Sequence record: PZ445134.1 | Strand: one strand, 5' to 3' | DNA from: a phage | DNA: 64,000 bases | Program-made: the position numbers and the translations under genes | The notes under the pieces: model-generated | What the model was told of the DNA's origin: nothing | Seen by the model: only the letters and a program-made list of their open reading frames with translations | Database searches by the model: none | In this document: positions 1 to 64,000 of the stretch, piece after piece | Position numbering within the stretch: the first letter of the stretch is position 1 | How the letters are laid out: each line of letters begins with the position of its first letter

Positions 1-125
1 GGACGATATTTCTGTTCTAGAATGTGTTCTTTGGAATTGATAGTAATCATGTAATTTTCCTCATTAACATTAAACTGGAGGATTTCTCCTCCATAATCAT
101 ATCACAATAAACGTAAAGCTTTGAC

Positions 126-812
126 TTAGAAGTCGTGAGTAGAATCGGCTTCCATTGCAATAACATAACTTACTTGAGAGCTTTCAAACTTGGCTGCAAC
201 TTTATCACCAGCTCCCCACAACATTACTTTATAGTTACCCGGCTGAATTTTCATATTAGCCATATTGATTACGAAGTTAAAGTTATTAGAACCATCATAA
301 TCGGTAAGAGTCAAAGAATACTTAGGACGAGTTAGTCCGGAATCTTCAACTTTATTATAGCCATTGATAACAATTTTACCATCTTTATTTGTAATAGCAA
401 TTGTATCAATCTGAAGACCACGTGAAACTCGAAGCAATTGTTGAAGGTCTTCAGCTTTAATTTCAGTAATCACAGAAGCCACTGGGAATTGAATTGGCTT
501 ATTAGGAAAAACAATGGTGCTCTTGTCAGCGGCAGGCCAATAAACCGTGGAACGTGTATCTGCAATTTTAATATTGCCATCGGTGTGCATTGAAATTTCA
601 GCATCATCAGACACTAGACTCAAAATGCTTAAGAAGCTATTCAAATCATAAAGTGCTACGTCAAAATCAATTTCATCAGAGATATTTGCTTCCGCATAAG
701 TGGTGCCATTAACTGCACGAGTCATAATAAATTTACCTTGACTCAGCAGAATGCCGGAGTTAATAGAGGCAAAGTTTTTCAGAATAGCGATAGTATCTTT
801 AGTCAGTTTCAT
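126..812 (-). CDS. 45: DNA polymerase sliding clamp gp45
   Basis: ORF track 126..827; N-terminus MKLTKDTIAILKNFASINSGI resembles T4 gp45 start; start moved to second Met; synteny with rpbA/46/47. Confidence 0.88.
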   Translation of the reverse strand: MKLTKDTIAILKNFASINSGILLSQGKFIMTRAVNGTTYAEANISDEIDFDVALYDLNSFLSILSLVSDDAEISMHTDGNIKIADTRSTVYWPAADKSTIVFPNKPIQFPVASVITEIKAEDLQQLLRVSRGLQIDTIAITNKDGKIVINGYNKVEDSGLTRPKYSLTLTDYDGSNNFNFVINMANMKIQPGNYKVMLWGAGDKVAAKFESSQVSYVIAMEADSTHDF

Positions 813-854
813 TTTATTTCCTTTCAAGACAATTCAAAGTTTATAACAAATTTA

Positions 855-1271
855 TTATGCAGCAACCATTTGCTTTTTAATAGCTTCAGGCAGTGATTCA
901 ATATATTCTGGAATTTTAGAAGCAACAATTTCGCCAGCTGCAATTAGTTGTTCGTCGGCATCAACACAGTAGAAATCTTCCAGACGCTCAGAACCATCTT
1001 TATCAAGAACGATTTTTCCGCCGGCTTCAATAGAATCTTTATAGTGCTTACGCATCAGATGAATCCACATATCAGATACATCGTTATCAATAAAACCATA
1101 AATCATAAAACGAGTTTCTTGTGGCAAAGATTGGAGTTTTTTAGCACTTGCGTCATCACAATGCAGGACCCATGCTTTACGAACACGATTATGGTTATGT
1201 GGGTTAGCGTCAGTACGGATAGAAGTAACTTTCAGATCAGCAGCAGTGAAACCTTTAGCAGTAGTAAACAT
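855..1271 (-). CDS. rpbA: RpbA-like RNA polymerase-binding protein (by position)
   Basis: 138 aa ORF between gene 45 and 46 as in T4; assignment is positional. Confidence 0.55.
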   Translation of the reverse strand: MFTTAKGFTAADLKVTSIRTDANPHNHNRVRKAWVLHCDDASAKKLQSLPQETRFMIYGFIDNDVSDMWIHLMRKHYKDSIEAGGKIVLDKDGSERLEDFYCVDADEQLIAAGEIVASKIPEYIESLPEAIKKQMVAA

Positions 1272-1283
1272 ATTATTTCTCTC

Positions 1284-1484
1284 TTATTCGTAGAAGTCGG
1301 TAACTGTCCATGCGGAATTGCGATTAGACATTATTTTATTATACTCATCTTTAAAAGCAGATTTGAGCATTTGTTCAGTAACAATATGTTCTTCACCTGA
1401 AAACGTATTGGTCAAAACATATTTTTTAATTTCAGGGACAACGAGAAGATGTTGGCCAGTTGAATACTCCATGTTGTTCTCCAT
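1284..1484 (-). CDS. hypothetical protein (45.2 position)
   Basis: 66 aa ORF, minus-strand array between rpbA and 46. Confidence 0.45.
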   Translation of the reverse strand: MENNMEYSTGQHLLVVPEIKKYVLTNTFSGEEHIVTEQMLKSAFKDEYNKIMSNRNSAWTVTDFYE

Positions 1485-1526
1485 TTAATTTGATGTGGTC
1501 ATTATAACCACATCGTGTTAAAGCAT

Positions 1527-3215
1527 TTATGAAACAGTCATTACCGTAAATCGTCCAACTTTGCTCATTTGAAGATGTTGTCCATACCGTTGAGGGTCAT
1601 GGTCTCGATGAGAGATAATGAACACATTAGTATTTTGTAAACTTCCGAGAATGGTATCTATAGCCTTAACAGCCTCAGAATCGACAGCACCATCAAAAAC
1701 CTCATCAAGAATCAGAGTGTTGATTTTAACACCGGAGACCTTTTCAGCAATATCTCGCCATGTAAACAACAATGCGATATCGATACGTGCCTTTTCACCT
1801 TGACTAAATGAAGCATAACTAAAATCTTCACGACCACGTGATTTTATAGATTCATTGAATTCTTCGTCAATAGAAAACACGTAATCAGCTTCCATGATTT
1901 TAAGATAATGGTTAATCTGCTTATTGAACAGAGGCACATATTTTTTAATGATAGCACCTTTAATACCAGAATCTTTTAACATATCTGTGATAATACCACG
2001 ATGGTATTTTTCAAGAACGATATCTGATTTTGTTTTAACGATTTTATCAAGTTCTTTTTGAAGCAAAGCTATCTCATCGGCATGGTCGATAAATTCTGCC
2101 GAGGCTTGTTCTATTGCAGCTTTAACTTTCTTAGCTTTATCAATAGTGGCAATCATTGCTTGTTTCTTGGTACGAATATCAGATGCAAGGTCCTGTTTAG
2201 TCTTAACATTAGCTCTATATTCGTCCACTAGGACACTCAGATTATCTCTGTGACATGTAAGTTGCTCGAATGAGTTATTACATTCGTGAAGCTTATCGGT
2301 AATCTTAGAGACAATAGGATCACCCTGGTGCAACTGTGATGCACAAGTAGGACACGTACCACCATCATGATACATCTTAATAACTTTGTTATACGAGTCA
2401 ATTTTAGATTTAATCAAGAATGCTTCTTGTCCTATCTTGTTAAATGCCTCAGTAGGGTCTTCATCAAGAACGATATTAAGTAGTCGCTCATTAGCTTCTT
2501 CGATTTCTGCTTTTAATGAACGAGCTTCTTTGGCTAGGTCGTCATACATATTCTGTAGACGCGCTACATTATCACCAGATAATTTCTTTTGACGTTCGAT
2601 ATTCTCGTTATAAATCTTAATTTGTTGGATAACACCATCTTTCTTGGCATCGAGAACTTGTCCCTGGGAATTAAGTTCTCGAACTTGAGACTTATTGATT
2701 TTATCCATTTCAGCGAGTGTGCCGACTTCTAAAAGGTCTTCGACAAGTTTTCTGCGAGCAGGGGTGCTAAGAGCCATGAAAGGGGTATACCCTGCCGTCC
2801 CAAGCACAACGATTTGTTTAAAAGACGCGTATGACATTCCGATGCTACGTTCAAATTCTTCTTGGAAGTCACGACTGCTGGCAGATTCATCAAGACGAAC
2901 ACCGTCAACGGAGATTTCGAAAATATTGGGCTTTTGGCCACGTTTAATGAAGTATTTTTTATCATCGAATTCCATCCAAAGCTCAACTAAGAGCCCTTTC
3001 TTGTTCGTGCTATTAATGATTTGCCCTTTCTTAACGTCACGAAATGGTTTACCGAAAAGTCCGAAAGTAACGGCTTCTAACATCGTAGATTTACCACCAC
3101 CATTTTTACCAGTGATTAATGTCTTTTGGACTTTATCTAATTGGATATCAATAGGATTCCCGCCTACCGACATGATGTTTTGATAACGAACACGATTTAA
3201 TTTAAATGATTTCAT
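1527..3215 (-). CDS. 46: recombination endonuclease subunit gp46 (Rad50/SbcC-like)
   Basis: 562 aa; Walker A GKNGGGKST near N-terminus; long coiled-coil middle; CPTC zinc hook; matches T4 gp46 length 560 aa. Confidence 0.9.
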   Translation of the reverse strand: MKSFKLNRVRYQNIMSVGGNPIDIQLDKVQKTLITGKNGGGKSTMLEAVTFGLFGKPFRDVKKGQIINSTNKKGLLVELWMEFDDKKYFIKRGQKPNIFEISVDGVRLDESASSRDFQEEFERSIGMSYASFKQIVVLGTAGYTPFMALSTPARRKLVEDLLEVGTLAEMDKINKSQVRELNSQGQVLDAKKDGVIQQIKIYNENIERQKKLSGDNVARLQNMYDDLAKEARSLKAEIEEANERLLNIVLDEDPTEAFNKIGQEAFLIKSKIDSYNKVIKMYHDGGTCPTCASQLHQGDPIVSKITDKLHECNNSFEQLTCHRDNLSVLVDEYRANVKTKQDLASDIRTKKQAMIATIDKAKKVKAAIEQASAEFIDHADEIALLQKELDKIVKTKSDIVLEKYHRGIITDMLKDSGIKGAIIKKYVPLFNKQINHYLKIMEADYVFSIDEEFNESIKSRGREDFSYASFSQGEKARIDIALLFTWRDIAEKVSGVKINTLILDEVFDGAVDSEAVKAIDTILGSLQNTNVFIISHRDHDPQRYGQHLQMSKVGRFTVMTVS

Positions 3216-3466
3216 ATGTATTCTCTTCGAATGAAGTCCTCTACATATTTTAACATGTCATCTCTATCAGCAAAATATTCATCTAGTTCTGCATACATAA
3301 CAACACCTGGCGCGTACTCACAGGTAACATACATTGTTCCAAAGAAACGAGGAGTTGATTCCTCGTAATTCTCAGTCCATTCAACGACGCCAATATAACC
3401 GTCACCAATACTAAATTCATGACGATGGATTTCATAATCAGTCTTCGTCATTATACGCGTCCTCAA
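3212..3466 (-). CDS. hypothetical protein (46.1 position)
   Basis: 84 aa ORF overlapping gp46 start by 4 nt. Confidence 0.45.
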   Translation of the reverse strand: MRTRIMTKTDYEIHRHEFSIGDGYIGVVEWTENYEESTPRFFGTMYVTCEYAPGVVMYAELDEYFADRDDMLKYVEDFIRREYI

Positions 3467-3695
3467 TACACGCTTCAGCCATTTTAAGAATAGAGCCAGG
3501 AGTATCGTTGTCCATTATATTAAAGCTAAATTCAACAGCCCAGTCGGTGCAGACATGAACTGCTTTAACTTCATTACCTTCAACGCGTAATGGCTCAATC
3601 CAATACTTGATAGTGTTCTCGAATCCATCATCATCTTTAACGTCCATTTCAACTTCAAGCCTGAGTCCAGCATTGTTAAATTCATCTAAAGTCAT
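3438..3695 (-). CDS. hypothetical acidic protein (46.2 position)
   Basis: 85 aa ORF in array. Confidence 0.45.
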   Translation of the reverse strand: MTLDEFNNAGLRLEVEMDVKDDDGFENTIKYWIEPLRVEGNEVKAVHVCTDWAVEFSFNIMDNDTPGSILKMAEACIEDAYNDED

Positions 3696-4711
3696 TGTGT
3701 TGCCTCAATATAAAGTTCGTTGGAATATTTGACCAGCGCTTCTCTGTCTTCGTCTGAGATATCTGGAATCGCGTCAATATATTCTTTAATGATATCTTGA
3801 AGAGATTTAATCTCGATTTCCTGGTCGTCATCAGATTCAACACTGTTATCAACTTTAGAAACCATACGAAGAGAGTGAACTACTTTTTCAAGTTCAGATT
3901 CAAACTTAGTCAACTCTGAATCAATTTCTGATACTATAACACGTACGGCTAGATTAGTATAATCAGAATAATTGATTTTGCCTTTAAACGGATAAGTGAT
4001 TCGTCGATGCCATGTTGTTTCGTTAGGAATAAATTCCATACGTTCAACATCAGTGTCAAATACCCAAAATCCGCGCGGGTCGTTCTCATCACCTGCAGTA
4101 AGGGTCCATGGTGTCCCAATATATTTGACGTTAGCAGCTTCAGAGATTGTGTGGAAGTGGCCGGACCAGACTTGTTTATAGGTCTTTAAGAAATCAGGTT
4201 CAAGCCCATGAGACTTCATTCCTTTATAGAAATAAAAACCATTCAGTTCCCAGTGCCCAACACAATACGCTGCGGAAGAAGTCTTGATGTGCTCTAAGAT
4301 TTCACCTGTATTTTCTTCGCACATCCATGGAACGATATCAATCAGACATCCGTCAAAATCTACAGTAGTTGGATGCTCGTAAATAGTAAAGTTTTCAAAT
4401 TGAGTTAACAATTCAGAAACAGTGTTAGGTGTTATTGTATTCTTAAACGCCATGTCATGGTTTCCTATCGTGACATGAACGTGAATGCCTGCTTTAGAAA
4501 TCATATCAACGATTTCACGATTGAATTCCATTGTACGATGTGTTATTGCTTTACGGACGTCAAACCAATCACCGTACTGAATCCAAGTTTTAATCCCATG
4601 TTTCTTAGAGTATTCAATTGCTTGACGAATACCATCACGTTGAATATCTTGAACCCATGGGTCGTCTTGTTTGACTCCGATATGGAAGTCGCCTAAGTGC
4701 AAAATTTTCAT
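3692..4711 (-). CDS. 47: recombination nuclease gp47 (Mre11/SbcD-like)
   Basis: 339 aa; calcineurin-like phosphoesterase motifs DFHIG, GDWFD, GNHD, GHWE; same length as T4 gp47. Confidence 0.9.
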   Translation of the reverse strand: MKILHLGDFHIGVKQDDPWVQDIQRDGIRQAIEYSKKHGIKTWIQYGDWFDVRKAITHRTMEFNREIVDMISKAGIHVHVTIGNHDMAFKNTITPNTVSELLTQFENFTIYEHPTTVDFDGCLIDIVPWMCEENTGEILEHIKTSSAAYCVGHWELNGFYFYKGMKSHGLEPDFLKTYKQVWSGHFHTISEAANVKYIGTPWTLTAGDENDPRGFWVFDTDVERMEFIPNETTWHRRITYPFKGKINYSDYTNLAVRVIVSEIDSELTKFESELEKVVHSLRMVSKVDNSVESDDDQEIEIKSLQDIIKEYIDAIPDISDEDREALVKYSNELYIEATQ

Positions 4712-4734
4712 ATTATTTCCTCATTAGTTAATTC

Positions 4735-4760
4735 ATTCTATCATCCGCTTATAAAGCAAA
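4735..4760 (-). promoter_or_regulatory. candidate MotA-dependent middle promoter for 47-46
   Basis: minus-strand TTTGCTTTA (MotA box) followed after 11 nt by TAGAAT, about 25 nt upstream of gp47 ATG with SD GAGGAA. Confidence 0.4.
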
Positions 4761-4783
4761 AAAAAGGAACTCCGAAGAGTTCC
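4758..4783 (-). terminator. rho-independent terminator
   Basis: minus-strand GGAACTC-TTCG-GAGTTCC hairpin followed by T8; directly after stop of small ORF 4783..4956. Confidence 0.7.
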
Positions 4784-4956
4784 TATCCACATAGTACACC
4801 ATACAGAGGCTCATTTGAACTTTTAAATCGAATGGGCTTGTATGTAATAGTTCCTTCGGCTTTAGCTTTATCATAAGACTCTTTAAAACGCCTCATTCTT
4901 TCTGCTTTGCCTTTACGGATTTTATCGAAATTTTCAGAGGTCAGGTCGTTCGTCAT
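4783..4956 (-). CDS. small hypothetical protein (57 aa)
   Basis: hand-translated ORF below track cutoff: MTNDLTSENFDKIRKGKAERMRRF...; ends at terminator. Confidence 0.3.
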   Translation of the reverse strand: MTNDLTSENFDKIRKGKAERMRRFKESYDKAKAEGTITYKPIRFKSSNEPLYGVLCG

Positions 4957-4995
4957 GCATAATCACCTCTCAGAAAATACCTAAATCGATTTCTC

Positions 4996-5217
4996 TCATC
5001 GTTTCCACCATTTCTTAACTTGAAATGAGTCAACCCACACGAGTTGTTTTGGGTCGGCCCTTATAACAGGTGGACAAATTTCTGTAATAGAACTGTCGTG
5101 ATATTCCTTTTCAGAGATTTTAACACAAAGAGGACCTCCCAATTTAAGGGTGAACCCTGCGTTCAGCTTAAGACGTTTAAACTTTGTTTGAACTAGCGCC
5201 ATTAATGATGTCCTCAA
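4996..5217 (-). CDS. hypothetical protein
   Basis: 73 aa ORF between 47 and 55. Confidence 0.4.
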   Translation of the reverse strand: MRTSLMALVQTKFKRLKLNAGFTLKLGGPLCVKISEKEYHDSSITEICPPVIRADPKQLVWVDSFQVKKWWKR

Positions 5218-5500
5218 TAGCCTGACGAGTAGTAACCCACTGGATTTTAATTAACTTGTCATTATATGGTTGTCGTAGAATATCCCGAGATTTCTTAATA
5301 GCATATTCGTAAGCTTCGAAGTTGTTTTGAATTGCTGCTTCTTGAGCATGAGCATAAAGACGGTTTAGTTCAAAACGATTCTTTTTAAGAATCTTTTCGG
5401 ATTTTTTACGTGCTTCAGCTTCATTTTTCTTTTGGATTTCTTGTAGCATTTTAGCTACTGCATCTTCTGCTTCTTTATTTTCAATAATCTCGGTAGTCAT
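5177..5500 (-). CDS. hypothetical coiled-coil protein
   Basis: 107 aa, charged helical sequence. Confidence 0.45.
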   Translation of the reverse strand: MTTEIIENKEAEDAVAKMLQEIQKKNEAEARKKSEKILKKNRFELNRLYAHAQEAAIQNNFEAYEYAIKKSRDILRQPYNDKLIKIQWVTTRQAIEDIINGASSNKV

Positions 5501-5501
5501 A

Positions 5502-5711
5502 TTATCTCATTAAATTAAAATAAAAACGTCCATCCTCTTCAATACAGAACTCATACTCAACCGGAGTCCCATTTATCGAAAATGACACGTCATGTGGGTT
5601 CAAAGGGTCGATGTCAAAATTAATTTTAAATTCACGACCCAACAGTTTTACCAAATAAGGGATTGCTTCGTCAAAAGGTTCTTCTAAGTAGTTAGAGATG
5701 TCAATTGTCAT
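5502..5711 (-). CDS. hypothetical protein
   Basis: track ORF 5502..5795 trimmed to Met at 5711 to avoid 95 nt overlap with gene 55. Confidence 0.4.
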
Positions 5712-6258
5712 CCTCATATAAAAAATCCAAACTAGGCGAATCGCTAACAACTTCCTTCTTTTCAGCCCCAGGAGCTTTATAAGCGGATTCTTCATAATGC
5801 GTCATTTTATCGTAGATGTCTTGAATAAACGTTTCATCTACCAACGCTACCATATCATCGTCATGACTGTCGTAGACGTTATGAACGAAGTAACTATATT
5901 TCTTTGCAACTTCCTTACGTTCTTTTTTGATACGTTGGACAAAAGCATTAAAACAAGCTCGAGTTATGTATGCATGTGGGTTATTGTACTTAGTTTCGTC
6001 GAAATTATGAAGACCCTTAATAGAGGCTTCAATCCCATCTGCAATCATCTCCTGCTTCCAAGACTGGGTATATCCTGAAAAGTTGAAACGTTTGGACAGG
6101 CCTTCGGCGATAAGCATAATTGCTAAACCGATGGTATCATTCTGACGAATAATTTTGTTTGGGTCTTTATTATTTAAGAGCTCCTTTTTCCACTCGATTA
6201 TAGCGGCGAGAAGCTCTTTATTATTCACATAGTTATTTTTAGGTTTTTGTTCAGTCAT
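5701..6258 (-). CDS. 55: late transcription sigma factor gp55
   Basis: 185 aa; strong resemblance to T4 gp55 ([58 protein letters not shown]). Confidence 0.92.
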
Positions 6259-6413
6259 AAGTACCTCTTAGCTCAATTCATAGGTCTATTATATCATAAT
6301 ATTTAGAGACCTATCTTAAAGCACGAGATACTATCAAAGATACATAACTTTCATAAAGTTGTCGACTTAAAATTCACCAAACTTTTATTCGGTTATAGTA
6401 ATTCGAGATAGTT

Positions 6414-6641
6414 TCATTCTATTTCCTTTGCTGCAAATAAGGCAGCATCCAACGAATCAAATTGGTCAACGAAATCAATATTCAATGCATCGTCATCCGT
6501 AGCATATAACCACCATTGTTTGAATTCGTATTCTAGAATAAATCCAGGACCTTCAATCTGAGGAAGACCTAGACTATTTGTACTAACTTCATAACCAGCT
6601 AGACGCAGGTCATTAATCAAAGTTTCTGTTAATACGTTCAT
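6414..6641 (-). CDS. hypothetical protein
   Basis: 75 aa ORF. Confidence 0.45.
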   Translation of the reverse strand: MNVLTETLINDLRLAGYEVSTNSLGLPQIEGPGFILEYEFKQWWLYATDDDALNIDFVDQFDSLDAALFAAKEIE

Positions 6642-6970
6642 TTTACCGCCTTAACAATTTTCAGGTCAACGAATTTTTTCTTACGTTGATTTTTCATACG
6701 ACGGATAGTCTTTTCAGAGATTTCATGTTTCTGATAAGCTTTAGATTCAACACCAAATGCAGCAACGTCAAATTCAGAAAGAATATATTGTACTAGAATT
6801 TCACGAATAGAATTACGTCCAATTTTCTGGTCGTGTTTTTGCATGATTTCATAAAGACGGAATTCCCACGCGTCAAGAACTTGAGGAGTAACAATATTGC
6901 CGGATTCAAGAAGAGCAACAACTTTATCGAAAGCGAAAGAATTAACTACGTTTTTGATTTTAGTAGACAT
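6638..6970 (-). CDS. hypothetical protein
   Basis: track ORF 6638..7009; start moved to Met at 6970 preceded by SD GAGGAA, because the upstream part overlaps the promoter. Confidence 0.45.
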   Translation of the reverse strand: MSTKIKNVVNSFAFDKVVALLESGNIVTPQVLDAWEFRLYEIMQKHDQKIGRNSIREILVQYILSEFDVAAFGVESKAYQKHEISEKTIRRMKNQRKKKFVDLKIVKAVK

Positions 6971-6988
6971 ATTATTTTCCTCGGTTAT

Positions 6989-7037
6989 TTTATTATCCAA
7001 TGAGAGCATTATACTCTGCTCTCAAGAGTTTGTAAAT
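6989..7037 (-). promoter_or_regulatory. early promoter with dyad symmetry (PeSL-like); copy 1 of a 49-bp duplicated cassette
   Basis: minus strand TTTACA -35, 17 bp, TATAAT -10 flanked by inverted arms GAGAGCA/TGCTCTC; near-identical to 38299..38347. Confidence 0.55.
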
Positions 7038-7039
7038 CG

Positions 7040-7252
7040 TTATCCGAACTTTTTAGCGCCTTTCCAGCCTTCGTACATAACTGCACAAGTCAGTAATACA
7101 GCGTGCTGGCATTCTTTGTATTTGTAAATCCAGAACCAGCGTAAAAAGTCTTCATCCTCAACACCGTTGAGTTTCATGTTGGCAAAGAATTCGGCACGTT
7201 CTTCACGAAGTTGCCATGACACAATATTTTCAGGATTCATTTTGTGTTCCAC
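7040..7252 (-). CDS. hypothetical protein
   Basis: 70 aa ORF. Confidence 0.45.
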   Translation of the reverse strand: MEHKMNPENIVSWQLREERAEFFANMKLNGVEDEDFLRWFWIYKYKECQHAVLLTCAVMYEGWKGAKKFG

Positions 7253-7371
7253 GCCCCGTTTTCGTCGATGAACTTAATCCAGTCATTTACAGACCATTTA
7301 GTTGTGTCACCCTTTGGATTAACATTTAAAGTATATAATCCCTGCTTAAAAAGCATTCGTTTGATATTCAT
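7237..7371 (-). CDS. small hypothetical protein
   Basis: track ORF 7237..7464 trimmed to internal Met with SD GAGGAAA; 44 aa. Confidence 0.3.
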   Translation of the reverse strand: MNIKRMLFKQGLYTLNVNPKGDTTKWSVNDWIKFIDENGAWNTK

Positions 7372-7378
7372 AATTTCC

Positions 7379-7672
7379 TCAACTGTAACGATAACATTCG
7401 TTAGCTTTACGTTTGGCTTCAGTATGAGAAGTATTATAATCATAATCTTCTTTACTGTAAACATCTTTTTTCAACTTACGAACTTCTTTGCGGAGTTGTC
7501 GATTCATTTCGTTCTTGACTTCAGAATCAACGCCTTTCATACGTTTCCATTTATCCGAGCGGAAAATGTTTTCAACCATGTCTTTGTGGCTAACACCGTC
7601 AGGAGCTTTACGTTTACCAAAATAGTCGTAATCACGAACTTTCAAATCTTTACGACGATACGTTTTACCCAT
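7379..7672 (-). CDS. hypothetical basic protein
   Basis: track ORF 7379..7699 trimmed to Met at 7672 with SD GAGGT. Confidence 0.4.
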   Translation of the reverse strand: MGKTYRRKDLKVRDYDYFGKRKAPDGVSHKDMVENIFRSDKWKRMKGVDSEVKNEMNRQLRKEVRKLKKDVYSKEDYDYNTSHTEAKRKANECYRYS

Positions 7673-7679
7673 AAGTACC

Positions 7680-8090
7680 TCAGAGGTTGATTGATACAAT
7701 GCGTTTGATAAAATTCACTTCACTTACTGAAAGGTCTTTAAGACCGATTGATTCTAAACGCTGAGTAAGCGTCAACATCGGGATATAGTCCCAATGTGTT
7801 TTAGACGTTTGATAAGTACGGACGCCATTAGCAATTTCAACGTTCAAATCAGAAATGGTAATGAATACCAGACGTTCGTTGTTTACATTAAGAGTTAGAA
7901 CAACTTTCTTCGAATTCAGACTAATCATTTTGTTTTCCTCTATAGTAGATGGTTTAATCTTAACACATCTATTGAGGATGTAAACTGTTTTATGAAAATA
8001 TTTTCGATTTGAGAGGGGCACAAGGAGATAGTGAAGTGAAGATTCCAATTGGATTATATTAGAAATGAGATAAAGAAGACCAGGCGGCAC
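7680..8090 (-). CDS. hypothetical protein
   Basis: 136 aa ORF. Confidence 0.45.
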   Translation of the reverse strand: MPPGLLYLISNIIQLESSLHYLLVPLSNRKYFHKTVYILNRCVKIKPSTIEENKMISLNSKKVVLTLNVNNERLVFITISDLNVEIANGVRTYQTSKTHWDYIPMLTLTQRLESIGLKDLSVSEVNFIKRIVSINL

Positions 8091-8094
8091 CTGG

Positions 8095-8418
8095 TCAATC
8101 TTCTATGATATCAGAGTCATATCCTAATGAAATCAAGGACTTTTTAAACTCTGCAATATTCTTTTGTTTCTTATCATTTAAAAATATGACAGGATAACGA
8201 ATATTAAGTGAAGTGAATCCTGCACGTTTAGCAAGAGATACGATTAAAGGACGGTCATATTCAATCTTACCATTATTAGTGAGGACTTTATAAAATGTAT
8301 AAGGAGCATTGAGCTCCTTTAAAAGTTTTGTAACAGTATAACATCCTGGACAACGTCCTACTTCTTCAGGGATGCCATAGATTTCAATCTTGTTCTTTAA
8401 GTTCGAGTTTTGTTCCAC
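8095..8418 (-). CDS. nrdH: glutaredoxin-like protein NrdH
   Basis: CPGC redox motif in KIEIYGIPEEVGRCPGCYTV; upstream of nrdG/nrdD; start uncertain, GTG at 8416-8418 proposed. Confidence 0.55.
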   Translation of the reverse strand: MEQNSNLKNKIEIYGIPEEVGRCPGCYTVTKLLKELNAPYTFYKVLTNNGKIEYDRPLIVSLAKRAGFTSLNIRYPVIFLNDKKQKNIAEFKKSLISLGYDSDIIED

Positions 8419-8701
8419 GAGAAATAATTCCTTGGTAAGCCCAATAAGGAGGATTAACAGAATCCTCGCCAGAGTTTTCTTCAGGAAAATAAACCTGGAT
8501 AACAAATCCAGATTCATCAAAGGTAAAATAAACTGTAGGTAATTCACCTAACAATTCAGCACGATTATTAATTTCTTCGAGTTCTCGTTCACATCCAGCC
8601 CAAAAACTAGGATTTAAACTACATTCGTAAAAATAATAGTCATTACCGAACATATCAAAACCATTCCAACTCTCAACCACATACCGCTCAAAACTAATCA
8701 T
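8384..8701 (-). CDS. hypothetical protein
   Basis: 105 aa ORF. Confidence 0.45.
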   Translation of the reverse strand: MISFERYVVESWNGFDMFGNDYYFYECSLNPSFWAGCERELEEINNRAELLGELPTVYFTFDESGFVIQVYFPEENSGEDSVNPPYWAYQGIISRGTKLELKEQD

Positions 8702-8703
8702 AA

Positions 8704-8943
8704 TTAAGCCTTTTTATCAAGAACAGAATTCAGTTTATTAGTAATTTTGTCCAAACGTTCATTGAATTCGCTGGAGGATAAACCCTTTTCAGGAGAAATT
8801 AAACTAATCACGAAAAATACAACAGTAAAAGGAATAAGAAAAATAGCTCCAACTGCCATAAACAAAAAGAACGTTACAGTTGTAAGAAAATCAGCTAAAC
8901 CTTTACGAAATTTATACATATTTACCCTTAATTGATTAACCAA
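8704..8943 (-). CDS. small membrane protein
   Basis: 79 aa with hydrophobic segment FLFMAVGAIFLIPFTVVFFVISLI. Confidence 0.45.
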   Translation of the reverse strand: MVNQLRVNMYKFRKGLADFLTTVTFFLFMAVGAIFLIPFTVVFFVISLISPEKGLSSSEFNERLDKITNKLNSVLDKKA

Positions 8944-9033
8944 ACATTGATAAACACTAAACTATATTGCGAATAAAATTCTGGACCAAAACGAAAAATC
9001 ATATCATTTATAGTATCCATAGTGTAATTCAAT

Positions 9034-9504
9034 TTAATCATGTTTCCACACCCCGTCGGTATTTGTCCAAAGTCGCTGATTATCTGATCCTCGCCACAGT
9101 TTTTTGGTCGGAAGATTTTTCTCATACTTCCCATCAATAATAACATCAACATATTTAAGCATTTCTAGTTGTTTAATATCTTCAAACTTATATCCTGTCC
9201 ACAACCAAATGCTTTTATTGGGATAAAGTTTTTTTACTGTTTGAACAATGCAATGAACAACATCTTGGTTATCAGGATAGAGAGGGTCTCCTCCAGTTAT
9301 AGTTAATCCTTCTATATAATCGTTATTCAAACATTCAATTAATTGTTCCAGCGTTTCACCGGTGAATGGGATACCATTTCTAGCGTTCCATGTTGATTTA
9401 TTATAACACCCCTCGCATTTATGCAAACAACCTGTAACGAAAAGAACGACCCTGCAACCGGGGCCATTCACAAAATCGCAAGGATAAAATCTATCATAAT
9501 TCAT
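9034..9504 (-). CDS. nrdG: anaerobic ribonucleotide reductase activating protein NrdG
   Basis: 156 aa; radical-SAM cysteine cluster GCLHKCEGCYN; overlaps nrdD stop. Confidence 0.88.
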   Translation of the reverse strand: MNYDRFYPCDFVNGPGCRVVLFVTGCLHKCEGCYNKSTWNARNGIPFTGETLEQLIECLNNDYIEGLTITGGDPLYPDNQDVVHCIVQTVKKLYPNKSIWLWTGYKFEDIKQLEMLKYVDVIIDGKYEKNLPTKKLWRGSDNQRLWTNTDGVWKHD

Positions 9505-10792
9505 TGGTGTTTAACCCTATGCATGATTTCTTTATTTTTGCCGAGATTAAATCCGCGTTCGTTCGGATTTCCAAGATAACCGCATGTTCTTCTTATTGTG
9601 TTCATCTTTTTAGGATCAGTTTCTCCGCAAACTGAACAAACAAATCCGTTTTCAGTAGGAGTCATTTCATGAGTACTTCCACATGTAAAACATTTATCTA
9701 CTGGCATATTAACACCAAAATAATCTAAATGTTGTGCAGCATAATCCCATACAGCCTCAAGACCTTTTAGGTTATTTTTCATATCAGGAAGTTCAACATA
9801 AGAAATGTGACCACCAGTCGCAATGAAATGATATGGCGCTTCACGAGAAATCTTTTCAAACGGAGTAATATTTTCTTCTACTGAAACGTGGAAACTATTA
9901 GTGTACCAGCCTTTATCAGTAACATCTTTTACACTTCCATATTTTTCGGTATCAAGTTTACAGAAGCGATAGCACAGGTTTTCAGCAGGAGTAGAATACA
10001 AGCTAAAAGCAAAACCGGTTCTTTCAGTCCACTGCTTAAGACGAGCATTCATTTTAGTCAAAATTTCCTGTCCAATATCACGTCCGACAAGAATATTCAA
10101 TTCGTGAATACCAATGTATCCTAAAGACACTGAACTTCTGCCGTTTTTAAATAACTCAATTATATCATCATCAGGTTTAAGACGAACCCCAAATGCACCT
10201 TCTTGGTAAAGAATAGGAGCAACAGTAGCTTTAACTCCTTTTAAGGAACTAATTCTACACATCAAAGCTTCAAAACACAGATCCATTCGTTCATTAAATA
10301 GCTCAACAAATTTCTGTTCATTGAATTGTGTTCCAATATAAGAATCTAACGCAATACGAGGAAGATTCAGTGTTACAACACCAAGATTATTACGCCCATC
10401 AAGAATTTCATTACCAGTCGAATCTTTCCATACGCTCAAAAAACTACGGCAACCCATTGGAGAAACAGGAACAGATGAACCGGTGATAGCTTTATTATTC
10501 TTAACTGAAATAATATCAGGATACATTCTTTTGCTTGCACATTCTAACGCAAGCTGCTTAATATCATAGTTCGGGTCGTCTTTATAAAGATTAACACCCT
10601 CTTCAACGAACATAACAAGTTTAGGGAAAATAGGAGTTATCCCATCGCGACCAAGACCTTTAATACGATTTTTCAGAATTGCTTTCTGAATCATTCGTTC
10701 AGTCCAGTCAGTTCCCGTGCCAAATGTAATGGTTACAAAAGGCGTTTGTCCGTTTGAACTGAAAAGTGTATTTACTTCATCATTATATTCAG
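9501..10792 (-). CDS. nrdD: anaerobic ribonucleoside-triphosphate reductase NrdD, exon 2
   Basis: C-terminal glycyl-radical motif RRTCGYLG and CxxC...CxxC zinc site; 5' boundary is the proposed 3' splice site. Confidence 0.8.
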
Positions 10793-11825
10793 CATGAGTC
10801 GCAAATTCATGCCCGTTTATATGAAACAACAAAATTTGGATAGTCCATAGATATGCAACGTTCTTTTATAGTGCTAGGATGAAAATTTAGCGCTTTAGCT
10901 GCTTCTATATAAGACGTATACTTAATACCGTCAACAACCACATATTCAGGAACTTTATGAATAGTAGTCTTAATACTCAAAACAAGAGGATGAGTTTCGA
11001 CTTCACTTTCAGTGCAATTTAAATATTCCGCTGCTTTTTTAAAACTTCTAAAAGTTTTATTTTTAAGCTTTATCGATACTTGTTTTTTACTTTTTCGACT
11101 ATTGATATTATTTTGCACATGTTCCTTAGATCTTCTGTTTTTAGCATAATATTCAGCCACAGAAGATTTTATATTGTTTTTATGAGATTCGGATAACACT
11201 TTACCCTTATGAGCATCTCTTAATTTTTGAATATGTTCTTCAGTATCCGGATGCTTATAAAACTTTTTACCGCCTATGGATTTATTTAAACATTTTTTGC
11301 TATAAAAATATTTACGTATGACCTCTTCTTCATGTTTTAATGCATCTTTATAACTATCAAATGTTTTTAAAATTATCCATTTAGTAGGTGTATCAGTTTT
11401 TAAGCGTTCATTTATATACTTAGATGACGTTGTGTAAGTTTTCCAGTTTGTGGGCTTGTTTTTAATTGTTCTAAATTTTTTATAACCGATATAAATGTCG
11501 CCATTAGAAAACTTAACTAAGTATGTAAATGCGTCTTTATCTTTTATTTTAGTACAACGTCTTTTTATCCATTTCATTGTTTCACCTCGTATTCATAAGA
11601 TAATCTTATTTATACAAGATGACTGCTGCATGTCGCCATGCAGATTAGACTATATCTTCATCTTTCGATGCCGGCCGTTTCGAATAGCATTAGCTTCTAT
11701 TCTACACCGCTACATTCATCACGGTTAGTCGTTAGGCATTTAGTTCAAAAGAACATTTAGCACGGGATTGTCTACTAGAGAGGTTCCCCGTTTAGACCGG
11801 TTTTACATGAGCCTGAATTAAATTA
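10793..11825 (-). mobile_element. group I intron in nrdD
   Basis: nrdD reading frame interrupted; intron 5' region contains CTAAACGGGGAACCTCTCTAGTAGACAATCCCGTGCTAAAT, which matches the conserved core of T4 td-type group I introns as I recall it; intron begins TAATTTAATTCAGGCTCATG after exon ...TATGAGT; 3' end chosen at a G that restores frame and gives 1033 nt. Confidence 0.7.
10807..11577 (-). CDS. GIY-YIG homing endonuclease (I-TevII-like) inside the nrdD intron
   Basis: 256 aa; N-terminal YLVKFSNGDIYIGY (GIY..YIG), downstream conserved Glu/Asn, C-terminal NUMOD-like helix-turn-helix; strong SD GAGGTGA before ATG. Confidence 0.75.
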   Translation of the reverse strand: MKWIKRRCTKIKDKDAFTYLVKFSNGDIYIGYKKFRTIKNKPTNWKTYTTSSKYINERLKTDTPTKWIILKTFDSYKDALKHEEEVIRKYFYSKKCLNKSIGGKKFYKHPDTEEHIQKLRDAHKGKVLSESHKNNIKSSVAEYYAKNRRSKEHVQNNINSRKSKKQVSIKLKNKTFRSFKKAAEYLNCTESEVETHPLVLSIKTTIHKVPEYVVVDGIKYTSYIEAAKALNFHPSTIKERCISMDYPNFVVSYKRA

Positions 11826-12363
11826 ACTCATACGCCTGGAATGCATCATATACGTCTTTTTCTGTTTTAGATTGGGCATAATTCAACGCATCAGCGATTT
11901 GCCATTTTTCTGCATCCTCAATATGTTTTGCATAGGTGCGTTTAACATAAGGAGAAAGTACTTTGTCTACATTAGCAAAAGTCGTTCCGCCGTATTGATG
12001 GGAAGCAACCTGTGCGGTAATTTGTGCCATAATTGCAGTAGCAACACCAATCGATTTAGGCGTTTCAATTTGAGCATTGCCTAATTTAAATCCATTCTCA
12101 AGCATCCCCTTTAAATCGACTAAACAGCAATTAGTAAACGGAAGAGCAGGAGAATAATCAATATCATGCATGTGAATGATTCCGCTTTCATGCGCATGCA
12201 TAATAAAAGACGGGACCATATTTTTGGCAATGTGCTTAGACACAATACCAGCCATAAGGTCCCGTTGAGTTGGAAAAACACGAGAATCTTTATTAGCATT
12301 CTCGTTCAAAAGATCTTTATTAGTTTTATGAATTAATCCTTCAATTTCTTTTTCAATTTTCAT
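11826..12363 (-). CDS. nrdD: anaerobic ribonucleoside-triphosphate reductase NrdD, exon 1
   Basis: N-terminal 179 aa of NrdD; in-frame TAA 7 nt into the intron. Confidence 0.8.
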
Positions 12364-12833
12364 TTTAAACTCTTTCTAAGCTGCTTTTTGAATGAAGCTA
12401 TTAATTGTGTTTTGGTATCAGATTCATTATATTCAAATCCTCTTTGAAGCATCTCGGCCATCATTTCCTCTTTACCTAGTCTTGAGAACTCTTTAGTTTT
12501 GTCTGGAACAAAATTAGGATGGATATTATTATCAGAATAATCTTGTTTCAAATAAGCGAGAAGAGCTTCAAGCCATTCGAGGTAGTCGACATCACGTCCT
12601 TTAAGACCGGAACGGTTGAACTTATGCTTCATTTGACCTTCTGCTGCGTTGCACAGATTACAGAGTAATCCACGAACTCTACCGGCTTTTGGCCCGTTTA
12701 ATTCATGGTCGTGGTCAAGATGGTTACCTTGAACATCAGGGTCTAATTCACGGTGGCAAATAGGACACTTACCGTTCTGTGCATCATAAAATTTTTGTTT
12801 TTCTTCTTTATATTTTGCGCCTGATAATAACAT
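12360..12833 (-). CDS. 49: endonuclease VII (Holliday junction resolvase) gp49
   Basis: 157 aa; cysteine/histidine zinc site CPICHRELDPDVQGNHLDHDH...CNLCN; matches T4 endo VII length and sequence as recalled. Confidence 0.9.
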   Translation of the reverse strand: MLLSGAKYKEEKQKFYDAQNGKCPICHRELDPDVQGNHLDHDHELNGPKAGRVRGLLCNLCNAAEGQMKHKFNRSGLKGRDVDYLEWLEALLAYLKQDYSDNNIHPNFVPDKTKEFSRLGKEEMMAEMLQRGFEYNESDTKTQLIASFKKQLRKSLK

Positions 12834-12838
12834 GATAA

Positions 12839-12871
12839 ACCCTTACCTTAAATAGATAAGGGTATTTATTA
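12839..12871 (-). promoter_or_regulatory. late-promoter-like TAATAAATA plus SD-sequestering hairpin upstream of gene 49
   Basis: minus strand TAATAAATA, then ACCCTTA-(11 nt loop)-TAAGGGT whose 3' arm is the SD, then ATG. Confidence 0.45.
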
Positions 12872-13294
12872 ACTTAAACGTCTTTCTAAATATTCAATGT
12901 ATTCTGCGGCTGCTTGCATCAGGTTACCTTCATAGCCGTCGTTATTTTCTTGTCCAGCTAATTTAGCTAATGCATAAGAAATTCGTTCACCTTCGAATTC
13001 ACCAAGTTTACTACCTAGCACATCCGCAATATCAGCCGAATCAATTTCTTCGAGTTCATCTATTGAATGGGATTCCCAGAAGCACCAAAGAGAAGTATCA
13101 CGGTCATAGATGCAAAGTTTCTCACCTGTGTTCAACATCACTTCGATAATGCCATGGCCGCCATAACCATCTTCGGTAGTAGTACCAATTACCTTGATGA
13201 TTGTTCCTTTCTTTAATTCAGGAAACTTGTCTTGTAGTTCTTCATCTTCTTTAACAATCTTGAACCATTTACCGCGAGTTTCAGAAATATTCAT
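12869..13294 (-). CDS. hypothetical acidic protein
   Basis: 141 aa ORF between 49 and nrdC. Confidence 0.45.
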   Translation of the reverse strand: MNISETRGKWFKIVKEDEELQDKFPELKKGTIIKVIGTTTEDGYGGHGIIEVMLNTGEKLCIYDRDTSLWCFWESHSIDELEEIDSADIADVLGSKLGEFEGERISYALAKLAGQENNDGYEGNLMQAAAEYIEYLERRLS

Positions 13295-13295
13295 A

Positions 13296-13493
13296 TCAAT
13301 ATCCTCTATAAAAGTTGCGATGCGTGCGTTTCGCTTTGCGAAGCTGACGTTTAGTTGGTCGAACCGTAAATGGTCGTCCGGAGAAAAAATTTGGTTCGGT
13401 TTTAATCAACACATACCAATCGTGTTCGCCACTTTTTAATAAACGGTACAATAATTTAACTTGCATAATAATCTCTTCCCATTTCCAAATCAA
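13296..13493 (-). CDS. hypothetical basic protein
   Basis: 65 aa ORF. Confidence 0.4.
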   Translation of the reverse strand: MIWKWEEIIMQVKLLYRLLKSGEHDWYVLIKTEPNFFSGRPFTVRPTKRQLRKAKRTHRNFYRGY

Positions 13494-13594
13494 TCATATC
13501 GTTTACTGTAGGTTCATCATAACACGTTTCTTCGTCGTTGTAAACTGTTTCGACGTCTGGCTCGACAGTTTCCCATCGAGCCGAATACCATGGT

Positions 13595-13930
13595 TTAACC
13601 CCGGAGTTTATTGAGCTCTTCATAATCAATCCAGGATTCTAGCCCTGACGGCAGGTCACATTCAATGTTCCACAGAAGCTCTTCGATGGCTTGTAGGCGA
13701 TTATATTCTTCAACAGTAATAGTAACCATTGTTTCAGGCTTTTTAACCATCATGTCATTCATCAGAATGTACAGGTCTTCACAAACAGCCGGGTCGTCCC
13801 ATGTCCATATTTCAGCATCTCGAACCAATGAAGTCGGAATCGAATTTAAAACTTCAAGCTTAGTAGGAGCGTCAGGGCCGAGAAGAGTTGCTACAAATTT
13901 ATACGCTCTGGCGAAATCAATATCATTCAT
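13595..13930 (-). CDS. hypothetical protein
   Basis: 111 aa ORF. Confidence 0.45.
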   Translation of the reverse strand: MNDIDFARAYKFVATLLGPDAPTKLEVLNSIPTSLVRDAEIWTWDDPAVCEDLYILMNDMMVKKPETMVTITVEEYNRLQAIEELLWNIECDLPSGLESWIDYEELNKLRG

Positions 13931-14190
13931 TTAAAATATTCTCGCAGTTGGTCGAATCCACCAATGTGACTTCCGTCAGGAGCAAACACTTGAGGCATAG
14001 TCAATCCGACTTGTGATTCACGTCCAAGCTTAACCAGAAGCTCAGCAATTTTCTCATCATCAAAAACACCTTTTTCTGGCATAACATTAATGAATTCAAA
14101 TGGCTGTTTCTTAACAGTCAGCAATCGTTTCGCATTATCGCAATAAATGCATTTATGAATAGTAGAGTCATACCCGTACACTTTAAACAT
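13927..14190 (-). CDS. nrdC: glutaredoxin/thioredoxin NrdC
   Basis: MFKVYGYDSTIHKCIYCDNAKRLL... CxxC motif; resembles T4 NrdC; start moved to MFKVYGY. Confidence 0.85.
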   Translation of the reverse strand: MFKVYGYDSTIHKCIYCDNAKRLLTVKKQPFEFINVMPEKGVFDDEKIAELLVKLGRESQVGLTMPQVFAPDGSHIGGFDQLREYFK

Positions 14191-14596
14191 TATTTTTCCT
14201 TTCATCAATTAAATATGCAATGCCAAATACAATACATGTAATAAAACCTGTGATACAGATAGAAACCAACAACACTGTACCAAAGAACCAAATCAAGTTA
14301 TCTTTAGTAGTTTGTTTGATATCCATCTCACGAATTTCTATAGCTATCGTATCACCTTTATTAAGAAGCGTATAAAACGATGGTGATACATGCCTGTCAA
14401 AAACTCGACCTTGTTCATCTTTATAAACTGCAATAAATTCCAGTTTAGAATATTTTCCTGTAGATTGACCTGAAATTAATTCCACTACCTCCACAGGAAT
14501 TACTTTAGTTTCCATGTAAGTATTCTGGCTGTTCCAAATGAATGGAATGATGGCAAAAACTAAAGCTGTAATAAAACAACGAAGGCTATATCTCAT
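14183..14596 (-). CDS. membrane protein
   Basis: 137 aa with N- and C-terminal hydrophobic segments. Confidence 0.45.
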   Translation of the reverse strand: MRYSLRCFITALVFAIIPFIWNSQNTYMETKVIPVEVVELISGQSTGKYSKLEFIAVYKDEQGRVFDRHVSPSFYTLLNKGDTIAIEIREMDIKQTTKDNLIWFFGTVLLVSICITGFITCIVFGIAYLIDERKNNV

Positions 14597-14901
14597 TATA
14601 ATGTTCTCTCAAATTTGTGGAAGCATTTACGGCATTTCAATTTCAAGTTATCAGTGGTCCAGTTAACCAGTTGGACTTGGATAGTTCCACATTCCGGACA
14701 TGGATGTTTTGCTGCCGATTTGGCAGCATTTTCACGTCGTTCAACCATTTTCATTATTTCGTTCCATGCCGGAGGAACGAACTCTTCTTCACCGTGGATT
14801 TTATCTCGCTGAACAAATTCAATCTTTGAACTATCGTCGATAAACTTAACCAAGCTGTGATTAGTGCTCATGTCAATATCCTCTAAAAGACGTAGTTTCA
14901 T
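14596..14901 (-). CDS. zinc-ribbon protein
   Basis: 101 aa; CPECG...CRKC pairs. Confidence 0.45.
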   Translation of the reverse strand: MKLRLLEDIDMSTNHSLVKFIDDSSKIEFVQRDKIHGEEEFVPPAWNEIMKMVERRENAAKSAAKHPCPECGTIQVQLVNWTTDNLKLKCRKCFHKFERTL

Positions 14902-15851
14902 TATAAAACCTCAATGGCATTTCGTAAACCATCCGCTTTCGCATTCAGAGCTTTTAACGATTTAGTTTTTTCTGCAATCTGGGCTTCGACTTCTTTCAGT
15001 CGAGATTTGAGATATTCGCGTTCTTCTCTTAAATTATCAACTTTTTCTACTTTAGGTTCTTTAATAGGCTTAGGTTTATACGTATTAGGGTTCTTCAGTT
15101 TAATTAGAATGTGTGAACTGTACAGCATTGAACCATTATCTTCGGTTTCGTCATACATTTCCACTACGTCCATCATCTCCACCATCGTGCAGAGTTTATA
15201 AGACAACGAACGAATAGTTTTGTTGTGCTTATTAATTTCTTTAGAGTTCATGGTGCCTAGATTACGCGAGTAGTAATAAGGAACCTGGATATCAATTGTC
15301 AATGATGCGTTACCATTACCAGTTGGTTTGAATACTGCAGTAACCCAATCTTTAACATGAACTTTATTTGTACGACCATCGCCACCTGTGAATAATTTAC
15401 GAGAATGTTTAAAAAGCATATTCACTTGGTTATTGAATTCACAAGCAAATTTATCAGCAAATTTAGTTTCAGGAATGGTAGATAACCAATCAGCCAAGTA
15501 GGTCTTTTTAACATCGTTAACAATAGTAAATTCAACCAAATCGGTTATAGATGTCGCAGTTTTAATGAAGCTCGGCTTCATAAAGTTTTTAATGTTATCG
15601 CGAGCTATAGTAGAAGATAATAAACGAGAACGTTTGAACCATTGAAGCAGTGTCCCTAATGAATGAGAATACGCATTCTGAGTATCTTTACAGATATGAT
15701 TTTCTTGGCCTGTGTATGTACCAAAATCGCGAAGAATACCGCTTACTACAACTCGGTGTGGAACATCAAATCCTAATGAACCAGAAGCACGTTGGGCATG
15801 AACGTTAGCGATAAGACCTGCAAAATAATCAACGTAATGTGAACGTGTCAT
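14901..15851 (-). CDS. hypothetical protein with C-terminal coiled coil
   Basis: 316 aa; last about 55 aa heptad-like (LREEREYLKSRLKEVEAQIAEKTKSLKALNAKADGLRNAIEVL). Confidence 0.5.
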   Translation of the reverse strand: MTRSHYVDYFAGLIANVHAQRASGSLGFDVPHRVVVSGILRDFGTYTGQENHICKDTQNAYSHSLGTLLQWFKRSRLLSSTIARDNIKNFMKPSFIKTATSITDLVEFTIVNDVKKTYLADWLSTIPETKFADKFACEFNNQVNMLFKHSRKLFTGGDGRTNKVHVKDWVTAVFKPTGNGNASLTIDIQVPYYYSRNLGTMNSKEINKHNKTIRSLSYKLCTMVEMMDVVEMYDETEDNGSMLYSSHILIKLKNPNTYKPKPIKEPKVEKVDNLREEREYLKSRLKEVEAQIAEKTKSLKALNAKADGLRNAIEVL

Positions 15852-15874
15852 AATATTTTCCTCTCGTTAAGATA

Positions 15875-15912
15875 GATTCATTATACTCCAACCGTCCTTG
15901 GTTGTAAACTGA
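15875..15912 (-). promoter_or_regulatory. early promoter (PeSL-like)
   Basis: minus strand GTTTAC -35, spacer containing CCAAGGACGGTTGG, TATAAT -10. Confidence 0.5.
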
Positions 15913-15913
15913 T

Positions 15914-16846
15914 TTATGATTTTAATGCATTCATTGCGTTAAAAAGTTTAGAGTACTGCAACTGGAGCTTGGTAACTACTTGTTGAGCATCACGAAGCTT
16001 AGCTTGTGCTTTGTCAAGTTCAACAGACAGTTGGTCCACAGTGGCTTTGATTTGATTATAATAGTAATCTTCGGCAGGAAGAAGACCGTTAGAGATTTCC
16101 AGTTTAGTCGACGGTGTGCCGTTAAACATAACAGGTTGTGCTGAAGCTGCATTAATCTTACCGATAGTCGGGGCGACAATAATTGACGCTTCGAACGTTG
16201 CATTTTCCTTTTTAAGATTTTTATAATATTCAGAGTCTTTGTGCCACCATGGCGCAGGAACCTTTTTACCAATAGATACACGAGCCTGGATAGCGATATG
16301 GCCCTTATTCTTGATAACGTCGATAATATTAAGCTCACGAGAATAAATTGCTTTAATCTGGTGAATATTATCACCTAACACTTCCAACGCTTGGTGGAAT
16401 ACACGAGCAACGTTATCATTCTTAGGTTTATACGTAAGAGTGAACTCATTCTCACTGATAACCATGATTTCTAACTTATCGTAAGTATATTTCAAATGTT
16501 TCATGTTAATTGCTTGAGGACGAATACGAGAAGCAATGGCCATCAAATTGTTAAGGTTATTCCGGAACTGCTTAGCGAAATATTGTCCTTCACCGCCAAT
16601 ACAAAAATTACGAAGTTTCTGTTTGGCTAATAAACGGCTGAACTCACCATTTTTAATGAACTCTTTAACAGGTGTGTTAGTAACGCATTCAAATTGAGTA
16701 AACTTACGAGAAGTAATCCCATAATATGAACAGATTTCCTCAATCTCTTCAGGGGTCTTTACAGGCATACGGATAGGATTAGGTCCTGGAGTATATGCGT
16801 TCGAGGTAAATTCTTTGATAAGTTCTCTACGTGTAATAAAAGCCAT
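15914..16846 (-). CDS. hypothetical protein with C-terminal coiled coil
   Basis: 310 aa; C-terminal LSVELDKAQAKLRDAQQVVTKLQLQYSKLFNAMNALKS. Confidence 0.5.
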   Translation of the reverse strand: MAFITRRELIKEFTSNAYTPGPNPIRMPVKTPEEIEEICSYYGITSRKFTQFECVTNTPVKEFIKNGEFSRLLAKQKLRNFCIGGEGQYFAKQFRNNLNNLMAIASRIRPQAINMKHLKYTYDKLEIMVISENEFTLTYKPKNDNVARVFHQALEVLGDNIHQIKAIYSRELNIIDVIKNKGHIAIQARVSIGKKVPAPWWHKDSEYYKNLKKENATFEASIIVAPTIGKINAASAQPVMFNGTPSTKLEISNGLLPAEDYYYNQIKATVDQLSVELDKAQAKLRDAQQVVTKLQLQYSKLFNAMNALKS

Positions 16847-16869
16847 TTTATATTCCTCGTGTTGAAAAA

Positions 16870-16913
16870 TTTATTATACTCCAACCATCCTTGGTTGTAC
16901 ATCATTCCTTAAG
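16870..16913 (-). promoter_or_regulatory. early promoter (PeSL-like), near-copy of 15875..15912
   Basis: ttattatactccaaccatccttggttgtacat shares about 30 nt with the 15875 cassette. Confidence 0.5.
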
Positions 16914-17897
16914 AAGTTTTACTACTTGAATAAGATTAGCTCGTTCTGTTTTATTTTTACCATTTAAGCCTGCTAATCGTGAGATTTCATCGTCAGTCTG
17001 TTGAATAGTTACATTAAGTTCGTTAATCAAAGCTTCAAAGTATTTGATTTGCTCAGCATGTTTTGATTCAAATTTCTGAACCGGAATAACGTCTTGGTTC
17101 AGTTCATCAATAAGGACTTTAAGAGCATCTTCTTGGTTGATATCGTATTCAATTTCTTTTATTTCTTCAACGAGCTCGTCTTTATATCTAACGTCTTTTA
17201 GTCCTGGTGCTGGTCCTGAAATCTCTTCTTTAAGAGTGCAAACATATCCAATACGGTATCCAATGCCGTCTCGCTTGATATCAACTTCGTCAATAAATCC
17301 ACAATGTTTAAGACCAGAGCCGATTATGTCAAAATATCCTTGACGTCGTCCTTCAAACGTTACACGAACTACTAAGACAGTTTTACCACCGACCTTTTGA
17401 AGCTCACATTTATAAAAGTTTGTTGAACCTGAATAACGTGGATGAGTTTTAAAGTTCATCTGACGATCTAGGCCCATTTGTAAGCGTGCTGATACGGCCA
17501 TAAAACGTGTTTGGTTCTCGTTAAGATGAGCAACAATCCATTTCAAAGGCATTTTACACTGTTCACGACCGAACAAATCAGTACGTCCTAGATTACGCAG
17601 GATGTTGTTAGAGTTAATCATCGACAGAACGTTAAGTTTATTCAGCGCGCTGAAGATTCCATCGGCCATTGATTTTCCGTAACCTTTACACGCTTTAATA
17701 AGCGCTCGCGGTAGATTAGTATAGATTTCAGACGGCATATGAAAATCAAATTTACTAGTCAGTAATTGATGAACTTGGATAGCAATTTGCTCATAATTAA
17801 GTGCTCTGCGATCATTATGATCTTTAAACCACACTTTAATCTGTGAAGCACATAAACCGTTAATTTCATGTTTTACCGCATCAGATGTAATGCTCAT
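16902..17897 (-). CDS. hypothetical protein with C-terminal coiled coil
   Basis: 331 aa; C-terminal coiled-coil-like tail. Confidence 0.5.
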   Translation of the reverse strand: MSITSDAVKHEINGLCASQIKVWFKDHNDRRALNYEQIAIQVHQLLTSKFDFHMPSEIYTNLPRALIKACKGYGKSMADGIFSALNKLNVLSMINSNNILRNLGRTDLFGREQCKMPLKWIVAHLNENQTRFMAVSARLQMGLDRQMNFKTHPRYSGSTNFYKCELQKVGGKTVLVVRVTFEGRRQGYFDIIGSGLKHCGFIDEVDIKRDGIGYRIGYVCTLKEEISGPAPGLKDVRYKDELVEEIKEIEYDINQEDALKVLIDELNQDVIPVQKFESKHAEQIKYFEALINELNVTIQQTDDEISRLAGLNGKNKTERANLIQVVKLLKE

Positions 17898-17927
17898 ATC
17901 TATTTCCTCAGATTGAATTGGAACTCA

Positions 17928-17958
17928 AAACCATTATAACCCGTCCTTGGGTAAAGCG
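17928..17958 (-). promoter_or_regulatory. early promoter (PeSL-like)
   Basis: cattataacccgtccttgggtaaag: -10 TTATAATG, -35 variant CTTTAC. Confidence 0.4.
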
Positions 17959-17959
17959 T

Positions 17960-18487
17960 TTATGCGTGAACCGTCTTTAAACGTTCTTCAAATTTCCGAA
18001 GAGTACTAATACGTTCTGCTTTCTGTTTTGTATAGTTTGCAATACGTTCTGAAGTGAGAGCGTATCGTTCATTTACTGTTTCTTTCATGAAGTCAGGGAT
18101 TTCACGAGAAGCTTTAATTTCATCAAACTTATCGAGTACTGCCTGGTCTTCAGCGATTAAATTTTCGTACATCTCGATATCTTTCTTGATAAACTCGATA
18201 TCTTCCTGGGTTACTTTGGATAAACGAGATGCTTTATCCTTTTTGTACTGCTCGTTAGTTTCACGAGACCAGAATAATGTACGTTTTTTGTTAGTGTTTT
18301 TGTAGACTTCCACAATTCCAACTGAATCGATGATAGCAATCCAATTCCAGCGAGATTTGAAAATCTGACCTCCATCCACGGTAATCTCGTTACCATAAGC
18401 AACGTCATTAAAGAACTTGCTTTGTGCTTCAGATTTAAATTTACCGTCGTTATAATTTACCAGGTTGAAAATATCTTTAGCGTTCAT
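17960..18487 (-). CDS. hypothetical protein
   Basis: 175 aa ORF. Confidence 0.45.
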   Translation of the reverse strand: MNAKDIFNLVNYNDGKFKSEAQSKFFNDVAYGNEITVDGGQIFKSRWNWIAIIDSVGIVEVYKNTNKKRTLFWSRETNEQYKKDKASRLSKVTQEDIEFIKKDIEMYENLIAEDQAVLDKFDEIKASREIPDFMKETVNERYALTSERIANYTKQKAERISTLRKFEERLKTVHA

Positions 18488-18504
18488 GTTTTACCTCCAG
18501 TAGT

Positions 18505-18545
18505 TGATAGGTCTATAATAACATAACCATAGACCTTGTAAACAA
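18505..18545 (-). promoter_or_regulatory. early promoter with dyad symmetry (PeSL-like)
   Basis: minus strand GTTTAC, 17 bp, TATTAT; inverted arms AGGTCTAT/ATAGACCT. Confidence 0.55.
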
Positions 18546-18833
18546 CTAAAAGAAACTTTTTTCGGTATTTTTTCCACTGAACCAAACCGATTTCGGAATT
18601 TTCTGTAATTTTTCAGATTTAAGTTTCTCTTCCTGTTCTTTCTTATATGCATCCTTGTCGTACTGGAACAACTCTAAGGCATTCTTTTGTAGACGGTCTA
18701 AGGTAATTAAGGCTTTAGTTTTTCCTTTCAAGGAAGAGTCCTGGCGAACCTCCTCGCTATATTGCATCGTAGAACTAACCATACGATGAGCATACAGTTC
18801 GACTGCGGCTTTAATTTTTTGCATAAAATCCAT
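18546..18833 (-). CDS. hypothetical protein
   Basis: 95 aa ORF with SD AGAGG. Confidence 0.45.
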   Translation of the reverse strand: MDFMQKIKAAVELYAHRMVSSTMQYSEEVRQDSSLKGKTKALITLDRLQKNALELFQYDKDAYKKEQEEKLKSEKLQKIPKSVWFSGKNTEKSFF

Positions 18834-18971
18834 AACATAGCCTCTTTGATTTGTACAACATTATTTTTAAATATTTCTATGCCCTCAGTAGGTTCCTGGT
18901 GTCCTTCTTTGAGGTAAGCCATATGATTATTCATCTTTATGGCTTTTGTTACCTCAGAACTTCCTATAAGC

Positions 18972-19973
18972 TTATTTCAGTAAAGTAACTTCCGAGATTT
19001 CCTCCCAACCATCTTTATCAGTTGAAATAAAATCTGCTACGTAAAGAGCCGTACGTAATGATACATTGCGAAGACGAGATACGTTAGCCTTCATCCAGGA
19101 CAATGCTTTATACGTTTCTGCATCTGTCAGACCACGTTTCTGCATCATGTCAGTAGATAATATTACATCTTCAACTCGAACCATAATCTCTTCATTAGAG
19201 TGTACTCCAAGGTCGAGATACACTGAACGAGATACTAAAGCTTGAAGGTGCGGGGCAAGCTTCGAACCGCGTTCTAACTCTTTATCGATATCAACGTTTG
19301 TAATGAAAACGATAGTACCTTCAAACTCAAATTCTTTATCAATACCCTTATCATCGAGATAAGATGACGCAGTGCTCCAGCAAACTTTGCGTTTATCTCC
19401 GGTATCTAATGCTGCTTTAAGAAGGTTCAAGATGTCCATATCTGAGAATACGTCAACGTCGTCGATTAAGAGAACGCTGTCTGCATCACGGTTGAGCCAA
19501 AGTTGTTCGTAAAGGCCAATACCGGAGATTTTACCATTAATGCTTTTGTATTTGATGAAACCATTATCATTAGCATTATTAAGTGCTTTATCCAGAGAAT
19601 ACGTCTTACCAATACCAGCTGCACCTGAAATAATGAGTGAACGAATTTTGCCATCGATAATGCCATTCGTCATCATGTTCATTACTTTAAAGCGTTTGTT
19701 GATACGAGTTTTCATATCTTCAGTGCTTTCAACAACTGAAACTGGTGACGTCTCAGCTCCTTCCATTACGATGTCTGATTTGAAGACCCATACTCCACGT
19801 TCAGAACCATCAATCATAACGAAAATTTTACCATCACCTAAGTGGGAACATTCAGGATTAAGCTTTGCCGGAAACCATGTCTTTGTGGCAACATAAGAAC
19901 CAGAGATTTCGTTATTACGATAGATACCTTTTTTGATTTGAACGTTGAACATTTTATTCTCCAATTTACTCAT
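18972..19973 (-). CDS. P-loop ATPase (AAA-like)
   Basis: 333 aa; Walker A GAAGIGKT and Walker B VLLIDDVD. Confidence 0.6.
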   Translation of the reverse strand: MSKLENKMFNVQIKKGIYRNNEISGSYVATKTWFPAKLNPECSHLGDGKIFVMIDGSERGVWVFKSDIVMEGAETSPVSVVESTEDMKTRINKRFKVMNMMTNGIIDGKIRSLIISGAAGIGKTYSLDKALNNANDNGFIKYKSINGKISGIGLYEQLWLNRDADSVLLIDDVDVFSDMDILNLLKAALDTGDKRKVCWSTASSYLDDKGIDKEFEFEGTIVFITNVDIDKELERGSKLAPHLQALVSRSVYLDLGVHSNEEIMVRVEDVILSTDMMQKRGLTDAETYKALSWMKANVSRLRNVSLRTALYVADFISTDKDGWEEISEVTLLK

Positions 19974-19984
19974 TTCGTTTCGAT

Positions 19985-20020
19985 AGGTTTATAATAACAT
20001 GTTTAAAGCAAAAGTAAACA
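19985..20020 (-). promoter_or_regulatory. early promoter
   Basis: minus strand GTTTAC, 17 bp spacer, TATTAT. Confidence 0.5.
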
Positions 20021-20021
20021 A

Positions 20022-20240
20022 TTATTTGCGACGAGATTTTTTGGTAAGAGGTTGAAAGAACACTGCTTTACCTGCAGGAGTCAAAGTAACTCGTAATGCA
20101 TTACCGATTCCCAAGGATGCTTTAACAAGACCTTTAGATTTCAGTTCACCGAATGCTTGACGTTGGTCTGCATCACGAGTGTTAACCATAAGACCTTTAT
20201 CACCAGCTTCACGAATCATTTCTAACATTTTGGTTTTCAT
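20022..20240 (-). CDS. small putative DNA-binding protein
   Basis: track ORF 20022..20297 trimmed to MKTKMLEMIRE with SD GAGGAG; 72 aa; winged-helix-like composition is a guess. Confidence 0.4.
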   Translation of the reverse strand: MKTKMLEMIREAGDKGLMVNTRDADQRQAFGELKSKGLVKASLGIGNALRVTLTPAGKAVFFQPLTKKSRRK

Positions 20241-20261
20241 TTTGTTCTCCTCTTGTTTTGA

Positions 20262-20298
20262 TAGGTCTATAATAACATATCCTAAAAGTATGTACACT
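20262..20298 (-). promoter_or_regulatory. early promoter
   Basis: minus strand GTGTAC -35 variant, 18 bp, TATTAT. Confidence 0.4.
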
Positions 20299-20316
20299 AC
20301 TTTTTAAAAATATTTT

Positions 20317-20342
20317 GACCCCCTAAAGGGCCCTAAGGCCCT
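20317..20342 (-). terminator. GC hairpin after nucleotidyltransferase gene (weak terminator)
   Basis: AAGGGCC-TTAG-GGCCCTT immediately after stop at 20345; no clean U-tract. Confidence 0.35.
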
Positions 20343-20344
20343 TA

Positions 20345-21334
20345 TCATTTATAGTATGAATTGTGGTTTTCTAAGTAGACTTGCTCAAGGAAGTCATCCC
20401 AGAAACTCATATCTACTTTTTGCTGCATACCATTCTTGGAAGCTTGTTCTGACGCATGTTCAACTTGGTCAACGATATCTTCTAGGAATTCTTGTACAGT
20501 TTTAAACGTATGTTTACCAAGCTTAACATCGAGAATAAATGGAGCATCCTGAAGTGGGTAAACCAGGTCGCCGGTTTTGTAAATTTCCAATAGTTGAAGT
20601 CCACCGCGACATGCATGACTCAGTGCTTTCCAGTCAATACCTTCGTTAGCTTCTGCCTTACGAGCACGTTCACCATAGTTCTCTTCCAGTTTAACCAGGA
20701 TGGCATTGAACTCTTTATTGGTTAATGTGTCTTGGAATTTACGGTCCAACAGATTATAGAATGTTTGCTTACCTGTTTTCTCGTTTTCGGTTTCAACCCA
20801 TGAAGCAAATTCACCTACAGGCAGAACATTCTTCATATGTGATAAACGAATTACTGCACCATTATCAAAGTATTGTCCCCATTCATTAGAACGTTTAAGG
20901 GCTTGTCGAAGAACAGCCAGTCGAGAACCCTTGACACCATATTTAGAAGCTTGCTTACGGACATACCCTAAATAAGATTTCATGTTAGTAGTATAGAAAC
21001 GAGACCTGTTATCTTGAATATACTTCCACACGTCAGGCAAATCAGATTTAACTACTAAACTTGGTGGAGTGTGAAGCATATCTAATGCGACAGTTTCACC
21101 ATCCGCAGCTAGTTTAAAGAAATATTTGAGACTATACAACTCATGGTCCACGTCGTCTTTTGTGTTCTTAGAAGATGTGTTATTCGTGTTCTTGCTCATA
21201 TGTTCTTTAACGTTACCGGTCAAGATGTCACGAGCATGAGGGACATAAATTTCTTTAAAATCGACGTCAGATTCAGGAGTAGACGTTCCATAAAGGTGGC
21301 TACCAAAGTAGCCTTTCATAATTGTTTTCATCAT
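20345..21334 (-). CDS. polymerase-beta-superfamily nucleotidyltransferase
   Basis: 329 aa; N-terminal GSHLYGTSTPESDVD fits the GS-x(9-13)-D-x-D nucleotidyltransferase signature. Confidence 0.55.
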   Translation of the reverse strand: MMKTIMKGYFGSHLYGTSTPESDVDFKEIYVPHARDILTGNVKEHMSKNTNNTSSKNTKDDVDHELYSLKYFFKLAADGETVALDMLHTPPSLVVKSDLPDVWKYIQDNRSRFYTTNMKSYLGYVRKQASKYGVKGSRLAVLRQALKRSNEWGQYFDNGAVIRLSHMKNVLPVGEFASWVETENEKTGKQTFYNLLDRKFQDTLTNKEFNAILVKLEENYGERARKAEANEGIDWKALSHACRGGLQLLEIYKTGDLVYPLQDAPFILDVKLGKHTFKTVQEFLEDIVDQVEHASEQASKNGMQQKVDMSFWDDFLEQVYLENHNSYYK

Positions 21335-21804
21335 TTAGCCTTATATTCAAGAGTAGGACAGACTTTTTCTTTACGAGCTTTAAGGTATTCACCTATTAAT
21401 GATTTCTTACGTTCAATAGGTTCAAGTCCATTTTTAATTCGTTCTTGGTTTTGTGCAATGAACTCAATTTCTTTATAATATTTTCTGTCGTTATATTTGT
21501 CTAACAACCAAGACGGACCAATTACCAACACGGTAGCAATAAAAGCCATGACTGCTACAATTAAAATGCCTACACCAATTGAGGCTGGAACTAATGTCCA
21601 TAGACTGCTAAAAACAAAGAATTTAGTTAAAATTTCCTGGCCAATGATTGTTACTGCTGCTAAAATCGCAAATCCAATAATTGAAACAGCCAATACTGGG
21701 ATTAACGTTTTCCAAAAATAAGCACACAACGTTTTCGGGCGATTCCATGTACTATTGAACGCGGCATAAATTTTAAAGTGCCAAGAGTTTTCATTGATAA
21801 TCAT
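21331..21804 (-). CDS. membrane protein
   Basis: 157 aa with multiple hydrophobic helices. Confidence 0.45.
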   Translation of the reverse strand: MIINENSWHFKIYAAFNSTWNRPKTLCAYFWKTLIPVLAVSIIGFAILAAVTIIGQEILTKFFVFSSLWTLVPASIGVGILIVAVMAFIATVLVIGPSWLLDKYNDRKYYKEIEFIAQNQERIKNGLEPIERKKSLIGEYLKARKEKVCPTLEYKAK

Positions 21805-21813
21805 AATAATTCC

Positions 21814-22344
21814 TTATTTCAAAGTCGGGATAATAGAATCAAGATAAGCTTTAAGAGCAACTGCTTCATCTTTGTCTAATGTAACGATATGTTGACGAAG
21901 GTCATCAATTTGACGAATAACTACGACATCACCATCTTCATAAGAAGGATTAACGCCTAAGACCGTTGTAGAGTCAGGGTTGGCTGGATTTGTAATAAAA
22001 GCATTACGGCATTTAGCCCATTGAAGTTTGGCCTTTTTGGCTGTTTCAGATTCCACGAATTCTTTCACCTTAGTGACGAATGTTTTCCAATTATTAATAG
22101 AAAAACATTCGTCTTCAGTTTCGATATTAACACCACTATAAAGTCCATGATAAAAACGAACTTGAAGGTCTTCGTCAATGTTAATTACAGATGCATGGCC
22201 TGGTGGATTGAGTTTCAAAATCTTGTCAAGTTCCATAGGAAGAATAGTAGCAGCATCATCTTCTTGTGTCAGAACATACACATAACCACGTTTTTCGATA
22301 CATAAATCACCAAACAACTCGGTTGTTTCAATTACAGTTTTCAT
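21814..22344 (-). CDS. hypothetical protein
   Basis: track ORF begins at TTG; ATG at 22342-22344 with SD GGTGA preferred. Confidence 0.45.
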   Translation of the reverse strand: MKTVIETTELFGDLCIEKRGYVYVLTQEDDAATILPMELDKILKLNPPGHASVINIDEDLQVRFYHGLYSGVNIETEDECFSINNWKTFVTKVKEFVESETAKKAKLQWAKCRNAFITNPANPDSTTVLGVNPSYEDGDVVVIRQIDDLRQHIVTLDKDEAVALKAYLDSIIPTLK

Positions 22345-22345
22345 A

Positions 22346-22525
22346 TTATTCACCAATTAAAGTTTCAACAAAATTCACCAAAGCATTCTGACAAGCATCA
22401 ACCTGATTTTCATAAAAGTCTACATTATCATTTACCGCATGATAAGCTACATCATTCAAATCTGAATCAGCTTCGCGCAAGTCACGAATAAGGTCCATCA
22501 ATTTATTAGCTTGTTCACGGGTCAT
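22346..22525 (-). CDS. small hypothetical protein (59 aa)
   Basis: hand-translated MTREQANKLMDLIRDLREADSDL...; below track cutoff. Confidence 0.35.
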   Translation of the reverse strand: MTREQANKLMDLIRDLREADSDLNDVAYHAVNDNVDFYENQVDACQNALVNFVETLIGE

Positions 22526-22632
22526 TTTACCATACTCGTTTCAATAAGATTCACTATGCCGTTTACCATGTTATAAGTAAACATCGGATAATTATATTGT
22601 ACTACAACATAAGCGATAAGCAAAAGTTTCAT
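22522..22632 (-). CDS. small hydrophobic peptide (36 aa)
   Basis: hand-translated MKLLLIAYVVVQYNYPMF...; SD GGAGAA; stop overlaps next start (ATGA). Confidence 0.3.
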   Translation of the reverse strand: MKLLLIAYVVVQYNYPMFTYNMVNGIVNLIETSMVK

Positions 22633-22654
22633 TTTGTTCTCCATTTGTTTTGGT

Positions 22655-22692
22655 AGGACTATGTTATAGTAGTCCTACCAAGACGTAAACTA
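22655..22692 (-). promoter_or_regulatory. early promoter with dyad symmetry (PeSL-like)
   Basis: minus strand GTTTAC; inverted arms GGTAGGACTA/TAGTCCTACC spanning the -10. Confidence 0.5.
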
Positions 22693-22896
22693 CCGATTAT
22701 GTTTTAAATGTTGATAAAGTTCTTCAACTTGTTTAGGGTCCAAAACAATTAAGTCATTTTCTTGGCGAAGGTAAATCCATCCCTTATCCCCAGGACCATT
22801 TTTACAAAACATCACCACCGTATCATCATCTTCAGCGCTTTCAGGTAAAAGTTCAAGTACACCGTCTTCAGATTTTCCAGTATAATCGTAAAGCAT
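22690..22896 (-). CDS. hypothetical protein
   Basis: track ORF trimmed to internal Met with SD TGAGGA. Confidence 0.4.
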   Translation of the reverse strand: MLYDYTGKSEDGVLELLPESAEDDDTVVMFCKNGPGDKGWIYLRQENDLIVLDPKQVEELYQHLKHNR

Positions 22897-22903
22897 AATG
22901 TCC

Positions 22904-23083
22904 TCACATAATCTCGTTAACATACATTTGCAATTCGGTGTGGGCATCTGCCATCTTTTTCATAGCTCTGTTAATGTCGATGTCTCCATCTTCGCAACCA
23001 TGAGCATTTTCCCAATCGGATACAGCGTTAGCGTACTCTTCAATCAAAAACATTAACTTAGAAATTTTTTCTTTACGTGACAT
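22904..23083 (-). CDS. hypothetical protein
   Basis: track ORF begins at TTG; ATG at 23081-23083 with SD GAGGAG preferred. Confidence 0.4.
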   Translation of the reverse strand: MSRKEKISKLMFLIEEYANAVSDWENAHGCEDGDIDINRAMKKMADAHTELQMYVNEIM

Positions 23084-23104
23084 AACGTTCTCCTCTAGTA
23101 AGTA

Positions 23105-23140
23105 AGGTCTACTATAACACAACCTGAGGAGAAGTAAACT
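23105..23140 (-). promoter_or_regulatory. early promoter (PeSL-like)
   Basis: minus strand GTTTAC, 17 bp, TATAGT; inverted CTCCTC/GAGGAG arms. Confidence 0.5.
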
Positions 23141-23149
23141 GCTAAATGC

Positions 23150-23177
23150 AAAAAAGCCCCAACCTTTCGGAAGGGGC
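23150..23177 (-). terminator. rho-independent terminator (copy 1 of 3 identical)
   Basis: minus strand GCCCCTTCCGAAAGGTTGGGGC with GAAA loop, followed by T5-6. Confidence 0.65.
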
Positions 23178-23182
23178 TTTGA

Positions 23183-23740
23183 TTAGTTTTTGTAATATCG
23201 TAAAGGGTTGATATGGAATGAAAGCATTGCGCGTGGAATAGGACGACTCAAAAGACTCTTAAGTTTCCAACCACAGTAAACACGCAGATAAAATGTAATA
23301 CCACCAACCTTAAGATAAGGTATAGCAGCGAATAATCCCCATGCCGACTCGTTCCAAACTAAAAGATATCCATGATGTGCCGGATCAGGAGATCCAGATT
23401 TAGTTTCGGCGTTGCCTTTATAGTGCCATTCTGATGAAGCTTCGCGACCTAAAACATGATACGAAAAATTATATGCTTTGTTGCGCCATAGCCAAGCTAC
23501 GCGTTGAGCATATTTACCTATAACAGGAATTTTACGTATTTTAGACCAACGTTCAACATGGCCGCGGTCACCATCGATAGGATTATCGTAAGTCATCATC
23601 CAGTCAAAGCCATAAGGTAGTTTACCGGTTTTTTCACTATGGAATGGAACTACAAATGGTGCTAGAATAATTGCTAAAATCGCTGCGATCCAATCTATAG
23701 GAACAAGAACAACCCAACTTATGTATTTTAAAAATTTCAT
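23183..23740 (-). CDS. membrane protein, unknown function
   Basis: 185 aa; N-terminal hydrophobic helix WVVLVPIDWIAAILAIILAPFVV; gene bracketed by identical terminator copies. Confidence 0.5.
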   Translation of the reverse strand: MKFLKYISWVVLVPIDWIAAILAIILAPFVVPFHSEKTGKLPYGFDWMMTYDNPIDGDRGHVERWSKIRKIPVIGKYAQRVAWLWRNKAYNFSYHVLGREASSEWHYKGNAETKSGSPDPAHHGYLLVWNESAWGLFAAIPYLKVGGITFYLRVYCGWKLKSLLSRPIPRAMLSFHINPLRYYKN

Positions 23741-23772
23741 ATATCCTCTCTTAGTTTACAAGGATATTTATA

Positions 23773-23800
23773 CAAAAAGCCCCAACCTTTCGGAAGGGGC
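23773..23800 (-). terminator. rho-independent terminator (copy 2 of 3 identical)
   Basis: same 27-nt element aaaaagccccaacctttcggaaggggc; after rI stop. Confidence 0.65.
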
Positions 23801-23807
23801 AGGTAAA

Positions 23808-24110
23808 TTAGATAGATTTAGGCTCTAATTTTATTTTCATGAACTCTGCAAATTGTCTGGCAGTTTTTATGCCTTGTTCATGACATTCAAATGCATCATC
23901 ACAGGGGCTATTTTTGTAATGCTTTGCCATATACTTATAAAATTTTTCAGAATTCTCAACATTTTGAATTTCGAACAAAGTATATACGTTTTTAATCCCT
24001 GATTCCATAAAGTTGTCAAAGTACGGGTCGACATATGCAGTGCCAACTATAGGAGTTGTTGCTGCAAAAAACCCCAGCATCGCCACGATGGCTATCGCTC
24101 TTAAGGCCAT
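23808..24110 (-). CDS. rI: lysis inhibition regulator RI (antiholin)
   Basis: 100 aa; signal/anchor N-terminus and ...DPYFDNFMESGI... resembling T4 RI as recalled; adjacent to tk. Confidence 0.7.
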   Translation of the reverse strand: MALRAIAIVAMLGFFAATTPIVGTAYVDPYFDNFMESGIKNVYTLFEIQNVENSEKFYKYMAKHYKNSPCDDAFECHEQGIKTARQFAEFMKIKLEPKSI

Positions 24111-24122
24111 ATAGGCCTCCTG

Positions 24123-24335
24123 TTAATTTTGGCCAGTATTTATTTTTCGCCTTTGGACGGCCTTAACATCTGCGAGGTATTTTTCCAGCTTGCGCTTGCG
24201 TGTATAATCTGCTTTAGAACCAGTTTGACGGATATCCTCGTTTAAATGAGAAATAGAATGTCCTAATTCTCTTCGGATTTCATCCAATTGGGTTACAGTA
24301 AGATTACGAAGTTGTCTTTCGTTTAATTGCTGCAT
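24123..24335 (-). CDS. hypothetical protein
   Basis: 70 aa ORF. Confidence 0.45.
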
Positions 24336-24362
24336 ATATACCTCTTGGTTAGATATTAGTAT

Positions 24363-24944
24363 TTATAACAACCCTGTCAAATCATTCCAATGCTTCCGGC
24401 ATAATGACACATATCTATCAGTATCACCAATTTCAATTTGACTGCCATCTGTAATTGGAAGTCCGTCTTCCGTGACTCTAGCTACCATTGTGGCCTTTTT
24501 ACCACAATGACAGACACCTTTAAGTTCAACAAGCTTATCGGCAATAGCCATTAATGCTTGAGAACCTTCAAATAGATTACCTTTAAAATCTGTTCGTAGT
24601 CCATATGCCATTACCGGCACATTGTATACGTCAACAATACGACTAAGTTGATACACCTTTTCAGTAGTTAAGAACTGAGCTTCGTCAACAAATACACAAT
24701 GAATATCCTTTTGTGCTGCGGCCCATTTATAGAATTCAAAGATATCCATGTCTTTTGTAATTATATTGGCGTCCTGACGAATACCAATGCGAGAAACGAC
24801 TTCACAGACAGAATCGCGAGTATCAATAGCAGGCTTAAGAACTAATACACCCATTCCGCGTTCTTTATAATTATGCGCAGCAGTCAAAAGAGAAGCAGAT
24901 TTTCCAGCATTCATTGCTGCATAAGTAAAAATTAAACTCGCCAT
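24363..24944 (-). CDS. tk: thymidine kinase
   Basis: 193 aa; P-loop AMNAGKS; C-terminal zinc ligands CHCG...CRKHW. Confidence 0.9.
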   Translation of the reverse strand: MASLIFTYAAMNAGKSASLLTAAHNYKERGMGVLVLKPAIDTRDSVCEVVSRIGIRQDANIITKDMDIFEFYKWAAAQKDIHCVFVDEAQFLTTEKVYQLSRIVDVYNVPVMAYGLRTDFKGNLFEGSQALMAIADKLVELKGVCHCGKKATMVARVTEDGLPITDGSQIEIGDTDRYVSLCRKHWNDLTGLL

Positions 24945-24953
24945 ATCACCTTC

Positions 24954-25139
24954 TTAAAGCGTATTCACATAAGCTATTAATTCGTTTTCTTTCTTATCAA
25001 ACCGGTCAGCAAATTCTTCTTGTTGTTCGGGAGATAGCGGGCCGTATTCATCATAAAAGGTGTTTGCTTCTGCATGCTCATCTAGAAGTTCATGGATAAG
25101 CTCAAACAATTTATCTTTTTGTTCTTTACTCAGACTCAT
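24954..25139 (-). CDS. hypothetical acidic protein
   Basis: 61 aa ORF. Confidence 0.45.
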   Translation of the reverse strand: MSLSKEQKDKLFELIHELLDEHAEANTFYDEYGPLSPEQQEEFADRFDKKENELIAYVNTL

Positions 25140-25309
25140 ATATTAATTTCCAGGAGTTTTAAAATAATTCGCTTTTGCTTAAATATTTCCGTAGTTAAAT
25201 GGTCAGTATCTTTTTGACCGATTCCAATGGCAAAACCTTTATTAACAGCGAGTTCAATTAAATTATCAAGCTCACGTAACACTTCATATTGTAACTCAAA
25301 ACTATTCAT
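25136..25309 (-). CDS. small hypothetical protein (57 aa)
   Basis: hand-translated MNSFELQYEVLRELDNLIEL...; ATGA overlaps at both ends. Confidence 0.3.
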   Translation of the reverse strand: MNSFELQYEVLRELDNLIELAVNKGFAIGIGQKDTDHLTTEIFKQKRIILKLLEINI

Positions 25310-25533
25310 TTTGGTTTACCTTCTTTAACGAAATCGGGATAAGGATAAAATCCTGAATAAAATCCTTCACCTTTATGATTGATGCATCCTTTATTAGAAC
25401 AATAGCACCAATAGTCGAAATCACAAGCCATTTCATCATTACATAAAGCAAAAACTACAGGCCATTCGCATTTTTCGCATTTAGCACCTGTAAGAATTTT
25501 TGTTTGACTCATAGCCATGTCACCTTTAAGCAA
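25306..25533 (-). CDS. cysteine-rich small protein
   Basis: 75 aa with 9 Cys (CEKCEW...CNDEMACDFDYWCYCSNKGC). Confidence 0.45.
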   Translation of the reverse strand: MLKGDMAMSQTKILTGAKCEKCEWPVVFALCNDEMACDFDYWCYCSNKGCINHKGEGFYSGFYPYPDFVKEGKPK

Positions 25534-25736
25534 TATTCTTCTACATGTTGTTTACGGCCTTTCTTATCAATAAAGGTATATTCAACGAATGTTCCGATGT
25601 AGTCTTTATCTACATCATGTGGACTATTAATTGGACATTTGGTACGACAAATGCGTTCCCATTGACGAATAATTACTGCCTTATTCTTTGGGTCATATGG
25701 ATGTGGATAATGTATATTCATAATAATGGTTCCCAA
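25509..25736 (-). CDS. hypothetical protein
   Basis: 75 aa ORF. Confidence 0.45.
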   Translation of the reverse strand: MGTIIMNIHYPHPYDPKNKAVIIRQWERICRTKCPINSPHDVDKDYIGTFVEYTFIDKKGRKQHVEEYCLKVTWL

Positions 25737-26215
25737 TCAACAATCACAATTTCTAGTTTAGTGGAATATGTATCTAAAATCTCTTCGATTATATCCCAGT
25801 TTCCACCACCAATACCTGCACCAATTCTTGGCATATAAATTACAGGCTTTGTTATCTTATTCTTTCCGAATTCATTTAATTCTATTATACAATTCATTAA
25901 AGCAGAGTACTCAAAATTAGGTCCCGGCTCAAACTGTGTATAAAGATTAAAGCAATAAGCTTTATGGGTCTTAAAATATTTTTCATAAACCGAATAAGTC
26001 CCGAGTTTAGACTCGTCTCCGAATTCGGTTTGAAGTTTATCGGCTTCTAAAATTTTTGGATAAGCCTTTGCTAATTGTCCTGCCACACCGGCGCCCATTG
26101 TATGAAAACAATTACACCCATGAGCGATATTATTACCTTTAGAAAACAGGGCGACGATATCGCCCTTGATATAGTTTTTAATCACTTGCTGCAAGTCCTC
26201 TAGTATAAGAGTCAA
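25718..26215 (-). CDS. macro-domain protein (ADP-ribose binding/processing)
   Basis: 165 aa; glycine-rich motifs HGCNCFHTMGAGVAGQLAK and PRIGAGIGGGNW typical of macro domains. Confidence 0.55.
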   Translation of the reverse strand: MTLILEDLQQVIKNYIKGDIVALFSKGNNIAHGCNCFHTMGAGVAGQLAKAYPKILEADKLQTEFGDESKLGTYSVYEKYFKTHKAYCFNLYTQFEPGPNFEYSALMNCIIELNEFGKNKITKPVIYMPRIGAGIGGGNWDIIEEILDTYSTKLEIVIVDWEPLL

Positions 26216-26525
26216 CTAGGCGGTCTACCATAGAATTGCATGCTGCCTTATCTTTAGGTTCCGCCACCGAGCATTCTAATATTTGCCATTTTTTATGATA
26301 TCGTTTAATTAAGGTAGACGCCTTGAACCTACTAGACGCCCCATCTTTTTCTCCGTCTTTATACGCATATAACAATTTTTGTGAAAAATCTACTTTACAC
26401 TCTTGACTTTTACCGCAATAATCAGACGCTGTTCTGTTTGTATACTCCGTTACATCAGTATATGTAGTATTAGCAAGAGCGTTAAATGAAACCAAGCCAA
26501 CTATTAAAGCCAACATTTTGGTCAT
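26178..26525 (-). CDS. secreted small protein (vs position)
   Basis: 115 aa; signal peptide MTKMLALIVGLVSFNALA; four Cys; same length as T4 Vs but identity not verified. Confidence 0.4.
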   Translation of the reverse strand: MTKMLALIVGLVSFNALANTTYTDVTEYTNRTASDYCGKSQECKVDFSQKLLYAYKDGEKDGASSRFKASTLIKRYHKKWQILECSVAEPKDKAACNSMVDRLVDSYTRGLAASD

Positions 26526-27064
26526 TCTTTTATTTCCAGTAGTTTATTTGATTTAAGGTAATTAGCCTTTTCTAGGACTTCAGAAGCATATTTACTTCCA
26601 GCACTTGTCTTCCATCCCGCATTATATGAGGATATAGCCTTTCTTATATCCCCATTATGTATATTTAACCAATAAGAAAATTCGATATAAGCCCATCTGG
26701 CTGAATTAGACCGCTTAGATAGCATTTTCTTAATTTGGGCATCAGTCATATTATAACCAAGCTGGTTAATTCTTGCCCTCATTGTTGGTAGATAATTTTG
26801 GAACATTCCATACGCATGGTGACCTTTCTTATCTTTAAGATTAATACCGGCAGATGATTCCTGCCATAGTATTGCGGCCATTATGTATCCAAGTCCTTTC
26901 TTATGCATATTTTCATGCGTTTTAAATTTTCCATCCTTAGAAAACTGTTCCCCAAACTGATAAGCATAATTCAAGTTATCGAGTTGGACATTACTAAAAG
27001 TATGCTCGGAGCTATGTGCTGATAATGAAAGAGCAAATAGACCAGCGAGTAGTGCTTTTCTCAT
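26522..27064 (-). CDS. lytic transglycosylase-like protein
   Basis: 180 aa; signal peptide; SLT-like ...WQESSAG... AYGMFQ motifs. Confidence 0.55.
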   Translation of the reverse strand: MRKALLAGLFALSLSAHSSEHTFSNVQLDNLNYAYQFGEQFSKDGKFKTHENMHKKGLGYIMAAILWQESSAGINLKDKKGHHAYGMFQNYLPTMRARINQLGYNMTDAQIKKMLSKRSNSARWAYIEFSYWLNIHNGDIRKAISSYNAGWKTSAGSKYASEVLEKANYLKSNKLLEIKE

Positions 27065-27072
27065 GTTTACCT

Positions 27073-27531
27073 CTAGATTTTAATCACTGCTTTAGAAGCT
27101 TTTCCTGGTAGTCGTTTACTGTTAATAATAGCCATTCTGCATTGAAGAGTCTTCATTTTGAACGCTGGATTTTCGCGACAAACTGTAAGTCCTAACCAAA
27201 GATTTCCATCAGTTATTTCTAAACGGCCTGGGCGATATTCAACACCTTCGACAAAATCTTCATCAACATCTGGACGTGCCGGCATTGATAAAAATTCTGC
27301 AACTTCTTTAACATGATTTTTTACTTTACGAAATAATTCAAAAACGTAGTTCTCATCTATTTCTCTCTGGATGGCACGATCTAAGAGATGTTGAGAATAC
27401 TTGATATGAAAGCCTGGTAGTCCAAGAGACTTTGCAGCATCTTTTATACCGGCATTTATTTTGCGGAACTCCGTTTCAAAGATTCGACGGAGTTTATTAC
27501 GGCGGATAAAAACGTCAGAATTGATAGTCAT
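27073..27531 (-). CDS. regB: endoribonuclease RegB
   Basis: 152 aa; close match to T4 RegB as recalled (MTIN..VFIRRNKLRR..FHIKYSQHLLDRAIQREIDE). Confidence 0.85.
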   Translation of the reverse strand: MTINSDVFIRRNKLRRIFETEFRKINAGIKDAAKSLGLPGFHIKYSQHLLDRAIQREIDENYVFELFRKVKNHVKEVAEFLSMPARPDVDEDFVEGVEYRPGRLEITDGNLWLGLTVCRENPAFKMKTLQCRMAIINSKRLPGKASKAVIKI

Positions 27532-27549
27532 TTTGATTTCTCCTCTAGT

Positions 27550-27588
27550 TGACAGGTCTATAGTAACACAACTAGAGGAGAAGTAAAC
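27550..27588 (-). promoter_or_regulatory. early promoter with dyad symmetry (PeSL-like)
   Basis: minus strand GTTTAC, 17 bp, TACTAT; 10-bp arms CCTCTAGTTG/CAACTAGAGG. Confidence 0.5.
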
Positions 27589-27592
27589 TACT

Positions 27593-27808
27593 TTATTGAT
27601 AAAATGGAGTTAAAGCCCAAGATTCTTTAGATACCATATCGGCGAAATGCCTCATCTCTTCGATTTGGCGACGACGCTGGTCAGCGTAGTCTTCTTCGCC
27701 TTCTTCCTTACAATCTTCAAGGTCTTCTTCAAGATACTTTAAGTATTCACTACAAATTTTGTTGACCTTTTCTTGAAAGTCTAATAACCCTGTAATAGTA
27801 GAAGCCAT
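27593..27808 (-). CDS. hypothetical acidic protein
   Basis: 71 aa ORF. Confidence 0.45.
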   Translation of the reverse strand: MASTITGLLDFQEKVNKICSEYLKYLEEDLEDCKEEGEEDYADQRRRQIEEMRHFADMVSKESWALTPFYQ

Positions 27809-28074
27809 TAGTATTTTTCCTCAGGTCGAAATACTGCACGACACGCCCACATGCTGGCTTCTTTTAGATGTTGCTTAGCATACTTAAGAGCCTGCACTGC
27901 ATCCATATCTTCTTTGGTTTGTTGCTCTGATTCATTTTCTTTCAAGATATATGCTTCTTCAATCAGAGCATCAAACATCAATCCAAGACGGACTTCTGCA
28001 TCTTTAATAGCGTTCACTTTACTGATTTTATCGTCGGTATGCGGCTTGTAGCCTTTGATGTCTTCAATCGGCAT
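27808..28074 (-). CDS. hypothetical protein (vs.3-vs.5 interval)
   Basis: track ORF trimmed to MPIEDIKGYK with SD GAGGAA; 88 aa. Confidence 0.4.
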   Translation of the reverse strand: MPIEDIKGYKPHTDDKISKVNAIKDAEVRLGLMFDALIEEAYILKENESEQQTKEDMDAVQALKYAKQHLKEASMWACRAVFRPEEKY

Positions 28075-28288
28075 AAGGAATTTCCTCATCGGTGGCAAGG
28101 TCATATTCGACCAATTGGATAGGCTCATTAATACCATATCCGCGTACAGTGATATCGGTTGACGGATATTTTCCAGTAATATCACCCGTTCTAAAGGCTT
28201 CAATGAATGATTGCTCGCCTGAGCAACTAAACCAGGCGGCAAAACATTTTAAAACATCTTCAGACCCTTCTATAATCAATTTAGCCAT
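28064..28288 (-). CDS. hypothetical protein
   Basis: 74 aa ORF. Confidence 0.45.
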   Translation of the reverse strand: MAKLIIEGSEDVLKCFAAWFSCSGEQSFIEAFRTGDITGKYPSTDITVRGYGINEPIQLVEYDLATDEEIPYAD

Positions 28289-28650
28289 TATAGACTCTCA
28301 GTAAAGGTACGAGCGATAACGTCGCTCTGTTGTTCTGGAGTCAGAGAGTTAAAGCGAACTGCATAACCGGATACACGAATGGTCAGCTGAGGATATTTTT
28401 CCGGATGCTTAACTGCATCTTCCAGAGTTTCACGACGCAGAACGTTAACGTTCAGGTGTTGACCACCTTCAATTTTAACTTTAGGTTGATGTTCAATTTC
28501 AATTTCACGGGCATTCAAACCGTAGAAAATTTCCGGGTCTACAATAGCGTCTTCTTTAAAAGTCTTAGAGACAATAATCCGGGCCTGGGTACCGTCTTCA
28601 AAATAAATAGTGCCTTTATGCGCACCTTCAAGAATTTGATATGCTTTCAT
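28288..28650 (-). CDS. autonomous glycyl radical cofactor (GrcA/YfiD-like)
   Basis: 120 aa; C-terminal [17 protein letters not shown] glycyl-radical motif. Confidence 0.85.
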
Positions 28651-28656
28651 ATAACC

Positions 28657-28965
28657 TCAATTAGAAAATAAATTTATCCAAGTTTTTTCTTTAATCAAAA
28701 ATGGGTCGGAATTAAACGCCATTAAACTTTGAGTGATTAATCCTTTAAATGACCCATCAATAAATTCCATTTTGAAATGCGGAATACTAGTCATCAACCG
28801 TGCATTAGGAGCAGTACAAAGAACCTGCCGACCTGCGAATGGACCTTTAGTCAAACGATATCGTTTAGGTTTAAAATGGTAGATCTCGTAATTTTCTACA
28901 AGAGCCCTTTTATTGCATACTGGGCTGTTATAACAATACTCAAAAACTTCAATAGTGGTCATCAT
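28657..28965 (-). CDS. hypothetical protein
   Basis: track ORF trimmed to MMTTIEVFEY at ATGATGA junction with upstream stop. Confidence 0.4.
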   Translation of the reverse strand: MMTTIEVFEYCYNSPVCNKRALVENYEIYHFKPKRYRLTKGPFAGRQVLCTAPNARLMTSIPHFKMEFIDGSFKGLITQSLMAFNSDPFLIKEKTWINLFSN

Positions 28966-29501
28966 TGCATTCCAATCACAAAAAATTGAGGACGAGCAAT
29001 ACCGCCGATGCAATATTTGCTTTTGCAACAGTGTTGGACTGTTTTAATATGTATGTTGTAAATCTTATCCATATCAGGAGCTTTAATAGGCTCGTCAATT
29101 ATATACAGAATACGAGAAAGCGTTAATCCACGGAATTTAGAACCTTCATTGCCAATAAAACTACGGACAGAATCAGTAAATAAACGGAATCGAATATCGT
29201 CGCTAGAATAACGAGAAAATTCTTTTTTAATGTTGCCAACAGAAATTTTAGCATAGGCTGAAGTATTAGAAAGAACAATAACTGTTCCACCGTCATACAG
29301 CCAATTAACAGCAAAATTAGTTACTGCAGTCGATTTACCCGATTGTCTGCCGCCGTCTAAACGAAGTGTACAGTACTGCTTGAGTACGTCTTCAAATGGT
29401 GGGGCATAACCGTTCTTACAAATTTCTTCTACTCTAGCATCAGAATGGTGTGTAAAAGCATTCATCAGGGATAGATAAGGTCCAGTTAAAAATGTTCTCA
29501 T
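28962..29501 (-). CDS. P-loop protein, unknown function
   Basis: Walker A GGRQSGKST; start at MRTFLTG preferred, but the frame is open a further 39 codons upstream through a GC-rich leader. Confidence 0.5.
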   Translation of the reverse strand: MRTFLTGPYLSLMNAFTHHSDARVEEICKNGYAPPFEDVLKQYCTLRLDGGRQSGKSTAVTNFAVNWLYDGGTVIVLSNTSAYAKISVGNIKKEFSRYSSDDIRFRLFTDSVRSFIGNEGSKFRGLTLSRILYIIDEPIKAPDMDKIYNIHIKTVQHCCKSKYCIGGIARPQFFVIGMQ

Positions 29502-29673
29502 TTTATTCTCTCTAGGTTTGGGCCGTTCCGTGGCACATGTTAGGTCCTTCGCCTCGCTATGTAAACCCATTACCGCACTTGGGCTCGACCTTATTACAGG
29601 TTGGAAAAGGTACATCACTCAGAGGACTCGACGTTCGTAAGGAGAGGTTGCGTTTCCCTTTATTAGGCAAGAA

Positions 29674-30003
29674 TTATACTCTAGGCTTTTGAGCTTGTTT
29701 GGTATTGGATTCCCATGCGGCTTTGGTAATTTTGTTAGCGGCATAACCAAAGGCACTAGATAGAACACCTTTAGAGTTGAATACATCCAATCCAATAAGT
29801 ACGCCGGCTGTGCTAAATTTAGGAGCAAAGTACGCATTAGTTTTAGAAAGAGCTTTTTTCAATTCAGGGTCTTGAACCAAGCCATCAAAAACGCCTTTAC
29901 TATTTACTTTATATGTTACTTTGGGATTTTTAGCTTCTTCGATAGCAGCTTTCTGTTCTGCAGATAATGTAACTTCAGTGATAAACTCTTGATATGTTTT
30001 CAT
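29674..30003 (-). CDS. internal-protein-like protein with capsid targeting sequence
   Basis: starts MKTYQEFITE (CTS consensus MKTYQEFIAE); track ORF trimmed to this Met. Confidence 0.65.
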   Translation of the reverse strand: MKTYQEFITEVTLSAEQKAAIEEAKNPKVTYKVNSKGVFDGLVQDPELKKALSKTNAYFAPKFSTAGVLIGLDVFNSKGVLSSAFGYAANKITKAAWESNTKQAQKPRV

Positions 30004-30077
30004 TTTGTTCTCTCTAAATTTGGGCCATGGAATGGCCCATGAATTGTCCATTTCTGTATTTACCACTCCAAGTAATT

Positions 30078-30115
30078 ATGAATATACTATCACAATTTTA
30101 GGAGAAAGTAAACTG
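30078..30115 (-). promoter_or_regulatory. early promoter
   Basis: minus strand GTTTAC, about 18 bp, TAGTAT; 5' UTR would include hairpin GGGCCAT-TCC-ATGGCCC at 30022-30038. Confidence 0.4.
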
Positions 30116-30418
30116 TTATTTACCTTTAATTACTTTAGCTGCTTCGATAGCCGCTTGCTGAAGGTCATCCATAGACATACCGAATTTAGAAGCAAAGTTA
30201 TCAATTTTCTTTTCGACAGCATTCAAAGGCTTGGCCTGTTTACCTTCATTAGCGCCAGGAAGAGCGAGAATACGCTCTTTGTCAATATAAAGGCTTACAA
30301 GTTTCTTACGGTCTTTATCGGACAAATCATGAAATGAATGGGCCTTTTTATTTATAGCGGATTCTAATTTACCTGCACTCACTCGCGCTTCTGCAATAAA
30401 TTCTTTATACGTTTTCAT
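30116..30418 (-). CDS. internal-protein-like protein with CTS (IPIII-like N-terminus)
   Basis: starts MKTYKEFIAEARVSAGK; resembles T4 IPIII N-terminal region as recalled. Confidence 0.65.
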   Translation of the reverse strand: MKTYKEFIAEARVSAGKLESAINKKAHSFHDLSDKDRKKLVSLYIDKERILALPGANEGKQAKPLNAVEKKIDNFASKFGMSMDDLQQAAIEAAKVIKGK

Positions 30419-30439
30419 TTTTGTTTCCTTGTTTGTTTT

Positions 30440-30480
30440 GATAGAGTAATTATACCATATTAATACTTAAGCGTAAACTG
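30440..30480 (-). promoter_or_regulatory. early promoter
   Basis: minus strand GTTTAC -35 and TATAAT-like -10. Confidence 0.45.
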
Positions 30481-30481
30481 T

Positions 30482-30742
30482 TTAAGCTTTACCGCCAGAA
30501 ATAATTCCGAAGTTGTTAAAATCGTATCCAATATCGTCAACATCTACTTTAGGGCTTGCTACAACATAAGCAATTTCACTACGTTTTGCATAGGTGTTGA
30601 TTTCTTTACCATCGCCACCTAAGAAAGAATACCCATTACGTTTTAATGAGCCAAAGTCTTCCGCATCACCAATGAAAGCTTTAACTTTAAATTTATGACC
30701 TTTGGCATCTGCTTCAGCGATAAATTCTTGATACATTTTCAT
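30482..30742 (-). CDS. internal-protein-like protein with CTS
   Basis: starts MKMYQEFIAE. Confidence 0.6.
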   Translation of the reverse strand: MKMYQEFIAEADAKGHKFKVKAFIGDAEDFGSLKRNGYSFLGGDGKEINTYAKRSEIAYVVASPKVDVDDIGYDFNNFGIISGGKA

Positions 30743-30748
30743 TTTTCC

Positions 30749-31162
30749 TTAGTAAATTGATTTACCATAGTATTTGTACCAAGTAGGACGTTGGGCAATT
30801 TTTTCGTCTAAGCGTGCTTGACTTATCGCAATGGACGCTTCGGACGGGACATAATTATTACGAAATTCGGCAGGGATGTCGGAAATATCCTGGACAGTCG
30901 TGTCCTTGATTTTGAAACCACGTTTCAAGCATTCAGCGATTAGCTCGATTTGTCGTAAACGTAAAAATTCGAGTTTGTCGTAAAAGAATGTTACGTGACC
31001 TGTGCCTAAGATAAATGTTGGAGAGATTTTAAAATCCTTTACACGTTTACCGTTTTGAACATGTTTACGGACTGCACCAAATACGCGTGGTAATTCACGA
31101 TACTCAGCCATAAGATGTTGGTCGGTCAGTTCAGAAACAAGTGTTAAATTGATACGAGTCAT
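30749..31162 (-). CDS. denV: endonuclease V, pyrimidine dimer DNA glycosylase
   Basis: [34 protein letters not shown]... matches T4 DenV as recalled; start moved to MTRINL. Confidence 0.88.
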
Positions 31163-31184
31163 AATTTCCTCCAAGTAGTTGATG

Positions 31185-31220
31185 AATGTATAGTATCAAA
31201 GTCCTTGGAGGAAGTAAACA
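31185..31220 (-). promoter_or_regulatory. early promoter
   Basis: minus strand GTTTAC -35; TACTAT/TATACA -10 region. Confidence 0.45.
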
Positions 31221-31502
31221 CTATTTTTCTGAAGCGCCTGAAATATATTTTTCAAGACGTTGTTTCATTAGCGAGCCGTTCTTAGCGATTTCTTCCGGTT
31301 TATCGCACATACGCAACAAGGCTTCAAGCTTAACGATATCACTGGTGCGCTCAAATTTGCGAGTATCTATCTTACTAGCAAGTTCAGAAATACGTGCTAA
31401 TAGACTTTCGGCTTCAACCAAAGCTGCACCTAGCTTAGTTGCAAATGTGTCAGTAGCTTCGTTAAGAATAGATTCTGATAAAAATTCACTATATGTTTTC
31501 AT
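31221..31502 (-). CDS. internal-protein-like protein with CTS
   Basis: starts [10 protein letters not shown] after trimming; overlaps e stop by 4 nt. Confidence 0.55.
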
Positions 31503-31987
31503 ATATACGCTTTCCAAGTTCCTGTTTTAAATGTTGAGATTACGCGTTTCGCGCGATTAGGTGTCTGACGATACCATTTAGACTTGGCTAGATTTACTGC
31601 CGCTTCATCCCAACGTTTCTGTTGAAGCATACGAAGAGAATTAGTAAAACCAGCAACGCCTGCTACACCCATTTGGAAGACCATATTGACCAATGCACAT
31701 CGACGAACTGCATCTAAAGAATCATATACCGGTTTAAGTTTAGCATTACCCAAGATTCCGCGAACGGCTTTATCAACGTCTTCATTAAATAGCTTTTCAG
31801 CCTCATCAAGGGTAATTGTACCGTTGCATTTACGTCCGATCATTCTGTCAAGTTCAGCTTTAGCTACGGCTAAAGACGGGTTCTTTGTTACTAAATGACC
31901 TATGCCAATAGTCCAAAAGCCTTCAGTGTCTTTGTATAAAGCCAGTCTAAGACCTTCGTCATTACGAAGCATTTCAAATATATTCAT
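31499..31987 (-). CDS. e: lysozyme (endolysin) e
   Basis: [32 protein letters not shown]... about 75-80 percent identical to T4 lysozyme as recalled; start moved to MNIFEML. Confidence 0.92.
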
Positions 31988-32021
31988 AATACCTCCCACG
32001 TTTATAGGAGGTATTTATTAC
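31988..32021 (-). promoter_or_regulatory. late-promoter-like TAATAAATA plus SD-sequestering hairpin upstream of e
   Basis: perfect 9-bp inverted repeat AATACCTCC / GGAGGTATT with 10-nt loop; 3' arm contains SD GGAGG; TAATAAATA abuts 5' arm. Confidence 0.5.
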
Positions 32022-32480
32022 TTATAGGATGGTAGTGAGCACCTTATATAATGATTTGCCCATTACGTATTCCCATTGAGAAGGTTTAATTAAAGCGAAT
32101 GCATCAAATTCAGGAATCTGTCGTCCGTCTGGGAATGTATGATAGGAATTACAAACACTGTTTCTGAATTGCTCGTGCTCTACAGGGATGGTATATAGGA
32201 ACAGATGAATATTCTTATTGTCTGAGTAACGATGTTCACCTAGGTCTTTCAGGAAGGCAGGGTCATATTGTGTAAACCCAGTTTCTTCTTCGCATTCACG
32301 AATAGCGGCTTTGATAGGAGATTCACCGGGCTCGACACGACCTTTAGGAATATCCCACCGATGAGCTAAAGAACCTTTAGGACGAGAACCAGTTACACGC
32401 CCCATGAATAATTCTTTATCTTCGGTAAGGAAAATAATACCGGCTGATAGTTCTTTCACTTTATTTTTCTTACTCATCAT
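32022..32480 (-). CDS. nudE: Nudix hydrolase NudE
   Basis: Nudix box GRVEPGESPIKAAIRECEEETG; start uncertain. Confidence 0.8.
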   Translation of the reverse strand: MMSKKNKVKELSAGIIFLTEDKELFMGRVTGSRPKGSLAHRWDIPKGRVEPGESPIKAAIRECEEETGFTQYDPAFLKDLGEHRYSDNKNIHLFLYTIPVEHEQFRNSVCNSYHTFPDGRQIPEFDAFALIKPSQWEYVMGKSLYKVLTTIL

Positions 32481-32721
32481 CTCGGTCCCATGATTGTTTA
32501 AAGATATCTCGTATAATAATTTCAACACATGTTTCTGTTGACGGACTTTCACTATCAGATATTTGGACCATATAATCAGAAATAGGTCGGAACATATCCA
32601 AGTCGCTTTCTAAATCTTCTTTGATTTTCTCTTCTGACGTTCCGGTATCATAGGAATACAGATAAGAATCACATGATTCTGATTTAATGTAAATTGCTAT
32701 ACTCATCTCAAATTCCTGCAT
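32470..32721 (-). CDS. hypothetical acidic protein
   Basis: 83 aa ORF. Confidence 0.45.
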   Translation of the reverse strand: MQEFEMSIAIYIKSESCDSYLYSYDTGTSEEKIKEDLESDLDMFRPISDYMVQISDSESPSTETCVEIIIRDIFKQSWDRDDE

Positions 32722-33194
32722 TCGGTAATAAAACGTTCAACTTCATTATTCTTGGCTTTTATCTTGTCTTTATGTTCTTGTAAACTACTTTTAATAAGAT
32801 TAATAATGATGGCGGCGGTACCGCCGCCAATGATGCCACCAACAACACTTATGATACTAGATGCTAATAAGATAGCAATAATATCAACAAAACCAAAAGA
32901 ACTCACCTTAGTACTGAAAAACCATATAGACGGTACAAATATAATCCATCCTGTTATCCATTGGCACTTATTGAAAAACTTTTCAAGCTCAGCTTGAGTT
33001 GTTCGTATTACTTCATCGATAGGTTGATATCCATTAATGTATCTGTTCACGATAATACCTGCTGGCTGGTCGATTTTAAATTCTTGACAAATATGTTTCA
33101 CTAAGTAGGATGGACATCCTGTCCAATCTACTGAATAGTATGAAATACCTTCATTGCCATCGACTATATTAGACCAATATGTTTTGTTAATCAT
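32703..33194 (-). CDS. membrane protein
   Basis: 163 aa with hydrophobic helices and C-terminal coiled segment. Confidence 0.45.
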   Translation of the reverse strand: MINKTYWSNIVDGNEGISYYSVDWTGCPSYLVKHICQEFKIDQPAGIIVNRYINGYQPIDEVIRTTQAELEKFFNKCQWITGWIIFVPSIWFFSTKVSSFGFVDIIAILLASSIISVVGGIIGGGTAAIIINLIKSSLQEHKDKIKAKNNEVERFITECRNLR

Positions 33195-33880
33195 TACCAG
33201 CCTTCCATAGGGAATTCCAGATAAACTTGAGCATTGACACGAATTTCATTGGTAATCTTTTTAACTCGGTCTGTATTACGAGATACACGTCCGAACCAAC
33301 GCCATCCATTACTAATTGCACGAGAACCAGTGTGCCATGTTTGCCAATCAAACTGAAGAAGAGTACGATCTGGAGCTTCCCATTTCTCTAGTTCACCTTT
33401 TTCGATTTTTTCGAGGACTTCTTTGTGCCACTGGCGATAGATAAGTTCGCCATCAGGAATCTGACTGAACTCTGCAGTTCCTGTTGCAAAATGAGTAGGA
33501 CACACATCAGCGTTAACAAGACCAAGAATATGTTCAGAATGGTAACGAGGGTTGTCATAATCAGGTTGTCCTGCAGTAATAAAGTGTTGACCGGCCGGAA
33601 TATCAGGGCGTGGAACATCATCATGGTGATACCCAGGAATAGCAGGATACCAACCGGGCATCAGCATGTGAACTCGTGAATCAAATACTACATCCGAGTC
33701 TTTCCAATCGTCAGGAAGATTTTGGATAAAGCTACGAGTAATTGGGCCACCATTATCAAAAGCAAAATTCAAATCGCAGTTAAAGAACATAGGCTCGTTT
33801 TTAATCTGGTCATTTTTAATCGCATGAGCAAAACCACCTACTGCACGAGCTTGACTATTAAACACTTTAGAACTATTCAT
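33194..33880 (-). CDS. hypothetical protein
   Basis: 228 aa; His/Asp-rich stretch; no motif recognised. Confidence 0.5.
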   Translation of the reverse strand: MNSSKVFNSQARAVGGFAHAIKNDQIKNEPMFFNCDLNFAFDNGGPITRSFIQNLPDDWKDSDVVFDSRVHMLMPGWYPAIPGYHHDDVPRPDIPAGQHFITAGQPDYDNPRYHSEHILGLVNADVCPTHFATGTAEFSQIPDGELIYRQWHKEVLEKIEKGELEKWEAPDRTLLQFDWQTWHTGSRAISNGWRWFGRVSRNTDRVKKITNEIRVNAQVYLEFPMEGW

Positions 33881-33881
33881 A

Positions 33882-34187
33882 TTATTTTCCTCGACATTCT
33901 TTAATGAAATTTTCTAGATTGGTAGATTCAATAGCTTTTTTACGAGCTTCTGCGTGTTCTTCTTCAGACAATTTACGTTTATAATTGACCCAGACATTAT
34001 GGTCGAAACTAGTCGTGGCATATAATAACAATGCTCCGACGAATAATAAAAACGGTGATAAGAATACAAAACCAGGAACACCATCCATATCGTAAGCCTT
34101 TTGTAATACTGCAACAGAAAGGGCTGCGTAAAAAAGCGATGCAAATATTGTTAAAAGACCAATTCGGTTGGTTTCGCCTAATTTCAT
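33882..34187 (-). CDS. membrane protein
   Basis: 101 aa; two hydrophobic helices; SD GAGGAG. Confidence 0.45.
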   Translation of the reverse strand: MKLGETNRIGLLTIFASLFYAALSVAVLQKAYDMDGVPGFVFLSPFLLFVGALLLYATTSFDHNVWVNYKRKLSEEEHAEARKKAIESTNLENFIKECRGK

Positions 34188-34199
34188 AATATTCTCCTC

Positions 34200-34247
34200 A
34201 TGTTTTAATAGGACTACTATAACATAGTCCTATCATGTTGTAAACAG
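34200..34247 (-). promoter_or_regulatory. early promoter with dyad symmetry (PeSL-like)
   Basis: minus strand GTTTAC, 17-18 bp, TATAGT; arms ATAGGACTA/TAGTCCTAT. Confidence 0.55.
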
Positions 34248-34257
34248 TTTTGTGAAG

Positions 34258-35214
34258 TTATTTGAAAGGTTTTACCATATGGAAATTTTGTTTGAAACGT
34301 TTGACGTAATCATCATGTCCTAAGCTTTGGTACATACTTACTACTTTGCTGTAGTTTTCCCAGGCATACTCACGGAACCAACCAGAAGTGATGCTTGTGC
34401 AGACTTTTTCTAATGCCATCATGAAACTGGCTTCAGGGTTAATTTTAAAGTCATTAGGAATCTGAGAACGTTCTAATGCTAGTACACATGATTCTTCATA
34501 TACACCGGCCAATTTGACCATTTCTGGTAATGATTCGAACTTCTCACGTGAGGTCATGACTTCAGAACCGTCTTTCATATAAAATGTATACGCTGGACGG
34601 TCTGTTAGTGCAATGGCTTCATGAATAGTATCATGGTCATACGTATAGATGTCATCTTTAAAGAACGCACTTTTAGAAGTGTCAAGAACTGGGTGAGCAT
34701 AGTTCAAGGTTTCTTTCTGGCGTTTCAGCATAATTTCAGTAAGTTCATCGTTCAGTGTAACACCTTTACCACGAAGATACTGAATATGGTTCATAGTCTT
34801 TAAAAAGAATGGATTATTTTTCTTGAAACGATGAGACATCTTAATTGCAAGACATATCTCAGGAGTTGCCCAGTAAAACCCGTTCAAACGGTCTTTAGAC
34901 AAATTTTTCTTGGCGTATTTTAAAAGGTCATAAGAAGACGTGAAATCTTCAGGAGTGAGTTCACCGACTAATTCACGGACATTAGTGATTGCCGGAACAA
35001 TATATGCTTCAAAATGAGTTTCGCGTCCATTATGGAAGCATTTGAAAACTTGGACACCAGGGTTATCTTGATGAACATATACGCCCATCATTTGATTTTT
35101 GAATGTATTCCAAGAACCTTGGTCTGCAATAAAGTCCCAGTCACTATTTTTGATAGCGTTAGAATCAATAAGACCATGATAGTGAAGTGCACGAGAACCA
35201 ATAACTAACATCAT
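34258..35214 (-). CDS. hypothetical protein (possible nucleotidyltransferase-like N-terminus)
   Basis: 318 aa; N-terminal IGSRALHYHG...SDWDF loosely resembles a GS...D.D signature; weak. Confidence 0.45.
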   Translation of the reverse strand: MMLVIGSRALHYHGLIDSNAIKNSDWDFIADQGSWNTFKNQMMGVYVHQDNPGVQVFKCFHNGRETHFEAYIVPAITNVRELVGELTPEDFTSSYDLLKYAKKNLSKDRLNGFYWATPEICLAIKMSHRFKKNNPFFLKTMNHIQYLRGKGVTLNDELTEIMLKRQKETLNYAHPVLDTSKSAFFKDDIYTYDHDTIHEAIALTDRPAYTFYMKDGSEVMTSREKFESLPEMVKLAGVYEESCVLALERSQIPNDFKINPEASFMMALEKVCTSITSGWFREYAWENYSKVVSMYQSLGHDDYVKRFKQNFHMVKPFK

Positions 35215-35242
35215 AATATTTTCCTCGGATTAATTCATTAAC

Positions 35243-35494
35243 TTAAATTTCACGACATGCGATATCATATTCATCCCAGAGGTCATCGTGTGAAGCCTCT
35301 ACCAATGGAACGATTGTACCATTTATGTCTTCATTATAAGGGCAAATTGTACAGTGTGCATCTTCGAATCGAATGCCTTTATGTTCAGATTTTTTATAAC
35401 GCATATCGAATATCTTTGCAAACTTTTCACGAGTAATGGTTTTAGCAACCACTTCGGTTCCAATACTTTCGTAATAAATCATTGTGGGCTCCAT
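35243..35494 (-). CDS. hypothetical protein
   Basis: 83 aa ORF. Confidence 0.45.
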   Translation of the reverse strand: MEPTMIYYESIGTEVVAKTITREKFAKIFDMRYKKSEHKGIRFEDAHCTICPYNEDINGTIVPLVEASHDDLWDEYDIACREI

Positions 35495-35504
35495 TTAATT
35501 TGAT

Positions 35505-35542
35505 AGGACTACTATAACATAGCCCTATCTTGTTGTAAACTG
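35505..35542 (-). promoter_or_regulatory. early promoter with dyad symmetry (PeSL-like)
   Basis: minus strand GTTTAC; arms TAGGACTA/TAGCCCTA around -10. Confidence 0.5.
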
Positions 35543-35544
35543 TT

Positions 35545-35742
35545 TTAGCAAGAATAACTAGATGATACCCAGCCTTGAACAGTAATACTATTATTTGATA
35601 CCGAGATTGCATTCTGGAGATTCAGACCTGCGTTATCTTCAATCCATAATGTAACTTCTTCGCGTTCTTCTGTTGCAATTTGGAACAGGTTTTCTAGGGC
35701 AGCTACTGCCGTACGTACAGCACAATCTAATTCACGAGACAT
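35545..35742 (-). CDS. small protein, C-terminal GW(V/I)(S/A)SSxxC family member
   Basis: 65 aa ending ...VQGWVSSSYSC. Confidence 0.45.
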   Translation of the reverse strand: MSRELDCAVRTAVAALENLFQIATEEREEVTLWIEDNAGLNLQNAISVSNNSITVQGWVSSSYSC

Positions 35743-35751
35743 ATGATTTCC

Positions 35752-36024
35752 TTAGCAAGTGTGAGAAGATGCAATCCAACCACCGGTTTCGAGGCTCAGG
35801 TTGTAGTCGTATTGGTAAACGTCAGCCCATTCAGCATAGCCGTTTTTTGTACAACGTTCAAGATCGGCTTTAAGCTGTCCTGGTGAATGATAAGTTCCAC
35901 CCATACCATAAGCTGGATACAAGTCGAATGATGTGTTTTGTTTATCAGCAATTTCTTTGGCAGCCTCAATAGCTGCATAGATTTTTGCTACGGCTTCAGC
36001 CAGTTCGGTTTGTTCTTTAGACAT
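35752..36024 (-). CDS. small protein, C-terminal GW(V/I)(S/A)SSxxC family member
   Basis: 90 aa ending ...TGGWIASSHTC; shares GGTY and IAD motifs with 36034..36339. Confidence 0.5.
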   Translation of the reverse strand: MSKEQTELAEAVAKIYAAIEAAKEIADKQNTSFDLYPAYGMGGTYHSPGQLKADLERCTKNGYAEWADVYQYDYNLSLETGGWIASSHTC

Positions 36025-36033
36025 AATGATTCC

Positions 36034-36339
36034 TTAGCACAACGCAGAAGACGAAACCCAAGCACCTTCAGTAATAACGTAACCATTACCTTCACGCTTA
36101 ACATCGCCACCATTATTTTCAATTTCATCTTTCATCCACTGGGATACGATTTCACCCTTAGGATAATAAGTACGACCGCTACCATAATCACCTACAGAAA
36201 ATGATACGGCGTATTGGTCTGCGATCTTTGTTGCTTCTTCTTCGATACGTTCAGCTTGATTCAGAAGTTTATAAATTGCATCTGAAGCGGATTTGGCATC
36301 ATTAAACTCTGGTACTTTAATTTCAATAATCTTACTCAT
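36034..36339 (-). CDS. small protein, C-terminal GW(V/I)(S/A)SSxxC family member
   Basis: 101 aa ending ...EGAWVSSSALC. Confidence 0.5.
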   Translation of the reverse strand: MSKIIEIKVPEFNDAKSASDAIYKLLNQAERIEEEATKIADQYAVSFSVGDYGSGRTYYPKGEIVSQWMKDEIENNGGDVKREGNGYVITEGAWVSSSALC

Positions 36340-36695
36340 TTTCTACATTCCTTAATAAAGTTTTCTATTGTTTCATTTTCACGTCTAGCTAGGAGTTCAT
36401 TATAACTAATCATTTGAGAAGCGTAAACCTTTTTATTTTTCTTGTTATGGCTTATAAAATCGTAGTAAAAATAGACTACAGTACAAAATGACGCGATGGA
36501 TGCAAAGGCTTGGGTATACCGTAAGTCCTGCCATTGGTCTGTGAATCCACCAGTGTTCCCTATAAATCCTAATACAACGCCGTCAATAAGAAATCCAACT
36601 AATCCAAAGGCAAATCCCATGCTAATACTCATAATAAAAATTAGAATGTTCTCGCCAAGAGAAGGCCATACGGTTAAGAGTTGAGGCTTTTGCAT
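36336..36695 (-). CDS. membrane protein
   Basis: 119 aa with 2-3 hydrophobic helices. Confidence 0.45.
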   Translation of the reverse strand: MQKPQLLTVWPSLGENILIFIMSISMGFAFGLVGFLIDGVVLGFIGNTGGFTDQWQDLRYTQAFASIASFCTVVYFYYDFISHNKKNKKVYASQMISYNELLARRENETIENFIKECRK

Positions 36696-37099
36696 CTTAT
36701 TTCCTTAACGAATTCCATAGCTTCTTCATATTCATACTTTTTAACAGCTTCATCATACTGAGCTTGGGCTTTTGCGCACTGATCTTTCCATTCTCTTAAT
36801 CGGGCTCTGTGATGACGGCCTTGGTACCAATATCCTACCCAATTAATAGGCATTAATAAAAACGGTACAATAAGTGGTGCGACGAACATTAATGAAAATG
36901 CTGCATCAGACGATATAACTTCACTAGAATCTAAAACAGCTCCTATAATCATAAAGATTAAAAATGCTAAAGCTAAAATAGGGCCAAATAGTACTTCATT
37001 TGGGATTAATTTACGCTTGTATTCATACGCCCAGGGCTTAATTGGCATGTATAGGGTTGGCTTTGACATATTCTCTACATTCCATAATAAATTGCTCAA
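36674..37099 (-). CDS. membrane protein
   Basis: 141 aa with hydrophobic helices. Confidence 0.45.
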   Translation of the reverse strand: MSNLLWNVENMSKPTLYMPIKPWAYEYKRKLIPNEVLFGPILALAFLIFMIIGAVLDSSEVISSDAAFSLMFVAPLIVPFLLMPINWVGYWYQGRHHRARLREWKDQCAKAQAQYDEAVKKYEYEEAMEFVKEIRCKSLNS

Positions 37100-37655
37100 G
37101 GATTAAATTGTTAGTGAAATTAGGACTAACAACCATGGTTTCATAAAGCGCATCAATAGCACTTAAAGCATCAACTCTTTTAAGCAAAGGCTTACCTTCA
37201 TACATAGTTTCAGAATCGACGATTAACGTAAAGTAATATTTTTTATTATTGACCAGAACTTCTGTATCAATATAAAACATGTTAGATCTTAAAAGCTTGT
37301 CTCTAAAACCATAATAATCTTCAGAGCGTTCGCTGATATATTCCCATTCAGTGTTTAAACAACAAACAGACCATGTAGGAGCAACGAAATCAGTGAATCT
37401 AATATCATGGTCTGCAACTAGTTTAGCAATAGCTCCGATATCATGAATCATAATACCTGGGGCCAATAAAGATTTTCGGTTATTTGCATATTCAGTTGTC
37501 TCATAAGAAGACGACCAGTACCATTTACGTCCAGTTGCAACATATCGTAATGAATCAACTAAAGACGTAGGTGGATTTACCTTATTTCGGAACTCTTCGA
37601 ACATTGAGTCAATATCATTATTTTGGTTTCGCATGTTAACTCCTTTATTATCCAA
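37038..37655 (-). CDS. hypothetical protein
   Basis: 205 aa ORF; start uncertain. Confidence 0.45.
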   Translation of the reverse strand: MDNKGVNMRNQNNDIDSMFEEFRNKVNPPTSLVDSLRYVATGRKWYWSSSYETTEYANNRKSLLAPGIMIHDIGAIAKLVADHDIRFTDFVAPTWSVCCLNTEWEYISERSEDYYGFRDKLLRSNMFYIDTEVLVNNKKYYFTLIVDSETMYEGKPLLKRVDALSAIDALYETMVVSPNFTNNLILEQFIMECREYVKANPIHAN

Positions 37656-37683
37656 AAGGAGGACCGGAGTCCTCCGTATTATT

Positions 37684-38292
37684 TTATTTCAAAGAGTTAA
37701 TATATTCTTGTACATCAGCAGAAGTGGTTTCGACACCAGCTGGAGTGCCATTGAACGTTTCAACACGAGTCAGAGTGTCTTCGATATCAACCTTAGTCAG
37801 TGCAGCGATTTCAATTACATCATCAGCCGTAGAGATACCAAGGGCATTGGCTGCTCGAGTTTCACGAATGTATTCGAGTTTGATTGCCAGATTCTGACGA
37901 GCATCGTCAAGTTCAACCACCTTACGAGCAATTTCAATTCGCATAGCGGCATACCCGTCGGCTTTTGTATTAAGTTGTTCGGCAGTTCGACGATACAGAA
38001 GACCAAGCTTAGCATGCATGGTAACATCTTGTCCTTCAGCCAGGAGCTTACGAATTTCACGTTCCTTAGAAGCGGCTTGCTTGTTCTTTTCATTAACAAG
38101 TTCGCGAATACGTTTTTCTTCATTAATAGATTTAACCGAAGCCGTTTTTAGTTCTTTGATTTGGGTAATCAACTTATCTGCAGCTGCGTTATACTGTTCT
38201 TCGACAGTCAGATTTTTAGCCATAGCAGTACCCAGTTTAGTGCGGATGAATTCAACAAGTTTCTTCAGTGTGTTCATATTATTACCTTTCAA
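37684..38292 (-). CDS. coiled-coil protein, possibly PspA/IM30-like
   Basis: 202 aa almost entirely predicted helical/charged; PspA similarity is impressionistic. Confidence 0.4.
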
Positions 38293-38298
38293 TTGGTG

Positions 38299-38347
38299 GT
38301 TTATTATCCAACGAGAGCATTATACTCTGCTCTCAAGAGTTTGTAAA
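38299..38347 (-). promoter_or_regulatory. early promoter with dyad symmetry; copy 2 of the 49-bp duplicated cassette
   Basis: tttattatccaacgagagcattatactctgctctcaagagtttgtaaat differs by 1 nt from 6989..7037. Confidence 0.55.
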
Positions 38348-38575
38348 TTATTTTTTAATCAAATTGACATAAAACTCGGCATCTTCCGGGTGCATGCCTT
38401 CACAGTATTCTTCAACCATGAACTTCTTAACGGCTTCATAAGGACCACTCAGATTAAGCTCAGTTGTCCAGAACTTGGAATCTTGGACTGAATCGATACG
38501 AACTTCAGGGTGACGGTTGCGAATAACTTCTTCGGTGTATTCATAATCAACGACATCAATACTAACTGTAGCCAT
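38348..38575 (-). CDS. hypothetical protein
   Basis: 75 aa ORF. Confidence 0.45.
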   Translation of the reverse strand: MATVSIDVVDYEYTEEVIRNRHPEVRIDSVQDSKFWTTELNLSGPYEAVKKFMVEEYCEGMHPEDAEFYVNLIKK

Positions 38576-38584
38576 TTTGTTTTC

Positions 38585-38632
38585 CTCTTGATTTGATGTG
38601 ATTACTATAACATAAACTTACTTAGATGTAAA
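38585..38632 (-). promoter_or_regulatory. early promoter
   Basis: minus strand ATTTAC -35 variant and TTATAGT -10. Confidence 0.4.
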
Positions 38633-38786
38633 TTATTTCAACGTCACCTTTAGCTGCTTTATAACCTTCAGCCCAAGATACAACAGAGTTTTTATCTGAG
38701 GATTCAAATTCAGGCATTGGACTTTCACCAATATTCACACAGTATGTTTCTTCATTTTCATCGAACCAAATAATTAAAGTAGTCAT
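38622..38786 (-). CDS. small hypothetical protein (54 aa)
   Basis: hand-translated MTTLIIWFDENEETYCVNIGESPMPEF...; SD GAGGAG. Confidence 0.3.
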   Translation of the reverse strand: MTTLIIWFDENEETYCVNIGESPMPEFESSDKNSVVSWAEGYKAAKGDVEIIYI

Positions 38787-38809
38787 TTTGTTTACTCCTC
38801 TGTAGTTGA

Positions 38810-38848
38810 TAAGTCTATAGTATCACCGTCCTTGGTGCTTGTACATCA
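38810..38848 (-). promoter_or_regulatory. early promoter
   Basis: minus strand ATGTAC -35 variant, TACTATAG -10, CCAAGGACGG element in spacer. Confidence 0.4.
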
Positions 38849-38855
38849 TTATTTT

Positions 38856-39188
38856 TTAATTTTTCCAACTTAACAACTTGTAGTGTCCTTCATTAATACG
38901 TGGTTTATCCCAAGAAATACTAATATATGATTCACTGTCAATAGAAGTCGCCGGGTTTTTCTCTACCGTAAGACCTTCACTTTCCAGCCATTCAATAGTA
39001 TTTGCGCATAAATCAGAAGAACACCTCATCGGAAACCGGCAAGATTTTTCACCTTTAGCTGCAGTGTTATACATCTTTTCTAAAATACGCTTTTGCACGT
39101 TTTTAAAAATAGTTTCAGCAGATTCTTCAGATTTTTTATTCAGTTCAGTATAAAGACTCATAACATTCTTCTCATTAATAGGGCTCAT
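38856..39188 (-). CDS. hypothetical protein
   Basis: 110 aa ORF. Confidence 0.45.
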   Translation of the reverse strand: MSPINEKNVMSLYTELNKKSEESAETIFKNVQKRILEKMYNTAAKGEKSCRFPMRCSSDLCANTIEWLESEGLTVEKNPATSIDSESYISISWDKPRINEGHYKLLSWKN

Positions 39189-39218
39189 AATATCTCAATC
39201 ATAAGCACATGTAAACAA

Positions 39219-39494
39219 TTATTTCATATTATTGAAATAATCTTCAGCGATTTCGTCATTATCATGGTAAACTTTGGTAGACGATTTGGCGTAACCTTCA
39301 GCTGAGAACATATTAATCACAACCTTTATAGTATACCACTGTCCGTCTTCGTTACCCATTACTGCGTAAGTTTCAAACATCGGATGGTCAGGTCCAATAA
39401 CTTTAATATCATTCACCGTACGTCCGAAATCTTCTGGAACGCATTTCATAAAGAAGTTGAACATTTCGCCGTAATTATCCATTTCATTCTCCAA
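39219..39494 (-). CDS. hypothetical protein
   Basis: 91 aa ORF. Confidence 0.45.
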   Translation of the reverse strand: MENEMDNYGEMFNFFMKCVPEDFGRTVNDIKVIGPDHPMFETYAVMGNEDGQWYTIKVVINMFSAEGYAKSSTKVYHDNDEIAEDYFNNMK

Positions 39495-39517
39495 GTTTTT
39501 TCTGTATCGGTAGTTGA

Positions 39518-39556
39518 TAGTTGTATAGTACCACGGAAGAACAGGGATGTAAACAG
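39518..39556 (-). promoter_or_regulatory. early promoter
   Basis: minus strand GTTTAC, 17 bp, TACTAT. Confidence 0.5.
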
Positions 39557-39677
39557 TTTTGTGAAAAAATTTTTAAAAGTTTTTTTGGGAATTCTAGGGC
39601 AAGGAGAGGCAATTAAAGGATAGGATATTGTATTATAAAGGGAAGAAACTAAATGATGCCTAGAGAGGTCCAGAAAG

Positions 39678-39705
39678 GCCTAGATACTAAAAAGCCCCAA
39701 CCTTT
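39678..39705 (-). terminator. rho-independent terminator (copy 3 of 3 identical), downstream of tRNA region
   Basis: same 27-nt element aaaaagccccaacctttcggaaggggc. Confidence 0.65.
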
Positions 39706-39766
39706 CGGAAGGGGCTAAGCCTTGCGGCAACCTTGTCGGGGTTCCACCTACTAGGTAAGTGTTTGT

Positions 39767-39858
39767 ACGAAACGCCGGGATTCGAACCCGGTTATTAAGC
39801 AGTTGACGCTACTCAATATTTTTAAAAGGCCGTATCTCGGCCATATCCGAACGTTCCG
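39767..39858 (-). ncRNA. tRNA-like element (T-arm plus acceptor-like stem), possible small stable RNA
   Basis: minus strand CCGGG-TTCGAAT-CCCGG T-arm followed by CGTTTCG, which pairs with CGGAACG 85 nt upstream; no clean cloverleaf found by hand; no CCA. Confidence 0.3.
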
Positions 39859-40097
39859 TCAAAAACGCTACTCGGCTTACGGCAAAGATATTTCCTCGAA
39901 TCGATAATTCTGTGCGCCGTTTCTGCTGTGATGTAAGGGGATATTAACAAATCGTAAAGATTTATTAAGACCAGTCCTTACGCAGGGAACATCAGTCCGA
40001 CGACTTACCGGTAGCGACCCGGTTTCTTGTTTGGTGCGCCGGTGAATGCTGGTAATCAGTCTTCATACGACGGCTTGACTATATAATAGTCTTCATT

Positions 40098-40172
40098 TGG
40101 TATCCCGCCCTGGGATCGAACCAGGACCGCAAACTTAGAAGGATCGTATGCTATCCATTACACCAGCGGGAT
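40098..40172 (-). tRNA. tRNA-Arg (anticodon TCT)
   Basis: hand-folded cloverleaf: acceptor ATCCCGC/GCGGGAT, D-loop AATGGATA, anticodon loop CTTCTAA, T-arm CCTGG-TTCGATC-CCAGG, encoded CCA. Confidence 0.7.
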
Positions 40173-40177
40173 GTAGT

Positions 40178-40254
40178 TGGTGACCCCGACCAGATTTGAA
40201 CTGGTAACCTTTCCCTTATGAGGGGACTGCTGCTAACCATTGAGCTACAGGGCC
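40178..40254 (-). tRNA. tRNA with anticodon CAT (Met or Ile2-type), atypical D-arm
   Basis: acceptor GGCCCTG/CGGGGTC with two G-U pairs, anticodon loop CTCATAA, T-arm ACCAG-TTCAAAT-CTGGT, encoded CCA; D-stem pairs poorly. Confidence 0.5.
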
Positions 40255-40316
40255 TAAATAACTTTCTATTATGAAAGGCACTTTAGAGCACCTTTGGTAA
40301 TAGAGGGTATGAATTA

Positions 40317-40343
40317 ATAATAACACATAATTCTTAAAGCAAA
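40317..40343 (-). promoter_or_regulatory. candidate MotA-dependent middle promoter for the tRNA cluster
   Basis: minus strand TTTGCTTTA MotA box, 12 nt, TATTAT; about 55 nt upstream of tRNA at 40254. Confidence 0.4.
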
Positions 40344-40350
40344 TTACGTT

Positions 40351-40641
40351 TTACCGTACCATATTAATGTAATTATATTCAATGCAACGTAATTTCAAAG
40401 GATTCTTGAAAATATCATATTCAAGAGGGCCTTTTTCTGTTTCAATAAAGAAATCAAAGTTAACTGTGTTAAATTTATCATCTTCATAGAGTAATTTAAC
40501 CTGTGAAGACGAACGGTCGATGTAAACCTTTTCAACTTCAAAATTAGTCAAAATACCATAGTCATCGACTAGTGCTTTAGCTGCACGTTGATCACTTTCG
40601 TATCCATTCTCGACAGATTTTACTTTAGCATAAAGAATCAT
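40351..40641 (-). CDS. hypothetical protein
   Basis: 96 aa ORF. Confidence 0.45.
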   Translation of the reverse strand: MILYAKVKSVENGYESDQRAAKALVDDYGILTNFEVEKVYIDRSSSQVKLLYEDDKFNTVNFDFFIETEKGPLEYDIFKNPLKLRCIEYNYINMVR

Positions 40642-40997
40642 GAGTGTTCCACCACTTCAAAAGTATGTGCACTGACAATCTGGTACCAGTCAAAATTTTC
40701 TTCAGCATTTTTGTAGATTTCACGAAGAGCTTCAACAGTTTTTCCTGTAGCAACAAGATCGTCAATACCGCCAAGAGGATAACAGTCACCAGCAAACAGA
40801 AGGAAATTAATAGTTTCTGTAGGTTCTGGATGCAGAACACCGTTATCGTCTACCACTTCAAAGAAAGTGTAAGAAGGAGTACAAGTTTTAATCCAAGCCC
40901 ACGCTTGAGCCGCTGAATCAAATGGTCTGCGTATCAAACGACAATCAGGGTCTTTAGAAGGATTTGCTTCAAAATCCGCATATACATGATATTTCAT
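40638..40997 (-). CDS. hypothetical protein
   Basis: 119 aa ORF. Confidence 0.45.
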   Translation of the reverse strand: MKYHVYADFEANPSKDPDCRLIRRPFDSAAQAWAWIKTCTPSYTFFEVVDDNGVLHPEPTETINFLLFAGDCYPLGGIDDLVATGKTVEALREIYKNAEENFDWYQIVSAHTFEVVEHS

Positions 40998-41183
40998 TTA
41001 CTCACCTTTTGCAATTTTATCCATAACGATAGCGATTAAGCCTATTAGAAATGCTACTACCAACGAGATAGAATTTTCTGTTGTTGTCAGTAGTCCACAA
41101 ATGAATCCTACAAACATCGAAAAACTAAAAGCCATTGAAGCAATTACTACAGCAACATTACGAATCAGTTCAGCGCGTTTCAT
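40998..41183 (-). CDS. small membrane protein
   Basis: 61 aa, one hydrophobic helix. Confidence 0.4.
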   Translation of the reverse strand: MKRAELIRNVAVVIASMAFSFSMFVGFICGLLTTTENSISLVVAFLIGLIAIVMDKIAKGE

Positions 41184-41204
41184 TTTATTCTCCTCAGTAG
41201 TTGA

Positions 41205-41243
41205 TAGGGTAATAGTATCACTACCCTATATAAAAGTAAACGG
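41205..41243 (-). promoter_or_regulatory. early promoter with dyad symmetry (PeSL-like)
   Basis: minus strand GTTTAC; arms TAGGGTA/TACCCTA. Confidence 0.5.
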
Positions 41244-41252
41244 TTTTATAAA

Positions 41253-41561
41253 CTATTTTATTCCGCGTGATGCAATCGTATTCTGCCGTTTAACGCCAGT
41301 TTGTTTAAAGTTATGATTGTCGAGTTGATCGGTGCGAGCAACTCCGAATGATGATTTAATCTTAGCTTTAGATCCTTTAGTTATAGAAATAAACATCTCG
41401 GGAGCCCCTTTCTTAAAGTCCGAAGCAATTACTTCAACACCGTTCTTAGCAAGTGACTTCATAATTGCTTCCGCATACTCATCATCAAGACCCGCTTGAG
41501 TATGAATAACGAATGTCTTTGGTGCAGCCGCTTCATTGATAAATTCTTTAAATGTTTTCAT
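41253..41561 (-). CDS. internal-protein-like protein with CTS
   Basis: starts MKTFKEFINE. Confidence 0.6.
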   Translation of the reverse strand: MKTFKEFINEAAAPKTFVIHTQAGLDDEYAEAIMKSLAKNGVEVIASDFKKGAPEMFISITKGSKAKIKSSFGVARTDQLDNHNFKQTGVKRQNTIASRGIK

Positions 41562-41587
41562 TTTATTTTCCTAATTAATTTTGATGA

Positions 41588-41623
41588 GATAATAGTACCA
41601 CTACCCTATCTAAAAGTAAACTC
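41588..41623 (-). promoter_or_regulatory. early promoter
   Basis: minus strand GTTTAC and TACTAT. Confidence 0.45.
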
Positions 41624-41894
41624 ATTTTAAATAAATTGCGTATTTTTTATAGCCACCAGGCTCGTGTCGAAGACCCCTATCATTAGCAAAACGCTCAATG
41701 TTGTTAATTTGATTCTGGTCAAGTTCAGAGATGTCAAACACGAAATAGTTACGTTTGTTACCAACTGTTACATAGTCAGTTAAATCAATACCATATAGGT
41801 AATTGATGTCAGCAATCATAGTCTTGACAGCTTTGCTAATTTTTACTTTTTCGTTAAAAGTAGCTTCATTGATAAATTCTTTAAATGTTTTCAT
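41622..41894 (-). CDS. internal-protein-like protein with CTS
   Basis: starts MKTFKEFINE. Confidence 0.6.
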   Translation of the reverse strand: MKTFKEFINEATFNEKVKISKAVKTMIADINYLYGIDLTDYVTVGNKRNYFVFDISELDQNQINNIERFANDRGLRHEPGGYKKYAIYLK

Positions 41895-41919
41895 TTTATT
41901 TTCTTAATTAATTTTGATA

Positions 41920-41957
41920 GGACCTACTATAACATAGTCCTATCAACATGTAAACTA
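41920..41957 (-). promoter_or_regulatory. early promoter with dyad symmetry (PeSL-like)
   Basis: minus strand GTTTAC; arms TAGGACTA/TAGTCCTA. Confidence 0.5.
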
Positions 41958-42221
41958 TTAAATACCTGCTTCGCGCTTAACATAAGCAACATAAGCTTCG
42001 ATAGCTTTCTTGCTGGTAATTTTTACCTGACCGCGTCCGTTGCCTTCTTTAGAGTTTTTCTTAACAACTACATTACCATCTTTAACACCCCATACATGGA
42101 CATAAGTACCGATGTTTCGGTCGTAGAACATTGCATGGTCGTTGTTGTAAGAGAATGATTCGTAGTTCTCTGTCAGAGTAGAAGATTGAGATTCAGCGAT
42201 AAATTCTTTATACGTTTTCAT
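41958..42221 (-). CDS. internal-protein-like protein with CTS (IPI position)
   Basis: starts MKTYKEFIAE; located beside 57B where T4 has ipI. Confidence 0.6.
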   Translation of the reverse strand: MKTYKEFIAESQSSTLTENYESFSYNNDHAMFYDRNIGTYVHVWGVKDGNVVVKKNSKEGNGRGQVKITSKKAIEAYVAYVKREAGI

Positions 42222-42249
42222 TTTATTTCCTTGAGGTCGTTTATTTGAT

Positions 42250-42287
42250 AGGATGATAGTAACACACCATCATCCTTATGTAAACTG
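42250..42287 (-). promoter_or_regulatory. early promoter with dyad symmetry (PeSL-like)
   Basis: minus strand GTTTAC, 17 bp, TACTAT; arms GGATGAT/ATCATCC. Confidence 0.5.
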
Positions 42288-42298
42288 TTTTGTGAAAA

Positions 42299-42984
<686 letters not shown>

Positions 42985-42988
42985 TTTA

Positions 42989-43723
42989 TTACCTTAAGAT
43001 TTTTTCAATTTTAGAATAAAGCTCTTCTAAAGAGCCGTCGTTTGTAATAACTAAGTCGCCTTCTTCAATAGGCAACCCAGCTTCTGTAATATGTTTATCA
43101 GTGGATTCCGTACCAGAGCGAACCACATGAATAACTGTAGCACCCATCGCTCTAGCGGTTTCCATTTCATGGACTTGACGTGTATCGGTCACAACGTAGT
43201 AATCGAAATCACTTCCAATATAATCCATATAGTTTAATGCAAAAAGCTTAACCCAATACATACGGTCAAATAAATTAACGACAACATCCGTACCGAGGGC
43301 TTGCATAAGACGGCGGATCGACCACGTGTCGTTGATATTATTTATAGCTTCACGCAGGGCTTCATACGGTTTAATATCTAGATATGAGTATCCACCTTCT
43401 AGTGATGATAATACGTTAACACCATTAATTGGCAGGTATTGTCGTTGTAAATAAATTAGCGTTTCTTCCATTAATTCAATAACATCCAACTTATTGATAT
43501 TTAATGGTGTTTCACGGTCGTATCCAATGCCTTCAAAGTATTCATATTTCAACTCAGTGAATACATCTGGGTTTTCGGCGTGTTTACGCTCCCAAGCTAT
43601 TGCTAGAGCGTCTTTAATTGGATATGCTAATTGATATTTTACGGATTTAAAGTTTGAATTGATGTAATCAGCAGTAGTGTCTTTACCACTACGTTTGATG
43701 CCGCTTAAAAAGATTAGCTCCAT
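42989..43723 (-). CDS. 1: deoxynucleoside monophosphate kinase gp1
   Basis: 244 aa; P-loop SGIKRSGKDT; strong resemblance to T4 gp1 as recalled. Confidence 0.88.
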   Translation of the reverse strand: MELIFLSGIKRSGKDTTADYINSNFKSVKYQLAYPIKDALAIAWERKHAENPDVFTELKYEYFEGIGYDRETPLNINKLDVIELMEETLIYLQRQYLPINGVNVLSSLEGGYSYLDIKPYEALREAINNINDTWSIRRLMQALGTDVVVNLFDRMYWVKLFALNYMDYIGSDFDYYVVTDTRQVHEMETARAMGATVIHVVRSGTESTDKHITEAGLPIEEGDLVITNDGSLEELYSKIEKILR

Positions 43724-43777
43724 AGGTTTTTCCTCATATAATTTATGAACGATTATAACATATGGAGCTAGAAGCGA

Positions 43778-44362
43778 TTAGCGCAAGGAAGGGTGTCTAG
43801 AAATGGATTTAGATTCAGCAGCCTGACGTGGTTGTTGAGATACAATGACTTCACCGTCTTTTTCTATCGTCATATACGCGTAATGAATAGTTGCTACGCA
43901 AGTAACGGCAGGGTCAGAGTCTTCAGTGTAACTAAATTCAATTTCGCTCAAATCGGAAATCCATGGTTTATAGAAATTTGCCGTCAAAACTACTTCGGTC
44001 TTATTGTTGTTTAAAATGTGCAAAGTAACAAACTCAGGACCATCGGTATGGGCTGTATTATGACCAGTTATATAGTTATTAGTGCTGAGCATCCATTTAT
44101 ACATGTTCATCCAGGACGTCATGTCTTCATCAACTATAAATCGTACAACAAAAGGGTCATATTCAAATGTGGTGCCTGCACGCATTGCACGTCCTAACCC
44201 CATTGTGCCTGTCACAGTTTCAACAACAGGAATTCTCACACCTGGTAATGGAGCCGTTTGGGCATTGAGCACAAAACCTGAAGTTCGTGTACTATCTGGG
44301 ATATCCACAACAAAGTTTGTTATATTTGTTTGGTTAAAAATCTGTCTCGCTGGACGAGTCAT
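43778..44362 (-). CDS. 3: tail completion / sheath stabiliser gp3
   Basis: position between 1 and 2 as in T4; start uncertain. Confidence 0.65.
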   Translation of the reverse strand: MTRPARQIFNQTNITNFVVDIPDSTRTSGFVLNAQTAPLPGVRIPVVETVTGTMGLGRAMRAGTTFEYDPFVVRFIVDEDMTSWMNMYKWMLSTNNYITGHNTAHTDGPEFVTLHILNNNKTEVVLTANFYKPWISDLSEIEFSYTEDSDPAVTCVATIHYAYMTIEKDGEVIVSQQPRQAAESKSISRHPSLR

Positions 44363-44464
44363 AAGCACCTCAAAAACGCTTTAATAAAAATGCAGTATAA
44401 TGGTTTTAGGTCTCTTCCATTAATCCGGTTCAACAGAATATCAGAAGAACGGAAGAGAATAGAA

Positions 44465-45286
44465 TTAAGATTTCCAAACAGTATTCGCAGAGAAACGTTT
44501 TCCTTTTGACATAAACTGCTGAGTAGGTAACATGATTATGTTAGCCCAGTCTTTAGGAGCGATTTCTGTTATTGTTCCTCTAATGTGGCCTGGCAGGTAT
44601 GCTTTAACCATTTTGTCAGCACCTTGAAATCCTTTCACCTTGCTCCAGTCTATCTTCAACTTTGTGTTATTAGTAATAGTAGTTGTGCTAGCATATTGCT
44701 TCAGCAATTCTTCAAGAAACTGTTGACGTGCTTTAGGCGGGATATAGTGCAAGTTTAGCCCATACATCAAATTATGTTTACCTAATCCTAAATAAATAAT
44801 CAAAGGATATCGGTCCCAATATGGCAGAGTATCTTTATGTTTAGCATCATACACGTAAGTATAAATTTTGCCTGGCGTAGGCTTGACTACTTTATGACCT
44901 TTTACACTTTTCTTAATTGTTTCAACGAACCACTTGGATGATTTGTTGTTTACTGCTGCACCTTCATTTCTAATCTTTTCTCGTATTGAACTGCGAAACG
45001 AGTTTATCATCAGAAGTTGACGTTCTTGCTTATTGAGTTTATTTTTAGGTTTAGATTCAAGCGTTTCAATTTTCTGTGCAGTCTTAATAGATGATGCGTA
45101 TCTAGACATTGCAGATGTAAACGACGAGTATTTTATTCCTTTTGATTCTGCAAATGCTTTTGCAGTGATTCCTTTCTCTTTAGCTTTCTTGTATTCTAAT
45201 CCTATCTCAATCCATTTTCTTTCATTTATAGACTGAGCAATCTTAGGGGCTTGTACGCCTTCAGATATAATTTGGAATATGCTCAT
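44465..45286 (-). CDS. 2: DNA end protector gp2
   Basis: 273 aa basic protein at T4 gene 2 position; T4 gp2 is 274 aa. Confidence 0.75.
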
Positions 45287-45288
45287 AA

Positions 45289-45738
45289 TTACCCCTTGTA
45301 TCCGAGTTTTCTAAGACCGTCTTCGGTTAGAACTCGAAATTTTATATTTCTCTTTTCTGCGACAGCAGAAGCAGCTTTCCATTTGTCACAGTTCACAGAC
45401 CAGGTATATATTTCATTCATATAACGTTTCTTTGCTGCAGTCGTAAGATTTACAGGCTTAATAGGTGGTTGAGTTTCTTTCTTTGGTTTTATTTCTACAA
45501 AGAACTCTTGACCTGATGCATCTTTCATCCATATGTCCATATAGTATCGACGTTTCTTACCTTCGGCATTACAAAAATATGGAATTACTGCTGTTTCACT
45601 ACCCCATGCAATAATTTCTGGATTTTTATCCAACCATTCGAAAAAGAATTTTTCCCAGTTTGAACGATACGTTATTTTGGTATGGTCTCCACGGTATTTT
45701 TTTAAATTTTTCGGGACCCATTTACCAGAGTAGGCCAT
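45289..45738 (-). CDS. 4: head completion protein gp4
   Basis: track ORF trimmed to [14 protein letters not shown] (about 150 aa, T4 gp4 length). Confidence 0.7.
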
Positions 45739-45750
45739 GTTGTCCTCCTT

Positions 45751-45758
45751 ATAAATAG
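45751..45758 (+). promoter_or_regulatory. late promoter TATAAATA (for 53 and downstream)
   Basis: exact TATAAATA 42 nt upstream of gp53 start. Confidence 0.55.
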
Positions 45759-45765
45759 TATTATT

Positions 45766-45773
45766 ATTTATAC
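45766..45773 (-). promoter_or_regulatory. late promoter TATAAATA (for gene 4)
   Basis: exact TATAAATA on minus strand 28 nt upstream of gp4 ATG; divergent from plus-strand copy. Confidence 0.55.
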
Positions 45774-45799
45774 CAATTTCATATTGGAAGGAGACTATC

Positions 45800-46375
45800 T
45801 TGTTATTTACATTCTTCGACCCAATAGGATATAGTGCTAAAACAGTTAATAAGAACGCACCTACTATTCCTATGACAGACATATTTCGTAACTATAAAGA
45901 GTACTTTAAGCGTGTTGCTGCCAATTATAGATTACGTTCTTATTATATTAAAGGCTCTCCACGTCCTGAAGAACTAGCAAACATAATTTATGGCAACCCT
46001 CAATTATACTGGGTCCTTTTGATGTGTAATGATAACTATGATCCGTATTATGGTTGGATTACATCTCAGGAAGCAGCGTATCAAGCTTCTATTCAGAAAT
46101 ATGCTAATGCTGGCGGCGACCAAGTTCTTTATCATATTAATGAAAATCGTGAGAAATTTTACAATTTGGTTTCATATCCGGATGAGCCTTTAGTGTGGTA
46201 TGATAAAGGCGATAAAGCTCGTAAGTATCCACAATATAAAGGACCTTTAGCTGCAGTAGATACTTATGAAGCGGCTGTACTAGATAACGAAAAACTTCGT
46301 AAAATAAAAATTGTTGCAAAAGAAGATATAAACTCGTTTATCACAGATTTGATTCGTGAGATGGAGATTGCATAA
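45800..46375 (+). CDS. 53: baseplate wedge protein gp53
   Basis: MLFTFFDPIGYSAKTVNKNAPTIPMTDIFRNYK... resembles T4 gp53; apparent TTG start preceded by SD GGAAGGAG. Confidence 0.85.
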   Translation: MLFTFFDPIGYSAKTVNKNAPTIPMTDIFRNYKEYFKRVAANYRLRSYYIKGSPRPEELANIIYGNPQLYWVLLMCNDNYDPYYGWITSQEAAYQASIQKYANAGGDQVLYHINENREKFYNLVSYPDEPLVWYDKGDKARKYPQYKGPLAAVDTYEAAVLDNEKLRKIKIVAKEDINSFITDLIREMEIA

Positions 46376-48108
46376 TGGAAATGATTAGCAGTAGCCTTAA
46401 TTGGTTCGTGGGTGTTGTCGAGGACAGAATGGACCCATTAAAACAAGGGCGAGTTCGAGTTCGAGTCGTTGGTCTTCATCCGGCGCAGAGAACACAAGGT
46501 GATGTACAAGGTATTCCTACAGAAAAACTTCCATGGATGACTGTTATTCAACCTATTACGTCTGCATCAATGTCAGGTATTGGTGGTTCTGTTACAGGTC
46601 CTGTTGAAGGAACTCGAGTATATGGTCATTTCTTAGACAAATGGAAAACAAACGGTATTGTACTCGGTACGTATGGCGGAATTGTACGTGAAAAGCCTAA
46701 TAGACTTGAAGGTTTTTCAGACCCGACAGGCCAGTATCCGCGACGTTTAGGTAATGATACGAACGTATTAAACCAGGGTGGTGAAGCTGGTTATTATTCG
46801 AACTCTAACGTAATTCAAGATAACAACTTAGATTATGGTATAAACCCAGACGATACAGATTTAGCAAATATTCCAGAAGATGATGACCCTAATTTTACAA
46901 TAACAGAAATGTTACGTCGTGATGAAGGTCTTCGTGATAAAGTGTATTGGGACCATCTAGGGTATCCTACAGTAGGTATTGGACACCTTATCGTAATGGA
47001 AAAGACCCGAGACATGACTCGAATTAATAAATTGTTATCTGATCAAGTAGGGCGTGAAGTAACAGGAAATCCCGGGACTATTACATTAGAAGAAGCAACA
47101 GCTCTATTTGAGAAGGACCTTGCTAAGATGCAGAAAGACATTCGTTCTAATTCTAAAGTAGGTCCTGTTTATGCTAAAATGAACAGATCTCGCCAAATGG
47201 CATTAGAAAACATGTGCTTCCAGATGGGCGTTGGTGGTGTAGCAAAATTCAATACTATGCTTAAAGCAATGGCCGCAGGTGATTGGAAAACCGCATACAA
47301 ATCTGGACGCGATTCGTTATGGTTCCAACAGACTAAAGGGCGTGCTTCACGTGTAACAACAATTATTTTAACTGGTAACATGGAATCATATGGCGTTCCT
47401 GTTAAAACACCACCTTCACCAGGAGTTGGTGCTGATTTAGTTACTAGAAATACCGATCCAGAAGACCCGGCTGGTCCTCCTGTTCCGTTAGATTCACGTA
47501 TCCTTTTTAAAGAACCAGAATCAAGTTATCGTGGTGAGTATCCATACGTTCATGCTATGGAAACAGAAAGCGGTCATATCCAAGAATTTGATGATACTCC
47601 AGGTAACGAACGTTATCGCTTAGTTCATCCAACAGGGTCATATGAGGAAGTTTCTCCGTCTGGTCGTCGCACTCGTAAAACTGTAGAAGACCTTTTTGAC
47701 ATCACTAATGGCGATGGGAACTTCTTGATTTCCGGTGATAAACTTGTTAACGTTGGTGCTAACGAAATATATTATAACATGGCAGACCGCCTCCATCAAA
47801 TAGACGGCAATGACACAATCTTTATTCGTGGTAACCAATCTAAAACTGTTGAAGGCGATGGAACTCTTTACGTTAAGGGTAATATCAAAATAGTTGTTGA
47901 CGGAAATGCAGATATTCTTGTTAAAGGCGATGCTAAAACTCAAGTTGAAGGGAATCATGATTACACCGTCAACGGAAACGTTAAATGGACTGTTAATGGT
48001 AATGTTGATATGACTGTTGCCGGGGATTGGACAGAGACAATGTCTACAATGAGCTCAATAGCTTCAGGACAATATACTGTTGACGGATCTCGTATTGATA
48101 TTGGGTAA
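46375..48108 (+). CDS. 5: baseplate hub / tail lysozyme gp5
   Basis: 577 aa; central T4-lysozyme-like domain; C-terminal beta-helix repeats (VxGNxK...); T4 gp5 is 575 aa. Confidence 0.9.
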   Translation: MEMISSSLNWFVGVVEDRMDPLKQGRVRVRVVGLHPAQRTQGDVQGIPTEKLPWMTVIQPITSASMSGIGGSVTGPVEGTRVYGHFLDKWKTNGIVLGTYGGIVREKPNRLEGFSDPTGQYPRRLGNDTNVLNQGGEAGYYSNSNVIQDNNLDYGINPDDTDLANIPEDDDPNFTITEMLRRDEGLRDKVYWDHLGYPTVGIGHLIVMEKTRDMTRINKLLSDQVGREVTGNPGTITLEEATALFEKDLAKMQKDIRSNSKVGPVYAKMNRSRQMALENMCFQMGVGGVAKFNTMLKAMAAGDWKTAYKSGRDSLWFQQTKGRASRVTTIILTGNMESYGVPVKTPPSPGVGADLVTRNTDPEDPAGPPVPLDSRILFKEPESSYRGEYPYVHAMETESGHIQEFDDTPGNERYRLVHPTGSYEEVSPSGRRTRKTVEDLFDITNGDGNFLISGDKLVNVGANEIYYNMADRLHQIDGNDTIFIRGNQSKTVEGDGTLYVKGNIKIVVDGNADILVKGDAKTQVEGNHDYTVNGNVKWTVNGNVDMTVAGDWTETMSTMSSIASGQYTVDGSRIDIG

Positions 48109-48111
48109 CAT

Positions 48112-48627
48112 ATGGCACAAATACTTCCTTTAAATACCGACTTAGGAGAAGACATGGAAGGGGCGTCTATTGACGTCCTTTTTACTCCACAGTTAGAAAC
48201 AACCGAAACTTTAGTGTCAATAAATATAACAGATTATGAACCGACACAAGGCATTACGGTAGATGGTAATCGTTTATACGGAACATATGAAAGTGTGTTT
48301 AGCTTTTCTTCGGATGCATTGAAATACCGATTAAATGACGATTTTGAAACCGCATCTTCATGGGACGATTTACCAAAAGATGAATCCACACAGTTATATT
48401 TGTGGAGAGCTCCTCAGAATCTTCGTAAAGTGTTTAGTTATACGGTTGAAATGATTTATAACCACCAAGAAGAAAGTTCATCAGGCGGCTCAAGAAGTGA
48501 CTCTAGTACAGAACCTCCGCCAGCTCCAGTACAAAAAACTCTTACTAAGGTTTATACAAAAACTATAGTAGGAAATTGGAGCAAATGGGCTCAACAATTA
48601 CGAAACTATGTTTATGCGAGGCCATAA
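48112..48627 (+). CDS. hypothetical protein (5.1 position)
   Basis: 171 aa ORF between 5 and 5.4. Confidence 0.5.
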
Positions 48628-48629
48628 AA

Positions 48630-48923
48630 ATGTCTGGATTAAGTTACGACCAGTGCGTTACAACAGGTCATGAAGCATGGCCTCCTACAGTAATTAATGC
48701 TTCTCAATCTAAAGTATTCACCGGCGGTATTCCTGTTCTTGTAGCAGGAGACCAAATAACACCTCATACAGAAATTAAAAAACCGTACGAGACTCATGGT
48801 GGTGTTACTGAACCTCGTACATCTAAAGTATATGTCACCGGTAAAAAGGCCGTTCAAATGGCTGACCCAATTTCATGCGGGGATACTGTTTCTCAGGCCT
48901 CGTCAAAAGTCTTTATAAAATAG
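48630..48923 (+). CDS. 5.4: PAAR-repeat spike tip protein gp5.4
   Basis: 97 aa after trimming to MSGLSYDQ; same length as T4 gp5.4. Confidence 0.75.
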
Positions 48924-48931
48924 GAATTAAA

Positions 48932-50902
48932 ATGGCAAACACTCCTGTAAATTATCAGTTAGTCAGAACGGCGAATGCTATTCCCGAAATTTTTATCGGG
49001 GGCACATTTGCCGAAATCAAACAGAACATTATCGAATGGCTCAATGGGCAGAATGAATTTCTTGATTATGATTTTGAAGGTTCGCGTTTAAACGTATTGT
49101 GTGACCTTTTAGCATATAACACTCTTTACATCCAACAGTTCAGTAATAGTGCAGTGTATGAAAGTTTTATGCGTACTGCAAACTTGCGTAGTTCTGTTGT
49201 ACAAGCGGCTCAGGATAATGGATATTTGCCTGCATCTAAATCAGCAGCACAAACAGAAATTATGCTTACATGTACGGATGCATTAAATAGAAACTATATC
49301 ACTATTCCACGTGGCACTCGTTTCCTGGCGTATGCTAAAGGTACTTCTGTAAATCCATATAACTTTGTCTCTACCGAAGACGTCATTGTAGTTAAAGATA
49401 AAAATAATCAATATTTCCCACGTCTTCGATTAGCTCAAGGACGTATTGTTCGCACTGAATTAACATTTGATAAATTAAAACCTATCATTATTCGCGATAA
49501 GAACATCGATCGTAATTTGGTTAAATTGTATGTTGACGGAGCAGAATGGATTAACTGGACTCGCAAATCGATGGTTCATGCTGGTTCTACTTCAACCATT
49601 TATTATATGAGAGAAACTGTTGACGGGAACACTGAATTTTATTTTGGTGAAGGTGAAATCTCTATTAACACATCAGAAGGTGCTTTAACATCCAACTACA
49701 TTGGTGGCCTTAAACCTGTCCAGGGTTCTAAAATCGTAATTGAATATATTTCTACTAATGGTGCTGAAGCAAATGGTGCAGTAGGATTCTCTTATGCTGA
49801 TACATTAGCTAATATCACAGTTATTGGAATTAATGAAAACCCAAGTAATAACCCTGACTTCGTTGGTGCGGATGGCGGTGGCGACCCTGAAGATATTGAA
49901 CGTATCCGTGAATTAGGTACAATTAAACGCGAAACTCAACAACGATGTGTGACTGCGACTGATTACGACACATTCGTCTCTGAACGATTTGGTTCTATTA
50001 TTCAAGCGGTTCAGACATTTACGGATTCATCTAAGCCTGGGTACGCATTTATTGCTGCTAAACCTAAGTCTGGGTTATATTTGACTTCAGTCCAACGAGA
50101 CGATATTAAAAATTATCTTAATGAGTATAACTTAGGGACGATAACTCCTGTTGTTATTTCTCCTGATTATTTGTTTATTAAAATGAATATTCGCGTTACG
50201 TATGCATTGAACAAATTACAGGAATCTGAACAATGGTTAGAAGGCCAAATTATTAATAAAATCGACCGTTATTATATTGAAGACGTGGAAATTTTTAACT
50301 CGTCATTCGCAAAATCTAAAATGTTAACGTATGTCGATGACGCAGATATTTCTATCATTGGTTCGTCTGCGACTATTCAAATGGTTCGCGAGGTACAGAA
50401 CTTCTACAAAACACCTGAAACAGGTATTAAATACAATAATCAGATTAAAGATAGAACATTAGAATCTAACGTGTTTTCATTTGATAGTTTACGCGTTGAC
50501 CCTGAAACGGAAGCTACTATTAAATATGACGTTCGCATTGTAGGTTCAGATAGAAATGACCGTGGCATTGGACAAGTTATTATTGGCCCGTTTGCAGATG
50601 GCGACGTTATAGAAAATGCTTATATTCAACCATATACTGGTGACGATTTTAATAAACTTCATGTTACGGACGGAAGAAACAAATATTACTCTATAGGTGA
50701 AGTAAATTATCCGGCTGATTCAATTTATTGGAATATAGCTAAAATTGATTTAACTTCTGATAGGTTTGAAGTTCAAACTATTGAACTCTATTCAGACCCA
50801 GCCGATGATGTTATCTTTACTAAAGACGGGTCATTAATTGTATTTGAAAATGACTTACGTCCACAATATTTAACCATAGATTTGGAGCCTATTTCACAAT
50901 GA
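48932..50902 (+). CDS. 6: baseplate wedge protein gp6
   Basis: 656 aa after trimming to MANTPVNYQ; T4 gp6 is 660 aa. Confidence 0.85.
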   Translation: MANTPVNYQLVRTANAIPEIFIGGTFAEIKQNIIEWLNGQNEFLDYDFEGSRLNVLCDLLAYNTLYIQQFSNSAVYESFMRTANLRSSVVQAAQDNGYLPASKSAAQTEIMLTCTDALNRNYITIPRGTRFLAYAKGTSVNPYNFVSTEDVIVVKDKNNQYFPRLRLAQGRIVRTELTFDKLKPIIIRDKNIDRNLVKLYVDGAEWINWTRKSMVHAGSTSTIYYMRETVDGNTEFYFGEGEISINTSEGALTSNYIGGLKPVQGSKIVIEYISTNGAEANGAVGFSYADTLANITVIGINENPSNNPDFVGADGGGDPEDIERIRELGTIKRETQQRCVTATDYDTFVSERFGSIIQAVQTFTDSSKPGYAFIAAKPKSGLYLTSVQRDDIKNYLNEYNLGTITPVVISPDYLFIKMNIRVTYALNKLQESEQWLEGQIINKIDRYYIEDVEIFNSSFAKSKMLTYVDDADISIIGSSATIQMVREVQNFYKTPETGIKYNNQIKDRTLESNVFSFDSLRVDPETEATIKYDVRIVGSDRNDRGIGQVIIGPFADGDVIENAYIQPYTGDDFNKLHVTDGRNKYYSIGEVNYPADSIYWNIAKIDLTSDRFEVQTIELYSDPADDVIFTKDGSLIVFENDLRPQYLTIDLEPISQ

Positions 50903-53900
50903 CAGTAAAAGCGCCAGCAGTCACGAGTCTCAGATTATCTAAATTGTCCGCAAACCAAGTTCAAATTCGCTGGGATGAGGTTGGCGCTAATTTCTACTAT
51001 TTTGTGGAAATAGCTGAGACCAAAACAGCTAACGGGGAAGCAATTCCCCGTAATAGTTATAGATGGACTAATTTAGGATATACCGCTGATAACAATTTCT
51101 TTGAGTCTGGTTTAAATTCATTGACAACATATATGATGCGTGTGGCTACAGCAGCGGAGGGATTTGAGCAGTCTGATTGGAGATACACCGAAGAGTTTGA
51201 AACATTTGAAATAAACGCTTATACATTCCAACATATGATTGAAATGCAATTAGCTAACGAGTTTATTTCTGAAAAATTTACAAAAAATAATACCAACTAC
51301 GTTGATTTTAATAATGACACGATCATGGCAGCACTGATGAGCGAGTCGTTCCAATTTAGTCCTGCATACACCGATGTGTCATCGATTAGAAATTTTATAA
51401 TTGGCGAAAATCAGTATCATGAAATCCAGGGGCATATCCAAGATGTATGTAAAGATATAAATCGAGTATATCTAATGGAATCTGAAGGAATTCTTTACCT
51501 TTTTGAAAGATTCCAACCTATTGTAAAAGTGTCTAATGATAAAGGCCAAACATGGAAAGCGGTTAAATTGCTTAATGACCGTGTAGGATATCCACTTTCA
51601 CGAACCGTATATTACCAATCAGAATATACGACGTATTTGCTCGGCTATGATAAGATTTTTTACGGGCGTAAATCATCCGATATTCGTTGGTCTGCTGATG
51701 ATGTTCGTTTCAGTTCACAAGATGTAACATTTGCTAAAATAGGGGACCGATTAAATTTAGGTTTTGATGTAGAGATTTTCGGTACATACGCGTCATTACC
51801 AGGAAACGTATCACGTATTGCAGAAGCTATTACTTGTAATGATGACTATGTTTATATTGCGGCCAGAGATAAAGTTCGCTTCGTTAAAACCAGTAACGCT
51901 CCTATTGATTCAGATCCATTATCTCCGACCTATTCCGAACGATTGTTTGAACCTGAGACGTTTACAATAACAGGCAACCCTAAAGCAGTTTGTTATAAAA
52001 TGGATTCTGTTGGTGGAAGAATATTCGCTCTTATTATTGGTGAAGTCGAAAACGTTAATGATGACCCAAGAACAAAGCCTATTTTGGATTCCGTTGATAA
52101 AGGTGTATACGTTTTAGACCATGACGCTGGAACATTTAAAAGGATATTTGGTAATACCGAAGAAGAACGCCGTCGTATAGAACCGGCTTTCACCAATATG
52201 TCTACTGATGGTGTTGAGCTTTATATCTCTTCTAGTAATTTTAAATTTTTAGAATCTGATATTGTTGACGACCCAGAAACGCAATCTAAGTATGGACTTT
52301 TAGGAGCAGTTAAGTACGAATATCCTAGAGAATGGCTCGCAGATAAACATTACCATATGATGATTTTCGCATCAAACGAAGAAAGTAATTGGGAAACTTT
52401 TTCACCAACTCCTATGCAGTATTATGCAGAACCTTTCTTTAGTTATTCTAGAAAATCAGGCACACGTTCTTGGATTAATAACTCTGATAGAGCGGTAGTG
52501 ATTTATTCTGATTTGCTTTACACAAAGGTAGTGGAAAGCCACCCCAGCACTTCACCTGATCGTAAAGTTCATGAATACTGGAATGATGGTGATTGTAAGA
52601 TTGTTATGCCGAATATAGAATTCACTGGATTTAAAAAATACGCATCTGGTATGTTGTTTTATAAATCATCAGGTGAAATAATTTCATATTACGATTTTAG
52701 TTATCGTGTTAGAGATAATGTTTCTATAATTTGGAAGCCCACTAACGTATTTTTGACCTCCTCATTACAAAACCAAGAAAAAGAAACTTCTTGGGTTCCT
52801 GTTGAAGAGACAGGTCTAGCTGACCCGGATTTACGCCCATTACTCACTACAATGATGCCAGAGTCTTATCTGTTGGATAATACAAACTTTGAAGCATTTT
52901 GTGAAGCGTATATTCAATATCTTTCTGATGGATACGGGACTCATTATAATAACTTATTGAATTTGATTAAAAATAAATACCCACGAGAAGAACACGCATG
53001 GGAATATCTTTGGTCTGAAATTTATAAACGGAACATTTATTTGAATGCTGAGAAACGTGATTTAGTTTCTAGGTTCTTTGAGTCCAGAAGTTACGATTTT
53101 TATTCTACTAAAGGAACTGAAGCGTCGTATAAGTTTTTGTTTAAAGTTCTTTATAACGAAGACGTTGAAGTGGAAATTGAGTCATCTGCTGGAACAGAGT
53201 ACGATATCATAATTCAATCTGATTCTATAAGTGAAGATTTGGTTGGACAAACTATATACACCGCTACAGGTAGATGTAATGTTACATATTTAGAAAGAAG
53301 CTATTCTAAAGGTAAATTACAATGGACTGTGACTATTCATAACCTTTTAGGTAGGCTTTTAGTCGGTCAAGAAGTAAAAGCCGAAAGACTAGCAGATTTT
53401 GAAGGTGAAATAGTTCGCGGTATTAAAGGTAAAGAACTTGCCCAAAACACTATTGATTATTTTAATCGTGGTAGAGCTTATTACGTCATGAAAATAAAGT
53501 CAAATCTTCCATCCTCTCGTTGGAAATCTGACGTACTACGTTTTGTACATCCGGTAGGATTTGGATTTATTGCAATAACCTTATTAACAATGTTTATTAA
53601 TACAGGATTAACGCTTAAACATGTTGAAACTATTATTAATAAATATAAAAATTATAAGTGGGATTCCGGACTGCCTACGGAATATGCAGACCGCGTCGCT
53701 CGTTTAGACCCTCAAGGTAATGTAGAATTCAATCCTGTTACAGGTGAAGTAATTTATGATGCCGGTCCTTATGCCGGTATCGAATACCCTTTACCTGCAA
53801 ATTATAACGAAGAAAATGATAACTCTATTTTCCAAGGACAATTACCGTCCGAACGACGCAAGCCAATGAGCCCATTATTTGATGCATCAGGTACAACGTT

Positions 53901-53997
53901 CTCTAGATTTAGAGAGCTTGTTAATGAAAGATTGTTAGATAACGTGGGAAATCCTAGAGACCCGATTAATCCACCACAGGTTAAATTAGATGAATGA
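50899..53997 (+). CDS. 7: baseplate wedge initiator gp7
   Basis: 1032 aa, identical length to T4 gp7. Confidence 0.88.
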   Translation: MTVKAPAVTSLRLSKLSANQVQIRWDEVGANFYYFVEIAETKTANGEAIPRNSYRWTNLGYTADNNFFESGLNSLTTYMMRVATAAEGFEQSDWRYTEEFETFEINAYTFQHMIEMQLANEFISEKFTKNNTNYVDFNNDTIMAALMSESFQFSPAYTDVSSIRNFIIGENQYHEIQGHIQDVCKDINRVYLMESEGILYLFERFQPIVKVSNDKGQTWKAVKLLNDRVGYPLSRTVYYQSEYTTYLLGYDKIFYGRKSSDIRWSADDVRFSSQDVTFAKIGDRLNLGFDVEIFGTYASLPGNVSRIAEAITCNDDYVYIAARDKVRFVKTSNAPIDSDPLSPTYSERLFEPETFTITGNPKAVCYKMDSVGGRIFALIIGEVENVNDDPRTKPILDSVDKGVYVLDHDAGTFKRIFGNTEEERRRIEPAFTNMSTDGVELYISSSNFKFLESDIVDDPETQSKYGLLGAVKYEYPREWLADKHYHMMIFASNEESNWETFSPTPMQYYAEPFFSYSRKSGTRSWINNSDRAVVIYSDLLYTKVVESHPSTSPDRKVHEYWNDGDCKIVMPNIEFTGFKKYASGMLFYKSSGEIISYYDFSYRVRDNVSIIWKPTNVFLTSSLQNQEKETSWVPVEETGLADPDLRPLLTTMMPESYLLDNTNFEAFCEAYIQYLSDGYGTHYNNLLNLIKNKYPREEHAWEYLWSEIYKRNIYLNAEKRDLVSRFFESRSYDFYSTKGTEASYKFLFKVLYNEDVEVEIESSAGTEYDIIIQSDSISEDLVGQTIYTATGRCNVTYLERSYSKGKLQWTVTIHNLLGRLLVGQEVKAERLADFEGEIVRGIKGKELAQNTIDYFNRGRAYYVMKIKSNLPSSRWKSDVLRFVHPVGFGFIAITLLTMFINTGLTLKHVETIINKYKNYKWDSGLPTEYADRVARLDPQGNVEFNPVTGEVIYDAGPYAGIEYPLPANYNEENDNSIFQGQLPSERRKPMSPLFDASGTTFSRFRELVNERLLDNVGNPRDPINPPQVKLDE

Positions 53998-54994
53998 TTC
54001 AAGTGTTGTCTATCGTGCGATAGTTACTTCAAAATTTAGAACTGAAAAAATGTTGAATTTCTACAATTCAATAGGTGATGGTGATAATAAAAACACCATC
54101 TTTATAACGTTTGGTCGGTCTGAACCATGGGCTGCTAATGAAAATGAGGTGGGCTTCGCCCCACCGTATCCAACAGACTCGGTTTTAGGTGTAACAGATA
54201 TGTGGACTAACATGATGGGTTTAGTTAAAGTTATCCCATCTATGTTAGACTCGGTTATTCCTAGACGTGACTGGGGAGATATTCGTTATCCGGACCCTTA
54301 TACATTCAAAATAAATGATATAGTCGTATGTAATACAGCCCCATATAATGCCACTGAAGTTGGGGCCGGATGGTTAGTATATCGTTGCGTAGATGTTCCT
54401 GATGTTGGGATGTGTTCTATTGAGTCTCTCGACAACAAAGAAGAATGTCTTAAATTAGGTGGTAAATGGACTCCGTCTGTTCGTTCTATGTCTCCTCCTG
54501 AAGGCCGTGGAGATGCTGAAGGGATTATCGAAGTTGGTGATGGATATATATGGGAGTATCTTTATGAGATTCCACCTGATGTGTCTATAAACAGATGTAC
54601 TAATGAATATATAGTCGTTCCATGGCCGGAAGAAGTTAAAGAAGACCCTGCTCGTTGGGGATATGAAAACAATCTAACCTGGCAACAAGATGATTTTGGC
54701 CTTGTGTATAGAGTTAAAGCAAACATAATTCGTTTTAAAGCCTATTTAGACTCAGTTTATTTCCCTAATGCAGCACTGCCTGGTAATAAAGGATTTAGAC
54801 AAATTTCTATTATCACAAACCCGTTGGAAGCTAAACTCCGTCCTAATGACCCTAATATAAAGGCTGAAAAGGATTATTATGACCCCAGAGATTTACAGCG
54901 TCATTCTGGTGAAATGATTTATATGGAAAACCGTCCACCTATTATTATGGCAATGGATCAAACCGAAGAGATCAATATTTTGTTTATGTTCTAA
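53990..54994 (+). CDS. 8: baseplate wedge protein gp8
   Basis: 334 aa, same as T4 gp8. Confidence 0.88.
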   Translation: MNDSSVVYRAIVTSKFRTEKMLNFYNSIGDGDNKNTIFITFGRSEPWAANENEVGFAPPYPTDSVLGVTDMWTNMMGLVKVIPSMLDSVIPRRDWGDIRYPDPYTFKINDIVVCNTAPYNATEVGAGWLVYRCVDVPDVGMCSIESLDNKEECLKLGGKWTPSVRSMSPPEGRGDAEGIIEVGDGYIWEYLYEIPPDVSINRCTNEYIVVPWPEEVKEDPARWGYENNLTWQQDDFGLVYRVKANIIRFKAYLDSVYFPNAALPGNKGFRQISIITNPLEAKLRPNDPNIKAEKDYYDPRDLQRHSGEMIYMENRPPIIMAMDQTEEINILFMF

Positions 54995-54997
54995 TTT

Positions 54998-55022
54998 AGG
55001 GAGACTTCGGTCTCCCTTTCGT
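54998..55022 (+). terminator. rho-independent terminator after gene 8
   Basis: GGGAGAC-TTCG-GTCTCCC followed by TTTC. Confidence 0.65.
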
Positions 55023-55023
55023 G

Positions 55024-55031
55024 TATAAATA
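55024..55031 (+). promoter_or_regulatory. late promoter TATAAATA (for gene 9)
   Basis: exact TATAAATA 26 nt upstream of gp9 ATG. Confidence 0.6.
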
Positions 55032-55056
55032 GTATAAACTATTAAGGATTAGCCAC

Positions 55057-55920
55057 ATGTATATTCAAACTCCAAAACAATTGATTGACGTTGGCGAAAT
55101 TGGTAACGCTTCTACAGGCGATATCCTTTTTGACGGCGGTGTTAAAATAAACAATGATATAAATGCTATTTACAATGCGTTTGGTGACCAACGAAAAATG
55201 GCAACTGCTAATGGGACAGGACCAAATGGGCAAATAATCCATGCCACTGGATACTACCAAAAAGGAGGCCCTACTGATTATTTCACCCCTGTTCCAGTAG
55301 GAAGTAGACATGACATAGATGCTTCTACCGGTGGTGTTATTGTTACTGTTGCTAGAGGTGAACTCGGTGATTCCGTGGAATTTATAAATTCAAACGGGTC
55401 AATTTCTGTAAACAACCCATTAAGTATCCAAGCATTAGATTCTATTAAAGGTGTTGCAGGTAATTTAGTTATAACTACACCTTATACTAAAGTTACTCTT
55501 CGTTGTATTTCTTCTGGTGCAGGCGGTTCAATATGGGATTATTCTACAGAAAGTATGTTTAGTCATACCGAAATTCCTGTAGACGGGACATGGAATATTA
55601 TTTCAGACTATGTCAATATTCCTCTATTTTATAAAACTGAATATAATGCTGCTAAACTTTTGGTTACATGCCAATCTGCCAACGGCAGAAAAATTAAATC
55701 ATGCGAAATAAATATTCTAATAGATACAATTAATTCAAGAGTTATTTCAACCGAATACGCAGTGATGCGCGTTGGTAATGATAACGAAGAAGATGAAATT
55801 GCGAATATTAGTTTTTCGATAATTAACAATTTTGCCACTATGACAGTTTCTTCACATATAAATGGTCTTCGAGTGGCAGCTAAAGTTATTTCAACTCAGA
55901 AAATTAGGGTCGCTCAATAA
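55057..55920 (+). CDS. 9: baseplate protein gp9 (long tail fiber socket)
   Basis: 287 aa; T4 gp9 is 288 aa. Confidence 0.88.
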   Translation: MYIQTPKQLIDVGEIGNASTGDILFDGGVKINNDINAIYNAFGDQRKMATANGTGPNGQIIHATGYYQKGGPTDYFTPVPVGSRHDIDASTGGVIVTVARGELGDSVEFINSNGSISVNNPLSIQALDSIKGVAGNLVITTPYTKVTLRCISSGAGGSIWDYSTESMFSHTEIPVDGTWNIISDYVNIPLFYKTEYNAAKLLVTCQSANGRKIKSCEINILIDTINSRVISTEYAVMRVGNDNEEDEIANISFSIINNFATMTVSSHINGLRVAAKVISTQKIRVAQ

Positions 55921-57734
55921 TGAAACAAAATATTAAAATTGGGAACGTCGTTGATGACGGACAAGGCGATTACCTTCGTCGTGGTGGTGCAAAAATTAAT
56001 GAAAACTTTGATGAGTTGTATTATGAATTAGGCGATGGCGAAGTTCCGTATTCCGCTGGTGCCTGGAAAACATACCATTCTTCAGATGGACTTAATTTAG
56101 CTGCTGAATGGGGTAAATCATACGCAATTGATACTTCAACAGGGCGTGTTTCTATAAATTTACCTAAAGGAACAGTGGAAGATTATAATAAAGTAATTAG
56201 AGCCCGTGATGTATTCGCCACATGGAATATTAACCCTGTAACATTAATTGCTGCCAGCGGTGATACTATTAAAGGTTCTTCTAGCCCAGTAGAAATCAAT
56301 GTGCAGTTTTCAGACTTAGAATTAGTTTACTGTTCTCCTGGGCGCTGGGAATACGTTAAAAATAAACAAATAGACAAAATTACTAGTTCTGATATTAGTA
56401 GTGTAGCTCGTAAAGAATTTTTAGTCGAAGTTCAAGGTCAAACTGATTTTCTCAATGTATTTGGGCCTGTTTCTTATAATGTGAATAATATCCGTGTAAA
56501 ACATCGTGGTAACGAATTATACTACGGTGATGCGTTCAGTGACAATAGTGACTTTGGTTCTCCAGGAGCTAATCCTGGAGAAATCGTTGCATTAGATGGT
56601 AAAAACATCCGTTTAAGACAACCATGTAATATTGGCGACACCGTACAAATTGAAACCTTTTTGGATGGGATTACACAATTACGCAGTTCTTATTCTCGCC
56701 GCCAAATACGTATTTTAGATTCTAAATTAACAACCCGTCCTTCCTTAGAAGGAAGTGTATATGTCGCTGATTTGTCAACTTTGAAATCTATTCCTTTTTC
56801 GGCATTTGGAGTTAATCCTTCAGAACCGGTCAATACTAATTCTTTAGAAGTTCGTTTTAATGGCATTCTTCAAGAATTAGCTGGTACTGTTGGTTTACCT
56901 ATGTTCAGATGTGAAGGTGCTGATGCAGAAACTTCTACTGAGTGTTCAGCTTTAGGTGGGACTTGGGTTACATCTAACACAGATTATTCTATTGAATATG
57001 ATGATAACGATGCAACTATTGCACGTGCTTTAGTCTTTGACCGTAAGTTTGAAGACCAAGACATTATTGATATTACATGGTTTAATAACGATTTAGGCAC
57101 TTTATTAAGTATCGATGACATTTTAGATACAACTGATGAAAAGTATGTCGCACAAGGTGCAACCGTAAATGTGACCGGCGATGTGGCTTTGACCGATTTC
57201 AATAATATCGGATGGCCTAATGTAGAATCTGTTCCGGCATATAGCAGGGAATTCTCATCTATTGCAAATATTTTTAACACTATTTACCCTGTCGGTACTA
57301 TTTACGAAAATGCAGTGAACCCTAATAACCCAGCCACGTATTTAGGATTTGGTTCTTGGAAATTATGGGGACAAGGAAAAGTATTAGTTGGATGGAACGA
57401 CGATATTAGCGATCCTAATTTTGCATTAAATAATAACGACCTTGATTCTAGCGGGAATCCTACACATACCGCCGGTGGAACAGTCGGAACAACGTCTAAC
57501 ACACTAACTAATTCTGATTTACCTCCTACTCAAACTGACGAGAAAGTTCTTATTTCCGATGAGAACGGTACAATTATTATTGGTGGATGTCAATACGACC
57601 CTGATGCAGAAGGTCCTATATACACCAAATACCGTGAAGGCCACGCCACAACGAATAGTACACACGTACCGCCTCAAACCGTAAATAATATTCAACCGTC
57701 AATTACCGTATACCGTTGGGTAAGGATTGCATAA
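55920..57734 (+). CDS. 10: baseplate wedge protein gp10
   Basis: 604 aa; T4 gp10 is 602 aa. Confidence 0.88.
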
Positions 57735-58393
57735 TGACCATACTTAATACTAAAGCGGGAGTAATATCCCGCGAAGCAGATTTTTTAGGATTTAGAAAAA
57801 ATCCTACTCAAATTGATATTTTAAACAACCAAGGCGTAGGTTCTGTAACAATTTCTCAATTGGCAAAAGGATTCTACGATGATAACGTAGAATCTGCAAT
57901 AAACGATGTTCATAATATTGCTAGAGCAGATGTAGGAACAGTTACAATTAACACCTCAGGTGTATCTCCTGAAGGAACTTCACAGGTAGATTATTGGTCC
58001 TTTAGTGGAAGTGTAACCGACCCTAGTTTGCCCGATGGAAGCCCTGTTATTGTAAAAGTTTACGGGCTTCCTGTTAATGCTACTGTAGGTATGACAGCCG
58101 ACGAATTTGTTGTACAATTACGTACTACTCTCCGGAATGCGATTTCCGACCAATTGGCTATTGCAGAGTATAAAGATGACCCTACTGTTGGGACTAAATT
58201 ACAAATAACATATTTAGATAACCAAAGACACGTACTCCCAACGTATTCCGCTTATGGTATCACGGTTTCTCAAGAAATAGTGTCTCAGGCTAAGTCCGGG
58301 TACGGCACTTGGAATTTACTAGGTGCGCAAACCCTTACTCTTGACAACCATAATTCACCTACAACCTTTTATTATTTTGTGAGAACCGCATGA
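57734..58393 (+). CDS. 11: baseplate wedge protein gp11
   Basis: 219 aa after trimming to MTILNTKAG; TAATG overlap with gp10 stop. Confidence 0.85.
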
Positions 58394-59940
58394 GTAACAA
58401 TACATATCAGCACGTTTCGAACGAATCCGTATATGTTGAATTTGACCCTACCGGGTCAAATTTTGATAGTTCAATAACCAATGTCCAGGCAGCCCTAGCC
58501 TCAATTAGCGCATATGGTGTTAAAGGTGTTCCGGACGCAAGTGAAACAGAAAAAGGTGTAATTCAATTAGCGTCGGAACAAGAAGTTCTTGACGGTTTTA
58601 ATAGTACTAAGGCCGTTACACCTGCCACATTAAATGCAAGACTTCAGTATCCGAACGCGTCAGAAACACAATACGGCGTAACTAAATATGCAACACAAGA
58701 GGAGGCCATTGCTGGCACTTTAGACACTGTTTCTATTACTCCGCTTAAATTAAACCAAACTATTGATAACACTTTCTCTACTCGTTATTCAACAGAAACA
58801 ACTAACGGTGTTATTAAAATTGCAACTCAAACAGCTGCACTTGCCGGGTCTGATGACACCACAGCAATGACTCCGCTTAAAACGCAGCAATTAGCAATAA
58901 AATTAATTTCTCAAATAGCTCCTAATAACGACCCGGCTTCAGAATCTATTACCGGTGTTGTGCGTTTAGCTACGGTGGCTCAAACACGTCAAGGAACTCT
59001 TCGCGAAGGATATGCAATTTCCCCGTATACCTTTATGAATTCTGTTGCAACACAAGAATATAAAGGTGTTATACGTCTAGGAACACAAGCGGAAATTAAT
59101 AACAATTTGGGAGATGTTGCTGTAACAGGTGAAACGCTAAATGGTAGAGGAGCTACCGGTTCTATGCGTGGAGTCGTAAAATTAACGACGCAGGCCGGTG
59201 TTGCCCCTGAAGGCGATAGCTCTGGAGCATTAGCATGGAACGCAGATGTAATTAATACACGCGGTGGGCAAACTATTAATGGTTCTTTAAATTTAGACCA
59301 CCTCACAGCAAATGGAATTTGGTCGCGTGGCGGAATGTGGAAAAACGGTGACCAGCCAGTTGCAACAGAGAGATATGCATCTGAACGTGTTCCTGTTGGA
59401 ACAATTCAAATGTTCGCAGGTGATAGCGCTCCTCCAGGTTGGGTTTTATGTCATGGTGGGACCATTTCTGGAAACCAATTTCCGGACTATCGAAATGTGG
59501 TTGGAACAAGATTTGGCGGTGATTGGAATAATCCTGGAATTCCAGATATGCGCGGCCTTTTTGTTAGAGGAGCTGGCACAGGCAGCCATATTTTAAATAA
59601 TCGCGGTCAAGACGGCTATGGAAAGGATAGATTAGGTGTAGGATGTGACGGCATGCATGTTGGCGGTGTCCAAGCACAACAAATGTCATATCATAAACAT
59701 GCCGGTGGATGGGGCGAATATCAACGTCATGAGGCACCGTTCGGAGCATCCGTATATCAAGGTTATTTGGGTACTAGAAAATACGCTGATTGGGATAACG
59801 CATCATATTTCACAAATGACGGCTTCGAATTAGGTGGTCACCGCGACGCAACAGGCACTCTTAACCGTGAAGGACTTATCGGATATGAGACCCGTCCATG
59901 GAATATATCTTTAAATTATATTATTAAAGTCCATTACTAA
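58390..59940 (+). CDS. 12: short tail fiber gp12
   Basis: 516 aa; repeated GVIxLAT/GVxKxAT motifs; T4 gp12 is 527 aa. Confidence 0.88.
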
Positions 59941-59949
59941 GGGTAAAAA

Positions 59950-61392
59950 ATGATCGAATTAAAAAGTCTACCATATGTTGATGGCCCTCCTGATGAGGGT
60001 CAAAAACGTTTAAACTGGATTAAAAATTCAGAAGAAATAACTGGCGCTGATACGTTATACGGTTCTGAAGGAGTAATGAACCGTCCAATAACAGAAGTTC
60101 AACGAAATGTAGAAACAATTAACGATAACGTTAAGACTATCGCAGAATCTTTAGATACCGCTAATGCTGATATTGTCACAATTAAAAGTATCTTGGATGT
60201 TTCTGGTGACGTAGATGCTTTAGCACAAATTGGACATAACACTGATGATATTGAAGTATTAAAACACACGGTAAATTCACACGGTGTTGATATTTTAAAC
60301 ACTGAAGAAAAACTAGATGATACTATTGCTAATATCGGAGTAGTTAATCCAGAAACAGATTCGGTGTATCGTACGGTGCGTAACGACCTTCTTTGGATTA
60401 AAACCGAATTAGGGCAATATACTGGACAAGATATTAATGGTGTCCCAACCGAAGGTAATGAAAGCACCGGGCTAAAACGACGTATTATTACTAACAGTTC
60501 AGTGTTGGTTGACCAAGGCGTTCGTTTAACCGAGTTAGAAAATAAATTTGCCGATTCTGATGTTGGGGCTCTGACAACCGAAGTTGAAAACCTCCGTCAA
60601 GAAATAGGTCCTAGACCATCGTTAACAGTACCGGTTTACACTCGTTTATCTGGTATTGATTCATCCATTTCTATCCAAACCAGAGATATTGCGGCATTAA
60701 AAGATTTTGTTGGATATCCTAATTCAACCGCTATTAAAACTCAAGTCGAGGCAAATCGTCTTTCTATATCAACAATAAATTCAGACATTAACTCGCCGGG
60801 TGGTATTAAACCGCGTTTGACAACGTTAGAAACTACTATAGGCTCTCCAGATTTACCGTCTACTCTTCAGGGTAAGATCAAATTAAATACCGATTCCATT
60901 TCAGGTATTAACACAGTTTTAGGTGTTGATTCTTCTAGTGGTTTACGTTTTAACGTAGCATGGCTTAATCAGGTGGTTGGCGTCGATTCAAATGGTGGAC
61001 AACCTGAACCGGCTGGTTCACTTTTATATAGGACTCGTATTCTTGAAACTGATGTTACTGACCTAGGCAATAACATTCAAAACGTTCAAACCGAATTGGG
61101 AACTAATTCGTCCGGTATTAAAGGACAAGTGACTAGTTTAAATAAACTTATAAGCGGCACTAACCCAAACGGTCAAACCATAGAAGAACGTGGTATATTG
61201 CCAACAGTTAAAAACCATGACACATCAATTAATGGTTTAACTTCTAGAATTGCTACTCTTGAAACTGATTTGGCCGCTGCAGAAGCTGAAATCCAAACTC
61301 TTAAAGAGGCTGGATATATCGAAGATGCTCCTTCAGACGGTAAATTCTATGTTCGTAAAGATGGTGCATGGGTTGAACTTCCTACAGCTTAA
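59950..61392 (+). CDS. wac: fibritin (whisker) Wac
   Basis: 480 aa; N-terminal LPYVDGPPDEGQKRLNWIKN resembles T4 Wac; long coiled-coil body. Confidence 0.85.
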   Translation: MIELKSLPYVDGPPDEGQKRLNWIKNSEEITGADTLYGSEGVMNRPITEVQRNVETINDNVKTIAESLDTANADIVTIKSILDVSGDVDALAQIGHNTDDIEVLKHTVNSHGVDILNTEEKLDDTIANIGVVNPETDSVYRTVRNDLLWIKTELGQYTGQDINGVPTEGNESTGLKRRIITNSSVLVDQGVRLTELENKFADSDVGALTTEVENLRQEIGPRPSLTVPVYTRLSGIDSSISIQTRDIAALKDFVGYPNSTAIKTQVEANRLSISTINSDINSPGGIKPRLTTLETTIGSPDLPSTLQGKIKLNTDSISGINTVLGVDSSSGLRFNVAWLNQVVGVDSNGGQPEPAGSLLYRTRILETDVTDLGNNIQNVQTELGTNSSGIKGQVTSLNKLISGTNPNGQTIEERGILPTVKNHDTSINGLTSRIATLETDLAAAEAEIQTLKEAGYIEDAPSDGKFYVRKDGAWVELPTA

Positions 61393-61398
61393 TGAAAA

Positions 61399-61418
61399 GG
61401 GCCTTCGGGCCCTAAAGG
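61399..61418 (+). terminator. GC hairpin after wac (weak terminator)
   Basis: GGGCC-TTCG-GGCCC; followed by TAAAGGATTT, not a clean T-run. Confidence 0.4.
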
Positions 61419-61424
61419 ATTTAT

Positions 61425-62351
61425 ATGTCAGGTTATAATGCACAAAACCCTAAAGAATTAAAGGACGTAATATTACGTCGTTTAGGCGCTCCTATTGTAA
61501 ATGTTGAATTAACTACAGATCAAATTTATGATTGTATTTCACGAGCGTTAGAACTTTATGGCGAATACCATTTTGATGGGTTGAATAAAGGTTTCCATGT
61601 ATTTTTTGTTGATGACGAAGAAAAATACCGTCACGGCGTATTTGATATGCGTGGTTCTAACGTATTTGCTGTAACAAGAATTATAAGAACAAACGTTGGC
61701 TCTATTACTTCAATGGATGGTAATGCAACTTATCCATGGTTCACTGATTTCCTTTTAGGAATGGCCGGTGTTTCAGGTGGTATGGGTAGTAATTGTGGTA
61801 AATTCTATGGACCGAACGCTTTTGGCGCTGACCTTGGGTATTATTCTCAATTAGTATCTTATATGGGTATGCTTCAAGATATGATTGCTCCTCTTCCAGA
61901 TTTTTGGTTTAACTCTGCAAACGAGCAATTAAAAGTAATGGGTAACTTTAGACAGAAAGATGTCATTATTGTTGAATCGTATGTTCGTTCTTATATTGAG
62001 ACCCATAAGATGGTAGGAAATACAGTAGGGTACGGGCAGGTCGGTCCTCGTGATTCATGGTCTATTTCTGAACGTTATGATAATCCAGACCATAATTTGG
62101 TCGGACGACGAGTTGGTGAAGATCCTGCAACTAAACAAGGCGCATATAACAACCGCTGGGTTAAAGATTATGCAACTGCATTAGCTAAAGAGCTTAATGG
62201 GCAAATTCTTGCTAAACATCAAGGTATGATGTTACCGGGTGGCGTCACTGTTGATGGCGTTCGATTAATTGAAGAAGCTCGTTTAGAGAAAGAAGCTTTA
62301 CGAGAAGAGTTATATTTACTGGACCCTCCTGCAGGTATTTTGGTAGGTTAA
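61425..62351 (+). CDS. 13: neck protein gp13
   Basis: 308 aa; T4 gp13 is 309 aa. Confidence 0.88.
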
Positions 62352-62352
62352 T

Positions 62353-63117
62353 ATGGCAACTTATGATAAAAATCTTTTCGCCAAACTAGAAAATCGCGGT
62401 GGGTATTCTCAGACAAATGAGACCGAAATCCTCAATCCATTTGTCAATTTTAATAACTATGAGAATAGTCAGACATTAGCCGATGTTCTAGTGGCAGAAA
62501 GCATACAGATGCGCGGTATTGAATGTTTTTATGTTCCACGTGAATATGTTGCTGTGGACCTTATCTTTGGTGAGGACCTTAAAAATAAATTTACTAAAGC
62601 ATGGAAATTTGCTGCATATCTGAACTCATTTGAAGGTTATGAAGGAGCGAAATCGTTCTTCAGCAACTTCGGAATGCAAGTTCAAGACGAAGTTACATTA
62701 TCTATTAACCCAGGTCTTTTCAAACACCAGGTCAACAATCAGGAGCCTAAGGAAGGTGATTTAATATACTTCCCAATGGACAACAGTTTGTTTGAGATTA
62801 ACTGGGTTGAACCATATGACCCATTCTATCAAGTAGGTAAAAATGCAATTCGTAAAATTACTGCAGGCAAGTTTATTTACTCTGGTGAAGAAATCAATCC
62901 GGTGCTTCAGAAAAATGAAGGTATCAATATACCTGAATTTAGTGACTTGGAACTTAACCCTGTTAGAAATCTTGACGGTATCCATGACATTAATATCGAT
63001 GAATATTCTGAAGTTGAGCAAATCAATTCAGAGGCAAGTGAATACGTTGAGCCGTATGTAGTAGTTAACAACCGTGGTAGACAAAATTCACCCTTTGATG
63101 ACGGATTTATGAATTAA
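62353..63117 (+). CDS. 14: neck protein gp14
   Basis: 254 aa; T4 gp14 is 256 aa. Confidence 0.88.
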
Positions 63118-63123
63118 TAAATA
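63115..63123 (+). promoter_or_regulatory. late-promoter-like TAATAAATA upstream of gene 15
   Basis: TAATAAATA 44 nt upstream of gp15 start; same variant as upstream of e and 49. Confidence 0.4.
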
Positions 63124-63166
63124 GATAAGATAAAGCAAACACCGGTCGAAAGGCCGGTTAGGAGAA

Positions 63167-63991
63167 ATGATGTTTGGCTATTTTTACAACTCGTCGTTCA
63201 GGCGATATATCACAATGATGGGCGATTTGTTTTCAAATATCCAAGTTAACCGTCAATTGTCTACAGGCAATAAATTAATTAGGGTTCCTATTACGTATGC
63301 ATCTAAAGAGCACTTTATGATGAAACTTAATAAATGGACCTCTATAAACTCACAAGAAGATGTGGCTAAAGTCGAAACTATTCTACCACGTATAAATCTC
63401 CAAATGGTAGATTTCGTTTATAACCCAACGTTTAAAACAAATATATTGAATAACTCTCTTTTGAGTAAATCGACTAAGGATATTGTAGACCAATACAACC
63501 CATCACCAATTAAAATGATTTTTGAACTGAGCATCTTTACTCGTTATGAAGATGATATGTTCCAAATCGTTGAGCAAATTATTCCATATTTTCAGCCGCA
63601 TTTTAATACGACTATGATTGAGCAATATGGGCAGGATATTCCATTTGAAAGGGATATTAAAGTCGTATGGATGTCAGCAGCAATGGATGAACAAATAGAC
63701 GGTGATAATTTATCCCGTCGACGTTTAGAGTGGTCATTAACATTTGAAGTAAATGGATGGATGTATCCTCCGGTAGGCGCAGCAGAAGGCCTTATTAAAA
63801 CGACTTATCTTGATTTTCATGCTAATGAACGAGACCTTCAAACAGCCACCAGCGTTTTTGAATCAGTTGATACAGAAATTAAACCGAGAGACGTTGAAGC
63901 ACAAGATTGGAATGGCGAAGTTGAACAAACTTATACTCATGATATTCCAATCCCGACTCCACCAACCCCTCCTGGTCCTAGAAAACAATAA
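63167..63991 (+). CDS. 15: tail sheath stabiliser / tail terminator gp15
   Basis: 274 aa; T4 gp15 is 272 aa. Confidence 0.85.
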   Translation: MMFGYFYNSSFRRYITMMGDLFSNIQVNRQLSTGNKLIRVPITYASKEHFMMKLNKWTSINSQEDVAKVETILPRINLQMVDFVYNPTFKTNILNNSLLSKSTKDIVDQYNPSPIKMIFELSIFTRYEDDMFQIVEQIIPYFQPHFNTTMIEQYGQDIPFERDIKVVWMSAAMDEQIDGDNLSRRRLEWSLTFEVNGWMYPPVGAAEGLIKTTYLDFHANERDLQTATSVFESVDTEIKPRDVEAQDWNGEVEQTYTHDIPIPTPPTPPGPRKQ

Positions 63992-64000
63992 GAGGTAAAT

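Follow-up and report, generated by a model that had tools for sequence, protein, structure and literature searches.

Three adjacent genes of a Mosigvirus-like phage are probably divergent paralogs within one superfamily with T4 NrdC.3-NrdC.6 and candidate counter-defence factors

Three consecutive genes in a 64,000-nt stretch of phage DNA (sequence record PZ445134.1; the whole stretch is called the window here) very probably encode paralogs of a single fast-evolving superfamily of accessory genes that includes T4 NrdC.3, NrdC.4, NrdC.5 and NrdC.6 and their relatives, as judged from profile comparisons of their sequences. The window belongs to a Mosigvirus-like relative of T4 (98.7% identity to a Mosigvirus-type phage), and the genes, which specify proteins of 316, 310 and 331 aa, lie on the minus strand, one after another at the coordinates given in an earlier note on this DNA (Table 1), each with a GAGG-type Shine-Dalgarno sequence 6-9 nt ahead of its ATG. 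Taken as a whole, the explanation to which we cautiously incline is that these diverged paralogs are expressed from early cassettes of the promoter-early stem-loop (PeSL) type, and that they would oligomerise through their tails, bind host proteins through their heads and act in counter-defence.

Table 1. Genes, predicted coiled-coil tails and promoter elements of the trio in the window
Feature	Position	Strand	Assignment or properties
316-aa gene	14901-15851	minus	Ortholog of T4 nrdC.3; PHROG 1435; Pfam PF26897 in source database
310-aa gene	15914-16846	minus	Pfam DUF7235, to which T4 NrdC.5 also belongs
331-aa gene	16902-17897	minus	Divergent homolog of T4 nrdC.6; PHROG 2257; Pfam PF26899 in source database
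Predicted coiled-coil tail of 316-aa protein	14904-15053	minus	Residues 267-316; z = 4.7
Predicted coiled-coil tail of 310-aa protein	15917-16075	minus	Residues 258-310; z = 4.7
Predicted coiled-coil tail of 331-aa protein	16905-17057	minus	Residues ~281-331; supra-threshold extent 281-309; z = 2.9
Early sigma-70-type promoter, 316-aa gene	15908-15880	minus	TTTACA-N17-TATAAT; 11/12 consensus matches
Early sigma-70-type promoter, 310-aa gene	16901-16873	minus	TGTACA-N17-TATAAT; 10/12 consensus matches
Atypical upstream element, 331-aa gene	17933-17955	minus	TTTACC-N11-TATAAT containing CCAAGGACGG

Each gene has a recognisable counterpart in T4. The 316-aa protein shares 57% identity with T4 NrdC.3 (E 1e-120) and matches PHROG 1435 at E 8e-104, and PF26897 is present in all of its 33 homolog clusters. 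The match of the 310-aa protein to DUF7235 spans the entire profile (positions 1-307 of 307; E 2.7e-111; 372 bits vs a cut-off of 30), T4 NrdC.5 likewise matches this family (E 5e-126), and the RB69 ortholog of the 310-aa protein bears the name NrdC.5; the 310-aa protein and T4 NrdC.5 themselves are 24% identical across 308 aa in a direct BLASTP alignment (E 6e-10). The 331-aa protein aligns with T4 NrdC.6 at 29% identity over 270 aa (BLASTP, E 2e-18) and with Tequatrovirus NrdC.6 at ~33% identity (tblastn, 587 records), and it matches PHROG 2257 at E 4e-126. The DUF7235 HMM picked up neither the 316-aa nor the 331-aa protein at E values up to 0.1, their kinship with that family lying at superfamily level only. 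Searches of NCBIfam and of PDB sequences returned nothing useful. In the databases the trio is filed as three unrelated families of unknown function, and many GenBank records call its members 'thioredoxin', a label taken over from the positional names nrdC.x and one that we reject, none of the three proteins matching a thioredoxin or glutaredoxin Pfam family.

How can proteins be united whose N-terminal parts, as the earlier note remarked and as pairwise BLASTP within the trio confirms (nothing below E = 0.17), bear no obvious similarity to each other? The blank BLASTP would also suit three unrelated ORFans that had gained their tails, or helical charged C-termini, independently of one another, in which case the similarities seen between profiles would be artefacts of coiled coils or of composition. 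Several hhalign probabilities between pairs of families (below 10%) point the same way, as does the inflation of our first HMM round by a chimeric sequence: links between NrdC.3 and NrdC.5 at E 1e-14 to 1e-24 turned out to be spurious and were traced to the chimera P0033 in the NrdC.3 alignment, which was excluded from the final HMM and hhalign comparisons. With the chimera gone, however, a leave-one-family-out test, in which superfamily HMMs built without the family under test and stripped of the 65-aa tails were confronted with ~900-1000 decoy ORFs, recovered every omitted family. The best members scored E 3e-7 to 3e-12 (among them T4 NrdC.5 at 2.8e-9, a JS98 NrdC.6 at 1e-8 and T4 NrdC.4 at 3e-7) and the best decoy at least 0.008, a gap of 5-9 orders of magnitude between best member and best decoy. 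The trio's own scores in this test are weak (E 0.003, 0.08 and 0.11), with no decoy ranking above them, and its membership of the superfamily is therefore drawn from clear within-family links, by transitivity, together with the pooled profile.

Further arguments against unrelated ORFans, a reading that is disfavoured and in our judgement very improbable, come from the alignments and from the locus. A MAFFT alignment of 20 representatives displays collinear motifs in all families, beginning with an N-terminal K-T-R-x-E-Y and continuing with F-x-x-S-R-L-L-S...N-F and then A-S-R-L, and the indels that separate the tails of different families measure exactly 7 residues, that is, one heptad; locus, size and promoter type are likewise common to the genes. 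The NrdC.3 and NrdC.4 families are connected by hhalign at a probability of 98% (E 1e-12, ~205 N-terminal columns). The possibility of divergent paralogs, which the earlier note had raised, thus gains support from tail-less profiles, motif order and one-heptad indels alike. A large-library search, whose query was a superfamily alignment with motif 1 misaligned, yielded 12 proteins at E <= 1e-3 among 1.84 billion representatives, and two of the 12 were false positives due to repeats or coiled coils, a point in favour of the ORFan reading. No link to the superfamily emerged for a further group of ~260-aa ORFs (G260) that sit beside single-copy members in divergent phages.

In T4-like phages the superfamily occupies the hyperplastic region bounded by nrdC on one side and nrdC.8/nrdC.10 on the other, and the number of its members there varies between 1 and 4 per genome. 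Only one is present at this locus in Karamvirus-, Moonvirus- and Winklervirus-type phages; T4 has four, including NrdC.4, a clear paralog of NrdC.3, whereas the window phage has three and lacks NrdC.4. The two phages also differ in the position of an nrdC.7-like membrane gene.

Structure prediction contributes little that can be relied upon, since the AF2 models have a mean pLDDT of only 39 for the 310-aa protein (12-sequence family alignment) and 57 for the 316-aa protein and must be regarded as unreliable, even where the order of secondary structures agrees between them. In the model of the 316-aa protein an N-terminal 5-helix bundle (residues 1-85) reaches pLDDT 80-90 and the middle is poorly modelled. 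Foldseek on BFVD returned full-length matches only to proteins of 300-370 aa from other T4-like phages, at TM-scores of 0.19-0.27; one of them is a protein of Serratia phage CBH8 that belongs to a sequence-defined group (G347). At low confidence, the predicted head of the superfamily may be a helical bundle that opens with K-T-R-x-E-Y, followed by a helix closing with A-S-R-L and a small alpha/beta part. Behind it, in a layout common to all members at the level of sequence, come a variable Pro/Lys-rich linker and a terminal coiled coil of 6-7 heptads.

These C-terminal tails, put at 50-60 aa in the earlier note, measure 45-53 aa in each protein and bear out the heptad pattern described there. 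When a heptad-register score was computed in 28-residue windows and compared with 300 whole-protein shuffles per protein, it peaked at the C-terminus of all three proteins, and 0/300 shuffles reached the observed value in any of them, so that the coiled-coil prediction recommended as a check came out positive for the whole trio. By eye, the a/d positions of the tails are L/I/V/M across ~6 heptads. AF2 renders the end of the 316-aa protein as one long helix (residues 275-315, pLDDT 70-81) and that of the 310-aa protein as a terminal helix spanning 257-309 at low confidence. Within families the tails outscore the heads in identity (71 vs 57%, 43 vs 29% and 58 vs 31%; the first values are those for the 316-aa protein and T4 NrdC.3, the last those for the 331-aa protein and its JS98 homolog, in both cases tail vs remainder), and all families share the tail end motif R-x-K-L-x-x-A-h-x-x-L.

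Could the trio then act as one complex, its tails forming a hetero-oligomer or docking on one common partner, the latter being the other possibility raised in the earlier note? The shared end motif, the standing of the tails as the best-conserved part within families, and the adjacency and probable early co-expression of the genes would fit such a co-assembly. It nevertheless seems quite unlikely, given that between families the tails are only 16-29% identical, that the tail of T4 NrdC.6 is truncated (whereas the NrdC.6-type protein of the window phage keeps a full coiled-coil tail), and that plasmid-borne T4 nrdC.5 alone rescues a large-deletion mutant on a Dsr1 host (PMC9391042). Nor can hetero-assembly be obligatory, because the Karamvirus-, Moonvirus- and Winklervirus-type phages make do with one member.

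The promoters are described in Table 1. Those of the 316-aa and 310-aa genes both carry ACCAAGGAYGGTTGGAGTATAAT, with 0 and 1 mismatch (chance expectation 0), which corresponds to the ~30 nt that the earlier note had seen to be common to two promoters; it lies within a direct repeat of 44 nt (84% identity; one copy at 15863-15906). In the promoter of the 316-aa gene the spacer contains the inverted repeat CAACC-AAGGAC-GGTTG, predicted to form a 5-bp hairpin (-6.2 kcal/mol), and the same spacer hairpin is predicted for the 310-aa gene (-6.9 kcal/mol). Its general form is xCC-AAGGAY-GGx', with stems of 4-5 bp and the loop AAGGAY kept, and related phages show compensatory variants of the flanks (AACC/GGTT, ATCC/GGAT, AGCC/GGCT, CACC/GGTG, CCAC/GTGG); thermodynamically, these hairpins are weak (-5 to -7 kcal/mol, z +0.3 to -2). 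The earlier proposal of a separate promoter for each gene is solid for these two genes but weaker for the 331-aa gene, upstream of which there is no canonical promoter, only a TATAAT at 11-nt spacing from TTTACC. This element begins 5 nt past the stop codon of nrdC.8 and has only CCAAGGACGG in common with the other two promoters; it is also present, with a TGGTATAAT extended -10, ahead of JS98 nrdC.6 and T4 nrdC.7.

Such an arrangement matches the PeSL cassettes described for T4-type phages (Arbiol 2010, PMC2839356; Comeau 2014, PMC4122927), for which an early promoter of the type TTTACW-N17-TAYWAT has been reported in the PST/T4 pair. Like PeSL, the units upstream of the trio are repeated intergenic elements of a hyperplastic region that flank variable ORFs, and they combine an early sigma-70-like promoter and a stem-loop between -35 and -10 with a Shine-Dalgarno sequence and ATG thereafter; unlike PeSL, their stems have only 4-5 bp, are weak and enclose a conserved AAGGAY loop. 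Gene content between the promoter repeats varies among phages. From these sequence features, the first two genes at least (316-aa and 310-aa) are probably independent early cassettes of the PeSL type, each with a sigma-70 promoter of its own.

What might such proteins do? The 310-aa protein resembles T4 NrdC.5 in its full-length DUF7235 match, its locus, its early-gene context and its layout of head plus coiled coil, and the tails of the two proteins end alike (SKLFNAMNAL vs SKLNNALNAL), that of T4 NrdC.5 being one heptad longer. T4 nrdC.5 is an early gene that counteracts the sirtuin (NADase) defence Dsr1; once it is expressed, a deletion mutant can again infect a host that carries Dsr1 (Srikant et al. 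2022, PMC9391042). By analogy with this result, inhibition of a Dsr1-like or another host immune protein is the most likely activity of the 310-aa protein, and we regard such a counter-defence role as an evenly balanced proposition; its target may differ from that of T4 NrdC.5, because the two share only 24% identity. For the 316-aa and 331-aa genes, a role as sister counter-defence factors with different targets is a more tentative extension of the same analogy. Literature searches on nrdC.3, nrdC.4, nrdC.6 and DUF7235 returned nothing useful on function, and no follow-up to the nrdC.5/Dsr1 genetics was found in the literature searched.

Host-shutoff factors are numerous among T4 early genes, and the paralogs might instead serve early in host takeover or regulation, targeting transcription, replication or metabolism of the host, with the effect of NrdC.5 on Dsr1 being indirect or lineage-specific. 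It is compatible with this alternative that our literature search found no published mechanism for NrdC.5 and that an NrdC.6-like gene goes by 'inhibitor of host transcription' in one GenBank record (H124), but the label is an unsupported automatic annotation. Moreover, the genes are dispensable, T4 freely deleting the region at a cost in host range (PMC9391042), and their extreme divergence, variable copy number and shuffling of alleles between genera form the pattern expected of arms-race genes, which makes host takeover an unlikely explanation. In the counter-defence reading, the coiled coil would turn each protein into an oligomer and the faster-diverging head would bind a host protein. 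It is conceivable, if rather speculative, that the NrdC.3-NrdC.6 superfamily as a whole constitutes a modular counter-defence array, in which an oligomerising stalk, the conserved C-terminal coiled coil, possibly mixing paralogs, displays rapidly diversifying heads; the heads would each trap an immune sensor or effector of their own in the host, Dsr1 being the first known target, and PeSL cassettes would let phages exchange heads between genera.

The trio probably represents a modest new insight rather than a new kind of system, namely counter-defence genes of a known kind. New is the union of the trio, T4 NrdC.4 and the single-copy relatives in other Tevenvirinae genera in one superfamily, a link that turns a lone genetic result, that on T4 nrdC.5 and Dsr1, into a testable hypothesis for the whole gene array and suggests where swaps and mutations should be aimed, namely at the head where specificity is concerned and at the tail where assembly is. 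Phage-therapy genomics gains from it a rationale for differences in host range among otherwise near-identical T4-like phages. If the modular-array reading were true, the locus would provide T4-like phages with a general and programmable platform against host immunity.

The three consecutive ORFs belong to a T4-like phage, in which they lie back-to-back, each behind a GAGG-type ribosome-binding site; over their 3 kb, identity is 98.7% with Escherichia phage vB_EcoM-RPN187 and ~98% with phage AV112, a classified Mosigvirus. Their neighbours are the nrdC thioredoxin gene, nrdC.2-like zinc-ribbon and nrdC.7-like membrane ORFs, nrdC.8, nrdC.9 and the nrdC.10 P-loop ATPase gene. T4 NrdC.5 shares Pfam family DUF7235 with the 310-aa protein (E 5e-126), the direct match between the two reaching only 24% identity (E 6e-10), and the RB69 ortholog of the 310-aa protein carries the NrdC.5 annotation; PHROGs splits the trio over separate families of unknown function. 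In many GenBank records (AV112, PHB12 and others; window 13927-20000) nrdC.1-nrdC.11 are all called 'thioredoxin'. Thioredoxin character is confined to the 93-aa nrdC gene, none of the three proteins matches any thioredoxin family, and the label is a propagation of the positional names nrdC.x; one record names an NrdC.6-like gene 'inhibitor of host transcription'. The NrdC.10 homolog, a P-loop NTPase whose AAA/STAND-type Pfam matches are weak and fall short of the gathering cut-offs, is highly conserved over all fetched T4-like loci (70-99% identity), unlike its neighbours.

Positions of the genes and promoter elements in the window
Feature	Position	Strand	Remarks
NrdC.7-like membrane ORF	14183-14596	minus	137 aa
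316-aa ORF	14901-15851	minus	NrdC.3 ortholog; 57% identity to T4, E 1e-120
TTTACA-N17-TATAAT	15908-15880	minus	promoter of 316-aa gene
310-aa ORF	15914-16846	minus	DUF7235, full-length, E 2.7e-111
TGTACA-N17-TATAAT	16901-16873	minus	promoter of 310-aa gene
331-aa ORF	16902-17897	minus	divergent NrdC.6 homolog; 29% identity, E 2e-18; ~33% to Tequatrovirus copies
Second cassette family	18504-18562		upstream of nrdC.8
NrdC.10 homolog	18972-19973	minus	P-loop NTPase
Second cassette family	19980-20038		upstream of nrdC.10
Second cassette family	20258-20316		upstream of next gene
TGTACA-N17-TACTAT promoter	38790-38870	minus	AAGGAC loop, CACC/GGTG stem; distant from nrdC region
tRNA genes Arg(tct), Met(cat)	40098-40254	minus	adjoining

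The C-terminal coiled coils that the earlier note had seen on all three proteins are borne out, the heptad-register score being maximal at each C-terminus and above 300/300 shuffles (residues 267-316, z = 4.7; 258-310, z = 4.7; and 281-309, z = 2.9, in the 316-, 310- and 331-aa proteins, respectively). AlphaFold2 predicts one terminal helix in the 316-aa protein (275-315, pLDDT 70-81) and, in a poor model, in the 310-aa protein (257-309). Within families this tail is better conserved than the N-terminal head (71 vs 57%, 43 vs 29% and 58 vs 31% identity), and tail lengths differ between families by exactly 7 residues in a MAFFT alignment of 20 representatives. T4 NrdC.6 (275 aa; T4 locus 9067-9894) lacks most of the tail, which is kept by its homologs in JS98, in the window and in a 284-aa relative (P0061) 52% identical to it.

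Do the heads also have a common origin, or are these unrelated ORFans whose tails converged? The earlier note had found no obvious similarity among the heads, and pairwise BLASTP indeed gives no match below E = 0.17. With nrdC.10 as the anchor, 19 T4-like loci were compared, and all their ORFs of 230-400 aa from nrdC.10 to gene 49 were collected. Families NrdC.3 and NrdC.4 join directly over ~205 N-terminal columns (hhalign 98%, E 1e-12). After removal of the last 65 residues from all sequences, a superfamily HMM lacking one family was searched against that family and ~980 decoy ORFs; every left-out family was recovered, with best-member E-values of 3e-7 (NrdC.3/NrdC.4), 3e-9 (NrdC.5), 1e-8 (NrdC.6) and, for three further sequence-defined groups, 3e-12 (G338), 3e-7 (G347) and 2e-8 (G355/G366), against 0.008 to 0.5 for the top decoys. 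The trio's own scores are weak (E 0.003, 0.08 and 0.11, with no decoy ranking higher), so their membership rests on clear within-family links together with the family-level result. The MAFFT alignment also contains collinear motifs, namely an N-terminal K-T-R-x-E-Y, then F-x-x-S-R-L-L-S...N-F, a helix that ends in A-S-R-L with G-D-x-R after it, an amphipathic helix with D-V-V-E at its end and, beyond a variable linker, the tail end R-x-K-L-x-x-A-h-x-x-L. These tail-less tests speak for homology and disfavour convergence of the tails on unrelated ORFans; with the collinear motifs, they support homologous heads and the divergent paralogs that the earlier note had offered as one option.

Secondary-structure elements run in equal order in the AlphaFold2 models of the 316- and 310-aa proteins, both poor. 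A Foldseek search of BFVD with the 316-aa model returned full-length, low-TM matches exclusively to 300-370 aa T4-like phage proteins (Serratia PS2 and CBH8, Acinetobacter Acj61, Salmonella Melville), CBH8 holding a member of G347; neither a fold nor a solved relative could be assigned. Initial, very strong HMM links between NrdC.3 and NrdC.5 were discarded as an artefact of one chimeric sequence (P0033), which was removed from the alignment. This natural in-frame chimera, on a 167-kb phage contig, has a T4-type NrdC.5 middle part fused to the last ~175 aa of NrdC.3 (junction FNKVN|MLFKH), which implies a deletion across nrdC.4 via short microhomology.

The suggestion that each gene has its own promoter holds for the 316- and 310-aa genes, and is weaker for the 331-aa gene, upstream of which only CCAAGGACGG is in common and a TTTACC box lies 11 nt from TATAAT. 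The two promoters, to which the earlier note had ascribed ~30 common nt, have 23 nt in common (0 and 1 mismatch; chance expectation 0), within a 44-nt repeat of 84% identity. In their spacer, a conserved AAGGAY loop is framed by an inverted repeat, whose flanks differ between copies in a complementary manner: CAACC/GGTTG in this window, CATCC/GGATG in the JS98 type, AGCC/GGCT and CCAC/GTGG in T4, and CACC/GGTG at window 38826. At -5 to -7 kcal/mol, with z from +0.3 to -2, the predicted hairpins have little stability, and the chief evidence for them is covariation instead. They fit the published description of promoter-early stem-loop (PeSL) cassettes, which are repeated in hyperplastic regions with the stem-loop mostly within the -35/-10 interval or over the -10, have the consensus TTTACW-N17-TAYWAT in the PST/T4 pair and are proposed to serve modular shuffling (PMC2839356; PMC4122927). 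In a second PeSL family, which is stronger, the core is an 8-bp inverted repeat, AGGTCTAT/ATAGACCT, around the -10 box (predicted RNA fold 11 bp, -13.4 kcal/mol, z = -4). Cassettes of the AAGGAC-loop type also stand before small, unrelated ORFs in another locus (L136). The NrdC.7-like ORF lies here between the nrdC.2-like ORF and nrdC, T4 nrdC.7 between nrdC.8 and nrdC.6, and the PeSL before nrdC.7 in T4 is that before the NrdC.6-like gene in the window, which looks like cassette relocation.

As far as can be seen, the superfamily is restricted to T4-like phages: a three-family profile matched 12 proteins (E <=1e-3) among 1.84 billion cluster representatives, all of them members, fragments or two repeat false positives. 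Among phage records, tblastn found 654 with the NrdC.3 type, 742 with the NrdC.6 type and 142 with the Mosigvirus allele of NrdC.5. The locus holds four copies in T4, three in Mosigvirus (NrdC.6, NrdC.5 and NrdC.3 types) and in JS98/Dhakavirus (NrdC.6, NrdC.5 and NrdC.4 types), and one in Enterobacter/Kosakonia/Edwardsiella, Citrobacter Moon/Merlin-type and Serratia CHI14-type phages. Identity bands cut across genus: the window NrdC.3 allele matches some Tequatrovirus copies at 75-78% identity but T4's own at only 55%, indicating allele exchange.

What might such proteins do? A host equipped with the Dsr1 sirtuin defence withstands infection by a T4 clone bearing a large deletion, and plasmid-expressed nrdC.5, an early gene, brings infection back (Srikant et al., PMC9391042); neither a mechanism nor a follow-up for this effect was found in the literature. 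Since the 310-aa protein shares a Pfam family with T4 NrdC.5, the region is dispensable, divergence is extreme, copy number varies, alleles are exchanged and the tail is conserved while the head evolves fast, the trio is best read as an array of oligomeric counter-defence proteins, whose heads would each target a different host immune protein. An obligate hetero-complex formed via the tails is disfavoured, as single-copy genomes exist and T4 nrdC.5 acts by itself; the proteins may alternatively have a host-takeover role with no connection to defence. The genes and their promoter cassettes are of kinds already known. The link uniting NrdC.3, NrdC.4, NrdC.5 and NrdC.6, and their common coiled-coil stalk, appear to be unrecorded in the family databases consulted, and the superfamily link offers a modest but useful insight.

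Follow-up and report, generated by a model that had tools for sequence, protein, structure and literature searches.

Why should one gene for a small membrane protein lie between two identical copies of a terminator-like hairpin, directly behind the lysis-inhibition gene rI of a T4-type phage? The DNA analysed here, a 64-kb stretch referred to below as the window, is from an RB69-like T4-type phage of the genus Mosigvirus, and the locus is bordered by tk/rI and the nrdC.11 region, a part of the genome in which T4, JS98, and RB69 differ in their genes. As an earlier note on this DNA had described, two copies of a 27-nt element flank a 185-aa open reading frame. The frame is on the - strand, and the next gene upstream is rI, recognised by its match to Pfam Antiholin and by a translation that is 96-98% identical to those of RB69 and other Mosigvirus loci. 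Our preferred reading, to which we assign a probability of about 0.75, is that the 623-bp unit consisting of terminator hairpin, late promoter, Shine-Dalgarno sequence, and DUF7338 gene is an autonomous late cassette within the early-gene region, that it has been gained and lost between rI and mobD.2a by recombination through the hairpin, and that this hairpin is the one with which the tRNA/rnaD/rnaC operon terminates. The features concerned are the following.

22904..23083, - strand: mobD.2a-like gene (Pfam DUF7438; annotated mobD.2a in RB69), the downstream neighbour; start set from the 180-nt annotation of relatives.
23111..23138, - strand: early-promoter-like site (TTTACT, 16 nt, TATAGT, with TG) found in a promoter scan, directly after terminator copy 1.
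23151..23177, - strand: terminator copy 1 (hairpin 23156-23177, U-run 23151-23155), 5 nt past the DUF7338 stop codon; downstream cassette boundary.
23183..23740, - strand: cassette gene, DUF7338, 185 aa, the open reading frame between copies 1 and 2.
23745..23748, - strand: Shine-Dalgarno GAGG, read from the sequence, 4 nt upstream of the cassette ATG.
23765..23772, - strand: TATAAATA, T4-type late-promoter motif of putative function, directly after copy 2 and 24 nt upstream of the ATG.
23774..23800, - strand: terminator copy 2, 7 nt past the rI stop codon, predicted to end the rI.1-rI transcript; upstream cassette boundary.
23808..24110, - strand: rI antiholin (lysis-inhibition) gene, the next gene upstream; Pfam Antiholin 4e-24, phrog_1246.
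39689..39715, - strand: terminator copy 3, predicted to end the tRNA-Met/tRNA-Arg/rnaD/rnaC unit, ~50 nt past the rnaC homolog.

The 27-mer AAAAAGCCCCAACCTTTCGGAAGGGGC occurs in three exact copies on the + strand as written (23151-23177, 23774-23800, and 39689-39715). The threefold identity claimed by the earlier note is therefore correct, whereas its coordinates were off by 1 nt for the first two copies and by ~10 nt for the third (given as 39678-39705). There is no further match to AAAAAGCCCCAACCTTTCGGAAGGGGC in the window at up to three mismatches, none of 100 dinucleotide shuffles gave any match, and chance is no explanation for an exact triple repeat. A repeat search delimited the direct repeat at 27 nt exactly, with 623 nt between copies 1 and 2, and found no longer repeat around the pair at 23151/23774.

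The element has the polarity of a terminator on the - strand, which is the coding strand here, and not on the + strand as written. The - strand folds as GCCCC-UU-CC GAAA GG-UU-GGGGC followed by U5-6 (-15 to -19 kcal/mol), that is, five G-C pairs, a 2x2 U-U internal loop, two more G-C pairs, and a GAAA loop. Copies 1 and 2 reach -18.9 kcal/mol (z = -3.7) and -15.1 kcal/mol (z = -2.9), respectively, and copy 3 in its own context has z = -1.05. With its GC-rich hairpin and U-run located just past stop codons or at the end of a transcription unit, the element is predicted to be an intrinsic (rho-independent) terminator, in agreement with the earlier note; a simple terminator scan missed it because of the internal U-U loop. 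The T4-type ortholog of the hairpin is labelled 'terminator' in some T4-like records, and a compensatory change from C-G to G-C distinguishes the hairpins of different genera.

It had been considered that the repeats might simply be the standard terminator found after most operons. This hairpin is not generic: there are one to three per ~170-kb genome and three in the 64-kb window, and the other terminator-like hairpins of the window are unlike it. A 22-nt core that includes the tandem U-U mismatch (A-A in DNA) is kept at three loci and in several genera. A search for a host source gave 0 matches in 5,426 complete E. coli genomes. The core was also found in unrelated phage contigs.

Copy 3 is the positional and sequence ortholog of the terminator of T4 rnaC (species 1 RNA), with 20 of 22 hairpin nucleotides and the same flanks in common. 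In the T4-type stem every position pairs (GA opposite UU); the version here differs in its tandem U-U mismatch and in having a copy at a second locus. The tRNAs of this unit lie at 40098-40254, and the identity of the nearby rnaC and rnaD homologs comes from alignment to RB7, in which both are annotated; an Rfam scan of 39000-41000 returned the two tRNAs only, and no family over the hairpin or the rnaC/rnaD homologs.

Among related phages the unit is polymorphic. The whole 1801-nt query for the full locus was covered in 23 Mosigvirus records, and for the non-carriers among the matches listed the match spans 1178 nt, a difference of 623 nt that equals one repeat period. Approximately 130 records at ≥90% identity, RB69 among them, have no cassette and keep a single terminator; carriers are a minority (23 of ~156 records at ≥90% identity), and because a single lineage, that of the LF82-n isolates, accounts for 12 of the 23, only about a dozen carriers are independent. 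An rI search of IMG/VR added three Mosigvirus loci only, too few for a census. The three empty sites that we aligned or read (RB69, NHEP10, and L012) consist of the left flank, one hairpin, and the right flank, and rI and mobD.2a are adjacent in RB69, NHEP10, SQ17, F27, and mobillu. This is the presence or absence with breakpoints in the repeats that the earlier note had proposed to look for. The longer locus of TH58 was considered as a second cassette and rejected, the cause being an unrelated ~340-nt difference ~400 nt leftward (window ~22731-22804).

The hairpins themselves carry traces of exchange. Both copies are present in each of the ten Mosigvirus carriers examined, the window included, with loop variants of copy 2 in two of them. 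In PTE-Eco05, copy 2 has the ATAA loop, which it shares with rI terminators of non-carriers, and copy 1 has the TTTC loop, exactly as predicted for a crossover that falls within the hairpin's left arm. AV109, like PTE-Eco05, has a chimeric or variant hairpin, and gene conversion between the copies is indicated in PTK because their identity runs past the hairpin to an ATTAG microhomology.

The nearest flank haplotypes of carriers are those of non-carriers (the window with SQ17, FL18 with F27, and NHEP29 with NHEP10), and flank haplotypes in general are heavily reshuffled, with carriers and non-carriers interspersed. For most pairs of carriers compared, the cassettes differ by 0.3-0.8% as against 2-4.5% for the right flank (p from 3e-7 to 0.02). 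The exception is ESh27, whose cassette is 3% diverged, equal to its own flank, and for this reason we attribute the low divergence of the other cassettes to recency rather than to constraint. On the right side, when the window is compared with most carriers, divergence climbs from 23801, the first base past copy 2; on the left side the tract of low divergence has no sharp end at copy 1 and extends 70-200 nt past it.

Comparison with other genera points to the tRNA locus as the source of the cassette. In JS98, WG01, RZ, and VR20 the tRNA/rnaC terminator is followed immediately by the DUF7338 gene, and the closest homolog (78% aa) is also at the tRNA locus. In JS98, a Dhakavirus, the gene is located between two modules of hairpin plus TATAAATA, and removing it from between these hairpins yields the tRNA-locus layout of the Mosigvirus LF82-7, a hairpin followed by a homologous 208-aa open reading frame (69% aa). 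Gene orders in Dhakavirus are permuted and bounded by the hairpin, with DUF7338 then ORF135 in JS98 and ORF139/157 then DUF7338 in WG01 and L052. Copy 3 is likewise a mosaic breakpoint, homology to other genomes breaking inside the hairpin. The tie between the gene and a flanking pair of repeats holds throughout the ten Mosigvirus carriers and does not extend to every other genus: RZ has one hairpin copy only, and in STP4-a the gene is just downstream of tRNA genes and the hairpin is absent. At rI, the rnaC-type hairpin is specific to Mosigvirus, since T4 and JS98 have rI.-1 and a different, UUCG hairpin there. Because other genera keep DUF7338 behind the tRNA-locus terminator, and Dhakavirus keeps it between two copies, the most likely course is that the rI locus received the cassette from the tRNA locus, the hairpin being either carried along or used in the transfer. 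No DUF7338 lineage of the cassette was seen at the tRNA locus among the sequenced Mosigvirus examined, and we can name no donor, since the nearest homologs elsewhere reach only 72% nt and 75-78% aa identity.

The cassette would thus have originated at the tRNA locus and would have been excised by recombination of hairpin with hairpin, through a mini-circle or an equivalent exchange during co-infection. The rI terminator may then have been its point of re-entry, unless it reached this site already flanked by both hairpins; later, reverse events would have removed it time and again, and it would have spread from one Mosigvirus background to another. Of the earlier suggestion that a cassette was inserted by recombination between terminator copies, the repeat-mediated gain and loss is supported. 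As for direction, the original event may have been either insertion into an rI terminator that was already present or the arrival of a unit with both terminators, which was later deleted again and again. Homologous recombination in T4 is reportedly, in 1982 work attributed to Singer and colleagues, efficient only from roughly 50 bp; since 27 bp is short for it, recombination at the hairpin would be either rare or otherwise helped. As a counterpoint, the flanks are 97% identical, and ordinary homologous recombination within them could also transfer the cassette between backgrounds with no part played by the hairpins. A transposon or integrase was considered and rejected, as no gene of either type is present in the unit and the 27-nt repeat, a regulatory element that was already there, is no target-site duplication.

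Once in place, the unit would be transcriptionally self-contained. Copy 2 would stop rI transcripts, and TATAAATA would drive DUF7338 late in infection. The order terminator, TATAAAT(A/C), leader, ATG is kept upstream of DUF7338 in JS98, VR20 (L008), L029, and RZ, where the layout of the promoter is the same although the genes have only ~72% nt identity. The window contains 8 occurrences of the motif where 9 would be expected, and because this count is not above chance, the late-promoter call is based only on position and cross-genus conservation; we therefore regard TATAAATA as a candidate for the cassette's own late promoter. At the other boundary, copy 1 would stop the DUF7338 transcript and, together with the adjacent early promoter, is predicted to form a terminator/promoter module that restarts transcription into mobD.2a. 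In RB69 and NHEP10 the early-promoter-like sequence likewise stands after the one terminator, and the equivalent site in T4 and JS98 has an analogous module (a hairpin plus GTTTAC/ATTTAC...TACTAT).

Several of these observations could be explained by loss alone. The cassette and both hairpins might have entered a Mosigvirus ancestor once, replacing rI.-1 by illegitimate recombination, so that the single hairpin of the RB69 type would be a 'solo-terminator' scar and there would have been no hairpin-targeted insertion. We take this course seriously and consider it appreciably less probable than gain and loss: it accounts for the occurrence of the rnaC-type hairpin behind rI in Mosigvirus alone, a segment between direct repeats is more easily deleted than inserted, a carrier like PTE-Eco05 could have given rise to both loop variants of the solo hairpin, and the ESh27 cassette, as diverged as its flanks, indicates that the cassette is old in the genus. 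However, near-identical cassettes on flanks that differ by 2-4.5% need later horizontal spread in addition to loss, and the small number of carriers also speaks against it.

It is improbable, in our judgement, that the hairpins are bystanders, retained as needed terminators while the cassette moves only by ordinary recombination in ~97%-identical flanking genes and the 623 nt reflect a single historical indel. T4-type phages do recombine very often, and the reshuffled flank haplotypes and the low-divergence tract running beyond copy 1 on the left are what such exchange would leave. Yet the differences on the right begin at the first base past copy 2, PTE-Eco05 and AV109 have chimeric or variant hairpins, the conversion tract of PTK is anchored on the hairpin, and the same hairpin is a homology breakpoint at the tRNA locus and bounds the permuted gene orders of Dhakavirus; independent terminators, moreover, would not be expected to agree at all 27 nt, two conserved U-U mismatches included. 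Least probable of all, and very unlikely, is an active mechanism in which the palindrome is cut by a phage or host nuclease (cruciform, structure-specific, or of a homing type encoded elsewhere) and moved by break-induced repair rather than passive homology. The shortness of 27 bp for efficient T4 recombination would be explained in this way, and retention of the 22-nt core with its odd U-U mismatch at three loci, in several genera, and in unrelated phage contigs hints at a role beyond termination, but the cassette and its immediate surroundings contain no nuclease, integrase, or transposase gene, and the stem of the T4-type ortholog is perfectly paired.

Gain and loss of the cassette through its hairpins, our preferred reading, is a well-resolved new case of modular shuffling of the PeSL or 'moron' kind, a mechanism already known. 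Morons are autonomous promoter-gene-terminator units located between genes that are adjacent in relatives (a concept of Hendrix and Juhala), and the classical ones belong to temperate phages and are expressed from the prophage. The cassette resembles them as an extra, accessory gene with its own putative promoter and terminator between rI and mobD.2a, which are adjacent in RB69; it differs in residing in a virulent phage, in being apparently expressed late, and in having identical flanking terminators that offer an explicit route of gain and loss.

The closer parallel is with the promoter-early stem-loops (PeSL/PmSL) of T4-type phages (Arbiol et al., 2010, PMC2839356; Comeau et al., 2014, PMC4122927), for which excision and mini-circles provide a precedent. 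Both systems have short modules of terminator stem-loop plus promoter in hyperplastic early regions, direct copies around single small open reading frames, and precise presence or absence of the reading frame in close relatives with one chimeric element left behind; excision and integration have been proposed to occur via a mini-circle, as for the cassette, which is known here from sequence comparison. Copy 1 followed by TTTACT...TATAGT and mobD.2a has the PeSL layout and departs from the PST/T4 consensus TTTACW-N17-TAYWAT by one -10 mismatch and a 16-nt spacer. Copy 2 is followed instead by the late-type TATAAATA, GAGG, and ATG, and no promoter consensus was seen after copy 3. The common sequence here is hairpin plus U-run, 27 nt exact and excluding the promoter, and it is a specific tRNA/rnaC terminator with 1-3 copies per genome, whereas PeSLs are a loose consensus with dozens of copies. 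A further difference is the late TATAAATA motif of the cassette copy: the term 'late promoter' is absent from the 2010 paper (PMC2839356), and the text of PMC4122927 consulted describes early and middle versions only. The cassette would also have shifted locus, by about 16 kb.

To date, the mini-circle model has been supported by PCR detection in two phages. The locus described here is a clean natural case of accessory-gene trade in virulent T4-type phages, comprising one gene with exact boundaries that is polymorphic within a genus. Because it combines these properties with near-isogenic carrier/non-carrier pairs (NHEP29/NHEP10, FL18/F27, and window/SQ17) and an origin traceable to another locus, the model becomes directly testable.

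What the cassette carries is a widespread membrane protein. The earlier note saw no recognised domain in the 185-aa product, a statement that is not fully accurate: the whole protein (residues 1-184 of 185) matches Pfam DUF7338 (PF24027; 5e-62, 209 bits against a cut-off of 27) and phrog_2143 (4e-79), both families of unassigned role. The N-terminal transmembrane helix that had been proposed is found both by a hydropathy scan (residues ~7-33) and in the structure model (helix 9-33), which confidently places a domain of ~150 residues, made of helix and beta-sheet, behind this anchor. The motifs TxD..G..H..RW, WLWRN, and GWK are invariant in 31 DUF7338 homologs. The model had no match among solved structures, a sequence profile search of the PDB gave nothing significant, a search of BFVD returned uncharacterised phage proteins only, PADLOC gave no match, and a literature search found no paper naming DUF7338.

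Some homologs are labelled 'holin', an annotation that we consider unsupported and reject for this protein, which has a single transmembrane helix and a folded domain of ~150 residues, matches no holin family in Pfam or PHROGs, and outside Mosigvirus has tRNA genes rather than lysis genes as neighbours. We predict that the product is an inner-membrane-anchored accessory protein; an envelope-level role, for example in exclusion or protection late in infection, is a guess that we hold only loosely. It is likewise a speculative and rather unlikely extension that the hairpin is a portable recombination site, itself a late-promoter relative of PeSLs, through which late-promoter cassettes travel as circles from locus to locus and across T4-type genera, and that the DUF7338 cargo is functionally tied to phage tRNA arrays. 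If that tie exists, the protein might be a membrane-level partner countering host defences or toxins that target tRNA. The linkage to tRNA clusters is in any case striking, as all close DUF7338 homologs examined, in at least two phage families, lie in or just behind one.

The 27-mer AAAAAGCCCCAACCTTTCGGAAGGGGC occurs at exactly three sites in the 64-kb window, 23151-23177 (copy 1), 23774-23800 (copy 2) and 39689-39715 (copy 3); no further site was found in the window at up to 3 mismatches, and there were 0 in 100 shuffles. The earlier note had claimed three identical copies, and these are confirmed, the first two within 1 nt of where it had placed them and the third about 10 nt off. Copies 1 and 2 form an exact direct repeat of 27 nt at a spacing of 623 nt, without a longer repeat around it. 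On the - strand the element reads GCCCC-UU-CC GAAA GG-UU-GGGGC followed by U5-6, folds into a hairpin at -15 to -19 kcal/mol, and is a predicted intrinsic terminator, as had been proposed. The window is from a Mosigvirus (RB69-like, T4-type) whose rI locus shares 96-98% identity with many genomes of Mosigvirus, and the features there are, in order of transcription:

24363-24944, - strand: tk, first in transcription order, with rI.1
23808-24110, - strand: rI, Antiholin family
23774-23800, - strand: hairpin copy 2, 7 nt past the rI stop
23765-23772, - strand: T4-type late-promoter motif TATAAATA, followed by an SD and the DUF7338 gene
23183-23740, - strand: DUF7338 ORF, 185 aa, sole ORF between copies 1 and 2
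23151-23177, - strand: hairpin copy 1, 5 nt past the DUF7338 stop
23138-23111, - strand: early-promoter-like site TTTACT-16-TATAGT, between copy 1 and mobD.2a
mobD.2a, last in transcription order, after the early-promoter-like site

One 185-aa gene is indeed bracketed by two copies, and its product has the N-terminal transmembrane helix ascribed to it, but not the supposed lack of a recognised domain: over its full length it belongs to Pfam DUF7338 and phrog_2143, neither of which has an assigned function. Hairpin, late-promoter motif, SD and gene make up the 623-bp cassette, which would constitute a self-contained transcription unit within the early-gene region (terminator insulating it from rI, late-promoter motif, one gene, terminator), its late-promoter motif being presumably active. 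Copy 1 with the early-promoter-like site downstream has the layout typical of a promoter-early stem-loop (PeSL) as described in PMC4122927. A second TATAAATA at 24360-24367 (-), just 3' of tk, with rI.1 beginning 25 nt downstream of it, is a plausible candidate late promoter for rI.1-rI, and the transcript would stop at copy 2.

Presence and absence across Mosigvirus support the insertion of a cassette by way of the repeats. The whole locus, as a 1801-nt query, is found in 23 records, whereas the cassette-less matches listed, RB69 included, fall into two pieces spanning 1178 nt, 623 nt shorter, which equals the repeat period. When empty and filled sites are aligned, the empty site consists of left flank, single hairpin and right flank, as expected for breakpoints in the repeats. 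About 156 records match the locus at at least 90% identity, and carriers are roughly 15%; of the 23 carrier records, however, 12 come from LF82-n isolates, a single lineage, which leaves only about a dozen carriers that are independent.

The hairpins themselves bear marks of exchange. Copy 2 of PTE-Eco05 has a differing loop (ATAA, + strand), the same as the lone rI hairpin of two non-carriers, and its copy 1 has the usual loop; this chimera is exactly what is expected from a crossover inside the hairpin's left arm. Copy 2 of AV109 is a single-base loop variant, and in PTK the identity of copies 1 and 2 runs beyond the hairpin up to an ATTAG microhomology, the mark of gene conversion. The objection that the repeats are simply the phage's standard terminator is not upheld, because the hairpin is present only 1-3 times per ~170-kb genome. 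It matches 23 stretches in IMG/VR (at most three per contig) and occurs at 1129 places across 779 records of a phage collection, and was not found in 5,426 complete E. coli genomes.

Cassette state and flank haplotype do not sort together. When the right flank (rI-tk side) is compared over its first 400 nt, the nearest relatives are non-carriers: SQ17 for the window, F27 for FL18 and NHEP10 for NHEP29. Among carriers, the cassette is in most pairs compared much less diverged than the adjoining rI-tk flank (Fisher p 3e-7 to 0.02), for example with 2/596 differences against 47/1100 for the window and PTE-Eco05, and 2/596 against 24/1100 for PTE-Eco05 and AV109. Constraint on the cassette is not the reason, because the ESh27 cassette differs by 3%, equal to its flanks. 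A young cassette on old flanks, without constraint, thus points to recent spread of one cassette lineage over already-diverged backgrounds, and beside it there is a second, older lineage. On the right, the window starts to differ from most other carriers at 23801, the first base past copy 2; on the left (mobD.2a side) differences start 70-200 nt past copy 1 in most comparisons. Gain or transfer and loss thus both seem to occur, and on the rI side at any rate the hairpin is a junction. Further left, in the small-ORF region beyond mobD.2a, Escherichia virus TH58 has about 340 nt extra or replaced, equivalent to window ~22731-22804; the hairpins have no part in this difference.

Both hairpin and gene probably derive from the tRNA locus. 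Copy 3 follows shortly after tRNA-Met, tRNA-Arg and homologs of the T4 stable RNAs rnaD and rnaC, and window 39603-40035 aligns at 92% to the RB7 region in which rnaC/rnaD are annotated. Copy 3 is orthologous to the terminator of the tRNA region in T4-type phages. In that T4-type ortholog, which some records label 'terminator', the stem (GCCCCGACC GAAA GGUUGGGGC) is perfectly paired. The rnaC/rnaD homologs are at 39767-40031 (-), between tRNA-Arg and copy 3, and are 92% identical to RB7; an Rfam scan found only tRNAs there because Rfam has no family for rnaC/rnaD. In other genera DUF7338 is just 3' of the tRNA/rnaC region and, except in STP4-a, immediately behind this terminator:

JS98 (Dhakavirus): rnaC, hairpin, TATAAATA, DUF7338, hairpin, TATAAATA, ORF135; the gene is between two hairpin and late-promoter modules
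WG01 and the locus of database protein P0002 (closest homolog found, 78% aa): ORF139/157, another terminator, DUF7338; two hairpin copies bracket both genes, in an order permuted relative to JS98
RZ, VR20: exact 27-mer on the upstream side of DUF7338 only
STP4-a: DUF7338 after tRNA genes, without hairpin

The earlier note had counted the same gene without flanking repeats against insertion; both copies are in 10/10 Mosigvirus carriers examined (window counted), and in other genera RZ and VR20 have the upstream copy alone and STP4-a has none. The leader of the window cassette (hairpin, TTTTTGTATAAATA, GTAAACTAA, SD, ATG) is homologous to that of JS98, and JS98 minus the DUF7338 gene between its hairpins is the tRNA-locus layout of Mosigvirus LF82-7: hairpin, TATAAATA and a 208-aa ORF 69% identical to ORF135. 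At the rI site, T4 and JS98 have rI.-1, then an unrelated UUCG-loop hairpin and early promoter, so that a hairpin of rnaC type in this place is specific to Mosigvirus. The homology of the window to other genomes at the tRNA locus breaks within copy 3 (query positions 485-499), and gene content of the slot 3' of copy 3 varies by genome, the window having nothing between hairpin and e.8.

The best-supported reading of cassette gain and loss is the PeSL model (Arbiol et al., PMC2839356; Comeau et al., PMC4122927), in which recombination of two direct stem-loop copies removes the ORF between them and leaves one chimeric element, and a circle can, in the reverse reaction, enter at another copy. The comparisons show an indel of exactly one period, hairpins that are chimeric or converted, carriers mixed with non-carriers across flank haplotypes, a cassette younger than its flanks and, in other genera, a tRNA-locus layout bounded by hairpins, all in accord with the model. 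The cassette would have left the tRNA locus and entered the rI locus, possibly through a circular intermediate, and the rI site may have started either as a solo hairpin or as a cassette with both hairpins. A length of 27 bp is said, by Singer et al. in 1982, to be short for T4 recombination, so hairpin events must be rare or assisted. The cassette is of a kind already described, modular shuffling of PeSL type or a unit resembling a moron, and differs from PeSL-type shuffling in that homology is confined to one specific terminator, a late-promoter motif is carried along, and the cassette appears to have jumped between loci. It offers a very clean, experimentally tractable example of modular shuffling, and draws attention to an uncharacterised membrane protein family tied to tRNA clusters.

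DUF7338 homologs share invariant motifs (T-x-D..G..H..RW, WLWRN and GWK), and a confident AlphaFold model of the 185-aa protein (pLDDT 93, pTM 0.83) predicts a single TM helix (9-33) together with a helical segment and a sheet whose antiparallel strands are long. Of 78 IMG/VR loci that encode a homolog, 50 have a tRNA gene on the same strand no more than 2 kb away, among them all 46 whose identity is 50% or higher, and in Felixounavirus the gene is within the tRNA array. The rI-side position is an exception among these tRNA-linked genes, which argues again that it is derived in Mosigvirus. An envelope-level accessory role late in infection is a speculative best guess of low probability; a connection with tRNA biology is a possible lead. 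Certain homologs from 237-kb jumbo phages, at 33% identity, also adjoin tRNAs. The Mosigvirus contig L093 (IMGVR_UViG_2706795553) has no cassette at rI and carries a second, divergent homolog (57% aa identity) in a 13-tRNA array elsewhere.

The tRNA-locus slot (window 39200-39715) is a mosaic: left of copy 3, on the e.8 side, the window shares 90-93% identity with Tequatrovirus genomes (T4-type), and the match to the other Mosigviruses sampled runs from the hairpin rightwards only. The LF82-7 occupant is the 208-aa ORF with its late-promoter motif. In Escherichia phage fDHCT2 (L031, 1856-1995), a GGCCC-type hairpin located behind a 154-aa ORF is still joined to what remains of the DUF7338 3' end, the gene having apparently been lost through a deletion not using hairpins.

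The Dhakavirus hairpin, GGCCC...GGGCC against GCCCC...GGGGC in the window, differs by a compensatory change of a pair, which is seen at three loci of Dhakavirus genomes. In RB7 (L035, about 1285-1306, against window 39694-39715) the T4-type GA replaces UU, giving a fully paired 9-bp stem; in Mosigvirus and Dhakavirus, the version that has been copied to several loci is the one with the UU mismatch. The 22-nt hairpin core, with its tandem U-U mismatch, is also a terminator-like element in IMG/VR contigs (L007/L021, L011/L018, L015, L025) whose flanks are unlike the T4-type hairpin loci of this study, and in Pseudomonas, Aeromonas and Klebsiella phage records; in some contigs outside T4-type loci the stem is lengthened by additional G-C pairs.

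Follow-up and report, generated by a model that had tools for sequence, protein, structure and literature searches.

A predicted early-region orthologue of the anti-DarT factor AdfM (Tk.4) in a T-even coliphage, with glutamine aligned to the catalytic lysine of TARG1 and DarG

Introduction

Phage T4 lacking both adfA and adfN remains resistant to DarTG2, and a further anti-DarT factor had been predicted (PMC11825919). The identification of tk.4 filled this gap. In a T4 transposon library grown on a DarTG2 host and analyzed by HIDEN-SEQ, tk.4 was the sole significant hit (November 2025 preprint, bioRxiv 10.1101/2025.11.20.689424). A clean knockout of tk.4 rendered T4 sensitive to DarTG2, and the gene was named adfM, for anti-DarT factor Macrodomain, while the hydrolysis of DNA ADP-ribose by its product was inferred from homology (10.1101/2025.11.20.689424). 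The T-even phages also possess AdfN (T4 30.3), which like AdfM is a standalone eraser of DarT-made DNA ADP-ribosylation. The strategy and the phage group are shared, but AdfN has a NADAR fold unrelated to AdfM, is specific for the guanosine adducts of DarT1 and does not counter DarTG2 (PMC11825919).

A second phage macrodomain, gp104 of PhiKZ, was independently named AdfM. This protein removes DarT2-made ADP-ribose from the thymidine of TNTC in vitro, and the N23A substitution impairs or abolishes the activity (PMC13309987, a 2026 Cell Reports article). Among macrodomains of cellular organisms, human TARG1 (OARD1), DarG and SCO6735 of Streptomyces coelicolor all strip thymidine-linked ADP-ribose from DNA (PMC9411070). 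Uracil-linked ADP-ribose in RNA is a further substrate of the three enzymes, and TARG1 thus removes both thymine- and uracil-linked ADP-ribose (PMC13036486). SCO6735 is the most efficient of the three at removing the thymidine-linked adduct and in its wild-type form can rescue cells from DarT, while the Q85A and Q85E variants are inactive (PMC9411070). A water-mediated mechanism, in which the water is positioned by a backbone carbonyl, has been proposed for this enzyme, with Val25 and Gln85 as the residues that hold the water (PMC9411070).

The gene considered here lies in the window, the whole 64,000-nucleotide stretch of phage DNA that was analyzed (PZ445134.1). The window belongs to a T-even coliphage; over 24 kb it shares 96-98% identity with many sequenced Escherichia phages, and the 1.4 kb around the gene match 657 phage records. 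In the account that follows, the gene identity, orthology, fold and active-site make-up come from the present analysis, whereas the DarTG2 phenotype comes from the T4 literature.

Gene model

The features that define the gene and its start are as follows.

25718..26185, minus strand: adfM (tk.4 orthologue), a single-domain macrodomain protein of 155 aa with a GTG start and a TGA stop, from the open reading frame, the T4 alignment and the annotation of the closest record
26186..26215, minus strand: ten-codon upstream extension from a mechanically assigned TTG, outside the gene and within the 3' end of vs
26196..26200, minus strand: GAGGA, a Shine-Dalgarno-like sequence 5' of the GTG, kept in T4; read from the sequence, with a presumed function

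An open reading frame at 25718..26215 on the minus strand encodes the 165 aa quoted in the preliminary description of this DNA. Both the frame and its translation exist, but the length was not borne out. Judged by comparison with T4 and other relatives, the true gene is one of 155 aa read from the GTG at 26185. It is placed at 25718..26185 (minus strand) because several observations agree on this start. In the alignment with T4, the window GTG occupies the same place as the ATG of tk.4, and T4 carries a TAG stop directly before that ATG, in the frame of the ten-codon extension of the window. The GAGGA lies 11 nt 5' of the start in both phages, and the GTG and the vs stop share an 8-nt overlap. 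Furthermore, in the closest GenBank record the CDS begins at this same start and has 468 nt, and the database clusters contain proteins of 155 aa with the N-terminus MIKNYIKGD. The 165-aa reading, which begins at the first TTG after a stop, is ruled out by the in-frame T4 stop and by the homologues, which begin MI(K/V)xYIKGD ten codons after that TTG.

The open reading frame is also a real gene and not a chance frame, as judged by its match to Pfam Macro (see below), its occurrence in phages and its codon pattern relative to T4. Relatives are present in 2,799 phage records. Compared with T4 tk.4, the window allele has 81% nucleotide identity and 25 amino acid differences, and of the codons that differ, 50 do so synonymously and 25 non-synonymously, a pattern indicative of purifying selection.

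Orthology and genomic context

The predicted protein and T4 Tk.4 align along their full length (residues 1-155 in each) with 83.9% amino acid identity (E 9e-103). In the early region from regB to tk, the gene is flanked by vs and tk.3, as is tk.4 in T4. Thus, on the evidence of sequence and gene order, the window gene is the syntenic orthologue of T4 tk.4/adfM, a relationship that the preliminary description had missed. The two genes have in common the start position, the flanking genes (vs upstream and tk.3 downstream) and all of the family-invariant residues; they differ in the start codon, which is GTG in the window and ATG in T4. The allele group of the window (95-99% identity) is found in about 150 phage records, and the T4 group (80-90%) in about 225.

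The immediate neighbors on the minus strand are listed below.

26178..26525, minus strand: vs (valyl-tRNA synthetase modifier), upstream of adfM, its stop overlapping the adfM start; PHROG 1256 at 1.8e-35 and 66.7% identity to T4 Vs
25509..25721, minus strand: tk.3 orthologue (DUF7202), 70 aa with three Cys, the immediate downstream neighbor; 100% amino acid identity to T4 Tk.3 and Pfam DUF7202 at 2e-38
25306..25512, minus strand: cysteine-rich protein of 68 aa with eight Cys (Phage_zn_bind), the second gene downstream of adfM; Pfam PF23895 at 1.6e-28

The minus-strand order in the window is regB, vs.1, vs, the macrodomain gene, tk.3, the gene for the zinc-binding protein, a 57-aa open reading frame, a tk.2-like open reading frame and tk, compared with regB-vs.1-vs-tk.4-tk.3-tk.2-tk.1-tk in T4. 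Both ends of the run were identified by Pfam, regB as REGB_T4 (8.8e-69) and tk as TK (4e-57). The arrangements differ downstream of tk.3, where the window has the zinc-binding protein and the 57-aa frame and T4 has tk.1. The adfM TGA stop overlaps the tk.3 ATG (ATGA), and adfM appears to be translationally coupled within the regB-vs-tk.4-tk.3 run. Between positions 24000 and 29000, sigma-70-type promoter-like sites showed no excess, with 13 found against 16.8 expected from shuffled sequences. Rfam and tRNA scans of the window returned nothing bearing on adfM.

The gene had earlier been placed next to tk and beside a cysteine-rich protein of 75 aa. The region is correct, but adfM is separated from tk by four small genes (about 770 bp). 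Two mechanically predicted frames of 75 aa do occur downstream, and a protein with eight cysteines exists; however, it has 68 aa and is encoded by the second gene downstream, the immediate neighbor being the 70-aa Tk.3/DUF7202 protein with three cysteines. The cysteine-rich 68-aa protein has no counterpart in the corresponding region of T4. It occurs in 738 phage records, T2 among them, and annotated records name the feature 'hypothetical' or use a similarly uninformative term.

Macro fold and class

The profile search upheld the proposal that the gene encodes a macro domain. The protein scored 28.4 bits against Pfam Macro (PF01661; E 1.7e-6), above the gathering threshold of 22 bits, and the match extended over profile positions 2-117 of 118. 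It also matched PHROG 335 at 6.9e-67. An AlphaFold2 model built on 52 homologues had a mean pLDDT of 95.1 and a pTM of 0.90, and the model predicts a three-layer alpha/beta/alpha macro fold. In a Foldseek search of the PDB with this model, human TARG1 ranked first (1.9e-10), followed by Poa1p, BT1257 of Bacteroides and the DarG proteins of Thermus aquaticus and Mycobacterium tuberculosis, all with E values of 1e-10 to 1e-7 and query-normalized TM-scores of 0.67-0.81. There were 143 PDB matches at E<=1e-3, and the best 50 of these were macrodomains or designed hydrolases that were also matched by sequence. The fold assignment from AlphaFold2 and Foldseek is thus in agreement with the profile match.

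Searches of PDB sequences with a family profile gave a similar picture. BT1257 was the best match (7.7e-17), followed by TARG1 (5.6e-16), SCO6735 (8e-14), Poa1p (5e-13) and M. tuberculosis DarG (7e-13). Altogether, the ALC1-like set matched with E values of 1e-17 to 1e-10 and coronavirus Mac1 at about 6e-4, and the Foldseek ranking agrees with the profile order in placing the ALC1-like set ahead of Mac1. ALC1 (CHD1L) itself matches BT1257 at 3.5e-12. Based on the Pfam Macro, PDB profile and Foldseek results, the adfM product is therefore assigned to the ALC1/TARG1-like macrodomain class in preference to the MacroD, PARG or viral Mac1 types.

The ADP-ribose site

The predicted elements of the site, identified from the alignments, are given here.

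26108..26122, minus strand: HGCNC motif (H22-G-C-N25-C), in which N25 is the conserved Asn of macrodomains; from alignments and conservation among 52 homologues
26078..26098, minus strand: first glycine-rich loop, MGAGVAG, predicted phosphate/ribose-binding loop 1
25934..25948, minus strand: end of the NLYTQ strand, with Q84 at the catalytic-Lys position of TARG1 K84 and DarG K80; from the profile and multiple alignment
25796..25831, minus strand: second glycine-rich loop, PRIGAGIGGGNW, predicted diphosphate-binding loop 2

Both glycine-rich motifs named in the preliminary description are present, at the positions listed. Together with the conserved Asn before loop 1, they make up a feature of the macro superfamily that the window protein has. 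Across the 52 homologues there is no variation at H22, G23, N25 or C26, and C24 is conserved in at least 90%. N80, Y82 and Q84 are invariant as well, as are G33, A35, D49, G62, P119, I121, G122 and G124. Among these residues, N25, G33, G122 and G124, together with the likewise invariant G31, occupy the same columns as in solved macrodomains, and none of the ten macrodomains in the multiple alignment departs from Gly at G31 or G33.

The NLYTQ segment aligns with LITK of TARG1 (K84), FPTK of DarG (K80) and the essential Gln85 of SCO6735, and G126 falls at the position of TARG1 D125. In these alignments the catalytic Lys is replaced by Gln84 and Asp125 of TARG1 by Gly126. The K84/D125 dyad of TARG1 thus corresponds to Q84/G126 in the window protein, even though TARG1 is the top structural match and resembles it in domain size and in the short loop after the catalytic position. 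The same combination is found in the Gln-type, ALC1-like proteins SCO6735 and BT1257. Q84 aligns with Q85 of SCO6735 and with the Gln of BT1257 (NMIGQ), and both proteins have Gly at the D125 position, stand alone and have no DarT partner. Since SCO6735 is active with Gln85, Q84 is no argument against activity of the phage protein.

The resemblance to the Gln-type enzymes is incomplete. Identity to SCO6735 and BT1257 is 22-31%, and the motif is HGCNC in the window protein and HxCND in the two bacterial enzymes. In both of them the loop that follows the Gln is longer by 5-6 residues; that of the window protein is similar in length to that of TARG1 and lacks Lys89 and Lys94 of SCO6735; in loop 1, A32 stands in place of Lys34. 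As a counterpoint to the mechanism proposed below, the longer mobile loop and Lys34 that the window allele lacks have both been reported to be important for DNA handling by SCO6735.

Proposed mechanism and alternatives

The role suggested earlier, reversal of ADP-ribosylation imposed by host defense, is the one now described for the orthologue in T4, whose knockout is DarTG2-sensitive (10.1101/2025.11.20.689424); in this respect the function is already known, having been published for T4. With considerable confidence, the adfM product of the window is taken to be an early-region, single-domain counter-defense enzyme directed against DarTG2 and orthologous to T4 Tk.4/AdfM. In the proposed sequence of events, host DarT2 would transfer ADP-ribose from NAD+ to the N3 of thymidine in TNTC motifs of single-stranded phage DNA, thereby blocking replication. 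The phage protein would hold the ADP-ribose between the glycine-rich loops MGAGVAG and GAGIGGGNW and cut the N-glycosidic bond between ribose and thymine, releasing free ADP-ribose and restoring the DNA. For the window protein, such hydrolysis of thymidine-ADP-ribose is proposed by analogy with its characterized relatives. Gln84 would position the distal ribose, and catalysis would be Lys-independent and water-mediated, as has been proposed for SCO6735. Given that the protein has no catalytic Lys and carries an invariant Q84 like the Gln of SCO6735, Gln-based and water-mediated catalysis of this type is the most likely mechanism for the T4-type AdfM.

Protection might instead come mainly from binding and inhibition of DarT2, a stoichiometric mimicry of the antitoxin with no hydrolysis of the adduct. 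The inactive variants SCO6735 Q85A, DarG K80A and TARG1 K84A retain the ability to inhibit DarT in vitro, SCO6735 most strongly (PMC9411070), and since a dead SCO6735 retains this property, protection need not be purely enzymatic. The other phage factors, AdfA and AdfB, are described as direct inhibitors of DarT in the introduction of the PhiKZ report (PMC13309987). The window protein, on the other hand, is a single domain of 155 aa that lacks a DarT-binding C-terminal domain like that of DarG. Moreover, H22, N25, G31, G33, Q84, G122 and G124 are invariant even in bacterial homologues that have no DarT partner. Because the ADP-ribose site is maintained in these proteins, an enzyme fits better than a toxin-specific binder, and inhibition as the principal mode of protection is regarded as unlikely.

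A different substrate would be a small ADP-ribose derivative, such as ADP-ribose 1''-phosphate, O-acetyl-ADP-ribose or an ADP-ribose-based immune signal or toxin, in place of the DNA adduct. The H-G-C-N-C-x-x-T of the window protein resembles the H-x-C-N-C-x-x-[ST] of Poa1p and shares its His and Ser/Thr feature. In the alignment, H22 falls on Poa1p H23 and T29 on S30, the two Poa1p residues that, according to PDB titles, have mutant structures. No open paper on the roles of H23 and S30 was found in the literature on the Poa1p mechanism, and the comparison is drawn from the PDB titles and the alignment. A second counterpoint to the DNA-directed explanation is that Poa1p, which has the H-x-C-N-C...T motif in common with the window protein, is entered in the PDB as an ADP-ribose 1''-phosphate phosphatase; the shared motif thus makes a small-molecule substrate possible. 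In addition, PHROG 335 is labelled 'phosphatase', JGI relatives are named O-acetyl-ADP-ribose deacetylase, and a comparative-genomics survey favored low-molecular-weight ADP-ribose derivatives as the targets of most phage Macro domains (PMC9503650). These database names, however, are transferred from the superfamily. The sole reported phenotype of the T4 orthologue is sensitivity to DarTG2, and the gene was the sole significant hit on the DarTG2 host. Furthermore, SCO6735, the nearest characterized enzyme of the Gln type, acts on DNA, RNA and proteins (PMC9411070, PMC13036486). Overall, a small derivative is an improbable primary substrate, and small-molecule turnover is a possible additional activity.

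Alt and the Mod enzymes modify arginine. The preliminary description had also suggested that the macro domain might process an ADP-ribose mark made by the phage, which in this case would mean reversal or editing of the ADP-ribosylation carried out by Alt, ModA and ModB. T-even phages encode three ADP-ribosyltransferases, as mentioned in PMC9503650, and an arginine-specific macrodomain, MavL, is named in the title of PMC10951314. In contrast to the arginine targets of Alt and Mod, the substrates on which the ALC1-like class has been characterized are Glu/Asp esters and the N3 of thymine and uracil (PMC9411070, PMC13036486), arginine not being among its known targets, and MavL was not among the PDB sequence or fold matches of the adfM product. 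The depletion of tk.4 insertions was specific to the DarTG2 host (10.1101/2025.11.20.689424). No support for this role was obtained, and it is considered very improbable.

Relationship to DarG and PhiKZ AdfM

Erasure of DarT-made adducts, the reading preferred here, is shared in principle with DarG, and the window protein has the fold and class of DarG from T. aquaticus and M. tuberculosis (Foldseek 4e-8 to 1.6e-7, query-normalized TM 0.73-0.77). The substrate is presumed to be the same. DarG, however, has Lys80 as its catalytic residue, carries a DarT-binding domain at its C-terminus and is encoded in an operon with darT. The window protein lacks all three features; its neighbors are vs and tk.3, with no adjacent darT. 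The PADLOC DarG model gave 32.6 bits (1.4e-8). The NCBIfam DarG model (NF048014) gave 30.8 bits against a cutoff of 250 bits, and only its macrodomain part was matched (model positions 4-146 of 338). An 'orphan antitoxin' of the DarG type is thus ruled out by the failed DarG cutoff and the absence of the Lys, of the C-terminal domain and of a DarT neighbor.

Like the window protein, PhiKZ gp104 (about 160 aa) is a phage macrodomain that stands alone and to which this task is assigned, and the biochemistry described for AdfM in vitro is that of gp104. Its affinities are different. It matches M. tuberculosis DarG at 9.4e-25, PADLOC DarG at 4.4e-39 (132.9 bits) and NCBIfam DarG at 137.8 bits, and it carries the FPTK motif, so that the catalytic position is Lys in gp104 and Gln in the window protein. 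Membership of both proteins in one family is ruled out: a single 23-residue BLAST match around loop 1 (E 6e-4, pairwise) connects them, and gp104 groups with DarG. From these comparisons, it looks like the name AdfM covers two independent recruitments, a T4 type and a PhiKZ type.

Bacterial relatives and origin

When each bacterial and archaeal species was represented by one genome, a scan recovered 379 relatives of the adfM product. The best 80 of these share 35-45% identity and nearly all are about 150 aa long, and the motif N-[AGL]-Y-T-Q is found in 67 of them. When neighboring open reading frames were clustered for these 80 loci, no partner gene was shared by more than 10, and the synteny was lineage-specific only; the lack of DarT neighbors is a result of this clustering, by which rare DarT neighbors could be missed. 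These sequence comparisons suggest that the T4-type protein is the phage copy of a bacterial family of standalone macrodomains and not a DarG antitoxin that lost its toxin.

A broader form of this proposal is offered tentatively, as somewhat doubtful. In it, the T4-type AdfM would be a phage copy of the standalone HGCNC...N-x-Y-T-Q family that uses Gln-assisted, Lys-independent catalysis, possibly on several acceptors. If this were true, the acceptors may, as for SCO6735 and TARG1, be of several kinds (DNA thymine, RNA uracil, acidic residues of proteins and perhaps ADP-ribose 1''-phosphate), and the T4-type AdfM would counter more than DarTG2. The name AdfM would then denote two independently recruited and mechanistically different enzymes, the T4 type with Gln and the PhiKZ type with Lys.

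Implications

The window gene can be annotated firmly as adfM/tk.4, with 155 aa and a GTG start. To the existing literature, the present analysis adds the corrected gene model, a Gln-type subfamily apart from DarG and PhiKZ AdfM, and the finding of no DarT partner among the bacterial relatives clustered. Because Q84 stands in place of the Lys and the family is a standalone one, the results obtained with PhiKZ AdfM should not be assumed to transfer to the T4-type protein, and AdfM mutants would be better designed around Q84, N25 and H22 than around a Lys. For the T-even phages, the picture that would emerge is one of stacked erasers against DNA-ADP-ribosylating toxins, in which AdfN deals with guanine adducts and AdfM with those of thymine.

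Genes adjoining adfM

The genes next to adfM, the T4 tk.4 orthologue of the window, have diverged from those of T4 to different degrees:

26178..26525, minus strand: vs, encoding the valyl-tRNA synthetase modifier, 67% identical to T4 Vs
25509..25721, minus strand: tk.3, encoding a 70-aa DUF7202 protein
25136..25512, minus strand: two genes that separate tk.3 from the tk.2-like gene, one for a 68-aa protein with eight cysteines (Pfam Phage_zn_bind) and the other a 57-aa ORF

Tk.3 is 100% identical to its T4 counterpart in protein and 96.7% in DNA, while the identity of its neighbours to T4 is just 54–84% (adfM, 84%; vs, 67%; tk.2-like, 54%). An ATGA overlap joins adfM and tk.3, which points to translational coupling. 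This small protein, encoded immediately behind a counter-defence gene, is unusually conserved.

In T4, the place of the Zn-binding protein gene and the 57-aa ORF is occupied by tk.1. T2 is among the 738 phage records that contain the Zn-binding protein, and every annotated one gives it an uninformative feature name. The 57-aa ORF belongs to no detectable family. On the other side of adfM, the N-terminus of Vs resembles a signal peptide, and vs was the most depleted gene in minimal medium in the HIDEN-SEQ study (10.1101/2025.11.20.689424).

A hairpin within adfM

26148..26166, minus strand: terminator-like hairpin AGGGCGATATCGTCGCCCT, then GTTTTCT, lying in the adfM coding sequence within its first 40 nt

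This stretch encodes KGDIVALF, and T4 has almost the same sequence here. Between 24000 and 29000, terminator-like sites are commoner than in shuffled sequence (8 observed and 2.7, respectively). The hairpin could be a coincidence of codons, or it could be an attenuating or processing structure.

tRNA genes

40098..40254, minus strand: tRNA genes Arg-TCT and Met/Ile-CAT (ARAGORN and Rfam)

The tRNA cluster seems to be reduced in this phage because these are the only two tRNA genes detected by either method in the whole 64 kb, whereas the corresponding region of T4 has eight.

Likely origin of the T4-type AdfM

T4 Tk.4 (10.1101/2025.11.20.689424) and PhiKZ gp104 were each named AdfM independently, and the authors of the PhiKZ paper stated that no macrodomain Adf had previously been reported (PMC13309987). 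The two proteins belong to different subfamilies, Tk.4 being a Gln-type macrodomain and gp104 a DarG-like, Lys-type one. Macrodomains with HGCNC and N-x-Y-T-Q motifs form a widespread family of standalone bacterial proteins of about 150 aa, with members in Ruegeria and other Rhodobacterales, Desulfobacter, Verrucomicrobia, Hymenobacter and further groups. No conserved neighbour of these genes was found at the loci of the best 80 of 379 relatives. This standalone family appears to be without earlier characterization, and it is likely the source of the T4-type AdfM.

Follow-up and report, generated by a model that had tools for sequence, protein, structure and literature searches.

The window analysed here, a stretch of 64,000 nucleotides of phage DNA (PZ445134.1), comes from a Mosigvirus that is RB69-like (97–98% nucleotide identity). 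Positions 27,593 to 28,650 carry, on the minus strand, the orthologues of T4 vs.3, vs.4, vs.5 and vs.6. The 2.7 kb around this block share 97–98% nucleotide identity with RB69 and other Mosigvirus genomes, with gene order kept, and the RB69 annotation corresponds one-to-one to the minus-strand open reading frames of the window. The early-gene block vs.3–vs.6 of T4 is present here in its RB69-type form, and the identities of its genes (T4 vs.3–vs.6; Acb2; Y06I) are already known. A preliminary description, which had placed a block of small genes between regB and denV, was correct in coordinates and in substance, as judged by the reading frames, Pfam and the RB69 annotation. All four reading frames are present on the minus strand at the positions given below, together with their neighbours and with the subdivisions of vs.6 that are used in the following sections.

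27073–27531, minus strand: regB endoribonuclease, flanking marker (Pfam REGB_T4, 8.8e-69; RB69 annotation)
27593–27808, minus strand: diverged vs.3 homologue, 71 aa, acidic; corresponds to RB69ORF117c
27808–28074, minus strand: vs.4/acb2, predicted cyclic-dinucleotide sponge (anti-CBASS), 88 aa from ATG
28064–28288, minus strand: vs.5, 74 aa (phrog_1986, 2e-38; RB69 annotation)
28288–28650, minus strand: vs.6, predicted GrcA/YfiD-like autonomous glycyl radical cofactor, 120 aa; orthologue of T4 Y06I
28473–28650, minus strand: 5' part of vs.6, phage-lineage (96/178 nt mismatched to E. coli grcA)
28298–28472, minus strand: 3' tract of vs.6, structured glycyl radical domain, probably derived from E. 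coli grcA; gene nt 179–353, codons 60–118
28366–28368, minus strand: codon of Gly95 in the RVSGY motif, predicted radical-bearing glycine (motif position and alignment to GrcA and PFL)
28657–28965, minus strand: vs.7, 102 aa (phrog_2049, 1e-47; RB69 annotation)
about 28962–29501, minus strand: vs.8-like reading frame, ~179 aa (phrog_1488, 6e-78; RB69 annotation)
30749–31162, minus strand: denV endonuclease V, far flanking marker (position agrees with RB69 denV)

The 71-aa product of 27593–27808 is 40% identical to T4 vs.3 over 65 aa (E = 9e-12) and matches phrog_2037 (2e-29), while a Pfam search gave no match for it. The first 18 residues of vs.5 are 78% identical to those of T4 vs.5. The products of vs.5, vs.7 and vs.8 match PHROGs without an assigned function, and the vs.8-like product shows in addition weak P-loop or terminase-like matches (phrog_2, 1e-6). 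Several small internal-protein-like reading frames lie between vs.8 and denV. The mechanically called reading frame of vs.4 extends further upstream, to a TTG. A promoter scan of positions 27,000–30,200 returned sites at chance level (10 against 9.1 expected), and the terminator-like matches in the same interval are not interpretable.

Products of vs.4 and vs.6

The protein encoded by 27808–28074 matches the Pfam family Acb2_Tad1_hairpin (PF24729) over the full length of the profile (8.2e-18), aligns to the solved structure of T4 Vs.4 (PDB 7UQ2) with E = 9.5e-30, and is 64% identical to T4 vs.4, whose syntenic position it occupies. T4 acb2/vs.4 is an established anti-CBASS sponge, and the preliminary description had named this reading frame as the one nearest to it in size and position, which the alignments bear out. 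They support the assignment of the window protein as Acb2, which would sequester the cyclic dinucleotides that serve CBASS-type defences as alarm signals; hexamer formation and the nucleotide sequestration that blocks CBASS effectors have been demonstrated for the T4 and PaMx33 proteins.

The terminal segments of Acb2 form the cyclic dinucleotide pocket, and in the window protein the N- and C-terminal pocket segments are nearly identical to those of T4, whereas the central hairpin (residues ~38–66) is strongly diverged. In PaMx33 Acb2, Y11 and K26 are essential for cyclic dinucleotide binding (PMC10312549). Using the published PaMx33 positions and the spacing IKGY, 15 residues, K, we found that these correspond to Y9 and K24 of the window protein, both located in segments identical to T4 Acb2. 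Domain, pocket tyrosine and lysine, and locus are those of T4 Vs.4. Besides the hairpin, the difference lies at the positions equivalent to R67/T74 of PaMx33, which are D61/T68 in T4 and Q61/Q68 in the window. T4 Acb2 binds dinucleotides and does not bind cA3. With Q61/Q68 at these positions, binding of cyclic trinucleotides is not expected for the window protein, as in T4.

The second recognizable product is that of vs.6, a small stand-alone reading frame of 120 aa between vs.7 and vs.5 that lacks the catalytic barrel found in complete glycyl radical enzymes. It contains a C-terminal Pfam Gly_radical domain (2.8e-18) and aligns to E. coli GrcA (PDB 6OWR; 1.5e-41) and, over 64 residues, to the C-terminus of pyruvate formate-lyase (PFL 696–759; E = 4.6e-26). 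Gly95 in the motif RVSGY is equivalent to Gly102 of GrcA and Gly734 of PFL. Over its last 60 residues the protein shares 98% identity with E. coli GrcA, a similarity that is also present at the nucleotide level, whereas the N-terminal half shares 28% amino-acid identity with GrcA and is 7 residues shorter. The preliminary description had read 28288–28650 as a stand-alone glycyl radical module with a C-terminal half very close to host GrcA; both statements hold, the latter in nucleotides as well, and the module is already known as T4 vs.6/Y06I. Size, two-part architecture and the RVSGY motif are shared with T4 Vs.6/Y06I and GrcA, the genomic position is that of T4 vs.6, and amino-acid identity to the vs.6 products of Tequatrovirus is about 93%. 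The window copy differs from them by R109S, at a position otherwise conserved as R, and by five private synonymous or near-synonymous GC→AT changes.

In E. coli GrcA (YfiD), residues 1–60 are disordered and aid binding of cleaved PFL, while residues 61–127 form a structured domain that duplicates the fold of PFL 693–759. T4 Y06I and E. coli YfiD/GrcA are the only two biochemically validated spare-part proteins for PFL cleaved by O2; their glycyl radical is installed by the PFL activase, after which cleaved PFL regains activity (PMC8683613, citing Wagner et al. 2001). From this orthology we infer that vs.6 of the window encodes a stand-alone spare part for host PFL. The C-terminal domain would take the place of the PFL piece cut off by oxygen, and the host activase PflA would put the radical on Gly95, as was demonstrated biochemically with the T4 orthologue. 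Such an activity may sustain the energy metabolism of infected cells under anaerobic or micro-aerobic conditions.

Mosaic structure of vs.6

By tblastn, homologues of vs.6 are present in 1,589 phage records, among them Aeromonas T4-like and T5-like phages, and vs.6 was among the few reading frames of then-unknown function common to all T4-like genomes compared (Nolan et al. 2006). With such a wide distribution in phages, the gene as a whole is not a recent acquisition. In all phage copies, those of Aeromonas and T5-like phages included, the last ~60 residues are 80–98% identical to GrcA and the N-halves ~20–35%. The N-half is specific to the phage genus and follows the phage phylogeny; between the window and T4 it shows dS 0.55 and dN 0.056, that is, purifying selection.

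Here, we found that the two halves of the window gene differ sharply in their relation to the host. Against E. coli grcA, nucleotides 1–178 of the gene contain 96 mismatches (46% identity), while nucleotides 179–360 contain 8 mismatches in 182, with a sharp breakpoint at 178/179 (Fisher p = 1.3e-27, codon alignment). The first six codons of the structured domain of GrcA lie outside the host-like tract, whose other end is two codons short of the stop. Over its 171-nt core, E. coli grcA is separated by 5 differences from the window, 2 from RB69, 1 from T4 and 0 from two metagenomic phages. The window differences, at 28390, 28378, 28336, 28330 and 28326, are all GC→AT. Over the last 60 codons, nucleotide identity to E. 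coli grcA is 95.6% for the window, 97.2% for RB69 and 98.3% for T4, and 88–97% of their codons are the same as in the host gene; in RB43, Slopekvirus, Karamvirus, Krischvirus, Aeromonas phages and a T5-like phage the corresponding values are 72–83% of nucleotides and 40–60% of codons. Accordingly low is the C-part dS to E. coli grcA in the window (0.17), RB69 (0.09) and T4 (0.045), against 1.5–2.2 in the copies of RB43, Slopekvirus, Karamvirus and T5-like phages, where the amino acids are equally conserved.

The tract stands out from the whole window. In a megablast of all 64 kb against 5,426 complete E. coli genomes, each genome gave one match, 28280–28472, and no other host-like match was found in the window. 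In a megablast with E. coli grcA, 753 phage records were matched, always from grcA nt 199/200 onward. A GC profile at 150-nt resolution shows a weak bump over the tract (0.46); GC3 at the codon level is more informative here. The genes pflB and tdcE were ruled out as donors, since the residues peculiar to GrcA are present in the tract and its match is to grcA and not to pflB. Some further similarity follows the stop codon of vs.6 (TAA-GGCT-AA), too short to interpret. An exact-pattern scan of IMG/VR for the 5' end of vs.6 returned 6 loci, too few for a population analysis.

The suggestion in the preliminary description that the gene was recently acquired from the host is thus right for the 3' ~175 nt (dS 0.17) and wrong for the whole gene, which is old in phages: the 5' half shows ordinary phage-lineage divergence from GrcA, and the 3' half clearly does not. 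On the basis of these sequence comparisons, we consider it likely, with a probability of roughly 0.8, that vs.6 is an old phage gene whose 3' ~175 nt were recently overwritten by E. coli grcA via gene conversion, probably a recurrent process.

How could such a tract be written into a phage gene? During infection, host DNA fragments carrying grcA would pair with vs.6 over ~175 nt. Unpatched phage copies are ~75–83% identical to host grcA in this region, and the conserved domain could supply the homology. Strand exchange or annealing would halt where this homology ends and in this way set the tract boundaries. Identity extends to the very edges of the homology on both sides, which calls for trimming of flaps or for recombination of the annealing type; a classical double crossover with long flanks would not produce it. 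Because host DNA is broken down and cytosine DNA excluded by T-even phages, the host copy would have served as a template and not have been incorporated. After the transfer, the tract would drift toward the AT-rich composition of the phage, a step that the five private changes of the window copy may reflect. Such conversions could be neutral; alternatively, selection may favour them for restoring an exact match to host PFL and its activase.

Origin and recurrence of the host-like tract

We compared the tract with grcA of 80 other species, further E. coli alleles and six Klebsiella grcA loci. Within the tract, host genera differ by 7–12% among themselves, and the genus nearest to E. coli (Citrobacter amalonaticus) is 13 differences away. 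In a neighbour-joining tree of the 175-nt tract, 14/14 Tequatrovirus and Mosigvirus copies fall with Escherichia grcA (bootstrap 282/300, 94%). The two halves of the host gene are concordant (E. coli against C. amalonaticus: 92.8% in the tract, 88.1% in the N-part), host grcA sits in a conserved ung-grcA context, and the GC3 of the tract is more host-like than phage-like. The nesting within Escherichia grcA, the concordant host halves, the host-like GC3 and the GC→AT changes point to a transfer from host to phage. By this comparison, the transfer dates to after Escherichia parted from its sister genera.

A further indication of age comes from the phages themselves. Between Tequatrovirus and Mosigvirus we found no fixed difference in the tract, whereas their N-halves differ by ~11% (18–22/177 nt). 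Two metagenomic phages, one of each genus, have tracts identical to each other and to E. coli grcA, while their N-parts differ at 19/177 positions. Thus, the tract is either much younger than the split of the two genera or has been repeatedly reset. The phage tract variants form a star-like pattern around the E. coli allele, and the phage variants 192G, 204A and 219C are bases that segregate among grcA alleles of E. coli and other Escherichia, an observation that concerns three sites only.

Is the host-like tract restricted to phages with Escherichia-type sequence? In Jiaodavirus, which infects Klebsiella, vs.6 has a phage-type N-half with 73% nucleotide identity to the window, and its tracts are 5–11/171 nt away from grcA of the K. 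pneumoniae complex, against 26–33/183 from E. coli. For each Jiaodavirus the six nearest hosts are all Klebsiella, and different members are nearest to different Klebsiella alleles; the nearest other genus is 14 differences away from the Klebsiella grcA tract. The Jiaodaviruses have the Klebsiella-type residues LLDAVEH, and their tract GC3 is 0.60 against 0.23 in the N-half. Their clade with Klebsiella has moderate bootstrap support (183/300; 175-nt tract, neighbour joining). Host-derived conversion is, judged from these tracts, probably recurrent and took place independently in the Jiaodaviruses with Klebsiella grcA. No recent host tract was found in Karamvirus, Slopekvirus, Pseudotevenvirus, Krischvirus, Aeromonas or T5-like phages, which are 26–42 differences away from every sampled host.

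Could the likeness to the host have arisen without any recombination, by purifying selection on the C-half for its fit to PFL and PflA and by convergent codon use? The constraint on the protein is real, given the 80–98% identity of the last ~60 residues to GrcA in every phage lineage, but synonymous sites escape protein selection. At these sites RB43, Matisse, KMB19 and Bf23 show dS of 1.5–2.2 and 44–56% identical codons, while T4, RB69 and the window show dS of 0.05–0.17 and 88–97% identical codons. A low dS in the tract with saturated synonymous sites elsewhere cannot be explained by selection at the protein level; RB43 and FL37 also infect E. coli, so that host codon bias is not the cause, and host genera themselves differ by 7–12% in the tract, which makes an origin without recombination very improbable. 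We give even less credence to a transfer in the reverse direction, in which E. coli (and Klebsiella) took the 3' half of grcA from their phages. Exchange both ways within a gene has been proposed for cyanophage psbA, but the tract and the N-part of E. coli grcA are related to Citrobacter, Trabulsiella and others roughly alike, and the gene lies in the conserved ung-grcA context. Moreover, tract GC3 fits the host and not the phage (as in Jiaodavirus, with 0.60 against 0.23 in the N-half), and the private changes of the window are all GC→AT, as expected of host DNA ameliorating in an AT-rich phage.

A single host-to-phage conversion, in an ancestor or in one lineage, followed by spread among Tequatrovirus and Mosigvirus through recombination between co-infecting phages and with no ongoing host exchange, deserves more weight, although we regard it as unlikely. 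It would account for the 5' limit at grcA nt 199/200 that is common to 753/753 matching phage records, T-even phages readily recombine among themselves, and the star-like pattern around the E. coli allele fits a recent sweep. However, a sweep limited to the 175 nt homologous to the host is awkward when the adjoining 177 nt, 11% diverged, are phage-homologous too; the phage variants coincide with E. coli polymorphisms; and the Jiaodaviruses represent at least one separate event with Klebsiella, their members being nearest to different Klebsiella alleles. We tentatively propose, at somewhat less than even odds, that T-even-type phages repeatedly re-copy the structured domain of their local host's grcA into vs.6, so that the spare part would stay an exact match to whatever species the phage is growing in at the time. 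As to the client of the protein, NrdD, the anaerobic ribonucleotide reductase of the phage, is also a glycyl radical enzyme cut by oxygen, and vs.6 might serve NrdD rather than PFL, or mainly titrate the host activase. The gene vs.6 immediately follows nrdD-nrdG in Aeromonas phage 65 and adjoins nrdC in FL37, and Nolan et al. (2006) proposed a role in nucleotide metabolism. Yet the vs.6 domain is PFL-type in the alignment over PFL 696–759 described above, in T-even phages it is literally the host GrcA sequence, T4 Y06I was shown to reconstitute cleaved PFL (PMC8683613, citing Wagner et al. 2001), and vs.6 of the window does not adjoin nrd genes; a client other than PFL, or a role mainly in titration, is improbable.

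Comparison with known systems and significance

In the searchable literature, including Nolan 2006 and Petrov 2010, we found no report of the nucleotide-level mosaic of vs.6 and grcA; Miller et al. 2003 and Wagner et al. 2001 may mention it. The closest known phenomenon is the intragenic recombination between host and phage in psbA and psbD of cyanophages (Zeidner 2005; Sullivan 2006, PMC1484495). There, too, a T4-like lytic phage has exchanged segments of an auxiliary metabolic gene with the host homologue, with patchy GC content and host-specific clustering. The vs.6 tract differs in being one sharply bounded block equal to one structural domain, in having 0–5 differences from a living host allele and in occurring in T4 and RB69 themselves, while the rest of vs.6 is too diverged from the host gene for a nucleotide alignment.

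The identities of Acb2 and Y06I matter little in this context, being known; the mosaic matters more. In T4 and RB69, the lytic phages that have been studied most, it would represent a clean and datable case of gene conversion from host to phage; hmC modification and the breakdown of host DNA are usually taken to seal such phages off from the DNA of the host. The mosaic could be used to estimate the frequency with which lytic phages sample host sequence, and it suggests selection for an exact match of the spare part to host PFL and its activase. The tract may also serve as a short marker of the recent host genus of a T4-like phage. If the repeated re-copying proposed above is true, a strictly lytic phage that destroys the DNA of its host would be matching its allele to a host template, and the tract would be a record of recent host history, an example being a phage isolated on Salmonella whose tract is of the Klebsiella type.

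Other genes around the vs block

In the window, the surroundings of vs.6 hold further small genes for which similarity searches or related annotations offer partial assignments:

25718-26215, tk.4 homologue, with an A1pp phosphatase motif according to the RB69 annotation
26522-27064, vs.1, with a marginal match to SLT lytic transglycosylase (E = 0.0013, below the Pfam cut-off)
28962-29501, vs.8-like ORF, weakly similar in PHROG (1e-6) to the large terminase ATPase region
29674-31517, minus strand, four small ORFs with near-identical leaders (MKTYQEFITE, MKTYKEFIAE, MKMYQEFIAE and a fourth, also of 10 residues)

The N-terminus of vs.1 is signal-peptide-like, and the vs.8-like ORF is annotated as a P-loop NTP hydrolase in one related genome. 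The leaders of the four small ORFs are similar to the one that targets T4 internal proteins to the capsid; in the RB69 annotation, neighbouring genes encode internal head proteins.

Sequence variation in vs.6

Comparing the sampled phage copies of vs.6 with host GrcA and PFL, we found that codon 109 in this phage (window position 28326) carries an R109S exchange within the motif EQQRDV, which is one of the five private GC-to-AT changes in its grcA-derived tract. All other sampled phage copies have arginine at this residue except that of the T5-like phage Bf23, which has asparagine; the counterpart is arginine in GrcA of both E. coli and Klebsiella, and glutamine in PFL.

In the Tequatrovirus OES_C-2 (locus L098, 229-585), the linker immediately 5' of the tract has a 6-nt in-frame deletion that turns EIEIExQP into EIETQP. 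Of the GenBank phages listed, this one also has the tract most similar to E. coli grcA, at 99.5%. In a Jiaodavirus-like genome (L093, IMG/VR UViG 2974754850) the vs.6 frame is disrupted about 42 codons in, so that the gene is a frameshifted pseudogene unless the sequence itself is in error.

Gene neighbourhood and host history

In Aeromonas phage 65 (L009, 1360-1722) vs.6 directly follows nrdD-nrdG, and in Krischvirus FL37 (L010, 1492-1908) nrdC lies just after vs.6; these placements hint that vs.6 is tied to anaerobic nucleotide metabolism in some lineages.

The tract of Salmonella phage PSE-D1 (L104, 401-763), which was isolated on Salmonella, is K. pneumoniae-type, with 5 differences over 171 nt, and the Tequatroviruses L099, L097 and L103, whose isolation hosts are Hafnia, Yersinia and Salmonella, carry E. 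coli-type tracts. The vs.6 tract may record the host history of a phage better than its isolation host does.
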